Shown: in pieces, positions 1 to 64,000 of the stretch
How positions within the stretch are numbered: position 1 is the first letter of the stretch
Layout: every line of letters begins with the position of its first letter
DNA from: Macrostomum lignano
Lineage: Eukaryota
DNA: 64,000 nt
Direction: 5' to 3'
Assembly: GCA_002269645.1 (NCBI GenBank)
Contig: NIVC01001016.1
Span: 62,001 to 126,000, forward strand
Made by a program: the position numbers and the translations under genes
Notes under the pieces: generated by a model
What the model saw: only the letters and a program-made list of their open reading frames with translations
Database searches by the model: none
Told to the model about the DNA's origin: nothing

Positions 1-899
1 ACCCGAACCCCGACCCGAACCCCCACCCGAACCCCGACCAGAACCCCGAACCCCGACCCGAACCCCGACCAGAACCCCGAACTCCGACCCGAACCCCGAC
101 CCGAACCCCGACCCGAACCCCGACCCGAACCCCGACCCGAACCCCGACCCGAACCCCCGAACCCCGACCCGAACCCCGACCAGAACCCCGAACCCTGACC
201 CGAACCCCCGAACCCCGACCCGAACCCCCACCCGAACCCCGACCAGAACCCCGAACTCCGACCCGAACCCCGACCAGAACCCCGAACCCCGACCCGAACC
301 CCGACCCGAACCTTAACCCGAACCCCGACCCGAACCCCGACCCGAACCTTAACCAGAACCCCGACCCGAACCCCGACCAGAACCCCGACCCGAACCCCGA
401 CCCGAACCCCGACCCGAACCCCCACCCGAACCCCGACCAGAACCCCGAACCCCGACCCGAACCCCGAACCCCGACCCGAACCCCGACCCGAACCCCGACC
501 CGAACCCCGACCCGAACCTTAACCCGAACCCCGACCCGAACCCCGACCCGAACCTTAACCAGAACCCCGACCCGAACCCCGACCAGAACCCCGACCCGAA
601 CCCCGACCCGAACCCCGACCCGAACCCCACCCGAACCCCGACCAGAACCCCGAACCCCGACCCGAACCCCGAACCCCGACCCGAACCCCGACCCGAACCC
701 CGACCCGAACCCCACCCGAACCCCGACCAGAACCCCGAACCCCGACCCGAACCCCGACCAGAACCCCGAACTCCGACCCGAACCCCGACCCGAACCCCGA
801 CCCGAACCCCGACCCGAACCCCCACCCGAACCCGACCAGAACCCCGAACCCCGACCCGAACCCCGACCAGAACCCCGAACTCCGACCCGAACCCCGACC
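1..899. repeat. C-rich tandem repeat, 12-bp unit ACCCGAACCCCG with variants (ACCAGA, CCTTAA)
   Basis: Unit visible directly from base 1. The ORF at 349-825 is only a translation of the repeat. Confidence 0.95.
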
Positions 900-1670
900 T
901 GAGCCACGAACACCCCTACTGTTTTTTCGTTAATATGCCGCGCATGTTTGTCTGCCTGCTGAGGTAACTCTCATCGTATGACTTAAGTGGACTAAAAAGT
1001 TTCACTCGTCGAAAGCGCTTTATGAATTTTCATTTACTTTTTCTTCAATGTGAGAAAAGGAAAGTAACCCAAGGCTTAGGAATCGGTGGTGTCAGCTGTA
1101 ACGATGTCGTTATCATCTTTAATTTTTAACTCATTGAGCGCCAGACCTAGATGGCAGGTGCTATATTTTCAAAGCCGGGACTTCATGAAGTTAGAGTTAG
1201 TGGATTAACACATAACTACGATCTAAAATGTAATTAACAATGCATGATTAAAAGTTTGTTGTTTTTATTAATGAAGGCATGCGTAGAAAGTTGAGGCTTA
1301 TTAATTTTAACTACAACGCTTTTGCGGCTAGAGTAAGTTAAAAAGCTTTTCACTAAAAATGTCTAACATTAGGTCACTATCAACTTTAAGGTCATTATTT
1401 AAATTTACTGTTTACAACGACAGTAATTTCACATATGTATGGTGTGAGGCGTTTCTATAGTTAAGTTGGTCCAACTGCCCCGTTTAACTAGGTTTAACAA
1501 GGTATGACCCCCCTTGATACAGAGTGAGTCGCGTGTCTTTCTTATTTGAGGGACTGGCGGGAATTAATCTGTGCATTAGGGACGGGCTGATTAAGTCTCC
1601 TGACGCGATCCCCCGCTCAGAGTCCGAAGTCAGTCCGGCCAGTTGACTGACGCCATCTTCGGCTCGTTCA

Positions 1671-2267
1671 CTGTGATAGTCAGGGTAGTGATCCGGCTAT
1701 CTGTGATAGTCAGGGTAGTGATCCGGCTATCTGTGATAGTCAGGGTAGTGATCCGGCTATCTGTGATAGTCAGGGTAGTGATCCGGCTATCTGTGATAGT
1801 CAGGGTAGTGATCCGGCTATCTGTGATAGTCAGGGTAGTGATCCGGCTATCTGTGATAGTCAGGGTAGTGATCCGGCTATCTGTGATAGTCAGGGTAGTG
1901 ATCCGGCTATCTGTGATAGTCAGGGTAGTGATCCGGCTATCTGTGATAGTCAGGGTAGTGATCCGGCTATCTGTGATAGTCAGGGTAGTGATCCGGCTAT
2001 CTGTGATAGTCAGGGTAGTGATCCGGCTATCTGTGATAGTCAGGGTAGTGATCCGGCTATCTGTGATAGTCAGGGTAGTGATCCGGCTATCTGTGATAGT
2101 CAGGGTAGTGATCCGGCTATCTGTGATAGTCAGGGTAGTGATCCGGCTATCTGTGATAGTCAGGGTAGTGATCCGGCTATCTGTGATAGTCAGGGTAGTG
2201 ATCCGGCTATCTGTGATAGTCAGGGTAGTGATCCGGCTATCTGTGATAGTCAGGGTAGTGATCCGGC
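1671..2267. repeat. Perfect 30-bp minisatellite (CTGTGATAGTCAGGGTAGTGATCCGGCTAT), ~20 copies
   Basis: Identical 60-nt lines from 1681 to 2220. Confidence 0.97.
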
Positions 2268-2614
2268 CTGTAGCACAACACATGCAAGTTGTGTTTGCCT
2301 GGCCTACATTTAAAGCTATGTTTTTTTAGTATTGTAGATGAACGCAGGCGCAAAATGTGCATCATTGCCTCTCATTGCTTGAGTACATCAAGTTATTAAG
2401 TCATAAATTTATTCTCGTTCACTTCGCCATCAATTGAACCATGAAATCATGCAACTGGTGCATGAATTTGACGAATTTCATTTCATAAATTTGCGAAAAA
2501 ATTGGTTTCATTTCATAGCGATGCTTTTTTGAGTCTGCAAGATTAGATAACAGGGGGATTAAAAAGCACTGCAGAGCTTGAGACAGATGTCTGGGGGGGG
2601 GGCTATACAGTAGG

Positions 2615-3395
2615 ACTGAAGACTGGGACTCGGGACTATAGGACTGTGCAGTGGCTAAGGACTGGAACTATAGGGGCTGGGACTATGACTGGGAATATAG
2701 CACTGAGACTATATGGCTATGACTATAGGACTGGGACTATAGGACTGTGACTATAGGACTGGGACTATAGGACTGGGACTATAGGACTGGGACTATAGGA
2801 CTGGGACTATAGGACTGGGACTATAGGACTGGGACTATAGGACTGGTACTATAGGACTGGGACTATAGGACTGAGACTATAGGACTGGGACTATAGGACT
2901 GGGACTATAGGACTGGGACTATAGGACTGGGACTATAGGACTGAGACTATAGGACTGGGACTATAGGACTGGGACTATAGGACTGGGACTATAGGACTGG
3001 GACTATACATATAGGACTGAGACTATAGGACTGGGACTATACATGTAGGACTGTGACTATAGGACTGGGACTATACATGTAGGACTGTGACTATAGGACC
3101 GGAACTATACATGTAGGACTGTGACTATAGACTGGGACTATAGGACTGGGACTATACATGTAGGACTGTGACTATAGGACTGGGACTATACATGTAGGAC
3201 TGTGACTATAGACTGGGACTCTAGGACTGGGACTATAGGACTGGGACTATAGGACTGGGACCATAGGACTGGGACTATAGGACTGGGACTATACATGTAG
3301 GACTGTGACTATAGGACTGGAGACTTTATGACTAGGACTAAAGGACTGGGACTATACTATACGACCGGGACTATAGGACTGGGGATAGGACTATG
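2615..3395. repeat. 14-bp minisatellite (GGACTATAGGACTG) with variants
   Basis: Visible tandem array with interspersed TACATGT variants. Confidence 0.93.
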
Positions 3396-4994
3396 AGACC
3401 TTAAAACTTGAGTATCGAGAGGTTTACTAAAATCAGATAACTATAGCTTAATGCGTCTAATTAATAGAATCCAAAAAATCAGATAGAATATTACGAGCAC
3501 TCGTGCTTTTTTGAAGGGTTTCTCATCAATTTTGAATAGAAACATCGTCACCACGCAGTACAGCTACACCCCATGCAGTTACATGTATGTTAACTTTCTT
3601 GTTGGCAACTCGAACACCAAATAAACTACTTTATACCAGACTGTTGAATTCCATAGGGAATTTCGCCAATGCAGTGAGCATAGACTCAACAAACTGCATA
3701 GACGACTGTCTCCCTGGGTAGGTTGGAAGGCAATAAATTCTGTTGTAGAATTCTAGGCTGAGTCAGATAAATTTTAATAAATTATAATGACCCCCACGAC
3801 CACGAGGTGCGCTAGGGGCTCATTTCACTGGGAATAAATAAAAATCATTGATGAGGCTTACGTAAGACACTGTAAGACAATAAACAGGACATTTCATGCT
3901 GACCAATACGTTTCTTCGTCACATGAACGTCATTAGGAGCTAATTCATTCAAGTATAGTAGCTCGTAAGTAAAAATTCCAAATTCGGATCGATATAGTCC
4001 GGTAGAGATGGACAAGCCCAACTTGGATATGCGGCTAGCTGGTCATGGGCCGGAGCATGAGCTCAGTGTACTGTGATCTGTACCTGTTGAGGAACTTTTG
4101 AGACGTTTAAGGTTGGTTAGAAACCTCAGAGAAGTTGGTAAGGGCTATTGGACCTCAGAGAGATTCTTGGTTTGTACGTGTAGAAAAATAACTGAAGAAA
4201 TAACACTGGCCAGTGAATACGTAGACAATAACAACTTGAAAAACCAAACGTAAGATGAAAAGGCTCCTCCAGCAGTATATTTATTTGCGTGGTTGAGAGA
4301 GAGGGGAGAGAAAAGATAAGAAGAAATGGGTAAAGGGCGAGGGCTAAAATGCTCTAACGAGACCGAGGGGGGGGGCTCACTGAAAAGTCACCTATCGATA
4401 ATCGGAAAACAAGATAAGAATGTACAGTACGTAGAGCGCGGTAGATAGAAGATGGACTTGGCACACAGGGAATGGAAGAAAATGAAAAGGGAGAAAGTGA
4501 ATTCTATTAGCGCAAGCTGAAATTTCGCGACGGTACGGGACATTGCCGAATATCTTATTTAGGAGCTACATGTAAACCGTGAGTAGATAAGAGGCAGAAA
4601 TCAAATCAGACTGCACTGCGCTTATCTCCTACTTTAGGTATCCTTTGACCAACAAGCCTATAGCACATACCCTTCTAGCTTAGTACAGAATGAAGCCGAA
4701 GCACGTCTTGTATCTTCTGTTCTCACCGAATGACAACCTCTCTGTACAGGATTTACATTTCGCTCTCGATTCCTCCTTCCACTCCCCCTCCCGCCTTCCC
4801 GCCTTCCCCGCATGTCCAACAGCTGTAGGATTTGTGCAGCTCGGCCAATAGCTGTCTGAAGCTCCCGCTCAACTGCCAGGAGGTCAGGGGTAGCTCGACC
4901 TGCCCACGAGCGTACAGTCACAAGCTCTATTTGACGTTTAAGCTCGAGAATTCGTTGCCTAAGTGAGCTGGAGAGGAATCCATCCTCAATAGTC

Positions 4995-7983
4995 ATGGGG
5001 CTTTGCAGGGGCAGAGCCAGGCAGGACAAAGGCTGCCTAACAGCAAGGACTGTGATTGTCACCTCCCTGATGCTCATATTCGTGACGGCGACTCTGCTGC
5101 AAGCTGTGTACGAAAGACGTTCGCTACTTCGGCGAATCAGTCCGAAAACTACGAAAGTATCTCCTACTATTAGGAATTCGTCAGGTTTGAGCGAAGCGGA
5201 CTTTATCGCCATTCTAAAGACGTGAGAAGTTTATGCATTTTATACCTAGAATTATCAATTGATTTAGACACAATGACCGAAATCAATAAAACCTGAATAA
5301 CAACTATTTAATAATTTTTGATAGCCTCGCTAAATATTTGGCAGATCAGAGGACATCACGGCACTGTTGGCTAAAAAGCATACGAAAACACTTTAGACAC
5401 TTTCTTGATTTCAAAAAAACCCGCGGGGGGGACGGAACTGCTAGTCCAATGACAATGAAATAAATCATCTCAGGTTTCACAAGCTATCAGATTAAAAGCA
5501 CAGATACTATATAACTAGTTATGTAGTTATATAACTCGTGATAAGTTAGTTATATTGTATCGGTAATTAAAAGTTAATAGCAACAGCAACCGTCAACTCA
5601 AATACCGATCGGATGATTGTGTGCGCCACTTAAATCTAAACACACGTGACACTCTGCAACAAAACAAACTACTGCAGCTTGCCAAAGGAGACGAACAGCT
5701 CAAGCAGGTGCACACCGCCGGACCTGCCGCTGTACAGCCGGTTCATCAGAGATCGAAGGCCCGCCGTCATCCCGGCCGACCTGTGCAGCAAGCGGGGCAG
5801 CCCCAACTGGCTGCGGGTGTCGCAGTCCAGAGTGCAGCTGCTCAGCCAGTTTGCAGCGGCCAACTGCTCAGCAGAGCCCGTGCTCAGACTCGACGATCAC
5901 ACCAGCAAGTTCGGCAGCGCTCAGCCAATCAGAAACGGCAGCGAGCTGCCCAGCCTGGGCTTCCGGGCGTCCTGCAGGTCGCCAGACGGCACGAAGCACA
6001 GCTCCGTGTACTACGGGACCAGGAGACTGCGGGACTCCCAGCTGCCCCCACTGAGGCCAGGCGACGCCAAGCGGGACAGTATCATCATTCTGGGACTTGA
6101 CTCGCTCTCCCGACTCGAGAGTCTGAGGTCTCTCGTCAATGCTAGCAGTCTGCTGAGAACACAGCTGGGAGCGCTCAGCCTCCTGCAGTACAACATCCTG
6201 GGAGACGGCACGCCGGCCGCTCTGGTGCCCATCCTCACCGGGACGAGGGAGTCCGACATGCCCGAAGCTCGCCGGGGCTTCAAGGGAGCTCGGCATCTGG
6301 ATGAGGTGATGCAGTTCATCTTCCACAAGCTGAAGGAGTTGGGCTACCTCACTCTGTATGGAGAGGAGGGCAGCAGCTTTGGTGAGGCTGTCTAACAAGT
6401 TTGCGATTGTGAGTACACTGTCGTTCTTGGATGTCGCAAGTCATCCCGGATCTCCCGTAATTCTCGACTTTCAGGGACCTTCCAGCTGAGATTCCTGGGC
6501 TTCAAGAACGAGCCCGCCGACTTCTACCTGAGACCGGTGCTGCAGAAACAGGAGGCCCTCCAGTCTCATCACATCTGCATCGGAAACGAGGTGGCGCCTG
6601 CCAGAATGCTCACCGCCATCAAGGACATGTTCTCGATGTACCCTGACCGACCGAAGTTCGCCTTCAGCTTCTTCAGCTCACTGTCTCACGAGAGCAAAGA
6701 CCTCACTCCGATGGACGCTGAGCTGACCGACTTCCTGAAGTGGTTCGTCAGCGAGAACCTCATCAGCAACACGACTCTCATCCTGATGTCGGACCACGGA
6801 CAGAGACTCGGACCGCTTAGGAACTCGATGCAGGGCAAGCTGGAGGAGTCGCTGCCGCTCATGACAGTCGCGCTGAGTCGGCAGCTCGAGGCTCGGCTTC
6901 CTCGAGCTCGGCAGACTCTGGCGACCAACCGGAACCGACTGACGATTCCCACGGACATTCACCGGACTCTGCTGAGCATCGCTGGATCCGATGCGACCGC
7001 TGCTGCTGCTGCGGACAAGTTCAGGTCGTACTCGTTGATCGATGAGGAAGTTCCCGAGACCAGAGGCTGCTCAGAGGCGGGCATCCCGGCTCACTGGTGC
7101 TCGTGTCTGAGCTCTGAGAAGATGCAACATCCGGAGAGTGAGCAGCTGCCCGTGAGAGCTGCTCAGTTCGCTGTGGCGCAGATGAACCTCGCCACGGCCG
7201 GCTTCCGGAACGCGTGCACCGAGCTGCGGCTCGATAGCATCAGCGAGGCGGACGTCAGTGTGGTGAGCTCATGATTCTCAACCCAATCGACGGAAAAATT
7301 TGAGTCCTCGAGCTTAAAGCTTAACTCTGCATTGCTTCAGTTCACCCTTAGCTGTAAAATAAGCGCCAGCATTTGCTGGGGTAAATTAGGGTGTGTTGTG
7401 ACTCCTCCAGTTCCTGGACTGAACAGCCGTACGCAGGTTATTTCAGATGCGCCGCGCATTAGCTGCGGCCGAGCTTTCGGTTGCACATCTGCAACTGTAA
7501 TCAAATATTGCTAGTACGTACAGAAAAGTCACAAATATTTGTGCTTTGAGCCTCCGTTATCGAATATATCATAAAGTTTATTTCTTAGAAAATGGTGTGC
7601 AGTGTCCTTGCATTTTTAGTTGCACATGTAGGTCCAGCTTTATTCTATCAATCCACACCCCATCACATGTACAGGCCAGCCTCGAGCTGTCCCAACGGGA
7701 GCGCCGCACGGACGCCGCATTCGCATACGAGGTTCGAATCCGCAGCCTGACCGCGGCCGGCTACGTCACCGTCCGGTTTGGCACGGTGCCAAACGCAGGT
7801 CTGTACGAAGCCACGCTGCGCTTCGCTTTGCGCAACGGCTCGGCAATTGCGACCGGCCGGGCGCTCGACTTCGAACTGATAGGAGAAATTTCCCGGACAA
7901 ACAGATACGGCAGCGCGGCCAACTGCATAGCGCATAGGATGCCGAGTCTGAGGAAATTCTGCTTCTGCAGGCTGGCCTCTTGA
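4995..7983 (+). CDS. DUF229-family protein (alkaline phosphatase/sulfatase-like fold), probable type II membrane protein, ~675 aa; exons 4995-5221, 5678-6381, 6475-7262, 7675-7983
   Basis: Motifs IIILGLDSLSR, YNILGDGTPAAL, GYLTLYGEE, LILMSDHGQR, EESLP, DIHRTL, CSEAGIPAHWCSC, YEATLR, SRTNRYG and CFC. N-terminal hydrophobic segment. All three introns are GT-AG and join in phase (2,1,0); total 2028 nt. Confidence 0.9.
7325..7470 (+). mobile_element. 5'-truncated copy of SINE family B (in DUF229 intron 3)
   Basis: Shares CTCTGCATTGCTTCA.GTT.ACCCT..GCTGTAAA, GTGACTCC and GGACTGAACAGCC blocks with 52575-52740. Confidence 0.55.
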
Positions 7984-8554
7984 TGAACTTGCTGTTGGGC
8001 CTGTACAGAACTTTTCTAGTCTGATCGCAAAAGCAGAATAAGCAGACAATCGCAGAAATGATTTTGCTTTTATGTTTGTTTTGAAATAAGTTTGATCTAA
8101 TAGGCATCGAGATTTCGCCAATCTGTATAAAGTATAAGCATTAAGCACTTGCAAATGTGCGTGTGCAGTGTGTTATCAAAACAGTATATTTAGTTTTTAA
8201 CTGATTCAACAGTTCGGCTTTTTGTGCGAACGAATTGTGTTGACAAGGAACTCCGATTCGGCAATAATCAATAATATTCACACGGAAAGTCTATGTATAT
8301 AACTAAAATTACACAGAAAAGTTGCAGCTTGACTTTTTATTGCAAAATATTTCCTGACTGGGGATGAAGACTTGGCGTATTTAGCAGTGAACAGTAGTGA
8401 GCAATGGTGAAAAATAGTCACTAGGGATGAATATAAGTTACTGGTTAGTGTAAACTTGAAATACAAAATACAAAATACAAAATACGTGAATGAGAATTGA
8501 TAGGGCGAACGGGGGTGACAAAAGTTCATAGATTGGAATGAGGGTGAATAAGAT

Positions 8555-8800
8555 TGACTAAGGGTAAATGAGGGTAAACAAGAGAAAATGAGGGTAAATG
8601 AGGGTGAATGAGGACCGTGAATGAAGGTAAATGAGGGTGAATGAGGACCGTGAATGAAGGTAAATGAGGGTGAATGAGGACCGTGAATGAAGGTGAATGA
8701 GGGTGAATGAGGACCGTGAATGAAGGTAAATGAGGGTGAATCGGGACCGTGAATGAAGGTAAATGAGGGTGAATCAGGACCGTGAATGAAGGTGAATGAA
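8555..8800. repeat. 33-bp minisatellite (GAGGGTGAATGAGGACCGTGAATGAAGGTAAAT)
   Basis: About 6 visible copies between the convergent DUF229 and HLCS 3' ends. Confidence 0.88.
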
Positions 8801-9463
8801 TGCGCATAGAAGTTTATCTAAGTGAAAGCTATTAGCAGTGCACTATGCATGCACTTAGCAGAGCAGCCAAATAGGAAATCAGCAAAGTATAAGACAGCTG
8901 TGCGTGAGCTCACATCTTAAGCCCTATAAATTTATCTCGGTTGTGAAGAGTCCTCGAAATCTCCTGAACAGCAATGCCAGGTATTCGAGTTTTAGACCTT
9001 ATCTAGATGAAAAGATCCCCTGTCTTAACGGCTGTCCACTCCGATCCATCCCAATTGGTTTAAAGAAAAAATGCAATTCCGACTACTGATAGTAGGAGCA
9101 AAACAAGAAAAATTTGTGCATGCAACAACAGACAGAAAAAAAACAGGTCTATGCGAAGAATAAAATGCGGAAAACAGTGCGAAACTTGGTAATAAATTTA
9201 TTAATATAAAACTGTCAGTCACTCAAAGCTCTAACCAGTGGACTCCAGCACTCTACCTTTGAAAATAGATTAAAACAACAGATAAAGTCTAAATTATGAA
9301 AAAAATCTGCTGTGCAAAATAGTAAAGAAAATTTTTTGCTTGTATACGAAAATTCAAACCACGCTTTTTGACGTCTACTTACTGTGAGTAGAAAAATACG
9401 CATTTTATTGTTTAAATTCGATTAAATGAATAAAAAATGACTCAGAAACTGTATAGAGGGCTG

Positions 9464-24466
<15,003 letters not shown>

Positions 24467-27400
24467 GGCTTTCAACTGGTGCTCAGATAGGTGGAAAATT
24501 GTTCAAATTAAAAAATTAGAGCTGAAAAACCCAAAGTTTGATCAACAATCAGTCTTAGAAATAGATTTTCAAATATTTGGCCCACTGCCATTTGAATTTT
24601 TCATCAAAAATTGGCCAGATAGATCTCAAAAAATATCAAAGACAGACAGATAGACAGACAAACACTGCAAAATCAAAATGAGTATATATATTTGATAAAT
24701 AGATGCATATTTAATAGCATATAATGTAGTTAGAACTAGAACTATATCATTTTGTATCAAATATTTTGACTTATATGAAATAAATTTATTTAACCAAAAA
24801 AACCAAAAGAAACCCCCTCCAAAAAATAATTTTGGCTGTGCCATTGACCCATATAGCCAGGGCATATTTGGATATCAAGACTCTGCCTAATCCTAATTTT
24901 TAATAGATTCTATAAGCACCTTATTAGTAAAAGAGAACTGATATTCTAAATGTTAATTCTAAGCCACTATCAACTAAGCCTTTATAAAATTATATAACAA
25001 ATATTGATAATGACAAAATACTTATAAGCAAACATGTTTGTATTCAATTACAATGTAGATAGCCTTTAATGGCACAAAAAATATATGTTAGAAGTCAAAA
25101 TTTATCTTATTATTAACGTTTTTATATTATACCACCCTAGGTTTATTAAACTATGGTAGGCATAAAACAAATTTTATATTGCTGCTAAGGCCTAATACTA
25201 GTGTATACTTTCACTTTTCAATTTCCTAAATTCAAATCAATGGTCAAAACCATATCATTAAATAAAATATAAACTAGGCCTAACTATAACTAAACTGCTA
25301 ATAAAAGCTATTGCTTTTTATTAAAGAAACTAGTTAAAGAAAAGATTAAATACAATAGGAAGCAAAATTCTGTACTGATTTGACCTAAAAACTGAAAGCC
25401 TCATATTATTATAAACCTCATTAACTGCAATTATAGGGTCCATATAAGGGCATAAAAATTAAATTAAAGCTTTTTAGAAAATTTACAACTGAACTACACA
25501 ACTCACACTGTCACACATGCGAGTAAGCGAGTTGGATGAGATAAGGCAAATAAATGATATTTATGTGAATAATGAAATCATAATTATTAACACGGTATAG
25601 GCCTATGGCTTCTTCTTTACCATTCAAAGCAACGAAGAGCCTCAAACTACATCGTGTTTTGTTTAATCGTCTTGCTTTGCCTTACCCCAGTGTCCTGCGA
25701 TGTTTAACCACCAGTATACAAAAAATGCGCTACATTGAAATTCGTTTAAAAAGTTTCTGCGTCACTAACTTTCACAGTTAAGCTTAAGGCAAAATAAAGT
25801 CTTTAGATATTGCATCAACTTTTTACTAAAGTAAACTTACTATAAAACTATATAAACTAAAGTGTTTTAAAAAGAAATAAATAGTTTGTTTTAACACGTA
25901 CAATTAGCTTCAAACAACTTATTCTGCTGAAAAAAGAGTTGTAGATCAAATAATTCGCATCAATAAGTAATGGATTCAGTTCCCATTGCTGATCCAAACT
26001 TTTTATTTCCGCTCAACTGCGGAGATAGGAGCTAAGAACGACCTTATCTTACGATGGCTTTATAGAACGGGCCCAAAAAGTCTAGGACGAGGCATGGCGC
26101 GGCACCTTTCAGTCTTAAGAGCCCACAAGGTATGGTACTACTATAATAATATAATAATATAATTATATAGTTAACTTTCCTTGCTTTCGCAGTGCCAGAG
26201 CCCAGCGGGGGGGTTGCACAGGTTTTTTCGTACAGCCCGGCCGTAACGTACGTCATTTCTGGAAAATCGTACATTTATGACAATTGATGCAGTATCATGG
26301 TAGAAATTAGAATATTTAACACTTAGTACATGGAAAACTGAATAATCATTCAATCAGTTGGCCCACACGTATTTCCCATTTAACATGTAACTTGAACTTC
26401 AAACATACATGTATGTAATTTTAGTGTACTAACACAGAATACAATATGTGACTCCGTAAATTTACTAGGTAACTGATTTATGAGCTAAAGTTTAGCTCAT
26501 CATTGTGACATGCCCCATAGACAATACATGGCGTGGCCGCAACCTGCAGTGGCAGTGTCACCTATGCAGGGAGTAGCTACACCCGGTAAAAACTCCCACT
26601 TATGTACGAGACAGGACTCCTAATCTGTTGCAGATCGATGAACGTTCTTGGGCCCAACTGTACTAGAAATGGCCGATTAAGACTCTATGCGAGGCATACA
26701 AGGACAGTCTAATCAGTACTGCATGGAAACGAGGGAATCATTGGCATAGAGGGTCTTTTAGGTAAGCGATTGTAGACTACACTAAGATTCCCTCCTAAGC
26801 CCCCAGGATCCTAATTAAGGGCCGTGGATAATAGGTGACGCCATTTTATTGTCTTCAAATCCTCCCTGCAGCTAGATGTGGGTTCGATGCGGAAGGGGGA
26901 TGGGGAAGTGCAGGTCTGGAGGGCTCTCTCATGGTGCACATCAGCTACAGTACACAACTGGGGAATTATTTAGAAGTATTGTTACTGCTACTCAGGCACA
27001 CTCACACTTCATACCATGACTTTTGGTAAATAAGTAACAGACAGAAGCAAACGAGTTGAATTGCTAATGCCCTGATTTACTGGCCCTGGCCCTACCATTT
27101 GCGCGTTAATTATTGGAATTCAGAATACGTTAGATTGCAGGAGTACATGTAGGAGATGCAGTAGGAGCAATGGGGAGACCGGACTGATGATTCCCAACGG
27201 CGAGCGCAATAGAGGAAAAATATCTTTATATGCTTGGCGCGTGGCCCGAAGGGCGTCGGATGGTCACGGCGGCGGATGCAGTCACGGACGATCAATCCAG
27301 GCGAGACACGTCAGAATTAAGGGAGGTTAAAGCAAAGGGGAGAGACGGAGGAGAAGAAGGAAAGAAGGTGGGAGGGAGAGGAAATCAAGACGTATCGCCT

Positions 27401-27796
27401 CGAGGTAAACAAAAGGTTAAGTTAAGGCTCTTCACTTTTATTGCCCTGCGATTACGCGTCAAAGTGATCACACGTAAGATTGAAGGCCGTGACTGGCCGC
27501 TGTGATTCGACGAGAAATTGGGGTGGGGCGCATAGAAGAAAAATGATTTATGATGAGTGAAAAAGTTGGGGAGATTGGGAGTCATGAAACTGTCACAAGC
27601 ATGAAAAATAATTTAAAACAATACGCTCGTAGGAGGTGGGGTTGGTGTGCAGGGGAGTGGGGTGGGTGACAAGCATGAGTCATCTTGATTACTTATCCCA
27701 ATGAGTCATTAAGGGGGCGCAGGAATCACAGGAAAGTAAGTGAGGGTGCGCAAATATTAATGGGGCCGAGAGGACGTGCCTAAACATCAAAAGCTA

Positions 27797-29152
27797 TTAA
27801 AAAAGCATAACAATAAAACTAGCTGCTACAATCAGAGAGCAGCCAAGAACAAAGAAGGTCATCATCAGAACAGTTTGATTTGACTGACTTTGTTCGCCAC
27901 CGAATTTAGACAACATGCAAGGCACGGCATGCAGAAAGATGGTGAATAGAAAAGCTCCCGCATTCAAGGACAAAACAGATGCCCTTATCAACAAAAGAAA
28001 GTCTGGCCACCGTTTGGATGGAGCGATTCCCGACATCGCCAGCCCAACCGCGAGGCCCAACGGTTCAGCCATGGATAAGGCTAATGCTCCGGAAACTACC
28101 GCTGTTTTTCCAGAACAGCAGGAACGCGATGCCTCCACGGTGACGGTGCAGTAAGTGGTCACAAGCAGCAGTCCAGCGCTTGCAGCGATGACCGCCTCGT
28201 GCATCGGCAGCAATAGCAAATGGCCGCCGAGCTTGGCGGGGGAAACTTCCCAACTGGAACCGAGGCGCCAGCCCGAGAGAGCGGCATGAACGCACAGGCT
28301 GAAGCAGAGGGCGTTGGTCAGGAAGTTGTGACGGTGGACAGCTGTGCGATTCCTTCGAATAGTTCTCTGTACAAGTTGACCTCGATTTCCATGGCCCTCT
28401 GGAACGGCTGAATTCGCTGGCGCCACGTCGGCACCTTGCTGCTGATTTAACTGGACCTCGTCAAGAAGCTCTTCCAAATCGGAATTGGAACTTCTACTGT
28501 CGCTGTTGTTGGTGCCGTACTGCCCGACTCCTTGAAAGCTGGCGGTTGGTGAGGTCGTCCCTGGCGGATGTACATCCTGCTGGCCGCTTTCTGCACAGTC
28601 ACCACCAGCATTGTCGGCTGAGACTGCAGCTTCCGCAGCTGCTGTCACAATCGGCCGCCGCTCCACCTCGGACCCATCAGCGACCCAGTCGTCGTCGCGG
28701 AGAAGGTGACTCCGACTGCTGGCGGAAATCCCCGAGCCGCTGGAGCCCAGGTTGAACGCGGCCAGAGCTTCGCTGCCAAGCTCCGGCTCCGGCTCCAGAG
28801 TACCGCCCCGCAGCGCCAGCTGGTCGAAGCTGAACAGCGCAAAGAATCCGCACAGCAGCAGGAAGCTCGAGACGGAGAAGTCGCCCAGCACCACCTGCAG
28901 ATGAGTTTTTCTCTGTCGCAGAGCTTCCTCAAATTCGGCACTGCCAGCCGCAAACAGTTCGAGCAGGCTGGCTGAGCAGAGAGCGCCAGCCGACATGCCG
29001 CAGGCGGCGACAAGCAGCGGACGTCGCAGCTGGAACTGCCGGTCGCTGAACCAGCGAATTGGTAGAAAGTAGGCAGCGAGAAGTTGAACAGCAGCGGATG
29101 CTGGAATGAGGAGCAGCTTCAGCCCCAGCTGCTGCCCGAAAAGCGTCATCAA
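27797..29152 (-). CDS. ZIP (SLC39) metal-transporter-like membrane protein, intronless, ~450 aa
   Basis: About 8 hydrophobic segments arranged 3+5 around a long cytoplasmic loop. TM1-2 GMSAGALCSASLLELF, TM4 LCVHAALSGWRLG, TM5 MHEAVIA, TM6 SMAEPLGLAVG, TM7 AGAFLFTIFLH. Confidence 0.75.
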   Translation of the reverse strand: MMTLFGQQLGLKLLLIPASAAVQLLAAYFLPIRWFSDRQFQLRRPLLVAACGMSAGALCSASLLELFAAGSAEFEEALRQRKTHLQVVLGDFSVSSFLLLCGFFALFSFDQLALRGGTLEPEPELGSEALAAFNLGSSGSGISASSRSHLLRDDDWVADGSEVERRPIVTAAAEAAVSADNAGGDCAESGQQDVHPPGTTSPTASFQGVGQYGTNNSDSRSSNSDLEELLDEVQLNQQQGADVAPANSAVPEGHGNRGQLVQRTIRRNRTAVHRHNFLTNALCFSLCVHAALSGWRLGSSWEVSPAKLGGHLLLLPMHEAVIAASAGLLLVTTYCTVTVEASRSCCSGKTAVVSGALALSMAEPLGLAVGLAMSGIAPSKRWPDFLLLIRASVLSLNAGAFLFTIFLHAVPCMLSKFGGEQSQSNQTVLMMTFFVLGCSLIVAASFIVMLF

Positions 29153-29604
29153 TCTACTGGGGCTGCGCAGATGGCCGAGTGCTCAAAATAGTCGATATTG
29201 TTCTGCTGTTGAAGCCATTTTCTGGTCTCAAATTTTTATAAGCCTTTGCAGCCGGATGAGGGAGACGATAATTACTAAAGCCGGATGTGACTGCATGCTG
29301 GAAAAATTTTAAGAGACCAATTATTTAAATGCTCCTCCCATTTGCATGTAGATAATGTTTGCAGTCATTTTGAAGGCTCTGCATGATGAAGCAGAGAAAT
29401 GGGACAGCATGGTCGCGATCCACAATAGTTATACTGCAGTGATGGTTATACGAATACATTGCCAATATATTGATACAGCACTTATTTCGGCGTTTGGTAC
29501 ACGTTTGCTCGTAAAGTGAAAGCTTGCGGGGCTCATAACCGAGAGTCCGTGGAGAGTCATTTTGCTAAGACTGTTTTAGGGTAGTGTCATTAGACTGCAA
29601 GTGA

Positions 29605-29790
29605 CATTCTCCTGTCAGTGACATTTGCCTGTCAGTGACATTTGCCTGTCAGTGACATTTGCCTGTCAGTGACATTTGCCTGCCAGTGACATTTGCCTGT
29701 CAGTGACATTTGCCTGTCAGTGACATTTGCCTGTCAGTGACATTTGCCTGTCAGTGACATTTGACTGTCAGTGACATTTGACTGTTTTTT
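29605..29790. repeat. 17-bp minisatellite (GTCAGTGACATTTGCCT)
   Basis: About 10 visible copies. Confidence 0.92.
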
Positions 29791-30054
29791 GACTATTAAA
29801 AAGATCTGACTGCTGCCTGCAATTGACTTTCCAGTGAAATTCGACTATACCGATATGTTTTGCCTATAGTCTGGACACAGTTCATGGTGGAACGCTTAGG
29901 ACAAAACAAGAGCTGAGGCAATATCGGATACTCGTACTTCACCATAAACTTCACGATTGCAAGCTCTGACTGTGGAGCGTTTCGAGGCGGTTCGAGGCGG
30001 TACTCACAAGTTTGTCAAATTTGTCGAGAAAATGTCTGAAAAATGACAGTCATA

Positions 30055-30279
30055 CGCACAGGCACACGCTCACACACACGAGTGCACAGCGGCCCTAACT
30101 GTATTTATCGTTAGGCATGTACACTTCACTGTGCCTTGGGGGTTGGCCCTCAATGGCGTTAATTGCACGAGCAGAGCCAAGCCAAGATTCCAATTCAGCC
30201 CCAAATTAATGTGACTGCACTTGGAATCGAGCCTGGGCCGCCGGCATATCAGAGCGCCTCTCGCTAAACCACTAGGCTA
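30055..30279 (-). mobile_element. tRNA-derived SINE, family A
   Basis: Head TAGCCTAGTGGTTTAG (A-box) and GGCTCGATTCC (B-box-like). Body is near-identical to the opposite-strand copy at 44567-44815. Confidence 0.75.
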
Positions 30280-30377
30280 GAATACATATATTAGGTTAGA
30301 ATAGAACATGATAACAATGCAAGGCCGTAGCTCGTAAAATGATCGAGGTAAAACTACTACTAACAGTAGTGAAAAGG

Positions 30378-31090
30378 CCTGGTGGTCAACACGCAGAAGA
30401 CCGTTGTGCTCTGCGTGCCGGACGACATCGAGGCTGCAATATTTTGCCGAGGCGCTGACGGGCAGGCGACCGAACTCCCGCGATGTCAGCAGTTCGTCTA
30501 CCTCGGCGGTCTGGTTCCAGACGCTCGCGAGGACCTGCGACGCCGCCGCGGGCTTGCCTGGGCTGCCTTTCGTTCTGTGAGGGCAGTCCTGCAGTCCGAG
30601 GCCCTACCGGACCGCCAGAGGGCGGCGCTGTTCCAGGCGGTAATCGAGACCGTCCTGCTGTACAACGCCGAGACCTGGACGCTGACGGACTCACTCGAAC
30701 AGCAAGTCGATGCGGCGCACGCTGGTCTGCTGCGCGCCGCCTTCAACATCGGCGTCGAGCGAGTCACCAACGCGGCACTCTATCGCCGCGCTGGCCTGCC
30801 ACGTCCAAGTGATCTACTGCGCCGTCGGCGACTCCAGCTCGCAGGCCATCTCATCCGCGCCGAGTCGTACTGCCCACAGCCGGTGCAGGAGGTGCTGCTG
30901 CTCACGCTGCAGGCACCCTACCGGCGAGGTCAAGCGCGAACTCGGCGTTATGTCGACTGTCTGCTGGCTGACGCCGGCGCCCCGGACACTGCCGGTGGCG
31001 CGGCCTTTGTTCGCGCCCAAGCCATGAAGCGCGCCCTGTGACGCTGACTTTTACCATCATGACAGCGTATTTTGTTGTTGTTGTTGTTGT
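30378..31090 (+). mobile_element. 5'-truncated non-LTR retrotransposon (RTE-like), 3' end of ORF2 plus (TTG)n tail
   Basis: ORF 30382-31041 shows post-RT motifs GL.VN.QKT, F.YLG, RRRRGLAWAAF, LF.A..E.VLLYNAETWTL and RRRRLQLAGHL.R. It is followed by a short-repeat tail; AAAAG on both sides is a possible TSD. Confidence 0.82.
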
Positions 31091-31177
31091 AAAAGCAAAT
31101 CTGCGTTTAATTATCACTTAAACTATGCCCTACAGCACTGCCTCCAAACGGTGTTAACGATCCGTTAGTTGTTGTTT

Positions 31178-33519
31178 TCATAGCCGCAGCAGCATCTCCA
31201 GCTGTTTGAAGCTGTAGAAAAATCCGTCAGAAATGTTTCTGGGAGCGTTGGACAGCCAGCTGACGCCGGTGGCTCTGTTGGGAATGTCCAGCGCAGCGGG
31301 ATAATTGTAGTACCGTCCGAATGGGCCAGCGCAATGGCAGCAGGTGTGCCAGTGTGGCAGAAAACTGGTGGCGCACCTGTTGTCGAAGGCGAGTCCACAT
31401 CGACTGGTTCCTCGATCTCTGGTCATTAATGGCGTGTTGGTTGGCGCCAAGCAGGAGGCTACAGCTGTGCTCTCGGAGTTCAGCGCCAAAACCTGGATAG
31501 TATACCTTGTTGACTCGTCAAGTATGCGAAAGTCTTTGTACCTGGCGTAGATGTAGACGTCGTTCCAATAGAGCAGGTCGATTCTCATCAGGCTATTAGT
31601 GAGGTTTCTAGTGGTACGATGCAGCCATTCCATGCCTGGGGTGCGGTCACCAGTGTATGGGTGTGATCAGTGTGGGTGTGGTCAGTGTGGGTGTGGTCAG
31701 TGTGGGTGTGGTCAGTGTGGGTGTGATCAGTGCAAGTTGATCAGTGCGAGTTGATCAGTGTGGGTGGGTGTGATCAGTGTGGGTGTGATCAGTGTGAGTG
31801 GGTGTGATCAGTGTGGGTGTGGTCAGTGTGGGTGTGAAGTGTGATCAGTGCAAGTTGATCAGTACGAGTTGATCAGTGTGGGTGGGTGTGATCAGTGTGG
31901 GTGTGATCAGTGTGGGTGTGACCAGTGCAGGTGTGATAAGTGTGAGTGTGATCAGTGTGAGTGTGATCAGTGTGGGTGTGATCAGTGTGGGTGTGACCAG
32001 TGCAGGTGTGATCAGTGTGAGTGTGATCAGTGTGGGTGTGATCAGAGTGATAGGTGTGATCAGAGTGATAGGTGTGATCAGTGTGGGTGTGTTCAGTGTG
32101 GGTGGGATTAGTGTGGGTGTGATCAGTGTGGGTGTGATCAGTGTGAGTGTGATCAGTGCTCACCAACAAAATAATCGGCATGGTAGGCCCCAAAACCGGT
32201 TTTGAAGTCGGCCCAGAGACGATTAAAGCTGATAGCGCTGGAGACTCTCAAGGTGACCGTTTCGTAGCACTGCCCGCCAGTTGTGCAGTAAAAGTCCTGA
32301 AGTAAAAGAAATTGAGAGCAATTTTTTAATGAGTAGTCATGCTGGCGCCCCTTGGTGCTGGCGCCCCTTGGTGCTGGCGCCCCTTGGTGCTGGCGCCCCG
32401 TGGTGCTGGCGCCCCTTAGTGCTGGTGCCCCTTGGTGCTGGCGCCACTTGGTGCTGGCGCCCTTTGGTGCTGGCGCCCATTGGTGCTGGCGCCCCTTGGT
32501 GCTGGTGCCCCTTGGTGCTGGCGCCCCTTGGTGTTGGCGCCCCTTGGTGTTGGCGCCCCTTGGTGCTGGTGCCCCTTGGTGCTGGCGCCACTTGGTGCTG
32601 GCGCCCTTTGGTGCTGGCGCCCATTGGTGCTGGCGCCCCTTGGTGCTGGTGCCCCTTGGTGCTGGCGCCCCTTGGTGTTGGCGCCCCTTGGTGCTGGCGC
32701 CCCTTGGTGCTGGCGCCCCTTGGTGTTGGCGCCCCTTGGTGTTGGCGCCCCTTGGTGCTGGCGCCCCTTGGTGTTGGCGCCCCTTGGTGCTGGCGCCCCT
32801 TGGTGCTGGCGCCCCTTGGTGTTGGCGCCCCTTGGTGCTGGCGCCCCTTGGTGCTGGAGTCCTTAAGATGCACAACTCAATAAAAATGATGGCTAAGCCC
32901 CCTGGTTTGCACCACCACGAATGACTCAATCAAATAACGTCATGATCTTATGGTGCTCAAAGAGCATCGAGTACCTGAGATTTCCAACTCGATCACAAAT
33001 CTACAAACTCACAAAAGTGTTCTCAGCCGAGAAATTAGCTGTCGGCCGTTGATATCATCGGCACAGCGGGGCGTCGGTGAGCAGGGAGCAGCCGGTTGAG
33101 TTGAGCACAACTTCGCTGCACCGCGGATGCCATGAGCAGAGGCACAGGCAGCCAGCCAGAGTTGGAGTGCCCGGCACCTCCAGCAGCCAGGCCTTGAAGA
33201 TCTTCGCCGAATTATCCGGAATGTACAGTCGCTTGTGAGTGACATTTTGAGTGGATAGAACGTCTGAAAAATTGATGTACTTGTGTTGTCATGCCGGAAC
33301 ACATAATTTAGAGACAACTTGGTTGAGATTCACGTCGAGCATATTATTACGAGTCGTATTAGTACGCGTATCACAGAAAGGTCACAGAACCATCAATCAA
33401 TCAACCAGCCCGTAAAGCGATCCAAAGTTTTTGACGTCCAACAACAACGTCGCTAGAAAACGGGTACCTGTTAAAATGCAGCAACACTTAGCTGAAATAT
33501 TACGCCAAGTTAAGCGCAT
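31178..33519 (-). CDS. Secreted PAN/apple-like + fibrinogen-related domain (FReD) gene; exons 33519-33468, 33263-33013, 32296-32164, 31635-31178; in-frame TGA at 33057-33055 (possible pseudogene or nonsense allele)
   Basis: FReD motifs SFNRLWADFKTGFG, DYFVG|MEWLHR.T, MRIDL..W, YARYKDFRI.DESTRY, TRDR, W...CHC and W..K..EM.LR. Exon 2 has PAN-like Cys spacing. Introns are GT-AG in phases 1,0,1. Exon 1 is the least certain. Confidence 0.72.
31645..32160. repeat. 15-bp intronic minisatellite (GATCAGTGTGGGTGT)
   Basis: Visible array in the last FReD intron. Confidence 0.92.
32340..32855. repeat. 16-bp intronic minisatellite (GGCGCCCCTTGGTGCT)
   Basis: Visible array in FReD intron 2. Confidence 0.94.
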
Positions 33520-34539
33520 CAGTGGGGCGTCCGATTGTTGATCTCTTTAAGAGCTTCAGTTCATAAACGAATGACGTCATTTCACGGGTTTCAGAACTAG
33601 AGGCCTGTCAAATGTATGCATTATCCAGGTTGGAGCTCGCAGTTCCGATTGTACTAAATCAGGAATCATAAAACTCGATCTGTCCCTCTCCCCAGTGAAA
33701 AAAATGATATGGATTCCATGTGGATTTTTCATATGAAATCCATATGTGCATTTGTCTCCGTCCATCCATGTGGAATCAAGATATGGATTCCACATGGAAG
33801 ATCCATATGGAAGTAATTATGTATTTCACATAGAATCCACATTGTCATTGAGTAAGCAGCCATTATACTGGTTGCCATAATAAATTGTTGCATCCTAAAT
33901 CTCAAAATAATACCAGATCTCAAAATTTCATACAAACCCCAGATCTCAATACCATATAAAAGAAACTGAAACACAGATAAAACAATAGCTATAGCCAAAA
34001 ATATTTCTGCACAAAAATTCAAAATTCAATATTCAAAAACGATGTAAGGTGTATTTATGTACAGTAGTGAGTCACTGGCACACAAAGAATAAACACACTG
34101 ATGTAAATATTGATATCTTTAGAGTTGCACTGTGCATATGATATAATATATAATTTGAAATTGACATTGTCAATAGCATTAATTAATTAACAATATTATA
34201 ATGCATCAGAATTAGAACAGTCAGAAACATGCTGCTGCCAATTGCCAGAATGCTGCTTCTTCAGGTCAGGTGAGCAACCTTAGAAAAGAAAGGGGTTAAA
34301 TTACAGAATTTTATAACAGATTGATGACAGATTTTGTAATAGATTTTGATGACAGAAAAAAATCAGTTTATAACTAAAACTTACCATTGCTTCACAAAAG
34401 GTAGCATTCGAGATATTAAATTCAAATTCCAAGTAGCTTTGCAAGCTTCTTCAAATGCAAGACCAAGGTGACATCCAAGTTTGAGGATGGGCCATGTAAT
34501 GTTAGGCTGAAATGAAATAGAAAAATAATTGTTGCCAAT

Positions 34540-35460
34540 ACTACTAAGCAACGGCAGATGGCGCGATTTTGGAGGTGAGGTGGGTGTCAACCCTCCTCGC
34601 CTCTCATTGGCTGGCGCCCCGATCACTAGGTGATCGATACCCGTATCGATATCGGCGCTCGGCGCGCGCGCGCCGCAGGCGCGTGGCGCCAAGCGCCGTC
34701 CAGCCGCAGGCGACCCTCCCCAGCCACCGGCGACCCTCCCCAGCCGCACCTACCGATATGTATGCCCACCCTACCGATATGTACCCCGATATGTACACCC
34801 TCCCGAGCCGCAGGCGCACCCTCCCGAGCCGTAGGCGCCCATGCCGCAGACGCCCATGCCGCAGACGCCCATGCCGCAGGCACCCCGAGTGTACACTCTA
34901 CCGAGCCGCAGGCACCCCGAGTGTACACTCTACCGAGCCGCAGGCACCCCGAGTGTACACTCTACCGATATGTACACTCTACCACTCTCCCGATATGTAG
35001 TCAACGATATTAGGCTAGTGAAAACTACTTATAGTAGGTGAAATTGAGTATATTTACATAAAAATGTAGATAAAACATATTGGTAGGTGAATAATGACGC
35101 ATATTGCATATTAAAATGTACATATTGGAGCATATGAGCAGCAAAAACACACAATGTAGGTGTATGGGCAGAAATAGACAAAGCAGGTACTGTAGGCGCT
35201 ACATAGGTGGAAATACACACAGCAGGTTTACAAAGTGTACTTTCGATACATATCGGATTAATGTATAAAGCAGGTTTACAAGGCATGCATAAGGTGTAGT
35301 TGTATAATACAGGCACGCATGTATAATCAGATTATAGGCAAACGCCCAGGTGCAACAGACGCGTAAATAATGTCGCACCGACTAAAGAGTAAATATTGTC
35401 TAACCCGCAGGTGCATAAAAATTTTAAACAAAAGCGGTTCGGGGAAATCCCAAAAGGGGG
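34540..35460 (+). repeat. Left terminal inverted repeat (~920 bp)
   Basis: Reverse complement of 43090-44028. The two differ in internal VNTR copy number and a few substitutions near the inner edge. Confidence 0.93.
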
Positions 35461-35817
35461 GTTCACGGCCTAATGACCCGATATACTTTCAACACAATTA
35501 AACCCACAAGTGGGCTAGAAAAATGGACGTATTTCGATTGCGCTATCAGTACGCTAATCAGCGCAGCAAGTTCATGTCAGGAGTTCTACTCCAAGAGGCG
35601 GACCGCTGGGCCACAAACCGCCCCGAGGGAATAGGTGTCAAATGGGAGTTTTAACACTTGAGGGGATCCCGCTCAATGTACAGTGGAGGCGCCAAATGAG
35701 TAAGGACCCCTAAGTACAGTGCGGGCGTAAAACCATTTTCATCCCCACGAGTCAAGGGATCCCAAGTGGGCACATAGGGGAATCCCAGGCGTGCAAAGAC
35801 AGATCCTTATCTTTCAC

Positions 35818-38800
35818 TCACTCCCGAAAGCCATACGGGCGGCTAGCGGCCCCATACACTCTCTTAGTCATTACGCGCTGGAAAGTCTTGTCCATCTCGA
35901 GGGTCCTTATTGTACAGCTGGCCTTATCGCGCCTGAACTGGGCCTGGGGCAGGCGGACAGAGCCCCCGTGGCGCAGAATTTCCTGCAGCTCGTCCTCGCG
36001 CTCGGAAATCTCGGGGGTGACTCTGATGCCCTTGCACTTGAGCACCGAGTACAGCGACCTGTCGGGCTTCTCCACCACGTACCGGTAGAGCTTGGGGCCT
36101 CCCGTGGTGAACTGTACCATGCGGCAGCCAGCAGGTACCTCGTCAGTCCACTGCCCCAAACTCGAACCGCCCGGAGGCTCGTACTCGCCCGGTGAGCAGC
36201 GGTATACAACCCTGGGAGGAGGAGGAGAATAAAGTGTTAAGGGGAGAAAGAGAGACAGAGACAGTTGAAAAAATTACTCACGAATCAGTATCGGCGTAAA
36301 TGACTCGGGTTCCTAGGCCCTCCAGAGCCTCGTAGAGTCGCAGCCGGGCGTGGGAGGTGGTGAAAACGCCAATAGGCACATTAGCGTACTTGAACGCCCG
36401 CTCGCCAGCACCGCCAAATCGGGGCTTGTACTCGAGCATCATGAAGCTCTCCCCAATTGGCTCGCACGACTTGACCTTGATCGAGGGGTCGGTCAGGCGC
36501 TGCAGCCACGCCTCGTAGCTGTCCACAATCTCTGTGGAGGTCAGGTCGTCGCGCTGGCAGAACTTGCCCCAGAGCCTGCAGGGGAAAAATAAATTTTTGT
36601 ATATCTGGCTACTGTAAGTAGAAAAACATGGTCCCCACTGCAAGTAGAAAAACTTACGAGTTTAGAAAAATCTTGGCAACAAAGCGCAAGCCAGGATTCT
36701 CCTCCACCTTTTCCAGCCGGACGCCTTCGCGCTCAAAAAAGCTGGCCATGTAGGCAGCCTTGGCGTCCTCAGCCATCCCCGGCGAACCGCTAGACTCTGC
36801 TTTGAGCTTCAAAAAAGTGTTTACATAATCTGCAAACAGGCCCGTGCGAGTCTCGGTCCAATAGGCCAGGGCATGAACTGACTGCAGCTTGTAACCCAAC
36901 TGCAGGGCCTTGTGGAGCTCTGGGGTCGACCACGTGCCGCGGAGCATTCTCTCAGCGTCAGTGTGTGTACACTCGCTGCTGCACTGGGTCTCCATGCAGA
37001 CGCGGCAGAGGCCGAAAACCAGCTTCTTGTTAATCTTGGCGGGCAGTAGCGGGGTGTGGAGATTGGTTGGCGGTAGAATCGACACCTCGGCGATGCCAAA
37101 ATACCGGGCCAGCTGCAGCTCATCCAGTAGATGAGGCTCGGGGTGGTGTACCGGGTGCCCGACAGGGTACTTGTCAAACTTGTTGACAGTCGGGTAGAGC
37201 GACACCTAGGGGATAAGGATAAGATAAACTCAAACGCATGTCAACTGTGTGTGTACAAGTGTACAAACTTACCACATCCCGATAGCGCAGCTCTACAGTC
37301 TCGGTGGCCTCGGCGTGCGGGACAAAAGCCTCGGTACGGCCGCCAAACAGGGCATCCTCCAGGCGAATAGGCTGCTGGACTGGCGCTCCCTCGTCCTGAT
37401 AGTCGTGCTCCCACAGAACACGCACATTGTATGCAGTGGAGAGCAACCGGGTGAAGCGCTCAGTCTCCTCATAAATCGCCCGCATTGGCTGGTTCTTGAG
37501 CGGGTGCAGCACGTCGCCGTTGGGGAAGCACTTGGGACAGCCATGGAAGAAGCAGCCATGAAACTGCAGCACTGTCCTGGTCTCTGGGTCGAAGCCGTCG
37601 ACCTTACGACCCATGGCGAAAGCCTCACCGCCCGAGTCCGCTGTCCGCAACCGGCCGCCAAACTCGGTTGCATTCAAATGTGCCAGCCAGCACCGCGCCT
37701 TGTGCGACTGTACATCGGACCGGCGGGAAATCACCCCAAGAGTGTTGGGCTCCATAAACTTGGTGGTGAATACCGACATGGCCAAGCCCGCAATGGTGTT
37801 GGATTGAACAAATGCGTCCAGTCCGCAAATGTCCTTAATCAGGCGGGCATATTTCAGGCAGCCTTCCCGCAAAATTAACGTGTCCTGCAGGCAATAGTCC
37901 AGGTACTCCTTATTAAAATTAAACACCTGTCCCTCCTGCTTGGCCAGCCAGTCTGCGATGGAGTCATGCTGCTTATTCTTCTTTCCTCCATACATATCAA
38001 TTGAGCAGTAGGGACCGACGTACCCCCAATTTTGAGGCTGGTTAAACACGTGCGGGAAATCTCCTTTGGTCAGTTGGGTGCCCAAACCAAGCGCCTTTGG
38101 GAATTGCGCCAGACCAATAGGGATGAAATTGAGGCTGTCCTTGAAGGTGATCTTGTCGCACTTCATGTACATTAGGCGGCTGTTCTGGAAGATCACCTGC
38201 GGCTTCTTCTTGGCCAGTCCGTTGAGTAGGGCGCCGAGCAGGAGGAATGCGTCATACGCAGAGCCATTGTGCGCAATAGCAATTGCCCCCTGCTTGAACA
38301 CACTAGTCAGCCAGCAGTAAAATGCATCGATAGAGTGCGGCCCGACAGATACAAACTCTCGCATCCCACAGGCACAGTCATTGTGCGAGACACAGCTCGT
38401 GAAATCCAGTGCCAAATCGCGTCCCGCAATGCAATTGGCTGAGCTGTGTAGTCCCCCGCACACGCTGCAGCGGGGCCTGGGGAAGAGTTTGGGACACGCC
38501 TCGCAGGAGGTGGCAGCCGTAACCAAGTGTACCCGGTGCTGCTTGCCAGAGTCCACGTACGTCTCGAAATCATAGTAAACATACGGGGCGCTAGACTCTT
38601 TGGCTTTGGGCGGGGTGACAAAGCACTCGTGGGTGGCAGTTTCGTCGTACTGCTTGCAGACTGGGCACTTGGCATAACCACACTGATGCTCAGGGGGCTG
38701 GCCTACTTTTAGTTCTTCTAGATAGCCACACGTGCCGCAAACGTGGACCGAATCACAGCGCGATCTGCCGCCTTATTCTTGCGCTTGTGATTTTCTAGGC

Positions 38801-40870
38801 ACTGAGCATTATAGCAATTTAGCCCGCAATCCTGGCATCTTACATATGCGCGGTTTGCCTTACAGTTGGAGCCCGGAGTCTTGCATGTACTGCAGGCGTC
38901 AGCGCACTTGTGCTCGGCGTTGGCGCAGTCGTAGGCCATCTCGCACTTGGCGCAGTAGTGATCAGAGCCGAAAAACGCAGGCAGCTTGGTGACCACATTA
39001 AAGTGCTGCTCGACCAGGTGCAGGTGCAGAATCTCGGTGCCAGGCAGGTTGAAGATGCACCTGTTGGCCTCCTCTGCCCTGTACACTCGTACACCAAAAT
39101 CGCGCCCCGGATGCAGCCGGTTCAGGGCACGGATCGCTTCGGGCAGTGCATCCACCCCGAAAGGACCAGCCTGCGAGACGGTTTGAAGAGTCTGTGTGGA
39201 GGGTAAAATATTTCTTTTAGTATTCCCTGATACTGTGTAAAAAATCTTATCAGAAAATATATCTTTTAGTATTCCACGATACTGTGTAAAAATTCTTATC
39301 AGAAAATATATCTTTTAGTATTCCACGACTGTGTAAAAATTCTTATCAGAAAAATACTAGAAACTTACCGTGTAGAGGCCAGCTTCGATTTGTAGCTCAG
39401 CCACCAGCTTAGTCTGCGTGGGCGAATTGGCCTTGATTGTGTGCCACACCCGCTTGGTGATGGACTTGGCCACGAATTGCAGGTAGGCGCAGGCCACGAC
39501 CAGAGCGCGCAGCAGGCATCTCTTGTCCGAGTTGGTGATGCGGACATAGTGCTTGGAGAAGGCGTGCCGCTCTTCTAGATGCTTGTTCTCGAGAGCACAT
39601 CCACCTCGAGGTACCCAGGCTTTAGCAGACGGATAGAAAAGTTGCTCGACAGTACGCTGCGTCTGACTGCACAATCTTGTCAATGTGCTTAAACAACAAT
39701 TCAGCCGTCATGCGGGCTGCACGCACCGGGGGAGTGTGGGCCGCTTTGAGCATATTGTCGCTCTCGAATTTCGCGGCCATAAAGTCATCACCAGCCAAAT
39801 CTTGCTTGAAAACTTCGAGCATGTCAGCAAACACCTCCCGCAAATCTTCGGTGTTGGTAATATGCACCACATACTCGACACCCTTTGCCCTAAACTTGGG
39901 CAGGTCACGCTGATTATCCAGCCGGCCGTAAAACCTGCATGGGGGAATGGGGGAGTGTGAGTCAGCTAGGGTCTGTGTGGGAAATGGGGGGCTGGATAAC
40001 TCACCCGGTCCGGTAACAGATTCCGGCTGTGTTGGCGGGACAAACGCGTCTGAAAAAACACAAGGAGATAAAAAACCAGAAGAATCTGTCATTTTCCTGG
40101 CCCCAGCGTGTTTCCCCGCCCTAGCCCCAGCAATTTCTTAACAGAGTTTACTCTGCTGTCCCCGCAGCAACTCTCTGCAATTTCTTATCTGCACCCCCGC
40201 TGCAGCCTGTCGCAGCAGTCTTTGTTTACTCACCCCTGCAACTCTCTGTCGCAGCAATTTGCACCTAGCTGCAGCCTGTCTGGGTAGCGCCCCTGCCAAT
40301 TTCTTATCAGTCTGTCCCCGCGCTACACAGTCCCAGCAACTCTCTGCCCCACCTGGCTGTAACTTGTCTAGCCTGCCCCAACGATTCTGCAGCAATTTCT
40401 TATCTGCCGCAGCACCCTAGCAACTGTCTGTTTTTGCAGCAATTTCTTATCAGCACACCCCTCCCTGTCTAGACAACCCCCCCACCCCAGTCTTTGTTTA
40501 CTCACCCCTGCAACTCTCTGTCGCAGCAATTTGCACCCCAGCTGCAGCCTGTCTGGACAACACCCCCCTAGCAGCAATTTCTTATCAGCACACACCCGGC
40601 TGAAACTTGTCTAGCCCTCCCCTGCAACTCTCTGTTACAGACCCTGCCGCAGCACCCCACCCTAGCAACTCCAGTCTAGACCCCTGCAGCTGTCGCAGCA
40701 GTCTTTGTTGTTTACTCTGCGGTCCCACAGACCCTGCAGCTGCTGCTGCTGCTCAGCCCCTACCCCCACCCTAGCAACTACAGTCTAGACAGAAATTAAT
40801 TAAAACTTACCATAAAGACGTTGCCTCTTGTCAGCCAGAAAGCAGTTGCTGCGGCGCTGCGTTTAGCCAT
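35818..40870 (-). CDS. polB: Protein-primed family-B DNA polymerase (Polinton/adintovirus type), spliced; well-supported exons 39934-39369, 39191-37273, 37205-36658, 36575-36282, 36211-35818; putative first exon 40870-40811 and a small exon 40049-40005; apparent frameshifts near 39655 and 38760
   Basis: ExoI YYDFET, ExoII AHNGSAYD, FKDSLNFIPIGLAQFPKA, KGDFPH, ExoIII YCLQD, TIAG, FGGRTE, motif A DV|VSLYP, motif B KIFLNS|LWGKF, motif C YADTDS|VVY, GPKLY, KCKGI and KRVY...S.PYGF. Introns are GT-AG and restore the motifs in frame. Confidence 0.93.
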
Positions 40871-40940
40871 TTTGCAAACAGAGAGCGTGAGAGAGCGGAG
40901 AGAGAAGGATTTATCTCTCTACCCTGGCTCTGGGGGTCTG

Positions 40941-41062
40941 TATATATACTAAAAAATCTGCTCAGCTCGCCTGTTATTGGATAAATCGCCAAAAACCAAC
41001 CAAAATCATCAAAAATCACCCCAAAATCATCACCCACCCCACCCTCCACCGGGGGTATATAA
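40941..41062. promoter_or_regulatory. Divergent promoter with two TATA boxes (TATATATA 40941-40948 for polB; TATATAA 41056-41062 for the PC4-like gene)
   Basis: TATA motifs lie about 70 nt upstream of the minus-strand ATG (40870) and about 50 nt upstream of the plus-strand ATG (41112). Confidence 0.6.
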
Positions 41063-41111
41063 GGCGCTGCACGGCTGTCAGAGAGCTCTCTGCTGCTGCT
41101 GCTGCTAAATC

Positions 41112-41645
41112 ATGTCTTCTATCTCTCTATACGAAAACTTTGTGGCGCGGAAGCCCACATTTGAAACTGAACACAACTTGATTGAAATTCGGCGTCTCTA
41201 CACCAACGAGGCCGGAGTGTGGAAGGACGGCTTCCCTGCAATCTACTTGGCCGAGCCAGAGTGGAAGAAGCTCGAAGCTGCGCGCCCTGACCTGGAGGCT
41301 GCTGCCCGCCTTCACGTGAACAAGCGGGTCCTGTTGGGCAATTTCAAGGCAGTTGAAGCTTCGCGAGGGAGGATCCGTTTGCTGCGCAATTGGCTCAATC
41401 AGGACCCAAAGTTTAATTGGCGCTACACGATCGAATTCACGCCTGAACTGTGGCGCCGGATGTTTGCCGCCCGTTTGGACAAGCTCTTCAAGCCGGCACC
41501 TGAGGCACCCCCTCCAGCCAAGCGAGTCAAGACAGACACGCCTCCGGTAGCCGGGACTGAGGTGGATGTTCTTCAGCTCATGGGTCTCAAACCCTACCAA
41601 TCTCCACCCTGGGAAAATCTGTTTAACGAGGGTTGGGACTGCTAG
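41112..41645 (+). CDS. Tandem PC4-like (putative ssDNA-binding) protein with C-terminal NLS, 177 aa
   Basis: LIEIRRLYTNEAGVWKDGFPAIYLAEPEWKKL resembles the PC4 core ([32 protein letters not shown]). A second degenerate copy is IRLLRNWLNQDPKFNWRYTIEFTPELWRRM. PPAKRVKTD resembles the c-Myc-type NLS. Family call is by eye. Confidence 0.68.
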   Translation: MSSISLYENFVARKPTFETEHNLIEIRRLYTNEAGVWKDGFPAIYLAEPEWKKLEAARPDLEAAARLHVNKRVLLGNFKAVEASRGRIRLLRNWLNQDPKFNWRYTIEFTPELWRRMFAARLDKLFKPAPEAPPPAKRVKTDTPPVAGTEVDVLQLMGLKPYQSPPWENLFNEGWDC

Positions 41646-41760
41646 TTTCCTATTGGTTCGCACCGCCTCACTCGATCCGTCTATATAATTAGTGTTTCCC
41701 CCTCTCCAGAGAGTCAAACCCTATCTCAGCTCTAATACTTTACTCTCTGTTGATTCTAGC

Positions 41761-42774
41761 ATGTCCCGCGAGCTCTATCCAACCTCTGGGATAATAATCG
41801 CCCGACTGAAGAGTTAACCAGCCTCGACGGGGATATCCCTGAACACATAGTTCCCCTAGGCACTGAAAACAACGGAAGTGATAATTGGGAGGCTGATCAA
41901 TATCTAGCTTGGGCTATGTCCTATGATAGCGACACCGAGTCTGAAGTTTTTGACCTCCCGCTGCTGGCTATCGGCGGGGTTGTGAACGGTGCCCCTGCTG
42001 CTACTGCCTCCGATTTGACTACCGCCTCAGCCGCCCTCTTTGACGTCTCTGTTGAGGAGCTGACCACAACCGGCCCTGCCTCTGCTGCGCCCGTCTCTGC
42101 TGCTGCCGCCTCTACTACGCCCGTCTCTGCTGCTGCTTCAACTACCTCCCACCGGGCCTCAATATCATCAGCCGCTACGCTCCTTCTCTTCGACGACGAG
42201 GACGAGGATATGTCTGAGGAGATCGCCGTGGTTCGTGAGCGCTTTCCTCGCATTGTGGCCTCATTTTTCCGCGGGGACATTGACTGGCTGAGGTCTCGGC
42301 ATCCTGGCGGGCTGCCCTCCCAAGCTACCTTTGTCAGAGCCTTTAATCGGGTTCTTGATACTTTGGTTGCGAGGGGTGCCGGCCTACGGGAGGTGTTGGA
42401 GGCTGAGACTCTGCACCAGGACTGGTTGATGGGGCGCAATTCGTATGCCCCCGACTCTGAGGCGTACCTGGCCGGTCCGGGAGCGCGGCCAACTGCGTGG
42501 GATGAGCCCGTCGCATGGCCCTCCAACTGGGAGGAGCACCTTTCGTTGGTGCGCTATACAGCGTCTCTACGTCTGTGGCGGCTGGAGGACGATTTAGATT
42601 TGGTAAGATATTACATTATATACACAACTTATCTAATCATATACCTTGCATATATTCTATCTACATTGACTGTTATAATTTCCACATTGCCAGTCATCCG
42701 ACTACTGCTTCGAGAGCGTGGAGGAAGAGGCCGCGTACGAGACAGCCCTGAGGGAGCGTATGGAGATTGACTGA
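41761..42774 (+). CDS. Unknown acidic protein of the Polinton-like element; exons 41761(or 41916)-42602 and 42694-42774; probable 1-nt frameshift near 41780
   Basis: The 41916 frame stays open upstream to about 41780. ATG 41761 follows a TATA-like TATATAA near 41681. Intron 42603-42693 is GT-AG, phase 0, and gives the C-terminus SSDYCFESVEEEAAYETALRERMEID*. Confidence 0.6.
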
Positions 42775-43089
42775 TAAGGGTATTTCTCTTTGTACGCGGT
42801 TTGGGGAACCCAACACTGTACACTGGGTAGGTTAGAATGTGCGCTAGCTGGGGGCCTCTATGTGTGTATACACGGGGGTTAAAAGACCAATTCTGATAGC
42901 TCGCTCCTAGGGAGGAAATTGGCAGAGGGGCCGGCCCAAAAAACTGAAATGGGCTGGCCCCGGGCTCGAGTCCACCCACCTAAAATATGGAGGTCATTAC
43001 AACCTAATGACCCGAAATACTTTCAACGCAATTGTACCTATAAGAGGGTTAGGGCGGCGGCGGCGGTGGCGAAAACGGGCGGCTAAAAC

Positions 43090-44028
43090 CTCCCTTTTGG
43101 GATTTCCCCGAACCGCTTTTGGTTAAAATTTATGCACCTGCGGGTTAGACAATATTTACTCTTTAGTCGGTGCGACATTATTTACGCGTCTGTTGCACCT
43201 GGGCGTTTGCCTATAATCTGATTATACATGCGTGCCTGTATTATACAACTACACCTTATGCATGCCTTGTAAACCTGCTTTATACATTAATCCGATATGT
43301 ATCGAAAGTACACTTTGTAAACCTGCTGTGTGTATTTCCACCTATGTAGCGCCTACAGTACCTGCTTTGTCTATTTCTGCCCATACACCTACATTGTGTG
43401 TTTTTGCTGCTCATATGCTCCAATATGTACATTTTAATATGCAATATGCGTCATTATTCACCTACCAATATGTTTTATCTACATTTTTATGTAAATATAC
43501 TCAATTTCACCTACTATAAGTAGTTTTCACTAGCCTAATATCGTTGACTACATATCGGGAGAGTGGTAGAGTGTACATATCGGTAGAGTGTACACTCGGG
43601 GTGCCTGCGGCTCGGTAGAGTGTACACTCGGGGTGCCTGCGGCTCGGTAGAGTGTACACTCGGGTGCCTGCGGCATGGGCGTCTGCGGCATGGGCGTCTG
43701 CGGCATGGGCGTCTGCGGCATGGGCGCCTACGGCTCGGGAGGGTGCGCCTGCGGCTCGGGAGGGTGTACATATCGGGGTACATATCGGTAGGGTGGGCAT
43801 ACATATCGGTAGGTGCGCCTGCGGCTGGGGAGGGTCGCCGGTGGCTGGGGAGGGTCGCCTGCGGCTGGACGGCGCTTGGCGCCACGCGCCTGCGGCGCGC
43901 GCGCGCCGAGCGCCGATATCGATACGGGTATCGATCACCTAGTGATCGGGGCGCCAGCCAATGAGAGGCGAGGAGGGTTGACACCCACCTCACCTCCAAA
44001 ATCGCGCCATCTGCCGTTGCTTAGTAGT
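43090..44028 (-). repeat. Right terminal inverted repeat (~940 bp)
   Basis: Reverse complement of 34540-35460. Confidence 0.93.
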
Positions 44029-44566
44029 GCCAATTAAGATTAATAAATAATATTGATATAATTCATAAAACTAATTTAATGATAAATACTTATAAAATAA
44101 AATAAAGTTTATTTTTAAATTAACTAGGCCTAAGTCCTAGGTTTATTTTTTAAGCGCAAAATGTGCATATGCACCCTAAATTTTAAAATTGCACCTTGAA
44201 AATTGAAATTAAAAAGTTGATGATACAGTTTAGGTGTGATCTCATTACCTATTTTTCTGTTGAAGCCTATTTTGCACTGCCTTTATATAAGAAAAAAGAG
44301 AAACTGCATTCTAAGCCTTAAAATCATAAAACCCTAAAAGTGAGCATAGGGTATGATTTTGCACCTTGTCTCTAGCAAAAAAGAAAACCCTACCTAAGTC
44401 AATCAATAAAATAAAATTAATAAAATTAAAATAATAAGTACAAAGAATTAATATATGTTTCTATAAATTTAATTTTTTATTTTAAAATTGATTTTAGACT
44501 ATAAAGTATTTAGGCAAAGCAATGCATGTTTTTTTTATATTTGCTGGCCTATTATGATTAAAAGGG

Positions 44567-44815
44567 GGGCTGTAGCCAAGCGGTAACACAGCTGCTCTGG
44601 TGTGCCAACGACCTAGGCTCGATTCCAAGTGCAGTCACATTAATTTGGGGCTGAATTGGAATCTTGGCTTGGCTCTCTGCTTGTGCAATTAACGGCCTTG
44701 AGAGCCAACCCCCAAGGCACAGTGAAGTATACATGCCTAACAATAAATAAAGTTAGGGCCACTGTACACTCCTATGTAAGTGTGCCTGCATACGTATCCG
44801 CACGCTTGTGTGCCT
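44567..44815 (+). mobile_element. tRNA-derived SINE, family A (second copy, inside the CMC-like element)
   Basis: GGGCTGTAGCCAAGCGG head, GGCTCGATTCC box, and a body matching 30055-30279 on the opposite strand. Confidence 0.75.
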
Positions 44816-47664
44816 GCTCAGGGGAGTTAGTGGAATGGGTAGCAATGCCTCTCGCCAGTTGTATGCCTATGTCGCTTAAAGTGTGCCAGGGTACACACAA
44901 TCCCTTGCCTCTAATAAAAAAATAGTATGATTAAACATTAGGCTTAATCTTAAAAGCTATGCCCTATGGCTATTAAATTCTAGACTTGGCCTAAATCAGA
45001 TCAAATTTACAATAATCAGTATTTATTTATAATAGCAACCTTAGGGATCTGCTAGGCTAGCTATGCCAAGAACAGGTTGCAAATGTAATTGCAAAGAATT
45101 ATTTATAATGATTAATAATATTGTTTTTAAAAATGCAGCAAGTCCAAAAGATGCTAACAGGCTTTTATGAAGAAAATCATAAATGAATAGATTTTTAACA
45201 GATTAACTAGATTGACTAGTCACAATTCACAAAGTCAAGCTAGTCTTAACCTTAATTAAAATAGAAGGACCTAAATTGATAGTTATACTTATAGGCCTAG
45301 CTTAAAATAGGCCTAATAAGCATACATATAAATAGATAGGACTAATAGGTAGGACAAAGAGGAAATTATGAACTTCTAAATGCCTATTAAGTTTAAAAAA
45401 TGAGTAGCCAATCTATGGACATGGCCATGGGATTCCTAGAAATAGGATAAGCCTAAATAAATTTATCATGGATGGATTTTACCAAAAGTATTAGGCCTAT
45501 CTATGATGAAATACTGATTTATCTAATTTCTAATCCCATGGAGGCCATGGTCTTATAAGTTATTGCCTATAGGCTACGTCTACTAAAATTTTTAAGGTGC
45601 TTAAATAGCCATAAACAAGGCAATTTATCTTTCAAGGCCTTGAACCAAGACATTGACGAATATAAAATAAAATAAATTTAATTTTAAAAAGCACGAAACG
45701 TTTTTTATTGTTCACTTCCATTTTGTCTATTTTAACAAACAGTGTCTTATTTTCTGATTATACTTTAGCTTTAAGATATTAATTTTTACTTAAAAGCATA
45801 TAAATATAATAATTAATTATAGTAATTTTATAAAAACGTCTGAATGTGGTGTATCACAGTTTTTTATCGAAGTGGATTCCATGTTGAATCAATATACGCT
45901 TATTTCTCATGAATTCCTTGTAAAATCCACATCAACATTAGGACAGTAAAAATTAAAAAATTATGCATAAAAAATACTTTGCATACCATTATGTCATCTT
46001 TAAGTCATTAATTTGCAAAAATTAAGGAAACATTTAAATTCCACATGGCCACGTGGAACCCACGTGGAATCCATGAATCATTTTTCACTGGGTCAGAATC
46101 CTCTCTATCCAGCCCTCGGCTCTGTTAAAACTTTGCGACAGCAATTCGACTCGCTGAAGGTTTCTCCTCTCCTCTAGTCTACCTCTTGCATCTCCTGCAC
46201 TAAATCGATAACACCTCATGTTGGTTCGCAGGTTTACTCTCCTTTTGTTTGACAATGGGAGACCAGCAAGAAAGCAGTCAAGTAGTTACATTCAAACTGC
46301 ATTACCATATTTTCCTAGGTAGCTCCTGTTCTATGGTAAAACTTAATCGAACTATAGTTTTTTTTAAATCTACTCAACAAGTCAATCATGTGTTTCTTAA
46401 CAAACCGTTTGTTAGGGTCGCTAGTCTCGCTTCGAACGTCTCAAAACTTCCGTTACACGAGGCAACCCTATCGAATGAGATGGCAACCCTATCGAATGAT
46501 ATGGCAACCCTATCGAATGAGATGGCGCTAAAATGAGTGCCTGTGGCGCTAAAATGAGTGTCTGCGGCACTTAAACGAGTGCTGACAACACCGATTCTCT
46601 CAAAATCATGTACATTTAGGAATTTAGTCATGTACATGTACATGACATGTTTAGAATTCTTGGCTTTGTCCCCTCACCATAAAATTCATGGTGACGAACC
46701 TGGAGCCTCCTGAAAGACACCTCCAATGAGAAAGGAAAGTTGCATTTTTCAGTTGCAACAAATGTGTTTAGCTTTAATTGTAGCCACTAAACAGCCTGCA
46801 GTGGTAAAATTATTTTACCGTTTATTTGTTTAAAAAATAGAATTTCAATTCGTGTCCTTGTGAAGAAATATATCAGCGAATTTGTAACAAAAGTTAAAAA
46901 TCCTCTCTAGAAAGTAAACACAAATTTGCTTATCATACTACTAACTACAATTATCGCAGTGCAGACCGCATCAGTCCAGCTATGCAGCTACGCAAAAAAT
47001 ATTTGTTTCAAAACATATCGCTAAATCGGAGCACTTTAATTAACAAATTTCTAAATTCCTGATATTTTCTTTTACGACAGGCTAAAACTGAAATTTGAAG
47101 AGAATTTAATTTAAAAATGTTCTACAGACACATATTTCAATAGTACTAACGGACAATGAGTAGTCTGTGAGGGATTTGAAAGAAGTTTTTTAAAACAAAG
47201 ATATGGAAAAACATTTATAATAAACAAAGCTCTAGACTGTCTATTGAGGTGTGAAAAATTCAGTAGTACAGTGGGGATTTTAAAGGAAAAACAGCAAAAA
47301 CAAAGCAACCAGAAGGAATGAGCAGCCGAGGGTCAATGGTGTGCATACGCAGAGAATTTTCAGTCAAAATTTAGAAAATTTTCTGCGAAAAACTGGATGA
47401 AAAAATACTTTTTTACACAGTCAGCCAAATCACAGTCAGTCAAACAAAATGGATCGGCGCAGAAAAACAAAATGACCTTGATTTGTATTCTTGATTAAAG
47501 TGTCAAATAATTTGCGTATTGCTAAATTTGAAAACTCCTACAACCAATTTTTATATGCGCGTAAGAAACATAAACATCTGTGTAATTTTCTCTTCAAAAA
47601 AGTAGAATGACAATTCCAAAGTGAAGCTGACTTCTTCAAAATGAAATTATGGAGGAGAGACACC

Positions 47665-48000
47665 GACAATGTACTCCCGCCTATCAGCCAGCCAACACCC
47701 ACCCCACAATGTACTCCCGCCTATCAGCCAGCCAACACCCACCCCACAATGTACTCCCGCCTATCAGCCAGCCAACACCCACCCCACAATGTACTCCCGC
47801 CTATCAGCCAGCCAACACCCACCCCACAATGTACTCCCGACTATCAGCCAGCCAACACCCACCCCAAAATGTACTCCCGCCTATCAGCCAGCCAACACCC
47901 ACCCCACAATGTACTCACGCCTATCAGCCAGCCCCCACCCCACCCTACAATGTACTCCCGCCTATCCGAAAGCCACCACCTCCAAAATGCACTCCCGCCT
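47665..48000. repeat. 40-bp minisatellite (ATGTACTCCCGCCTATCAGCCAGCCAACACCCACCCCACA)
   Basis: About 8 visible copies. Confidence 0.92.
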
Positions 48001-48648
48001 AAAGCCCCAAAATTGAATTAACTTATTTCCTACCAAATTTTTTATCTATATCGATAGTGCAAATTTAAAGTGTTATATTTGTACTCTTGATAACAAAAGC
48101 ACAACTTCGTATGCAATTTTCCTGCACACATTAGCTTAGGAAACTACATGTACATGTATAGAGTGCTCAGTGGTGCCTGGCTTCAGAGTTCATAACTCTA
48201 TCTTCACGTCCTCATCTGTTTCTCTCTCCATCTCCCACCCTGTCAGTGGGGGATGAAGGGAAGAGAGAGAGAGAGTTGGCGGCGACCCCGAAATCCGTAT
48301 TGATCCACGAAACCCGCTGCCCAGAGCTCGATATAGAAGAAGCACTGAAGCTTAGCACAGAAACAGCCCACAGTTTCGCAGCTGGGACACCACAAGCCGC
48401 ATCTATATGGAACCTGCACAAAACACTGTACCGAATATCGCGACCCCAGCCTGGGACAAGTGCTAATTAGCAACTTGAAAGCAGGTCGGATTAACGGCAA
48501 TGCAATTAAGACAAGGATAATTGGACAGCCTGCCAGTGACAGGGCCAACCCCGAAGGCGCAGAGAGTGCCTGACTAACAACTTCAGGGCACTTGCGGGAC
48601 GTACTGACTCAACTGCCTTAACTTTCAGGATAAACAATAAAAAACTTG

Positions 48649-48945
48649 TCACAACTTCACGGTAGATGAAGCTTTACAGAATCGTCTCAACTCGAATTGG
48701 ACTCGAACTCGCGACCTCCAGGTAACTGTCGATTTGTTCAGCTCCTCCGCCCAGGTGGGCTGCGCAGATCCGGCAGCTGCTGGCAGAGAGGCGGCTTCGG
48801 CGCCTTCGTTGCAGCCCTCGTCGATGATGCGAAACGGCTTCAGCAGGGTGCAGTTGAAGTAGCGAGCGATGTCACCGGCCTTGGACTTGGCGTTGGCCAC
48901 GGCCAGGAGGGACGCCTCCCGTCTGCGGTGGATGTGGGAGATGAT

Positions 48946-49018
<73 letters not shown>

Positions 49019-51047
49019 GAATAAAAAACCTAAAAAAACAGGAGAAAAGTGCAAACCCGAAGGACCTAATCTATAGCTTAATTTTGTTAACAAAGGTGTT
49101 TAATAACTCCGGCCCAACCAGACAAAACTGGCAATGTTCGGGACCCGGGAACAATCAATTTATAAGCCGGTCTAAGCATCGAGCAAAGGAATTCAGGCCA
49201 CGGGAAGCGGGCGTGGAGGGGTTAAGAGAGAGTGAGGAGCAGGCGGGGATTATAGAGAGGCGGCAAGCTGCTCAGCTTCTCCCAGAGGCGAGCCCCCCGC
49301 CCTCAGCACCGCTGCACTGCTCGAGTCAGTCGGTCTCTAGTCTAGGGGAAGTCCAGAGCGCTGGCCTCCTCCCGGCCTGTCCCTGTGGGGCCGGCAGCCG
49401 TGGGTGGATTAGCGACTGCAGTCACCAATGGCTTTGAACTCTGCCGCAAGCTGGATCAGTGGGAAAGTACCCGCTGTACTTTTGCGAGCTTGTTTAGGAA
49501 TAATAGTGCGAACAAACTAGTCGATACCAACAAGATGTTGCAGTGTTCTTTAGTGTCCATTTTTGTAGGAGTCCTTTTCTAGAAGTACTTTTTTACAGCT
49601 CCTAGTGAGTCCTGTTGAGCTCCTATTCAGTCCATATTTACAGCTCCTAGTGAGTCCTGTTGAGCTCCTATTCAGTCCATATTTACAGCTCCTAGTGAGT
49701 CCATATTTACAGCTCCTAGTGAGTCCATATTTACAGCTCCTAGTGAGTCCATATTTACAGCTCCTAGTGAGTCCATATTTACAGCTCCTAGTGAGTCCAT
49801 ATTTACAGCTCCTAGTGAGTCCATATTTACAGCTCCTAGTGAGTCCATATTTACAGCTCCTAGTGAGTCCATATTTACAGCTCCTAGTGAGTCCATATTT
49901 ACAGCTCCTAGTGAGTCCATATTTACAGCTCCTAGTGAGTCCATATTTACAGCTCCTAGTGAGTCCTGTCGAGCTCCCATTGAGTCCATATTTCCACTCA
50001 TCTGAATGAATACGAGACCCAACGGCTCACCTGACCGCTTCTCGTCTCTGCACCGTGGCAATAAAAGTCGGCTTGGAGATGCTCACAGCCGAGTCCAGCT
50101 TCTCAGCTACCTGGTTGCAGACTTTCTCAAACACGTTGAAATCTGAGAACAGTACAGAGACGGTGATTGACAGGGTCAGCGACTGCTGGTTGTGCCGGGT
50201 GACCTCTCGGTTGCTCTTGACACAGTTCTCCTGCGGTATGGGGAAGGCAGCTGTTGCAAGTTACAAGAAAGGAGAGCCGCTAAGAGATTAATCCACACAC
50301 AATCCAGCTACTCCACACTCCAGCTAATCCACACACACTCCAGCTACTCCACACTCCAGCTAATCCACACTCCAGCTAATCCACACTCTATCTAATCCAC
50401 ACACTCCAGCTAATCCAAAATCCAGCTAATCCACACTCCAGCTAATCCACGCTCCAGCTAATCCACACTCTAGCTAATCCACACTCCAGCTAATCCACAC
50501 TCCAGCTGATCCACACTCGCTAATCCACACTCCAGCTAATCCACACTCCAGCTACTCCACACTCTAGCTAATCCACACTCCAGCTACTCCACAACACTCC
50601 AGCTACTCCACACTCCAGCTAATCCACACTCCAGCTAATCCACACTCTAGCTAATCCACACTCCAGCTACTCCACAACACTCCAGCTCACTCCAGCTAAT
50701 CCACACTCCAGTTAATCTCCACTCCAGCTACTCCACACTCCAGCTAATCCACACTCCAGCTACTCCACACTCCATCTAATCCACACGCCACACTCCAGCT
50801 CCAATCCAAAATCTAGTTAATCACAAATCCAGCTAGCCCGCACCTTGATATGCGAGTTGCCCAGCAGTTGCAGCAGGTAGTTGTACCGCTTGATGGCGCT
50901 GGCGTTGGCCTCCTCGACAGTCTCCTTGGTGGAGCGAATGACAAAAACCACGGAGCACTGGTCAGGCACGACTGGCACCTCGCCAACTCCCAGAACTTCA
51001 ACTGTTTTGCGCTTCTGCTGCTGCTGCTGCTGCTGGATGTCCTCCAT
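48649..51047 (-). CDS. IRAK1BP1: SIMPL-domain (DUF541) protein, IRAK1-binding protein 1 homolog, 225 aa; exons 51047-50844, 50230-50031, 48922-48649
   Basis: VEVLGVGEVPVVPDQCSVVFVIRSTKE..EEA..S..KR.NY, FSDF..FEKVCN..AEKLDSAVSISKP.F, RREASLLAVANAKSKA.DIA...N.TL.KP..I.DE and final RVRVQFEL all track IRAK1BP1. Introns are in phase (0,2); total 678 nt. Confidence 0.85.
48948..49018. repeat. (GATA)n microsatellite
   Basis: Direct. Confidence 0.97.
49595..49990. repeat. 24-bp intronic minisatellite (TCCATATTTACAGCTCCTAGTGAG)
   Basis: Visible array in IRAK1BP1 intron 2. Confidence 0.94.
50295..50805. repeat. 16-bp intronic minisatellite (CCACACTCCAGCTAAT)
   Basis: Visible array in IRAK1BP1 intron 1. 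Confidence 0.92.
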
Positions 51048-52459
51048 TTCGGGGACTTGCAGAATTTATAGATCAATTTCAAGCCAAGCCTGCTGATGCA
51101 ATCAGGTCAGCTGGCATCCATGGCATGAAAATGGGCAAGAAAATAAAAACTAATAAAGCTCAGAGTTTAATCAGGATTTTTCAGGATAGCCAAGGAAAAA
51201 TATTGGTTATATTGTTGAATAGGCCTAATTTATTTAAATTGCCATCTTGCCAATAATGTAATTTTTTTGCATTATTAGTTAATCATTAAAGTAGGCATAG
51301 AAATTATATAATCTGACAGCAAATCAACATTAAAATCCATAAAGTGACGAAAAAGTCAATAATGAAGAAATAAAATCATTTCTATTTTATTAAACTATTT
51401 TTAATAATGAACTATAATTTTTGTACAAAAATATAATTATACTCATGCATGCAAAGAAGAATGGCAGAAAATTCTAATTAAATGTAATATCCTTAAAGTT
51501 TACTTTTTATCTAATGTCTAATTACATAAACAGAAATAAGAATGCAGAAAAAAATAAAAAGTTTCGTATTTCTTTTTCAATAGCAATGCACGTGTTTATA
51601 TTTTATTTTATATTTTATATATTTTTATATTTTATATTTTATATTTTATATTTTATTTATTTGAGTTTGTTGTTCGCTATAATGCAAATCATAGAAAAAA
51701 AGTTTGTCAGTGTAACCAAATAATTATATCATTTAAGAAATAAAAACATACAAAAACAGCTGCAATCACGATTCACTTTTTGTAGGAAAAGATATTTTTA
51801 TTGCAAAAAACGGGAAACAAAAATATTAAACTATAAAGAGCACTCGATTTTCTCAAAGCGCTAGTGTTATGATTAGAGCGAAATAAAATTATACTCTTAA
51901 CTCGCAACAAAAATAGGTAAAAAGCTATCTAGCATTGTAACTAAAAAGATTGTGACTTTTTCATTTAGTTATAACGCTGAGCTTAGATAACGCCGGTAAA
52001 ATTATAATTTCATTTACGTAGTAATTATTTGCATCTATAATAAGATATTTACGCTTTTAGCCCGTAGCAAGGTCAACTTAAGGAGAAAGGACGCGACACT
52101 CATATATTATTCGTATGTATTTTATTCTTGTTTAGGCCTGTTTTAATTATACAAGTTTTATTTTAAAAAGCACTACAAAATACATGTACATGCACAAAAT
52201 TTATCCAAACCCCAGCTCTATTCCACTTTCTAGCTGGAGTCGCATTACAGGCAGCTCCACACAATCCATGTGTTACACACATCTCATTATACATGTACAT
52301 GTAGGTGAAGGAGCAATATTCCTCAAAGATGCTAAAAGACAAGTGCGATGATGATCACATGTACTGAAAAGTAATGCCAGCGATTGGGACTGTAATGCCA
52401 GCGATGCCGGCAGCGACGAAGAAGCCAGCGGCGCCGACGAGAATTACAGCGACGTCGAC

Positions 52460-52740
52460 GTGGGGTTGTAGCCTAGTGGTAATTATAGCGACGTCGGACT
52501 CACGACTTGAAGGTCGACGATCCCGATCCACTAGAACAATATTTGTGTCCTAGAGCGAGACACTTATAATTCTCTCTGCATTGCTTCAAGTTTACCCTGC
52601 TGTAAAGTGCCAGAGCATTAGTTAGCTAGGGTACGAGTAATTGAGGGCCGTACGTGTGTGTGTGGTGACTCCGGCCCATGCAGTCGATCCTTAATTTGGG
52701 ACTGAACAGCCACCGCAGCTTTCAGATTCGCCGCAATACA
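52460..52740 (+). mobile_element. tRNA-derived SINE, family B, with a central domain resembling V/Meta/Deu-type SINE cores
   Basis: Head GGGGTTGTAGCCTAGTGG (A-box), core TGTGTCCTAGAGCGAGACACTT...GCATTGCTTCAAGTTTACCCTGCTGTAAA, and a partial copy at 7325-7470. Confidence 0.6.
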
Positions 52741-53464
52741 TGTACATATTTCATGTAGATGCGGTCATATTTTCATTTTTTTGTACACTATTAAATTCCC
52801 CTCCTTATAGCATTATTTGATATAAATTAAATATTTTACTCGGTATGTTAATTCAGCTCTATTTTAATTTATACAGTAAATTTCAATCAAGCGATTTGCA
52901 TGTAACACTAGCTGTATTCAGAGTAAGCTAAAAGTATAACCATTATCTCAACCAGCTCCTTTGTTTCTTAAATTGAAATAGTTTTAAGTTCCTGTAGGAA
53001 CTCGAAATGAATGTTCCCCAGACTGCCTGACCGAACACACGAGAGGAAAAAATATGAGGGGGGGGGGGTTCAATTCCCGGAGGGATCGTGCGGCGCCTCG
53101 CATTTCCGCAAAAGATGGATTTTATGATTTGAGTCGGGGACGATCGTCGAGAGATGCGCGAAAGAGACGAATCAGCGGAGCTGCAGGCTGCGGAGATCCG
53201 TGCAACCCAATGGTTAAAATGACTCAAAAAGGAAGCGCGGGAGCTGCTAGTATAAAAGAGTTCTCAACGATAAGCGGAACAGAGGAAATAAAAAATTTTC
53301 CTTGCCAACGACTAGCTGTTCTGCTTTTAGAAGAGGCAGATATTGATAATAGCTAGGATTTGCCTCAGCTCTAATCTTTTCAGCTTCATTGACATTTTGG
53401 TGAGTTCATTGAATGCATTTGAAATTTTATTTTCTATATACCGGTACTGCTCTTCAATTTTTAA

Positions 53465-53670
53465 GAATTATCAATATGGCACTGAGTCTCATTATCAGTG
53501 GCACTGAGTCTCATTATCAGTGGCACTGAGTCTCATTTTCAGTGGCACTGAATCTCGATGGAATTGAGTCTCATTATCAATGGCACTGAATCTCATTTTC
53601 AGTGGCAGTGAATCTCGATGGAATTGAGTCTCATTATCAATGGCACTGAATCTCAATGGCACTGAGTCTC
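53465..53670. repeat. ~22-bp repeat (GGCACTGAGTCTCATTATCAGT)
   Basis: Visible degenerate array. Confidence 0.82.
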
Positions 53671-54269
53671 ATTATCTAATAGCGCCGATATTCATTATTA
53701 AATGTTCAGAAGATTATTAATATTGTCAATTTCATAACTTATAATTCACTGCTATAGACAGCACAGTGATTTAGGTAACCATGGCAACCATGCAATCCCA
53801 GCTAACAATTGTCAAAACTATTTTTAATCAAAACTTCCGATTTAAACAAAGCGCATTTGTCATCAATAAACAGGAAGCATGAAGTTCCTCTTTGTGAGTT
53901 CAGTTCTGTCATTGAATCAAGTTTTTAATAGGGCATAACAATTAATGCTATAATCTCAAGTCGACCTTGAGCGATAATTTCATTTGTCAGTTCAGACAAG
54001 AATTGCAGAACTTGGCCTCGTATTGTGAGGCTGTGGCAGATTAACTCTGGCTTTGACTGAATATGACAAGACTTCCCTGCAGCAGTTTAGGTGAGATGCA
54101 GCCGACTTGCATTGTCAGCAGGTGGCGAACGTGACTAAAAACGAATACCCAAGTAATTATTTATAGGCTCTAGTAGTGGTTATATGAATGCCGTTTGTAG
54201 CCTATTGCTGGGCTGCACCCTGATGAAGTTCCTGCATCCCTTCTTTAATAACTACTAGTTTGCACACAG

Positions 54270-55040
54270 TAGCTGCCTGTCACACAGTAGAGAGAGCTGC
54301 CTGTCACACAGTAGAGACCTGTATGTCACACAGTAGAAACTGCTGCCTGTCACACAGTAGAGACCTGTATGTCACACAGTAGAAACTGCTGCCTGTCACG
54401 CAGTAGAGACAGCCAAGGACGACTAAAGTAACGTATATAACTCAAGTAACTTAAGTAGTCCTTGGAGACAGCTGCCTGTCACACAGTAGATACAGCTGCC
54501 TGTCACACAGTAGATACAGCTGCCTGTCACACAGTAGATACAGCTGCCTGTCACACAGTAGATACAGCTGCCTGTCACACAGTAGATACAGCTGCCTGTC
54601 ACACAGTAGATACAGCTGCCTGTCACACAGTAGATACAGCTGCCTGTCACACAGTAGATACAGCTGCCTGTAACACAGTAGAGACCAGCTGTCTGTCACA
54701 TTAAAGAGACCTGCCTGTCACACAGTAGAGACAGCTGCCTGTCACACAGTAGAGACCTGCCTGTCACACAGTAGAGACCTGCCTGTCACACAGTAGAGAC
54801 CTGCCTGTCACACAGTAGAGACCTGCCTGTCACACAGTAGAGACCTGCCTGTCACACAGTAGAGACCTGACTGTAACAGTAGAAACCTGCCTGTCACACA
54901 GTAGAGACCTGCCTGTCACACAGTAGAGACCTGCCTGTCACACAGTAGAGACCTGCCTGTCACACAGTAGAGACCTGCCTGTCACACAGTAGAGACCTGC
55001 CTGTCACACAGTAGAGACCTGCCTGTCACACAGTAGAGAG
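54270..55040. repeat. 22/24-bp minisatellite (GCCTGTCACACAGTAGAGACCT / ...GATACAGCT)
   Basis: Visible array with two unit variants in blocks. Confidence 0.94.
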
Positions 55041-55580
55041 GTGCAGCGTGAAGAAAGAATAGGGCACCGCCGGTTCAAATTATTTCCAAAGTCAGTTGCA
55101 AGAGAAGCTGACCGCAGACCCCACCTCGGCAGCAGCTCAGGTTCCCCATCGCAATCCAAATGCCACGCTCGCGGCAGCCGCTTCTCAGCTATTCCAAGCA
55201 AGCAGAGAGAAATGTTTTTTTCAAACAACGCACTGGCAAAAGGCGGGCAGCTTGCGAGAATTCTGCTGCTTGCAGAGCGGCGGGCTCAGCTGAGGTGTAC
55301 AGGGAGAGACGGAATGGAGGCAGCTGCATTCAGGCAAGACAAAAGCAAGCAAAAGCAACACCAACAGGTGGCTCCTAGGAGCAGAAAATAGGAGAGGCAG
55401 CAGACAGAGAGCTGCGAAAGCCACTTCCGCTCCGTTGCAACAAATGGGAATCTCCCCAGGGGTTCTCAGGAAGCTGAGAGGCTGTTGGCGGTGAAACAAA
55501 TGGATTGACAAATTTCTGATTTTATCAAAAGCGCGTTTTAAAATAAATCCGGCTATTACAGATCTTCAAGTGCTGCAGAT

Positions 55581-58064
55581 ATGGAGCCGTTTCTCACTGA
55601 AGAGGAGTTCAAGGGTGAGAAATATTTTCTTGTCGAAGCCAAGCTATCGCCTGATAATCACAGACATCACCTGATAGTCACAGACATCACCTGATGATCA
55701 AAGACAATACCTGATAATCACAGACATCACCTGATGATCAAAGACATCACCTGATAGTCATAGACATCACCTGATAATCACAAACATCACCTGATAACCA
55801 CAGACATCACCTGATGATCACAGACATCACCTGATGATCAAAGACATCACCTAATGATCACAAACATCACCTGATAACCACAGACATCACCTGATAACCA
55901 CAGACATCACCTGATGATCACAGACATCACCTGATGATCAAAGACATCACCTAATGATCACAAACATCACCTGATAACCACAGACATCACCTGATAACCA
56001 CAGACATCACCTGATAATCACAGACATCACCTGATAATCACAGACATCACCTGATGATCAAAGACATCACCTAATAATCACCGACATCACCTGATGATCA
56101 AAGACATCACCTGATGATCACCGACATCACCTGATGATCACAGACATCACCTGATAACCACAGACGTCACCTGATGATCAAAGACATCACCTGATAATCA
56201 CAGGCATCACCTGATAATCAAAGACATCACCTGATGATCAAAGACATCACCTGATGATCAAAGACATCACCTGATGATCAAAGACATCACCTGATGATCA
56301 AAGACATCACCTGATAATCACAGGCATCACCTGATGATCAAAGACATTACCTGATAATCACAGGCATCACCTGATAATCAAAGACATCACCTGATGATCA
56401 AAGACATCACCTGATGATCAAAGACATCACCTGATGATCAAAGACATCACCTGATGATCAAAGACATCACCTGATGATCAAAGACATCACCTGATGATCA
56501 AATACATCACCTGATGATCAAAGACATCACCTGATAATCACAGGCATCACCTGATGATCAAAGACATCACCTGATAATCACAGGCATCACCTGATGATCA
56601 AAGACATCACCTGATAATCACAGACATCACCTAATAATCACAAACATCACCTGATAATCACACAGACATCACCTGATAATCACCGACATCACCTGATAAC
56701 CACAGACATCACCTGATAATCACAGACATCACCTGATAATCACAGACATCACCTGATGATCAAAGACATCACCTAATAATCACCGACATCACCTGATGAT
56801 CACAGACATCACCTGATGATCAAAGACATCACCTAATGATCACAAACATCACCTGATAACCACAGACATCACCTGATAATCACAGGCATCACCTGATAAT
56901 CAAAGACATCACCTGATGATCAAAGACATCACCTGATAATCACAGACATCACCTAATAATCACAAACATCACCTGATAATCACACAGACATCACCTGATA
57001 ATCACCGACATCACCTGATAACCACAGACATCACCTGATAATCACAGACATCACCTGATAATCACAGACATCACCTGATGATCAAAGACATCACCTAATA
57101 ATCACCGACATCACCTGATGATCACAGACATCACCTGATGATCAAAGACATCACCTAATGATCACAAACATCACCTGATAACCACAGACATCACCTGATA
57201 ACCACAGACATCACCTGATAATCACAGACATCACCTGATAATCACAGACATCACCTGATGATCAAAGACATCACCTAATAATCACCGACATCACCTGATG
57301 ATCAAAGACATCACCTGATGATCACCGACATCACCTGATGATCACAGACATCACCTGATAACCACAGACGTCACCTGATGATCAAAGACATCACCTGATA
57401 ATCACAGGCATCACCTGATAATCAAAGACATCACCTGATGATCAAAGACATCACCTGATGATCAAAGACATCACCTGATGATCAAAGACATCACCTGATG
57501 ATCAAAGACATCACCTGATGATCAAATACATCACCTGATGATCAAAGACATCACCTGATAATCACAGGCATCACCTGATGATCAAAGACATCACCTGATA
57601 ATCACAGGCATCACCTGATAATCAAAGACATCACCTGATGATCAAAGACATCACCTGATAATCACAGACATCACCTAATAATCACAAACATCACCTGATA
57701 ATCACACAGACATCACCTGATAATCACCGACATCACCTGATAACCACAGATATCACCTGATAATCACCGACATCACCTGATAACCACAGACATCATCTGA
57801 TGATCACGTCACCTAAAAGTCACAAAAAATTCTGATGTATACATTAACAAAAATGTTCGAATTCCTAATCTCAAAGAGAGCAGCAAAAATCCTTTAAAAT
57901 CCATTCGAATATTCAAACAGAAATGCGAGAGGCATTCGATATATTCGACCAGAACAGCTCGGGCTACATCGAGAGCTTCGAACTCAGGAACGTGCTGCAG
58001 GCGATGGGCCAGAATCCGACTCAGAAAGAGATTGACAGCATCATACAGGAAGCTGATGTCATTG
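55581..58064 (+). CDS. Calmodulin-like EF-hand protein, partial (exons 55581-55614, 57921-58064); later exons not found, probably in or beyond the N gap
   Basis: MEPFLTEEEFK|EMREAFDIFDQNSSGYIESFELRNVLQAMGQNPTQKEIDSIIQEADVIG gives EF-hand 1 and the start of EF-hand 2. The phase-1 intron joins correctly. Confidence 0.82.
55655..57805. repeat. 20-bp intronic minisatellite (CACAGACATCACCTGATAAT and variants), ~2.1 kb
   Basis: Visible array filling calmodulin-like intron 1. Confidence 0.96.
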
Positions 58065-58144
58065 GTAAGGAAATTCAATGCACTTTGATCTTGGGTTCAG
58101 CATCGTTGATATCTACGCTCGTACCATACTAAAAATAAGTTGTC

Positions 58145-58860
58145 TCCGCAGAATGTTCCGGAGCTTAAACATGACCCACAGAATGTTCCGGAGCTTGAAC
58201 ATGATACACAGAATGTTCCGGAGCTTGAGCATGACATAGAATATTACGGAGCTTGAACTTGACATATAATGTTCCGGAGCTTGAACATGACATAGAATAT
58301 TCCGGAGCTTGAACATGACATAGAATGTTCCGGAGCTTGAACATGACATAGAATGTTCCGGAGCTTGAACATGACATAGAATGTTCAGGAGTTTGAACAT
58401 GACATAGAATTTTCAGGAGTTTGAACATGACCCACAGAATGTTCAGGAGTTTGAACATGACATAGAATTTTCAGGAGCTTGAACATGACCCACAGAATGT
58501 TCAGGAGCTTGAACATGACATAGAATGTTCCGGAGCTTGAACATGACATAGAATGTTCAGGAGTTTGAACATGACATAGAATGTTCAGGAGTTTGAACAT
58601 GACATAGAATTTTCAGGAGCTTGAACATGACCTACAGAATGTTCAGGAGCTTGAACATGACCCACAGAATGTTCAGGAGCTTGAACATGACCCACAGAAT
58701 GTTCAGGAGCTTGAACATGACCCACAGAATGTTCAGGAGCTTGAACATGACATAGAATGTTCCGGAGCTTGAACATGACCCACAGAATGTTCAGGAGCTT
58801 GAACATGACCCACAGAATGTTCAGGAGCTTGAACATGACCCACAGAATGTTCAGGAGCTA
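58145..58860. repeat. 28/30-bp intronic minisatellite (ACAGAATGTTCAGGAGCTTGAACATGACCC)
   Basis: Visible array after exon 2. Confidence 0.94.
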
Positions 58861-58907
58861 ATTAGCATGACCCGCACAATATTTAAGATGCTTAATCATT
58901 TTTTTAA

Positions 58908-59027
58908 NNNNNNNNNNNNNNNNNNNNNNNNNNNNNNNNNNNNNNNNNNNNNNNNNNNNNNNNNNNNNNNNNNNNNNNNNNNNNNNNNNNNNNNNNNNNN
59001 NNNNNNNNNNNNNNNNNNNNNNNNNNN
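58908..59027. other. Assembly gap (N run)
   Basis: Direct. Confidence 1.
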
Positions 59028-61145
59028 ATATTTTGATTCCTGCTTTGTAGAGCTGCGTTACAAGTATTGATTTATGGTTTTATTTCCGTTTCCGTTTCGC
59101 CACATTTGATCTGCGACGATGTGAAAGTTTATCTACCTTTATTATGCGAATGTAGCTAGACGAATCTAATTAGTTTATTTATTTAGTTGCCTTTATCTTA
59201 CGCTCCCATATCACCAAAGACATGGCGAAAGGTAATCTTGTAAATTCCCCCATATGCGTGTGTGTTTTGGGTAAAGCAAAGCTGTGTAGCCGAACTTCGG
59301 CCCCTTTGTATAGTCCGATGTCTGGGGTTTTGTGTAAACACTTGAGTCGCTGCAGGGACTATCGCTATGTTTTATGAATATTTTGCTGCAATACCGCACT
59401 GTATGCATTTTTTATCCACAGTAAATGTATCAGAGGATTTCGTATAGATATTAGCACAAATTAGCATTGGTTTTCCTGCGACTTGGAGCTTTAAGTTTTT
59501 AACGAAAGAGCGGGTATATTAATCAATCAGATTCGCCTCTAGTTCGCGTGCACTTGTGCAACTTATCTACAAACATTGGCTGAGTTTTTTATTTATGCTG
59601 GTGTCTGGCTTAGCTCTGTCTAAATTTAATTTAATGTGTGCTTCATCCCTTTTTTGGGTCGGCGCTCCTTTCTAACTAATCTTTATGAAGGCCGCTGCTA
59701 GCTTACCATTCTAGTTTTTGGTAGACCACACATGACTTTGCTCGTATGTCTACCGGAATTTACCAGTGTTTTACTAGCCCTCTCTAGTCCAACCTTGTGG
59801 TTTTTGGTATCTCGCTGCTACTCCCGGTCCTTCAGTAAAGGCGGGTTCACATTACCACAGAGTAAGCAGGGTCTAAGATTTCTCAAATCAAATTTAACAT
59901 GGCGTGAACCTGTAAATTGATTCAATCAATCTTGGATCCACAGAGCTACGAGCGGTAATGTGAACGGACCTAAGGTTACTGCACCACCCTGGTAGTTCGG
60001 TAGGCTACTTCTACCACTAGTTCTTGGAATCTTCGGGTAGGCAACTTTCCCTTTGCTTCTTCTGTAGTCTACAGTATCCCTCTCTTCAGTGATTCAATAT
60101 ATGGTTTGTAATTTGGTTGTGACGCTTGTGACGGAATGCATGTAGTGACAAGCAAAGGTTAATTTAATGGCAGACACCTATACTTTGCAGCACTGCAGTT
60201 AAAATGTCATCGTTGTTCTTTCTGTCTCCAATTCTCTCTGGGTGTCACGTTTGAACGTTCCGTCGCTTTGTCTGAATTCCTGTCGTGTAAGTTCGTGGTA
60301 CTGGATTGAATTTGCATCCGAAATCTCATTTTTTCATTTGGATAATGTTTTTAGTTTTGCTTTATCACGACATTCAGTCAGTCAGTCAGACGGTATTATA
60401 GCTTTGGTAGATAGCAGCAAATTGTTTTTTTTGTTCCGACGCTATGAGAGGACGGATATACGGGGTCGAACGAATGAGGTAATAAATCTTTTTTGACGTA
60501 GATTCTGGAAACATTTATGTATTGTATTCGTGTGTGTGTGTGTGTTTCCTGGCACTAACTTTCTTCTGTTTTGCTGATTCTGGCAAAGTGTCCCGGCGTG
60601 GCCGCACGAATTGCTTTGCAAAGTATGTTTTTGTGCGTAGTTTAGTAGGTGTATTATGTGTGGGAAGCATCTGAATTACACAAAGCATTTCGATAGGAGT
60701 TAGGCTTGCGTTCGATCATCAAAAAAGTTTTTCATGGTCCTCCCATCCGCAACCAAGCCTTTTACTTCCCTCTTGTGGGCCACTCCTAGATTGCACTTAA
60801 GGACTGGATCCCATTATTAAACATTCCTGGTGGTACAGTCGAATGGGCTTTCCATCTGTGTTGACTAACGACCGATTTCCATCTCGAGTCAGGCATTATT
60901 AATATATAAAGTAAAGGCTTATAAAGTGCATATTTCTAAAATCTAAGGAATGGGATATTAAGATCAAATTTATAGCGAATGTTTTGCACTTTTAGACAGG
61001 ACAGTTTTGTTTTATTTTCAAAGACTGAATCGATGTGGTTGTGTTTTAGCTGTTTTGCCTTAATGCCTTGTGATCGGATTGAGTCGAGACGGGCTAAAGC
61101 TTCCAGCGTGACGCTGACGCTGTAATCACAAAATAAATACAGTCT

Positions 61146-62848
61146 TGTGGCGGCCAGACTACGCGACCGGCAGCACCAGTGCAGCCGCACTGGAAACCCC
61201 CCCGCCTCTGTCTAGCTGAGGTGGGGTGGGTACGCGCCAAGCTAGCCGGCTCGCTAAGCCGGGGGGTTGGCGTAGCCAATCACGCCATGCCACCTTTTCG
61301 CACCTCCCTTGGCCCTCAATCTGGCGTTGTTTGTAAATCTCATATAAATACACGCGCAAAGCAGCACAAACTCTTCGCTGCCATTCCATCTATTGAAACA
61401 AAAAGGCCTTCCGCCTCATTGGTGAGCCCGACACCCAGCGCGGAACGCTGGGCCTACCTGGTCGGCCCTGTGCGGTCCTGGCAGCCAACCGCCTTGGCCG
61501 ACTGCAACGGCAGCACCGCAGCACAGCAGCACCGCAGCACCGCAGCACCGCAGCACCGCAGCACCGCAGCACAGCAGCACCGCAGCCCAGCAGCACCGCA
61601 GCCCAGCAGCACGAATCGGCCAGTCAGCCCGCCCCCCGGTAGCTCCTGGGGTCTCGCCTTTCGGCCCCCGCGTTGGACCAACCAGCGCCACACGCTGCAG
61701 CTACTTCTAGGTTAGCACCGCTGCTGCTAGCCTAACGTCCCCAGCCTCTGTGCAGGAGCATCGATCCGGCTCACGGCGGCAACTGACTGTCGATTGCCTC
61801 TGGTGTGGTACGGCCGCGCGCCCTGCTGCCTTCGGCGCCCACCTGGCGCCCTGCTGCCATCGGCGCCCGCCTGGCGCCCTGCTGCTATCGGTGCCCGCCT
61901 GGCGCCCTGCTGCTATCGGCGCACGCCTGGCGTTCTGCTGCCTTCGGCGCCCGCCTGGCGCCCTGCTGCCTTCGGCGCCCGCCTGGCGCCCTGCTGCCTT
62001 CGGCGCCCGCCTCGCGCCCCTGCCGCCTTCGGCGCCCGCCTGGCGCCCTGCTGCTGCCTTCGGCGCCCGCCTGGCGCCCTGCTGCTGCCTTCGGCGCCCG
62101 CCTGGCGCCCTGCTGCTGCCTTCGGCGCCCGCCTGGCGCCCTGCTGCCTTCGGCGCCCGCCTGGCGCCCTGCTGCCTTCGGCGCCCGCCTGGCGCCCTGC
62201 TGCCTTCGGCGCCCGCCTGGCGCCCTGCTGCCTTCGGCGCCCGCCTGGCGCCCTGCTGCCTTCGGCGCCCGCCCGGCGCCCGCCTGGCGCCCTGCTGCTT
62301 TCGGCGCCGCCCGGAGACCGCTCGGCGACCTGCTGCCATCGGCGCCCTCGGCGACCTGCTGCCATCGGCGCCCGCTCGGCGACCTGCTGCCATCGGCGCC
62401 CGCTCGGCGACCTGCTGCCATCGGCGCCCGCTCGGCGACCTGCTGCCATCGGCGCTCTGCTGCCTTCGGCGCCCGCCTCGCGCCCCCGCGCCTTCGGCGC
62501 CCGCTCCTCGGCGCTCTCGCTGCCTCGGCTACCACCGACGTTCGGGGCCTAGCTCGGTGCTGGGGGAGCTGTGTGGCGGCCAGACTACGCGACCGGCAGC
62601 ACCAGTGCAGCCGCACTGGAAACCCCCCCCCCGCCTCTGTCTAGCTGAGGTGGGGTGGGTACGCGCCAAGCTAGCCGGCTCGCTAAGCCGGGGGGGTTGG
62701 CGTAGCCAATCACGCCATGCCACCTTTTCGCACCTCCCTTGGCCCTCAATCTGGCGTTGTTTGTAAATCTCATATAAATACACGCGCAAAGCAGCACAAA
62801 CTCTTCGCTGCCATTCCATCTATTGAAACAAAAAGGCCTTCCGCCTCA
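61146..62848 (+). mobile_element. Non-coding LTR retroelement (TRIM/LARD-like, 1,703 bp): LTRs 61146-61418 and 62572-62848, PBS for tRNA-Trp, minisatellite interior
   Basis: Direct repeats start TG and end CA and differ only in homopolymer lengths. TSD GTCT at 61142-61145 and 62849-62852. TGGTGAGCCCGAC directly follows the 5' LTR; a short GGGGGAG tract precedes the 3' LTR. CCAAT and TATA motifs lie within the LTR. Confidence 0.88.
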
Positions 62849-64000
62849 GTCTAGCTCTTTTTGACACATCCTTGATTCTAAAGGGCCATTTATCGCTTCC
62901 TCCCAGCCTCTGACGAGTACAAGTATGTTGTTTTATAGTTTCACCTTTCTTCGTGCACTTCTTATTTTGCCCGAGGGGGGGCTGTGGAAACGAGACTGGC
63001 TTGTCGAGAGGTTAAGCCTAAGTGTCTGTCGATCTGAAGACTCGCGCTAGCGAGATGATACTTAGTGCTGGAGGCGGTACAAAGATTCTAGCTCTATTTT
63101 AGAGAGGAAATTATTATAGAGAGGACATTGCCAGCTAAAAAAAGAGAATGAAAAGGAATATTTTAAATTGGATTTAGACGATGTCTTATCACCGCAGCTG
63201 TTTCTGTCTGCTGTCAAGTAGGTGCCGGATCTCTCCAATGAAGAGATTAAATACTGGATCGATTATGTCCTTTCGATACAGTTAGTGCACTGAGATTATG
63301 TTCAATCGAATCGTCTCAGAATACTAATCGATTTCTAACTCTGCGGGAGGTAATTTGTCTTGGTAAGGACAGTAAGCAAAGAAGATTACACTGCTAATCG
63401 ATGTCTAAGGCCCATTGATTTTCAAGCTGCTCCCATGTGCACGTGTGTCTGCTCAAGGCTAGATATAACATGTAGTACGATTGAGGCTAGACTGATTAGC
63501 ATTTCGGTGTCTCAGAGCAGCCCTTTAATTCAATAATTATAGTCGATTTCCATGTCTGTTGTTTTCAATTTTCTAGTAGGGCTTCGTTTAGCCCTTGAGT
63601 CGTGCTCCAGTGATTTTAAGAGAAGACTTGTATCAGCAATGTTTCAGCAAGTTGCAAAGCTAAAATTTATTCAAGCAGAATCTTGCAATTAATCACTTGA
63701 GAGGCTTAAAAATCCTATTTTGAGTTAAAGGAACCTCCATGGCTGACCAACCAGCCGTGTCTTAGTTGGGCTTCAATTTGCACTTTTGTCCGTTGCTCAG
63801 ACACTTTGTTACTTTTATTTTTAATTTCCTCTTGAATTTTTCGGAGCCTATTATCCATTAGGCCTATACTTTTGCCTAATGCCCGGTTTTATTCGAATAT
63901 GTCTGAAACAGGAAGCTTTTTTAAAGAGATCGAGAATCTGTGGTGAGGGGCTGACTTTAAAGGCCTCTGAAATATTTTGCAGAAGTTTCTCTTGCAGTTT

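Follow-up and report, generated by a model that had tools for sequence, protein, structure and literature searches.

The 9,489-bp element at positions 34540..44028 of the window, a 64,000-nt stretch of Macrostomum lignano DNA, was found to be complete and to be one member of a multi-copy family, here called family A, rather than a private deletion. We think it probable that family A is an old, selection-maintained offshoot of the Polintons, nuclear and linear-plasmid-like, that copies itself without insertion or packaging functions of its own. The reading that we favor is that of a replication-competent, integration-dependent Polinton satellite, which would use a resident integrase in trans. 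Its protein-primed DNA polymerase (pPolB) gene is transcribed and spliced, as seen in putative RNA runs, and both pPolB and a second gene, ORF3, are conserved.

Results

Structure of the element

The ends of the window copy are as follows.

34534..34539, no strand: left target-site duplication (TSD) GCCAAT, a 6-bp repeat present at both flanks
44029..44034, no strand: right TSD GCCAAT, the same 6-bp repeat
34540..35463, + strand: left terminal inverted repeat (TIR), ~924 bp, tip ACTACT (3-nt repeat), from arm alignment
43087..44028, - strand: right TIR, ~942 bp, + strand end AGTAGT, from arm alignment

The aligned part of the TIR arms (~0.93 kb) has 915 matches, with 1 substitution and 5 gaps. 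Exactly two occurrences of the 22-nt tip were counted in the window, compared to 0.00 expected from 100 shuffles. After the tip, the left TIR consists of a mosaic block at about 8-26 that varies between copies, a conserved stretch to ~180 bp that is common to family A and to palindromic elements described below (type C), and short tandem repeats. The TIRs and TSD of family A lie within the ranges used for Polintons/Mavericks (TIRs of 100-1,500 bp; TSD of 5-8 bp, usually 6). Three gene spans, a spliced pPolB (-), ORF2 (+) and ORF3 (+), cover about 6.6 of the 7.6 kb of the interior and are separated by gaps of 116-357 bp in the window copy. The arm alignment, the flanks and this coverage bear out an earlier note on this DNA, which had described a complete element with ~0.93-kb TIRs, a GCCAAT TSD and an interior made up mostly of three genes. 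That note overlooked that the element belongs to a family and has palindromic companions, and it missed both the non-canonical tip motif and the frame breaks. Rfam searches of a type C element and of both ends of the element gave 0 matches.

A spliced, conserved Alpha-type polymerase

The polymerase gene was read as follows.

35818..40870, - strand: spliced Alpha-type protein-primed DNA polymerase, from PF03175, motifs and splice joints; start codon at 40870 predicted
36212..36281, - strand: GT-AG intron, 70 nt, inside the PolC region; joint in 3 putative RNA runs, missing from the putative DNA run
36576..36657, - strand: GT-AG intron, 82 nt, inside motif B; run-contig joint
37206..37272, - strand: GT-AG intron, 67 nt, inside motif A; run-contig joint
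39192..39368, - strand: GT-AG intron, 177 nt, containing a 49-bp tandem repeat; run-contig joint
39926..40002, - strand: probable intron, ~77 nt, ends not clean GT-AG in the window copy; run contigs differ in letters at the joint
40050..40810, - strand: GT-AG first intron, 761 nt; joint in 2 of 3 putative RNA runs

Two pPolB exons were matched by PF03175 (E 7.6e-18 and 1.1e-12 with Pfam), and motif reading gave the order N-terminal TP-like domain, vOTU Cys/His motifs, Cys-rich region, ExoI-III, VSR-like insert and PolA-C. The vOTU Cys and His were assigned by analogy to PMC11161782 and are known here from sequence motifs, not from a structural match. Family A thus has the pfam03175 match and N-terminal OTU motifs by which Starrett et al. 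define the Alpha PolB class, and PF03175 and the motifs also identify the protein-primed family B polymerase expected of a Polinton. Spliced pPolB contigs came from 3 putative RNA runs of 3 studies and were absent from the putative DNA run; the RNA label is an automatic guess, and none of the runs with these contigs is recorded as RNA.

The window copy is not intact, since the pPolB frame is broken near 38770 and again at about 39600-39660, and the ORF3 frame near 41768. At 38770 and 41768 it differs from other copies and from run contigs, and some of its frame breaks may be assembly errors. With these breaks, it would need to obtain polymerase from sister copies. Across the family, pPolB variants common to at least two loci were 33 synonymous and 4 non-synonymous, and all ORF3 variants, from 16 loci, were 14 synonymous and 3 non-synonymous. 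Judged by these counts, both genes are under purifying selection across family A copies.

ORF2 and ORF3

The two remaining genes lie on the opposite strand.

41112..41645, + strand: ORF2, 177 aa, PC4-like, putative ssDNA-binding protein; homology via PC4 proteins of resident Polintons
41761..42774, + strand: ORF3, an orphan acidic protein of ~310 aa, with a predicted intron (42603-42693) and, in the window copy, a frame break near 41768

ORF2 is putatively PC4-like by transitive homology. It is 29-34% identical to PC4 proteins of the complete Polintons resident in this genome, and two such proteins related to it exceed the Pfam PC4 cut-off. Support for the PC4-like 177-aa gene of the earlier note is thus indirect, and ORF2 by itself fell below the cut-off for Pfam PC4 (PF02229, E=0.1). 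Other searches with ORF2 gave an Atlas lead of 0.86, a PDB match at E=0.71 and a single-sequence structure model of pLDDT 36, too low to be of use.

Where an organism was named, close homologues of ORF3 were from Macrostomum only, and the database protein model P0126 carries its spliced end. The sole match beyond the near-identical set, a WW-repeat protein, was taken as spurious. ORF3 could be an unrecognised integrase or recombinase of an autonomous element, or a host enzyme, for example an LTR-retrotransposon integrase, could insert the element. The conservation and orphan status of ORF3, one database name (that of P0125) citing a DDE transposase, and tips unlike those of resident Polintons would suit this explanation. 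We consider it very unlikely, since no integrase or capsid match to ORF3 was found by Pfam, Atlas (top score 0.76) or HMMER searches of database proteins, the near-identical database proteins bear six unrelated names, about half of the protein is low-complexity, and a copy of the sister family B has a 6-bp TSD with no ORF3 homologue seen in it.

Absence of integrase and capsid genes

Integrase, capsid, ATPase and protease genes, which the earlier note could not recognise, were not found in the window copy by Pfam (10 frames) or by tblastn with a panel of 33 proteins (8 integrase pieces, 6 MCP, 4 mCP, 5 ATPase, 3 protease, 2 PC4 and 5 pPolB) that matched two control Polintons. The panel can miss distant homologues, because its PC4 proteins, 31-33% identical to ORF2, gave no tblastn match on ORF2. 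In the genome-wide capsid search, the profile PF21738 missed two MCP families that were seen later.

Family A in the genome

The tip of the element has 220 matches in the genome. Among the 100 tips listed, 39 pairs were formed and 22 tips remained unpaired; 19 pairs were family A, 16 type C, 1 chimeric and 3 unassigned. Family A pairs measured 8.7-10.1 kb in 18 of 19 cases, a constancy that supports an integral element as opposed to a private deletion; this size is below the 13-25 kb of Polintons. A 6-bp TSD was seen at all 11 family A contigs with both ends, two of which are probably one site. Many family A copies are broken.

A deletion would have been indicated by a larger sibling in which these genes are joined by integrase or capsid genes; none was found among the 39 pairs, both oversized pairs containing nested Polintons. 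The 21-kb pair on C106 was considered as a helper, having family tips with integrase and capsid genes, but these genes sit in a nested Polinton of 12.1 kb that has AGTAGT tips and a 6-bp TSD of its own. In the 40.6-kb pair on C271, considered as a larger sibling, about 34 kb separates pPolB from ORF2, and the 20 kb of this that was examined contains nested Polinton and other repeats. A further candidate helper, C2693 (16.5 kb), proved to be palindromic, with a 661-bp tandem array at its center. Neither the 39 pairs nor the 52 scored pPolB candidates included an autonomous parent that matches family A in TIRs and genes.

Complete Polintons resident in the genome have Beta-type polymerases, which lack PF03175 and do not match family A. 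Those with ends seen (three families) have AGTAGT tips, which differ from ACTACT at positions 2 and 5 only, and no helper with ACTAC tips was seen among the elements examined. Therefore, the resident Polintons, which also have no nucleotide similarity to family A, were rejected as its parent. Integrase frames are open in many of their copies.

A sister family and the deletion alternative

Family B is the sister of family A, with about 65% amino-acid identity, and the two formed one clade in a quick tree of 35 rows (SH-aLRT 100). Four intron positions, read by eye, and ACTAC tips are common to both. The one family-B copy read has a 6-bp TSD, the tip ACTACG and no integrase or capsid match with the tblastn panel; it looks decayed and has no PC4 match of its own. 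For the family-B relative of the polymerase, phi29 polymerase was the top fold match. A third Alpha-type pPolB, at C234:57210, is decayed, with 4 stops, and lies 16 kb from an MCP match; its identity to a metagenomic polymerase is 43%, against 33-38% for A and B over the same region.

Non-autonomous Polintons are known, and family A could be an ordinary deletion derivative whose autonomous parent, an Alpha Polinton that is lost or unseen, provides both copying and insertion, with the polymerase as a passenger. The missing core Polinton genes and the many broken copies are consistent with this, and the C234 pPolB near an MCP match could be the relic of a complete element. Nevertheless, we find this improbable given the strong purifying selection that acts on both genes, pPolB and ORF3, in copies lacking an integrase, the spliced pPolB transcripts in putative RNA runs, and the same gene-poor layout in the copies read of A and B, two families that differ at 34% of aligned residues. 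Also, among the pPolB loci scored (52 of 519 candidates), all except C234 fall in A or B, and C234 is nearer the metagenomic polymerase. The constant size of family A, the purifying selection and the integrase-less family-B copy instead support the proposal of the earlier note, that the element is replication-only and its integration comes from elsewhere.

Palindromic companions and the bipartite alternative

Type C elements were non-coding giant palindromes in the copies read. A 6-bp TSD was seen at 3 of 3 elements (two probably one site), and neither of the two arms compared had a reading frame with a convincing synonymous excess. Read by eye, seven tip haplotypes were found in both A and C elements, and the two ends differed by no more than 1 nt in 13 of the 19 A pairs and in 16 of 16 C pairs.

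Another possible explanation is a bipartite Polinton. Family A would serve as its replication segment, while the integrase and capsid module would lie on a partner that bears matching tips; we regard this as unlikely. Equally doubtful are its corollaries that type C palindromes are defective genomes, the copy-back products of one partner arm, and that both segments and the palindromes, the partner being ~10 kb and without a polymerase, exchange tip haplotypes during joint protein-primed replication. Candidates for a partner are five unassigned tip-bounded elements, four of them 7.5-10.5 kb long, which have no listed pPolB, ORF2 or type C motif.

C807:310882-321422, 10.4-10.5 kb
C382:268191-278560, 10.4-10.5 kb
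C558:43471-53355
C271:410712-418178
C190, 3.2 kb

A length of about 10 kb suits a capsid-plus-integrase module; the one inserted in C106 takes 8 kb. From about 0.5 kb onward, the arm of type C resembles family A only in TIR-repeat patches and so needs a parent, and Bidnavirus segments, close to Alpha PolBs, have common termini (PMC8502044). However, among the 39 pairs integrase and capsid genes occurred only through the nested Polintons of C106 and C271, and none of the MCP, ATPase or integrase matches listed (126 of 195, 150 of 383 and 125 of 1642 genome-wide candidates scored, respectively) lies inside the five elements. The common companions, type C, had no coding signal in the copies read. 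The multipartite idea raised in the earlier note gained no positive evidence and seems to us unlikely, the main same-tip companions being non-coding palindromes in the copies read.

Discussion

Returning to the satellite reading, the TP-vOTU-pPolB would prime at ACTACT tips and copy an excised or displaced strand, while the PC4-like ORF2 may coat single strands. A TIR panhandle would regenerate the second origin, so that both ends stay alike. The retrovirus-like integrase of a resident complete Beta-type Polinton would then insert the linear product, leaving the 6-bp TSD; recognition of ACTACT by the integrase of AGTAGT-tipped Polintons is an assumption of this scheme. Type C palindromes, with the same tips and no genes, may hitch-hike on the family A polymerase and the same integrase, giving a putative three-tier chain from complete Polinton to family A to type C.

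Family A resembles Polintons/Mavericks and the Alpha-PolB adintoviruses (Starrett et al., PMC8502044) in its PF03175-type pPolB with OTU motifs, long TIRs and 6-bp TSD, and resident Polintons also have a PC4-like accessory gene. It differs in lacking integrase, MCP, mCP, ATPase and protease and in its length, 9.5 kb versus 13-25 kb (PMC10748475). Vertebrate Mavericks have (AGT)2 or (AG)3 tips and, when intact, no introns (PMC8097293), in contrast to the ACTACT tips of families A and type C, the ACTACG tip of B, and the five to six pPolB introns of family A.

The cytoplasmic linear plasmids of yeasts (pGKL type) are regarded as polinton derivatives that lost the capsid module (PMC11161782), and hairpin/duplex deletion derivatives reported for the kalilo mitochondrial plasmid, as cited there, parallel type C. 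Like family A, the yeast plasmids are capsid-less replicons with TIRs and a TP-vOTU-EXO-PALM polymerase, but they are cytoplasmic and non-integrating, whereas family A is nuclear, multi-copy in an animal and known here as integrated copies, with TSD-flanked insertions and spliceosomal introns. It also has no transcription machinery of its own, unlike pGKL2, which encodes one. Transpovirons and Tlr1 are, like family A, gene-poor Polinton relatives whose cycle depends in part on another element. Tlr1 has retained an integrase and has no pPolB, the reverse of family A. Transpovirons are parasites of mimivirids and carry genes for Tlr1-like helicases (PMC11161782). Bidnaviridae have an Alpha-type pPolB and segments with common termini (PMC8502044), but family A has no parvovirus-type capsid or NS1 match, keeps the vOTU Cys and His that are inactivated in bidnavirids (PMC11161782), integrates with a TSD and is known here from one segment type.

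Viral contigs contained no close pPolB and no tip motif, and full-length pPolB relatives matched at only 20-33%. No description of family A or of an animal pPolB-only integrating element was found in the open literature; Repbase, subscription papers and supplements lay outside this search and may hold one. Polintons are defined by polymerase plus integrase (PMC5499653), and integrase-less lineages would escape a large pPolB survey that counted integrase-linked genes only (PMC10748475).

Family A is such an integrase-less lineage, persisting under apparent selection, expressed and spliced in putative RNA runs, and spreading by precise insertion. If our reading is true, it would represent, in the nuclei of an animal, a counterpart to the passage from virus to plasmid that has been proposed for the linear plasmids of yeasts. 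A laboratory flatworm makes it testable whether a Polinton pPolB replicates a free linear form, which end sequence (ACTACT or AGTAGT) a Polinton integrase recognizes, and by what route palindromic elements with Maverick ends originate and spread.

Ends and gene content of the window element

Both ends of the element at window 34540-44028 were found, with GCCAAT on each flank, and its TIRs aligned with 915 matches, 1 substitution and 5 gaps, which bears out the earlier note's description of a complete element with TIRs and a 6-bp TSD. As the TIRs are nearly identical, the insertion of this element, or its last copying, was recent. The window has two occurrences of the tip, against none in 100 shuffles. 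The interior had been described as almost entirely genic, and the spans of pPolB (- strand), ORF2 (+) and ORF3 (+) indeed make up ~6.6 of 7.6 kb, with intergenic gaps of 116-357 bp. The proposed lack of recognizable integrase and capsid genes also held: PF03175 was the sole significant Pfam match, and a tblastn panel of 33 Polinton proteins found the polymerase only, without integrase, MCP, mCP or ATPase matches. Two control Polintons were positive for these four with the same panel. The panel's PC4 proteins missed ORF2 and, therefore, distant homologues can escape it. Insertion by an integrase hidden within the element, or by a host enzyme other than a Polinton integrase, is very improbable in our judgment.

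The window copy has frame breaks near 38770, around 39600-39660 and near 41768. Longer open frames are present in sister copies of the same family (family A), and the 532-aa frame of the window copy was also found on contig C1640. An older inverted repeat pair (89-93%), ~14.4 kb apart at window 30074-30255 and 44594-44777, brackets the element and is possibly an unrelated transposon that received it. The window also holds a 7-kb minisatellite with a 24-nt unit (13881-20943), an (AGT)n array (21531-22095) and dozens more tandem arrays.

Family A copies across the genome

A TIR search gave 16 contigs with inverted pairs ~9.3-10.1 kb apart (40 scored of 324 candidates), and a 6-bp TSD was present at all 11 contigs where both ends could be compared. 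C1640 and C1573 are probably a single insertion site. The tip pattern had 220 genome matches and a control pattern had none. The 100 tip matches listed of the 220 made up 39 pairs and left 22 tips unpaired. Family A accounted for 19 of these pairs and palindromic elements with family-A tips (type C) for 16; 1 was a chimera and 3 were unassigned. Family A has inserted repeatedly and precisely. The earlier note's conservative alternative, a simple internal-deletion derivative, gave way to a family of copies, 18 of 19 A pairs being 8.7-10.1 kb long, rather than a private deletion. The larger sibling with integrase or capsid genes that it had envisaged was not found in the remaining A pair (40.6 kb), where the 20 kb read consisted of a nested Polinton and repeat DNA.

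Five family-A copies (C1157, C1158, C1090, C2368 and C3431) contain two ORF2 genes in inverted orientation and are possibly copy-back or rearranged forms. Further ORF2 homologues (37-42% identity), several per contig, lie near family-A ORF2 fragments on C1176 and C1753.

Expression of and selection on family A genes

The polymerase keeps the vOTU Cys/His, ExoI-III and PolA-C motifs, and contains an insert that we take to be VSR-like, partly from database source names. Database proteins under the name Macrostomum lignano match the window polymerase at 98-100% identity. The predicted structure of P0008, a relative from sister family B, had a pLDDT of 71.5, and its top fold match was phi29 polymerase (E 1.5e-10). 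Four sequencing runs were compared, their RNA or DNA status being the tool's guess. Five of the six pPolB splice joints were seen in 3/3 runs called RNA (three studies) and the sixth in 2/3; the run called DNA had none of the six. Clean GT-AG ends were found at 5/6 joints, and 2,936 nt of spliced pPolB lay on a single run contig. With RNA status by that guess, the family's pPolB is expressed and spliced.

Over loci that include some duplicate sites, variants of the last pPolB exons common to at least 2 of 9-12 loci were 33 synonymous vs 4 non-synonymous, private variants were 10 vs 3, and ORF3 variants (16 loci) were 14 vs 3. Judged from these variants, ORF3 is under selection. Family A lacks recognizable integrase and capsid genes, and its pPolB and ORF3 are under selection; that it is a plain non-autonomous derivative seems unlikely to us. 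ORF3 has close homologues in Macrostomum only, where named. ORF2 keeps its PC4-like label as a putative one: its identity to the PC4 proteins that resident Polintons carry is 29-34%, and two of those proteins passed the Pfam PC4 cut-off, whereas ORF2 by itself reached E=0.1.

Sister family B

Family B polymerases are 60-67% identical to those of family A; for the one B copy read, 312/472 aligned residues are identical, and four of its intron positions agree with A by eye. ORF2 homologues (44-45%) adjoin four other B polymerases. The copy on C1485 has ACTACG tips, the TSD AACGTT and ~3.7-kb TIRs with 250-bp repeats; a 1.5-kb foldback insertion lies within one of these TIRs. The 33-protein panel gave no integrase or capsid match in this single B copy read. 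A quick tree of 35 rows and one exon-sized region united A and B in a single clade (SH-aLRT 100) with a long stem. Thus, from one B copy, the gene-poor layout probably predates the A/B split.

Type C palindromes and possible tip exchange

The following type C element was read whole:

C625:278529-287788, 9,260-bp palindrome (99.5%), family-A tips, TSD GAGGTT

Its arms (~4.57 kb) are separated by a centre of ~120 bp between (CA)n tracts. The first ~170-180 bp are 92% like family A; beyond, only patches of TIR repeats are alike. The arm had no Pfam match above cut-off in 7 frames and no Rfam match, and comparison with a second type C copy gave no frame in which synonymous changes were convincingly in excess, the counts being small. 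The arm motif had 100 genome matches, with about 40 inverted pairs. By eye, seven tip haplotypes are common to A and C elements, and the two ends are within 1 nt of each other in 13/19 A pairs and 16/16 C pairs. These patterns are consistent with shared replication and end homogenization; recombination or misassembly may explain the other six A pairs, whose ends do not match. The block next to the tip on its inner side (window 34547-34565) is a mosaic of interchangeable short blocks between copies in all tips listed, which, together with the shared haplotypes, suggests tip exchange in replication. A truncated family-A pPolB is joined to a type C arm in chimeras at C428:214927-223625 and on C4851, with equal spacing in the two.

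Resident Polintons as possible helpers

Four canonical Polinton families were read in part (C67/C2232/C2507, C211, C283 and C664), with integrase frames in three and polymerases in three. The polymerases have Endonuclease_7 and lack PF03175, a combination assigned to the Beta class in PMC8502044. They gave no family-A match with the tblastn panel, and none of the four families has nucleotide likeness to family A. A bipartite Polinton with family A as one segment is the strongest rival, though we give it a rather low probability. Among 52 scored of 519 candidates, all Alpha-type polymerases were A or B except a decayed third type at C234:57210-58490, 16 kb from an MCP match and possibly a relic of a complete element; the MCP, integrase and ATPase genome searches likewise cover the part of the candidates that was scored.

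At the C106 insert, AGTAGT tips were confirmed together with a TSD; at C67/C2232 and C283 the tips were seen, TSD aside. C106 was rejected as a same-tip helper, being a Polinton nested within a type C palindrome. C664 and the C106 insert are complete Beta-type Polintons with PC4 and, by eye, presumably a TBP-like and an exonuclease-like ORF; the ORFs adjoining the C664 copy we take to be gag-like and envelope-like. At C67, C2232 and C283, in two Polinton families, a short unit bounded on both sides by AGTAGT tips (~100 and ~310 bp) lies beside the integrase end. The integrases of these two families have an N-terminal extension that we assume to be PLA2-like.

A probable Polinton satellite

We consider it probable that family A is a Polinton satellite, self-replicating and integration-dependent. 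Priming by TP-vOTU-pPolB is established (PMC11161782). Family A would pass through a free linear intermediate, with ORF2 as single-strand binder and ends regenerated through a panhandle. Terminal repeats suit jumping-back initiation, as in adenovirus. For integration, family A would rely on the integrase of a resident Polinton, acting in trans and tolerant of tip positions 2 and 5.

No description of family A was found in a search of the openly readable literature. Its gene logic is similar to that of a yeast linear plasmid. Family A departs from Polintons in having neither a recognizable integrase nor a capsid module, in its size and in its end motif, and is comparable to a Polinton replicon minus the integration and virion modules; type C would be a parasite of both family A and the resident Polinton integrase.

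Follow-up and report, generated by a model that had tools for sequence, protein, structure and literature searches.

The three catalytic motifs (A, B, and C) of the DNA polymerase of a Polinton-derived element in Macrostomum lignano are each interrupted by an intron that is real and spliced, and intron placement in this gene is non-random. The polymerase gene (35818..40870, minus strand; PF03175, E 7.6e-18 and 1.1e-12 for two exons) lies in the window, i.e., the whole stretch of 64,000 nt that we analyzed, to which coordinates refer unless a locus is named. It is under purifying selection, and some Polinton polymerases in metagenomes carry introns with a similar bias toward conserved sites.

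Splicing of the polymerase introns

The gene contains six introns, three of them in catalytic motifs. The motif A intron (37272-37206, minus strand) is 67 nt long, lies in phase 0, reads GTAAGT..TAG and splits YRDV|VSLYP; the motif B intron (36657-36576, minus strand; 82 nt, GTAAGT..CAG) and the motif C intron (36281-36212, minus strand; 70 nt, GTGAGT..CAG) are both phase 2 introns that interrupt a Ser codon, in KIFLNS|LWGKF and YADTDS|VVY, respectively. None of these lengths is a multiple of 3, so that each intron breaks the frame, and their GC content is 0.37-0.43, compared with 0.56 in the 2-kb bin 36001-38000. Upstream are intron 3, in the N-terminal region (39368-39192, minus strand; 177 nt, phase 0), whose position is the same in the second family of the element (family B, see below), intron 2 (40004-39935, minus strand; 70 nt), and intron 1 (40810-40050, minus strand; 761 nt, with no ORF >14 aa). 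The motif names given here to the intron sites (exonuclease, nuclease-like, A, B, and C) are those that we take to be the correct ones.

An earlier reading of the window from its sequence alone (the sequence-only reading) had placed the three motif introns at these coordinates and phases with GT-AG ends, and had proposed to check them by junction reads. The sequence agrees, and in 3/3 runs that we presume to be RNA, by guess and not from the record (X1, X16, and X19, from three studies), assembled contigs, which give no splicing levels, skip 70, 82, and 67 nt, with ends CT..AC on the plus strand. None of the three joints was found in X10, the one DNA run compared, and a single 2,936-nt contig of X1 crosses all three motif introns in spliced form; intron-free DNA in the other samples is formally conceivable. 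The intron proposed at 39368-39192 is likewise supported, X16 alone showing a net skip of 177 nt. Introns 1 and 2 were absent from the earlier reading; the joint of the former is present in X16 and X19, and a net 69-nt skip matches the latter in X1, X16, and X19.

GT-AG ends, a consensus donor, a pyrimidine-rich acceptor, and exact removal from presumed RNA are features of U2-type introns, and the six are most likely ordinary major-spliceosome introns of old date. Across the 5-kb gene span, GTRAGT occurs eight times on the coding strand: six occurrences are the six donors and two lie within intron 1. This count, together with the spliced joints and the conservation of splice ends in other copies, rules out an artefact or chance GT-AG ends, while group I or group II introns and inteins are dismissed on the lack of an Rfam match and on the frame-breaking lengths of 67, 82, and 70 nt. 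As the sequence-only reading had anticipated, ORF calls fragment the polymerase, and ORF-based searches miss such genes. Its claim that the polymerase needs host splicing also holds, except that placement in motifs does not add to this dependence, for which the upstream frame-breaking introns suffice. It overlooked that the polymerase frame of the window copy is broken upstream at ~39650, ~39620, and ~38770; the run contigs disagree with the window at two of these three breaks. In both families of the element, the nuclease-like motif (~37565-37545, minus strand) has Gln where most relatives have Glu.

The element, its copies, and other virus-like families

The element spans 34540..44028 (9,489 bp; ends ACTACT...AGTAGT) and is bounded by a left (34540..35463, ~920 bp) and a right (43087..44028) terminal inverted repeat, which pair and are near-identical, with a 6-bp target-site duplication on either side (left copy 34534..34539, right copy 44029-44034). 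All four copies with both ends visible (the window copy, L102, L096, and a family B copy, where it sits in a G run) display a 6-bp duplication. Between the repeats, the gene set consists of the polymerase, a PC4-like protein gene divergent from it (41112..41645, plus strand), and one gene without assigned function (41760..42770, plus strand), for which Atlas leads are weak. The PC4-like protein has an Atlas lead of 0.85-0.86 to PC4-bearing clusters and no PC4 match in Pfam, and its family B counterpart scores above the PF02229 cut-off; judging from these similarities, it is probably a single-stranded DNA binder. In the gap between the polymerase and PC4-like genes (40930-41070), two TATA-like sequences read by eye face apart, in family B too, and may form a bidirectional promoter. 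The third gene has a probable 91-nt intron (42603-42693; GT..AG, GC 0.27, phase 0), as the earlier reading proposed; its ends are canonical, no joint is found there among those listed, and one X1 contig crosses it unspliced.

The assignment of the element to the Polintons in that reading is upheld by the polymerase, the repeats, and the duplication, and not by the remaining gene content. Ten element ORFs and three extra family B ORFs gave no match to an rve integrase, a split or diverged gene being still conceivable, and a Pfam scan of the element ORFs between the terminal repeats yielded no capsid, packaging ATPase, or protease. A scan of viral contigs returned no relative, Rfam no match within the element at E 0.5, and a sequence search of solved structures no match. 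The element is most likely a self-replicating, integrase-less Polinton derivative, which would replicate by its own polymerase and integrate via an integrase supplied in trans.

Such an integrase could come from elsewhere in the genome, where we found 73 capsid matches (PF21738) and at least two further virus-like families with capsid genes (loci within L104-L133). One family carries a capsid, an rve integrase, an ATPase, a D5-type primase-helicase, and an Eco47II-like nuclease and is a candidate integrase donor; the other has a capsid, an ATPase, and a polymerase that bears an endonuclease VII and whose motifs are not interrupted. No ends of the capsid-bearing families were found in the stretches examined. 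The genome search for a packaging ATPase came back blank, a false negative given that one ORF from the genome passes the cut-off. L127 and L128 hold a different polymerase with all three motifs in one ORF, a within-genome control indicating that the host does not load all such genes with introns. We rejected a bipartite element, with a capsid segment sharing its ends, because comparison with 30 capsid loci gave no DNA match to the element; long inverted repeats are paired on many contigs, and the scored pairs are all ~8 kb apart (40 of 169 candidates scored, contents checked for part of them).

Around the element, the window contains host genes at 5640-12252, 27800-29182, and 31181-31666 (a DUF229 protein, a biotin-protein ligase, a ZIP zinc transporter, and a fibrinogen C domain), and a ~7-kb array of 12-18-nt units with several open frames and strong GC skew (13639-21108). 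An inverted pair of ~180 bp, 89-93% identical (30074-30255 and 44594-44777), lies outside the element and is probably another dispersed repeat.

Of 36 candidates scored in the 764-Mb genome, at least 26 cover the whole 4.2-kb query, at 88-100%; copies of the element are 88-99% alike. Family B has 68% protein identity to family A, that of the window, and a similar layout plus a dUTPase, measuring ~10.4 kb in one delimited copy. Positions and phases of the A, B, and C introns are the same in both families, which answers a further check proposed by the earlier reading; dS between the families is saturated and the intron sequences are no longer alike. dN/dS is 0.04-0.06 within family A (five copies) and 0.09-0.10 to family B (three copies). 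The intronless siblings that would have identified the introns as chance insertions were sought in part of the genome (candidates scored: 36/143, 39/545, 35/4,430, and 44/278) and were found at 0/52, 0/49, and 0/45 sites of the three motif introns (56 loci, 49 contigs). GT..AG ends are kept in 50/52, 47/49, and 45/45 places, with intron lengths of 65-144 nt. These introns are old and were retained while a working gene amplified.

The family B motif A intron is 81 nt long, in frame, and stop-free (e.g., in L084, L086, L095, and L099), so that naive ORF calls read through it. In a third lineage, P0127 (66%), an ORF has its two ends precisely at the A and B sites; P0130, sister of the Macrostomum clade (support 100/98), has all three motifs in one ORF, seen as protein and possibly derived from a transcript. 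In one family B copy, the dUTPase gene lies at L086:9307-9834, and part of polymerase exon 3 is present as a duplicate at ~7640-7890. Non-LTR retrotransposon ORFs (RT, RNase H) lie just upstream of the family B polymerase at L084:1-3783 and L098:1045-2943. In L029, L030, L088, and L089, polymerase sequence is inverted or rearranged within a single locus, representing either fold-back copies or assembly artefacts.

Placement and recurrence of introns in Polinton polymerases

The comparison with random placement that the sequence-only reading had called for gave p 3e-5 to 4e-4 for one intron per motif, with six introns placed at random in ~3.8 kb of coding sequence and motif widths of 7-20 codons. 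A motif-blind version, using a conservation profile from 74 full-length homologues, gave p 6e-5 to 3e-4 for 3/6 introns in stretches this conserved.

We found introns in 10 of 80 metagenome polymerase loci (of 163 confirmed loci, the 80 most like one query, not a random sample), amounting to 22 introns at ten sites. The introns kept have a consensus-like donor, an acceptor, AT-rich sequence, and no read-through; these are 22 of 48 candidate inserts, the other 26 having been dropped (20 that can be translated across with neither a stop nor a frame change, 6 ambiguous or in decayed copies). P0131/P0271, P0127, P0241/P0289, and the P0154 cluster (protein only) were left out of the statistics. The ten sites fall in the second exonuclease motif, at two glycines of the nuclease-like motif, twice in motif A, twice in motif B, at the Leu-Gly after motif C, and at two less conserved positions. 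One of the two motif B sites is identical to that of Macrostomum, so that with Macrostomum included motif A is hit at three positions and motif B at two. All 22 of these introns follow an exon G, whereas the Macrostomum B and C introns follow C.

Mean conservation at the 12 distinct sites in the catalytic region is 0.68 compared with 0.43 (p 2.5e-6); p is 0.0016 when the sites are collapsed to eight regions, 2e-4 with five ambiguous sites added, and 0.01 with all eleven dropped sites added. Conserved stretches covering 22% of positions hold 10/12 sites, and residue-matched nulls for the ten sites outside Macrostomum gave p 1e-4 to 1e-3. Outside the strongly conserved stretches lie 3/6 Macrostomum introns and 2/10 of the other sites.

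A single clade of all intron-bearing rows is rejected (AU p 4.7e-7; 35 rows, one search); in the large tree, from which 26 near-duplicate rows were removed, deep nodes are weak. Site B+8 is used in two non-sister lineages; for B+5, DNA shows two, to which the ORF ends of P0241/P0289 add. L143 has an intron in the nuclease-like motif and its close sister L140 has none, and the same holds for L138/L141 and their sisters L142/L149/L151; such clean differences suggest exact gain or loss. Several intron-bearing loci adjoin an uninterrupted packaging ATPase, and L138 also a protease-like gene, indicating that complete Polintons are affected too. At the protein level, database ORFs bounded at these sites, including a 443-member cluster, point to more lineages; P0286 appears to read through an intron, and P0131/P0271, with a foreign N terminus before motif A and a 19-residue insert in motif B, have apparent introns. 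Variable regions of relatives contain in-frame insertions of 12-42 residues, mostly without canonical donors. Few introns can have been overlooked, as tblastn cover of the intron-bearing loci is almost complete.

The longest ATG-initiated ORF among 32 introns is 48 aa, and strong alignment among 465 intron pairs is confined to same-site introns from close relatives. None of the 80 loci has a long insert at a motif, and a pattern scan of 150 matches, ~30 rows of which were unparsed, found no intein-like insert between motif halves. The idea of converted inteins came from the position of all three Macrostomum introns at or one codon before a Ser, near which inteins presumably insert; it was discarded, no intein-bearing relative having been seen.

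Explanations for the motif bias and comparison with known systems

The explanation that we consider best, at close to but short of an even chance, is that introns persist and are copied preferentially at motifs without any function of their own. Introns would arise at splice-friendly sites, where the exon ends in G. Those in variable loops could vanish by imprecise deletion or be read through as a small insertion, while in catalytic motifs exact removal alone would be tolerated. Copying of an intron by recombination between diverged elements of the same nucleus would need conserved flanks, which the motifs alone may offer. Recurrent sorting of this kind in Polinton polymerase genes would let introns accumulate at motifs. 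The in-frame insertions in variable regions are as expected from read-through of old introns, although their general lack of canonical donors counts against this. Exact loss via cDNA should ignore position, according to the available text of PMC2814812; the clean differences between close sisters suggest exact gain or loss; and the introns and sites outside strongly conserved stretches, like the rise of p to 0.01 with all dropped inserts counted, weaken the case. An old intron-rich ancestor followed by many losses could also scatter introns over a tree with weak deep nodes.

It is unlikely that the introns are relics of homing spliceosomal introns of the shintron type, or that a trans-acting nuclease, for example the nuclease-like domain inside the polymerase itself, spread them by cutting intron-free motif DNA. 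The site preference is that of inteins as well as group I introns, not of ordinary spliceosomal introns (PMC2814812, in part), archaeal PolB inteins likewise cluster in the catalytic domain (from the accessible portion of PMC4760082), mirusviruses have endonuclease-carrying spliceosomal introns (PMC12768974, excerpt), and inserted homing-endonuclease domains are described in Polinton polymerases in the sections available of PMC11161782. The shared use of B+8 and B+5 by non-sister lineages also fits, and to this extent the suggestion of the earlier reading that the positions are relics of motif-targeting mobile introns survives. However, none of 32 introns has an ORF >48 aa, the element has no Rfam match, same-site introns are dissimilar except in near relatives, and the searches for long or intein-like inserts, within the scope given above, were negative. 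The bolder version, in which introns of Polinton polymerases are homing parasites whose nuclease, possibly polymerase-fused, cuts the motif DNA of rivals, the introns being driven in or protective, seems to us doubtful and somewhat less probable; if true, it would give ordinary nuclear introns an intein-like life cycle and imply a hidden diversity of Polintons (capsid-less, integrase-less replicons) missed by ORF-based searches. Selection for introns that break conserved DNA or pre-mRNA targets of rival nucleases or host small RNAs is improbable. Rivals do reside in the same genome (the capsid-bearing families and their 73 PF21738 matches), and several bases per motif are used, as if any interruption protected; yet the motifs of the co-resident polymerase are clearly different, and spliced mRNA keeps the target.

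Quite improbable, in turn, is that no motif-specific process operates and that protosplice bias (Gly and Ser codons), ease of detection, and one intron-rich ancestor account for the pattern. The exon G before 22/22 outside introns, the dropping of 26/48 inserts, and the non-independence of sites within one motif speak for this, but residue-matched and flank-only nulls reject chance, tblastn cover is near complete, the Macrostomum B and C introns follow C, and conserved stretches with 22% of positions hold 10/12 sites. Very improbable is a regulated switch, proposed by the sequence-only reading, in which the element would stop replicating in those tissues or states that retain the introns. X19 covers the motif B intron as well as its spliced joint, and 15/52 places have a motif A intron that keeps the frame and lacks stops, such that retention would yield a full-length protein with a broken motif. 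Nevertheless, the upstream frame-breaking introns already impose full dependence on splicing, donors are of strong consensus, one X1 contig has all three introns removed, pre-mRNA or DNA may account for the unspliced cover, and the in-frame copies are related rather than independent; the introns can be explained without a switch, which has little support.

These data strain two published generalizations, namely that Polinton core genes are intronless and that spliceosomal introns take no account of how conserved the protein is. A multicopy gene that is small and evolves fast, with gains at the same motifs in several lineages, provides a tractable test of intron gain, retention, and movement. 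Introns exactly at motifs defeat motif- and ORF-based searches, and such elements are thus undercounted. The Macrostomum element itself is a stripped replicon of a polymerase, a PC4-like protein, and one gene without assigned function that keeps 6-bp duplications without an integrase of its own. In a literature search to which Repbase, subscription papers, and supplements did not belong, we found no report of this element or of introns in Polinton polymerases, and the available portions of PMC8502044, PMC12220804, and 10.1101/2023.08.22.554363 contain nothing on spliceosomal introns in pPolB.

The element resembles Polintons/Mavericks (Alpha adintovirus-type, pPolB1) in its protein-primed PolB (PF03175), long terminal inverted repeats, 6-bp duplication, and multicopy presence in an animal genome, and the proteins closest to it outside Macrostomum are polymerases of Polintons (27-36% over the large exon, up to ~52% over the A-B exon). 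By definition, Polintons encode a polymerase and an integrase (PMC5499653, in the part available). The Macrostomum element differs in its size of 9.5 kb, in that no integrase, capsid, ATPase, or protease was found in it, and in the six spliceosomal introns of its polymerase; core genes of intact vertebrate and nematode Polintons are described as intronless in the accessible text of PMC8097293 and 10.1101/2022.07.12.499685, as the earlier reading had assumed.

Among intron systems, mirusvirus shintrons (PMC12768974, as excerpted) likewise have canonical GT-AG ends and interrupt core genes of an element akin to a nuclear DNA virus, but those occur in morphogenesis genes of protist viruses, whereas ours lie in the polymerase of an animal element, measure 64-198 nt (one 761 nt), and contain no endonuclease ORF. 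Inteins and group I introns likewise favor the most conserved motifs, among them the PolB catalytic domain (PMC2814812 and PMC4760082, both in part), a preference not found for spliceosomal introns (PMC2814812, same part); unlike them, the introns here are spliceosomal, frame-breaking, and short, without an ORF or a known RNA family. Active homing elements or introners were excluded, given the lack of ORFs and of an Rfam match and the sharing of sequence among close relatives only. Introners do place spliceosomal introns inside dinoflagellate Polinton-like elements (PMC11957031, available section), as young repeated families, whereas the introns described here are mutually dissimilar, old, and biased toward motifs.

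Follow-up and report, generated by a model that had tools for sequence, protein, structure and literature searches.

Adenovirus and phi29, both of which replicate by protein-primed strand displacement, carry their own single-stranded DNA (ssDNA)-binding protein (SSB). For Polintons, no assignment of an SSB was found in the accessible portions of the best-matching literature. Polintons span 13-25 kb and carry an integrase and virion genes (PMC10748475, PMC6431247), with terminal inverted repeats (TIRs) of 100-1,500 bp and target-site duplications of 5-8 bp (PMC10748475), and intact vertebrate Mavericks are intronless and end in 5'-(AG)3 or 5'-(AGT)2 (PMC8097293). Capsid-less linear replicons derived from Polintons are represented by transpovirons and cytoplasmic linear plasmids (PMC11161782). 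PC4-like ORFs in Polinton-type viruses have already been noticed under the label MOSUB, which occurs once in PMC8502044, on a genome map (Supplementary Figure S2) after penton, hexon and MAEL; the main text of that paper, as far as accessible, mentions neither MOSUB nor a coactivator. Discussion of such an ORF as an SSB or as a two-repeat protein was absent from the accessible portions of the best-matching literature, and likewise from those of PMC11161782, PMC8097293, PMC11071296, PMC10748475, PMC11131425 and bioRxiv 10.64898/2026.10.13.758929 (in PMC11662393, 'PC4' is a cluster label).

The window (the whole 64-kb stretch of Macrostomum lignano DNA that was analysed) contained an element of 9,489 bp with inverted repeats of about 920 bp and three genes, encoding a family B DNA polymerase that is protein-primed (pPolB), a PC4-like protein and a product termed ORF3. 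Its features were as follows:

34534..34539, + strand: left copy of the target-site duplication GCCAAT, 6 bp
34540..35463, + strand: left TIR, beginning 5'-ACTACT
35469..35518, + strand: 50-bp direct repeat, inside the left TIR
35818..40871, - strand: pPolB gene, with six predicted introns and frame breaks
40915..40948, - strand: TATA box and AGAGAG motif of the pPolB gene
41056..41085, + strand: TATA box and AGAGAG initiator-like motif of the PC4-like gene
41112..41645, + strand: PC4-like ORF, with a two-repeat domain (residues 1-128), a Pro-rich linker and an acidic/aromatic disordered tail
41115..41315, + strand: repeat 1 of the PC4-like ORF (residues 2-68), near cellular PC4/Sub1
41316..41495, + strand: repeat 2 of the PC4-like ORF (residues 69-128), diverged and strongly basic, with four strands and a helix
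Residues 137-140 of the PC4-like ORF, + strand: KRVK motif within the Pro-rich linker
41682..41713, + strand: TATA box and AGAGAG motif upstream of ORF3
41760..42774, + strand: ORF3, with a 91-nt intron (42603-42693) and a first in-frame ATG at 41916, the start being uncertain
43003..43052, + strand: second copy of the 50-bp direct repeat, inside the right TIR, in the same orientation
43087..44028, - strand: right TIR, its outer end (44023-44028) likewise 5'-ACTACT
44029..44034, + strand: right copy of the target-site duplication GCCAAT, 6 bp

From the predictions and comparisons set out below, the PC4-like protein is probably a single-chain, two-repeat protein serving as the SSB of a helper-dependent, replication-only 9.5-kb Polinton derivative. 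The right and left TIRs were 97.5% identical over 944 columns (2 mismatches, 5 gaps), with the small indels located in base runs, and enclosed 7.6 kb. The two copies of the 50-bp direct repeat (84% identity, E 1e-9) are a possible cis-element or rearrangement scar. Further inverted repeat pairs, with identities of 78-93%, lay outside the element (30074-30255/44594-44777 and 33691-33726/46057-46092) and are probably other host repeats.

In common with Polintons and Mavericks (adintoviruses), the element encodes a protein-primed family B polymerase, 27-36% identical to theirs, and has TIRs (about 920-940 bp) and a 6-bp duplication within the Polinton ranges. However, it measures 9.5 kb rather than 13-25 kb, and no integrase, capsid, ATPase or protease was recognised; whereas vertebrate Mavericks are intronless and end in (AG)3 or (AGT)2, six polymerase introns and one ORF3 intron are predicted here and the ends are 5'-ACTACT. 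A triplet repeat like ACTACT would suit jump-back protein priming. Neither the three genes nor 34/76 stop-to-stop ORFs in alternative frames gave a Pfam match to integrase, capsid, ATPase or protease, and the free space inside the TIRs (only about 350 and 310 bp) leaves no room for a capsid, packaging ATPase or protease. The replication module had been predicted to be self-contained, which can be true of DNA synthesis at best: despite the 6-bp duplication no integrase was recognised, and the polymerase of this copy is broken as assembled. In its working, the element resembles a Polinton replicon while departing from one in integrase, capsid and introns. With transpovirons and cytoplasmic linear plasmids it shares a capsid-less, Polinton-derived constitution, but it is instead integrated in an animal nuclear genome with a target-site duplication, and its TATA promoters and introns mean that expression must be nuclear.

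The polymerase gene matched Pfam DNA_pol_B_2 (E 2.8e-18), with PF03175 found in three exon blocks. It was present not as an intact gene with an ORF in one piece but as a spliced gene with frame breaks, and its six predicted introns, all GT-AG, were:

40050..40810, - strand: intron 1, 761 nt, internally repetitive, the least certain of the six
39935..40004, - strand: intron 2, 70 nt, with the same gap in models of a 63-64% identical subfamily
39192..39368, - strand: intron 3, 177 nt, GC 27%, with an alternative in-frame acceptor at 39171
37206..37272, - strand: intron 4, 67 nt, interrupting motif A (D-V / V-S-L-Y-P)
36576..36657, - strand: intron 5, 82 nt, interrupting motif B (N-S / L-W-G)
36212..36281, - strand: intron 6, 70 nt, within the final codon of motif C (D-T-D-S)

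Catalytic motifs A, B and C are intact after splicing. Alignment blocks of four non-flatworm polymerases ended at the boundaries of introns 4-6, mostly resuming at the next residue, and intron-free relatives were contiguous across the predicted boundaries (for example, P0060 at 1063/1064 and 1159/1160). When six introns were placed at random, they hit three 15-nt motif windows in 22 of 2,000,000 trials and three 61-nt windows in 886 of 2,000,000, both tests being post hoc. Since gene models of the 63-64% identical subfamily break at the same intron places (gene-model boundaries), we infer that the introns are older than the split from that subfamily. In PolB genes, inteins and homing introns insert at sites reminiscent of those of the introns in motifs A, B and C. 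Among Polinton-like elements, those of dinoflagellates are known to carry introns in the form of introner insertions (PMC11957031); the pPolB introns showed no similarity to each other or to the rest of the 64-kb window, and therefore no introner origin is evident. Introns 1 and 3 contained internal repeats (40100-40800 and 39205-39353, respectively; for example, 40216-40310 versus 40488-40588, 88%). The N-terminal part of pPolB has the position and Cys/His motifs that we would expect of terminal-protein and OTU protease domains. Domains of both kinds have been described for Polinton-type polymerases (PMC11161782). A Vsr-like insert in the polymerase was weakly supported (relative P0039, E 0.008, below the cut-off), with no match in a second profile check.

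Compared with sister models, the polymerase of this copy contained at least four frame breaks (near 38780, two at 39620-39660, and near 39930), at which places the sister copies read through, and exon 1 was out of phase with exon 2; judged by its sequence as assembled, no active polymerase can come from this copy. Decay and assembly error are equally likely causes of the breaks, because the small TIR differences sit in base runs. Relatives of the polymerase (876-2,500 aa only) numbered 247 at E <= 1e-10, of which the best 120 were listed; the best 26 models were 54-100% identical, 25 of them named Macrostomum lignano, and the remaining relatives among those listed were animal and metagenomic Polinton-type polymerases at 27-36% identity. 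Fourteen of the 26 top models included the PC4-like ORF (13 antisense on the polymerase strand, one sense), several of the 14 being 98-100% identical and possibly representing one locus in different assemblies. In P0037, the sense case, polymerase sequence 61-70% identical is read antisense and leads into a PC4-like ORF, placed head-to-head with it and 42% identical to the present one, and the predicted head-to-head linkage with pPolB is conserved across two element subfamilies. The survey used proteins rather than DNA, and the gene content of the other copies rests on gene models. In P0015, P0016, P0017 and P0034 the polymerase was fused to host domains (reprolysin, zinc-finger or synapsin), suggesting that copies have inserted in several separate places. 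By title and abstract, the literature on Macrostomum with Maverick or Polinton describes no such element.

These data bear on whether the element arose by deletion from an ordinary Polinton and spread passively, its PC4-like ORF and polymerase being dispensable passengers. Such an origin would be in line with the four or more frame breaks, with the gene models of other copies of the ORF being partial or frameshifted (P0003, P0005 and P0007) and with the lack of a recognised integrase. It is nevertheless decidedly improbable, given TIRs with 2 substitutions in 924 bp and indels in base runs, a pattern that fits a recent insertion together with errors in assembly, polymerase motifs A, B and C that are intact once spliced, two subfamilies (42% identical) that both retain the PC4-like ORF, its key residues and its position, and intron positions common to the 63-64% subfamily at the level of gene-model boundaries.

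As originally noted, the PC4-like ORF ran from ATG to stop without interruption (177 aa; GC3 = 0.64), and all peptides quoted for it, as well as PPAKRVKTD, were present. A HMMER scan of 1.84 billion representatives yielded 7 matches at E <= 0.001, namely 3 flatworm-type near-copies, 3 distant relatives (120-165 aa, 30-38% identity) and 1 repetitive protein, and one extra relative, P0012, was gained by profile search. The reading frame of residues 1-128 was backed by four relatives not labelled as flatworm (30-40% identity), which sit on contigs of 930-1,655 bp. P0009 (992 aa, E 7e-6), a chance match in a repetitive protein, was excluded from every alignment, and P0003-P0007, being partial or frameshifted near-copies, from alignments A2 and A3. 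The UniRef names attached to flatworm relatives (replication endonuclease, DNMT1-RFD, BSD, HTH CENPB, TEX11) were discarded, as Pfam detected none of these domains. In bacterial and archaeal genomes no relative turned up (0 of 70 candidate stretches).

Pfam PF02229 scored 11.7 bits against the ORF (E 0.19), short of the gathering cut-off of 25 bits, the best relative being P0008 with 21.1 bits. A profile built from five sequences found PC4 chains of the PDB with E values from 3.7e-7 to 5.7e-6, in the first half only (1pcf, E 4.6e-6; human PC4, E 5e-6; MoSub1, E 0.45). The AlphaFold2 model (pLDDT 75.5, pTM 0.62; input alignment of 5 sequences) consisted of two sheet-plus-helix units in one chain, with a disordered tail from about residue 138; repeat 1 was predicted to contain strands 3-7, 10-13, 23-31 and 37-47 and helix 48-67, and repeat 2 strands 71-74, 79-84, 87-92 and 107-109 and helices 111-125. 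In Foldseek the first six ranks were all PC4 (prob 1.0, E 0.004-0.03, none reaching E 0.001), and in VIA-align 10 of the top 11 rows were PC4, Sub1, Pur, Whirly, MRP or two DUF proteins of similar span. Repeat 1 (residues 2-68) aligned with PC4 at Z 6.2 and rmsd 1.8 (66 aligned, 23% identity), and residues 69-130 (repeat 2) with YdbC at Z 3.6. Over residues 1-128 the best match was the Pur-alpha repeats (Z 8.8, rmsd 3.9, 117 aligned), the only chain at Z >= 8 among 48,161, a value that barely exceeds the best Z typically reached by chance (7-8); DUF155 followed at Z 6.9, MRP1/2 at Z 6.5, and T5 PC4, MoSub1 and Whirly at Z 5.5-5.6. The PC4 fold originally proposed is therefore supported by the profile search against the PDB, by Foldseek and by VIA-align, and prediction and fold search did not give a fold unrelated to PC4/whirly.

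The intramolecular pseudo-dimer that had been proposed is borne out by the model, as a single-chain two-repeat structure, and not by the sequence. The internal similarity claimed for the two segments was at chance level in both shuffle tests: column shuffles equalled or beat the profile-profile score of the two halves (10.2) in 68 of 200 cases, and shuffles of the sequence did so for the single-sequence local score (31) in 90 of 2000. Only a shared P-x-x-W helix start could be aligned between the halves, and the W of IRLLRNW in repeat 2 was lost in relatives. Repeat 2 was recognisable through the predicted structure only, and the duplication is thus visible in that prediction and absent from the sequence signal. 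Superposition of the full-length model on 3k44 implies that helices would be swapped between the repeats; a homodimer prediction run without an alignment (score 0.00) speaks neither way. Type I PC4-like domains are intramolecular dimers (PMC7549692), and on the model the protein is of that type. Human PC4, MoSub1 and the phage T5 homologue, the last titled in the PDB as 'implicated in recombination-dependent DNA replication', share with it a repeat that superposes on the PC4 C-terminal domain, but PC4 is a one-repeat homodimer (type II), whereas the present chain has two repeats and lacks the N-terminal regulatory region. With Pur-alpha repeats I-II, Whirly and MRP1/2 (type I) it shares the single-chain two-repeat topology (PMC7549692), but identity is 6-11% (Pur-alpha, MRP1/2) and no Pfam match to those families was obtained. 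The chain seems to derive from a PC4/Sub1-type repeat that was duplicated independently, and the protein appears from the model to work like a PC4-type ssDNA binder, lying outside PF02229 by score and architecture.

The PC4 fold also occurs in transcription cofactors and RNA binders (PMC7549692), which counts against reading the fold as that of an SSB. An RNA binder could protect, splice or export element transcripts, or shield them from small-RNA silencing; the whole domain has its best matches in Pur-alpha and MRP1/2 (Z 8.8 and 6.5, respectively), which bind RNA (PMC7549692), and the element polymerase depends on splicing. Against this, the sequence signal points to PC4 only, the 6-11% identity to those proteins compares with 23% to PC4 at rmsd 1.8, and relatives are present in adintoviruses that are free of introns, which makes RNA binding a very improbable primary role.

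Residues were compared with those of PC4 in the numbering of PMC4350104. The printed alignment paired E25, R27, Y30, K38, G40 and W51 of repeat 1 with D84, R86, W89, K97, G99 and W110, respectively, and F17, at a position outside that alignment, is the likely equivalent of F77. In PC4, ssDNA binding requires F77 and W89, W89Y retains affinity, and backbone contacts are made by R86, R100 and K101 (PMC4350104). The equivalents of R86, W89 (as Y), G99 and W110 were invariant in 5 of 5 aligned relatives; R100 and K101 are replaced by F41 and P42, and in repeat 2 the W89 position carries no conserved aromatic residue. Repeat 1 is acidic overall (pI 5.3), repeat 2 basic (pI 11.5) and the tail acidic (pI 4.4), the whole domain having a pI of 9.9, and the two faces of the domain are therefore unequal in charge. 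A basic domain plus an acidic disordered tail is an SSB-like layout. The KRVK motif, which in our view resembles a classical monopartite import signal, was found at the same position in 5 of 6 other flatworm-type models, and K-R-x-K there in none of the four distant relatives (P0008, P0010, P0011 and P0012).

The divergent arrangement with pPolB that had been noted was confirmed: pPolB, on the - strand, lies head-to-head with the PC4-like ORF. At the bidirectional TATA promoter of about 120 bp that had been proposed, back-to-back TATA boxes at 40948 (-) and 41056 (+) are 108 bp apart, with 241 bp between the candidate start codons (40871 and 41112). The pattern TATATA, 18-24 bases, AGAGAG, defined after the sites were known, matched 3 times in 64 kb against 0.12 expected. 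Three look-alike TATA promoters in one element would suit a PC4/Sub1-type transcription cofactor that binds melted promoter DNA and boosts Pol II at these sites, as would the closeness of repeat 1 to PC4/Sub1, a general Pol II cofactor, and the nuclear-import-like motif of the flatworm copies. The top BFVD match of the model was MOSUB of a Branchiostoma lancelet adintovirus (UniProt A0A5H3CIS2; E 5.2e-4, TM 0.48, rmsd 6.3, 149 columns, 15% identity), which likewise belongs to an element with pPolB and inverted terminal repeats; it sits, however, in a complete virus (integrase, FtsK, penton, hexon) at the far end from PolB (PMC8502044), and this non-adjacency also favours a cofactor. In the Atlas, the top clusters were hypothetical proteins of 174 and 184 aa with PF02229 on 21% and 28% of members, respectively, the 174-aa cluster being viral (score 0.86, a lead only). 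PC4 uses its N-terminal region for cofactor activity. The PC4-like protein, by contrast, has no N-terminal extension before the fold, and three relatives are bare domains of 120-155 aa. The Macrostomum host presumably has a PC4 of its own, which we likewise count against a cofactor, and the gene has been retained with the polymerase after loss of the structural genes. A role as cofactor is accordingly unlikely to be the main one, and the SSB and cofactor roles are not mutually exclusive.

ORF3 comprised an acidic/Ala-rich low-complexity N-terminal part followed by a predicted helical domain of about 130 aa, and Pfam, PDB sequences, PHROGs and NCBIfam gave no family assignment. Recognition in the Atlas was low (score 0.84), and the single-sequence model (pLDDT 62) reached a best Z of 7.1 among helical bundles and a best BFVD E of 1.5. 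In gene models P0004 and P0006 a weak donor joins the PC4-like ORF to ORF3, and the last exon of ORF3 is similar to the C-terminus that P0002, P0003 and P0005 assign to the PC4-like protein, making splicing between the two, that is, a fusion, possible; separate genes are preferred because ORF3 has its own TATA motif. An 18-codon ORF begins at 41761.

With the PC4-like protein read as an SSB, host Pol II would transcribe pPolB and the PC4-like gene from the back-to-back TATA promoters, and the host spliceosome would remove the polymerase introns, three of which split catalytic motifs. The polymerase would then start at the ACT-ACT ends, using its terminal-protein domain as primer, and copy the linear element by strand displacement, both steps being established pPolB biology. 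The PC4-like protein might coat the displaced strand, or help to open the ends, and coating would last until the inverted repeats pair and synthesis restarts. Integration with a 6-bp duplication would be carried out by an integrase acting in trans, presumably from a full-length Polinton; neither a helper of this kind nor an extrachromosomal form of the element was observed, which counts against the scheme.

More tentatively, the element may belong to a new class of replicon in animal nuclei: a Polinton satellite of three genes, lacking capsid and integrase, that amplifies itself as a linear, protein-capped episome by means of a polymerase of its own and a two-repeat SSB; this wider reading is possible rather than probable. 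If it is correct, the satellite replicon borrows its integrase, and perhaps its capsid, from a helper, the introns in all three catalytic motifs gate polymerase activity by host splicing, and a PC4-type protein is the long-missing SSB of Polinton-type replication. With a small PC4-fold candidate kept beside pPolB after the other losses, purifying a single protein would be enough to put the SSB question to the test. The reduced, intron-bearing pPolB element around it is no less surprising than the protein itself: it is a Polinton derivative, compact and present in many copies, in a flatworm amenable to laboratory work, and it shows a path by which a virus may become a nuclear satellite or plasmid. 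Introns would conceal such polymerases from ORF-based surveys, and surveys demanding several Polinton core genes would miss such an element entirely.

Two further ORFs were recognised by Pfam elsewhere in the window:

27797..29149, - strand: ZIP zinc transporter-like host ORF, single exon (PF02535, E 2.6e-11)
31178..31633, - strand: ORF with a fibrinogen C-terminal domain (PF00147, E 1.6e-10)

A satellite of about 7 kb (13730-21000) had a period of 6/12/18 bp and a GC skew near -0.8, and other minisatellites lay near 31900-32900, 47600-48000, 49700-50000 and 58100-58450.
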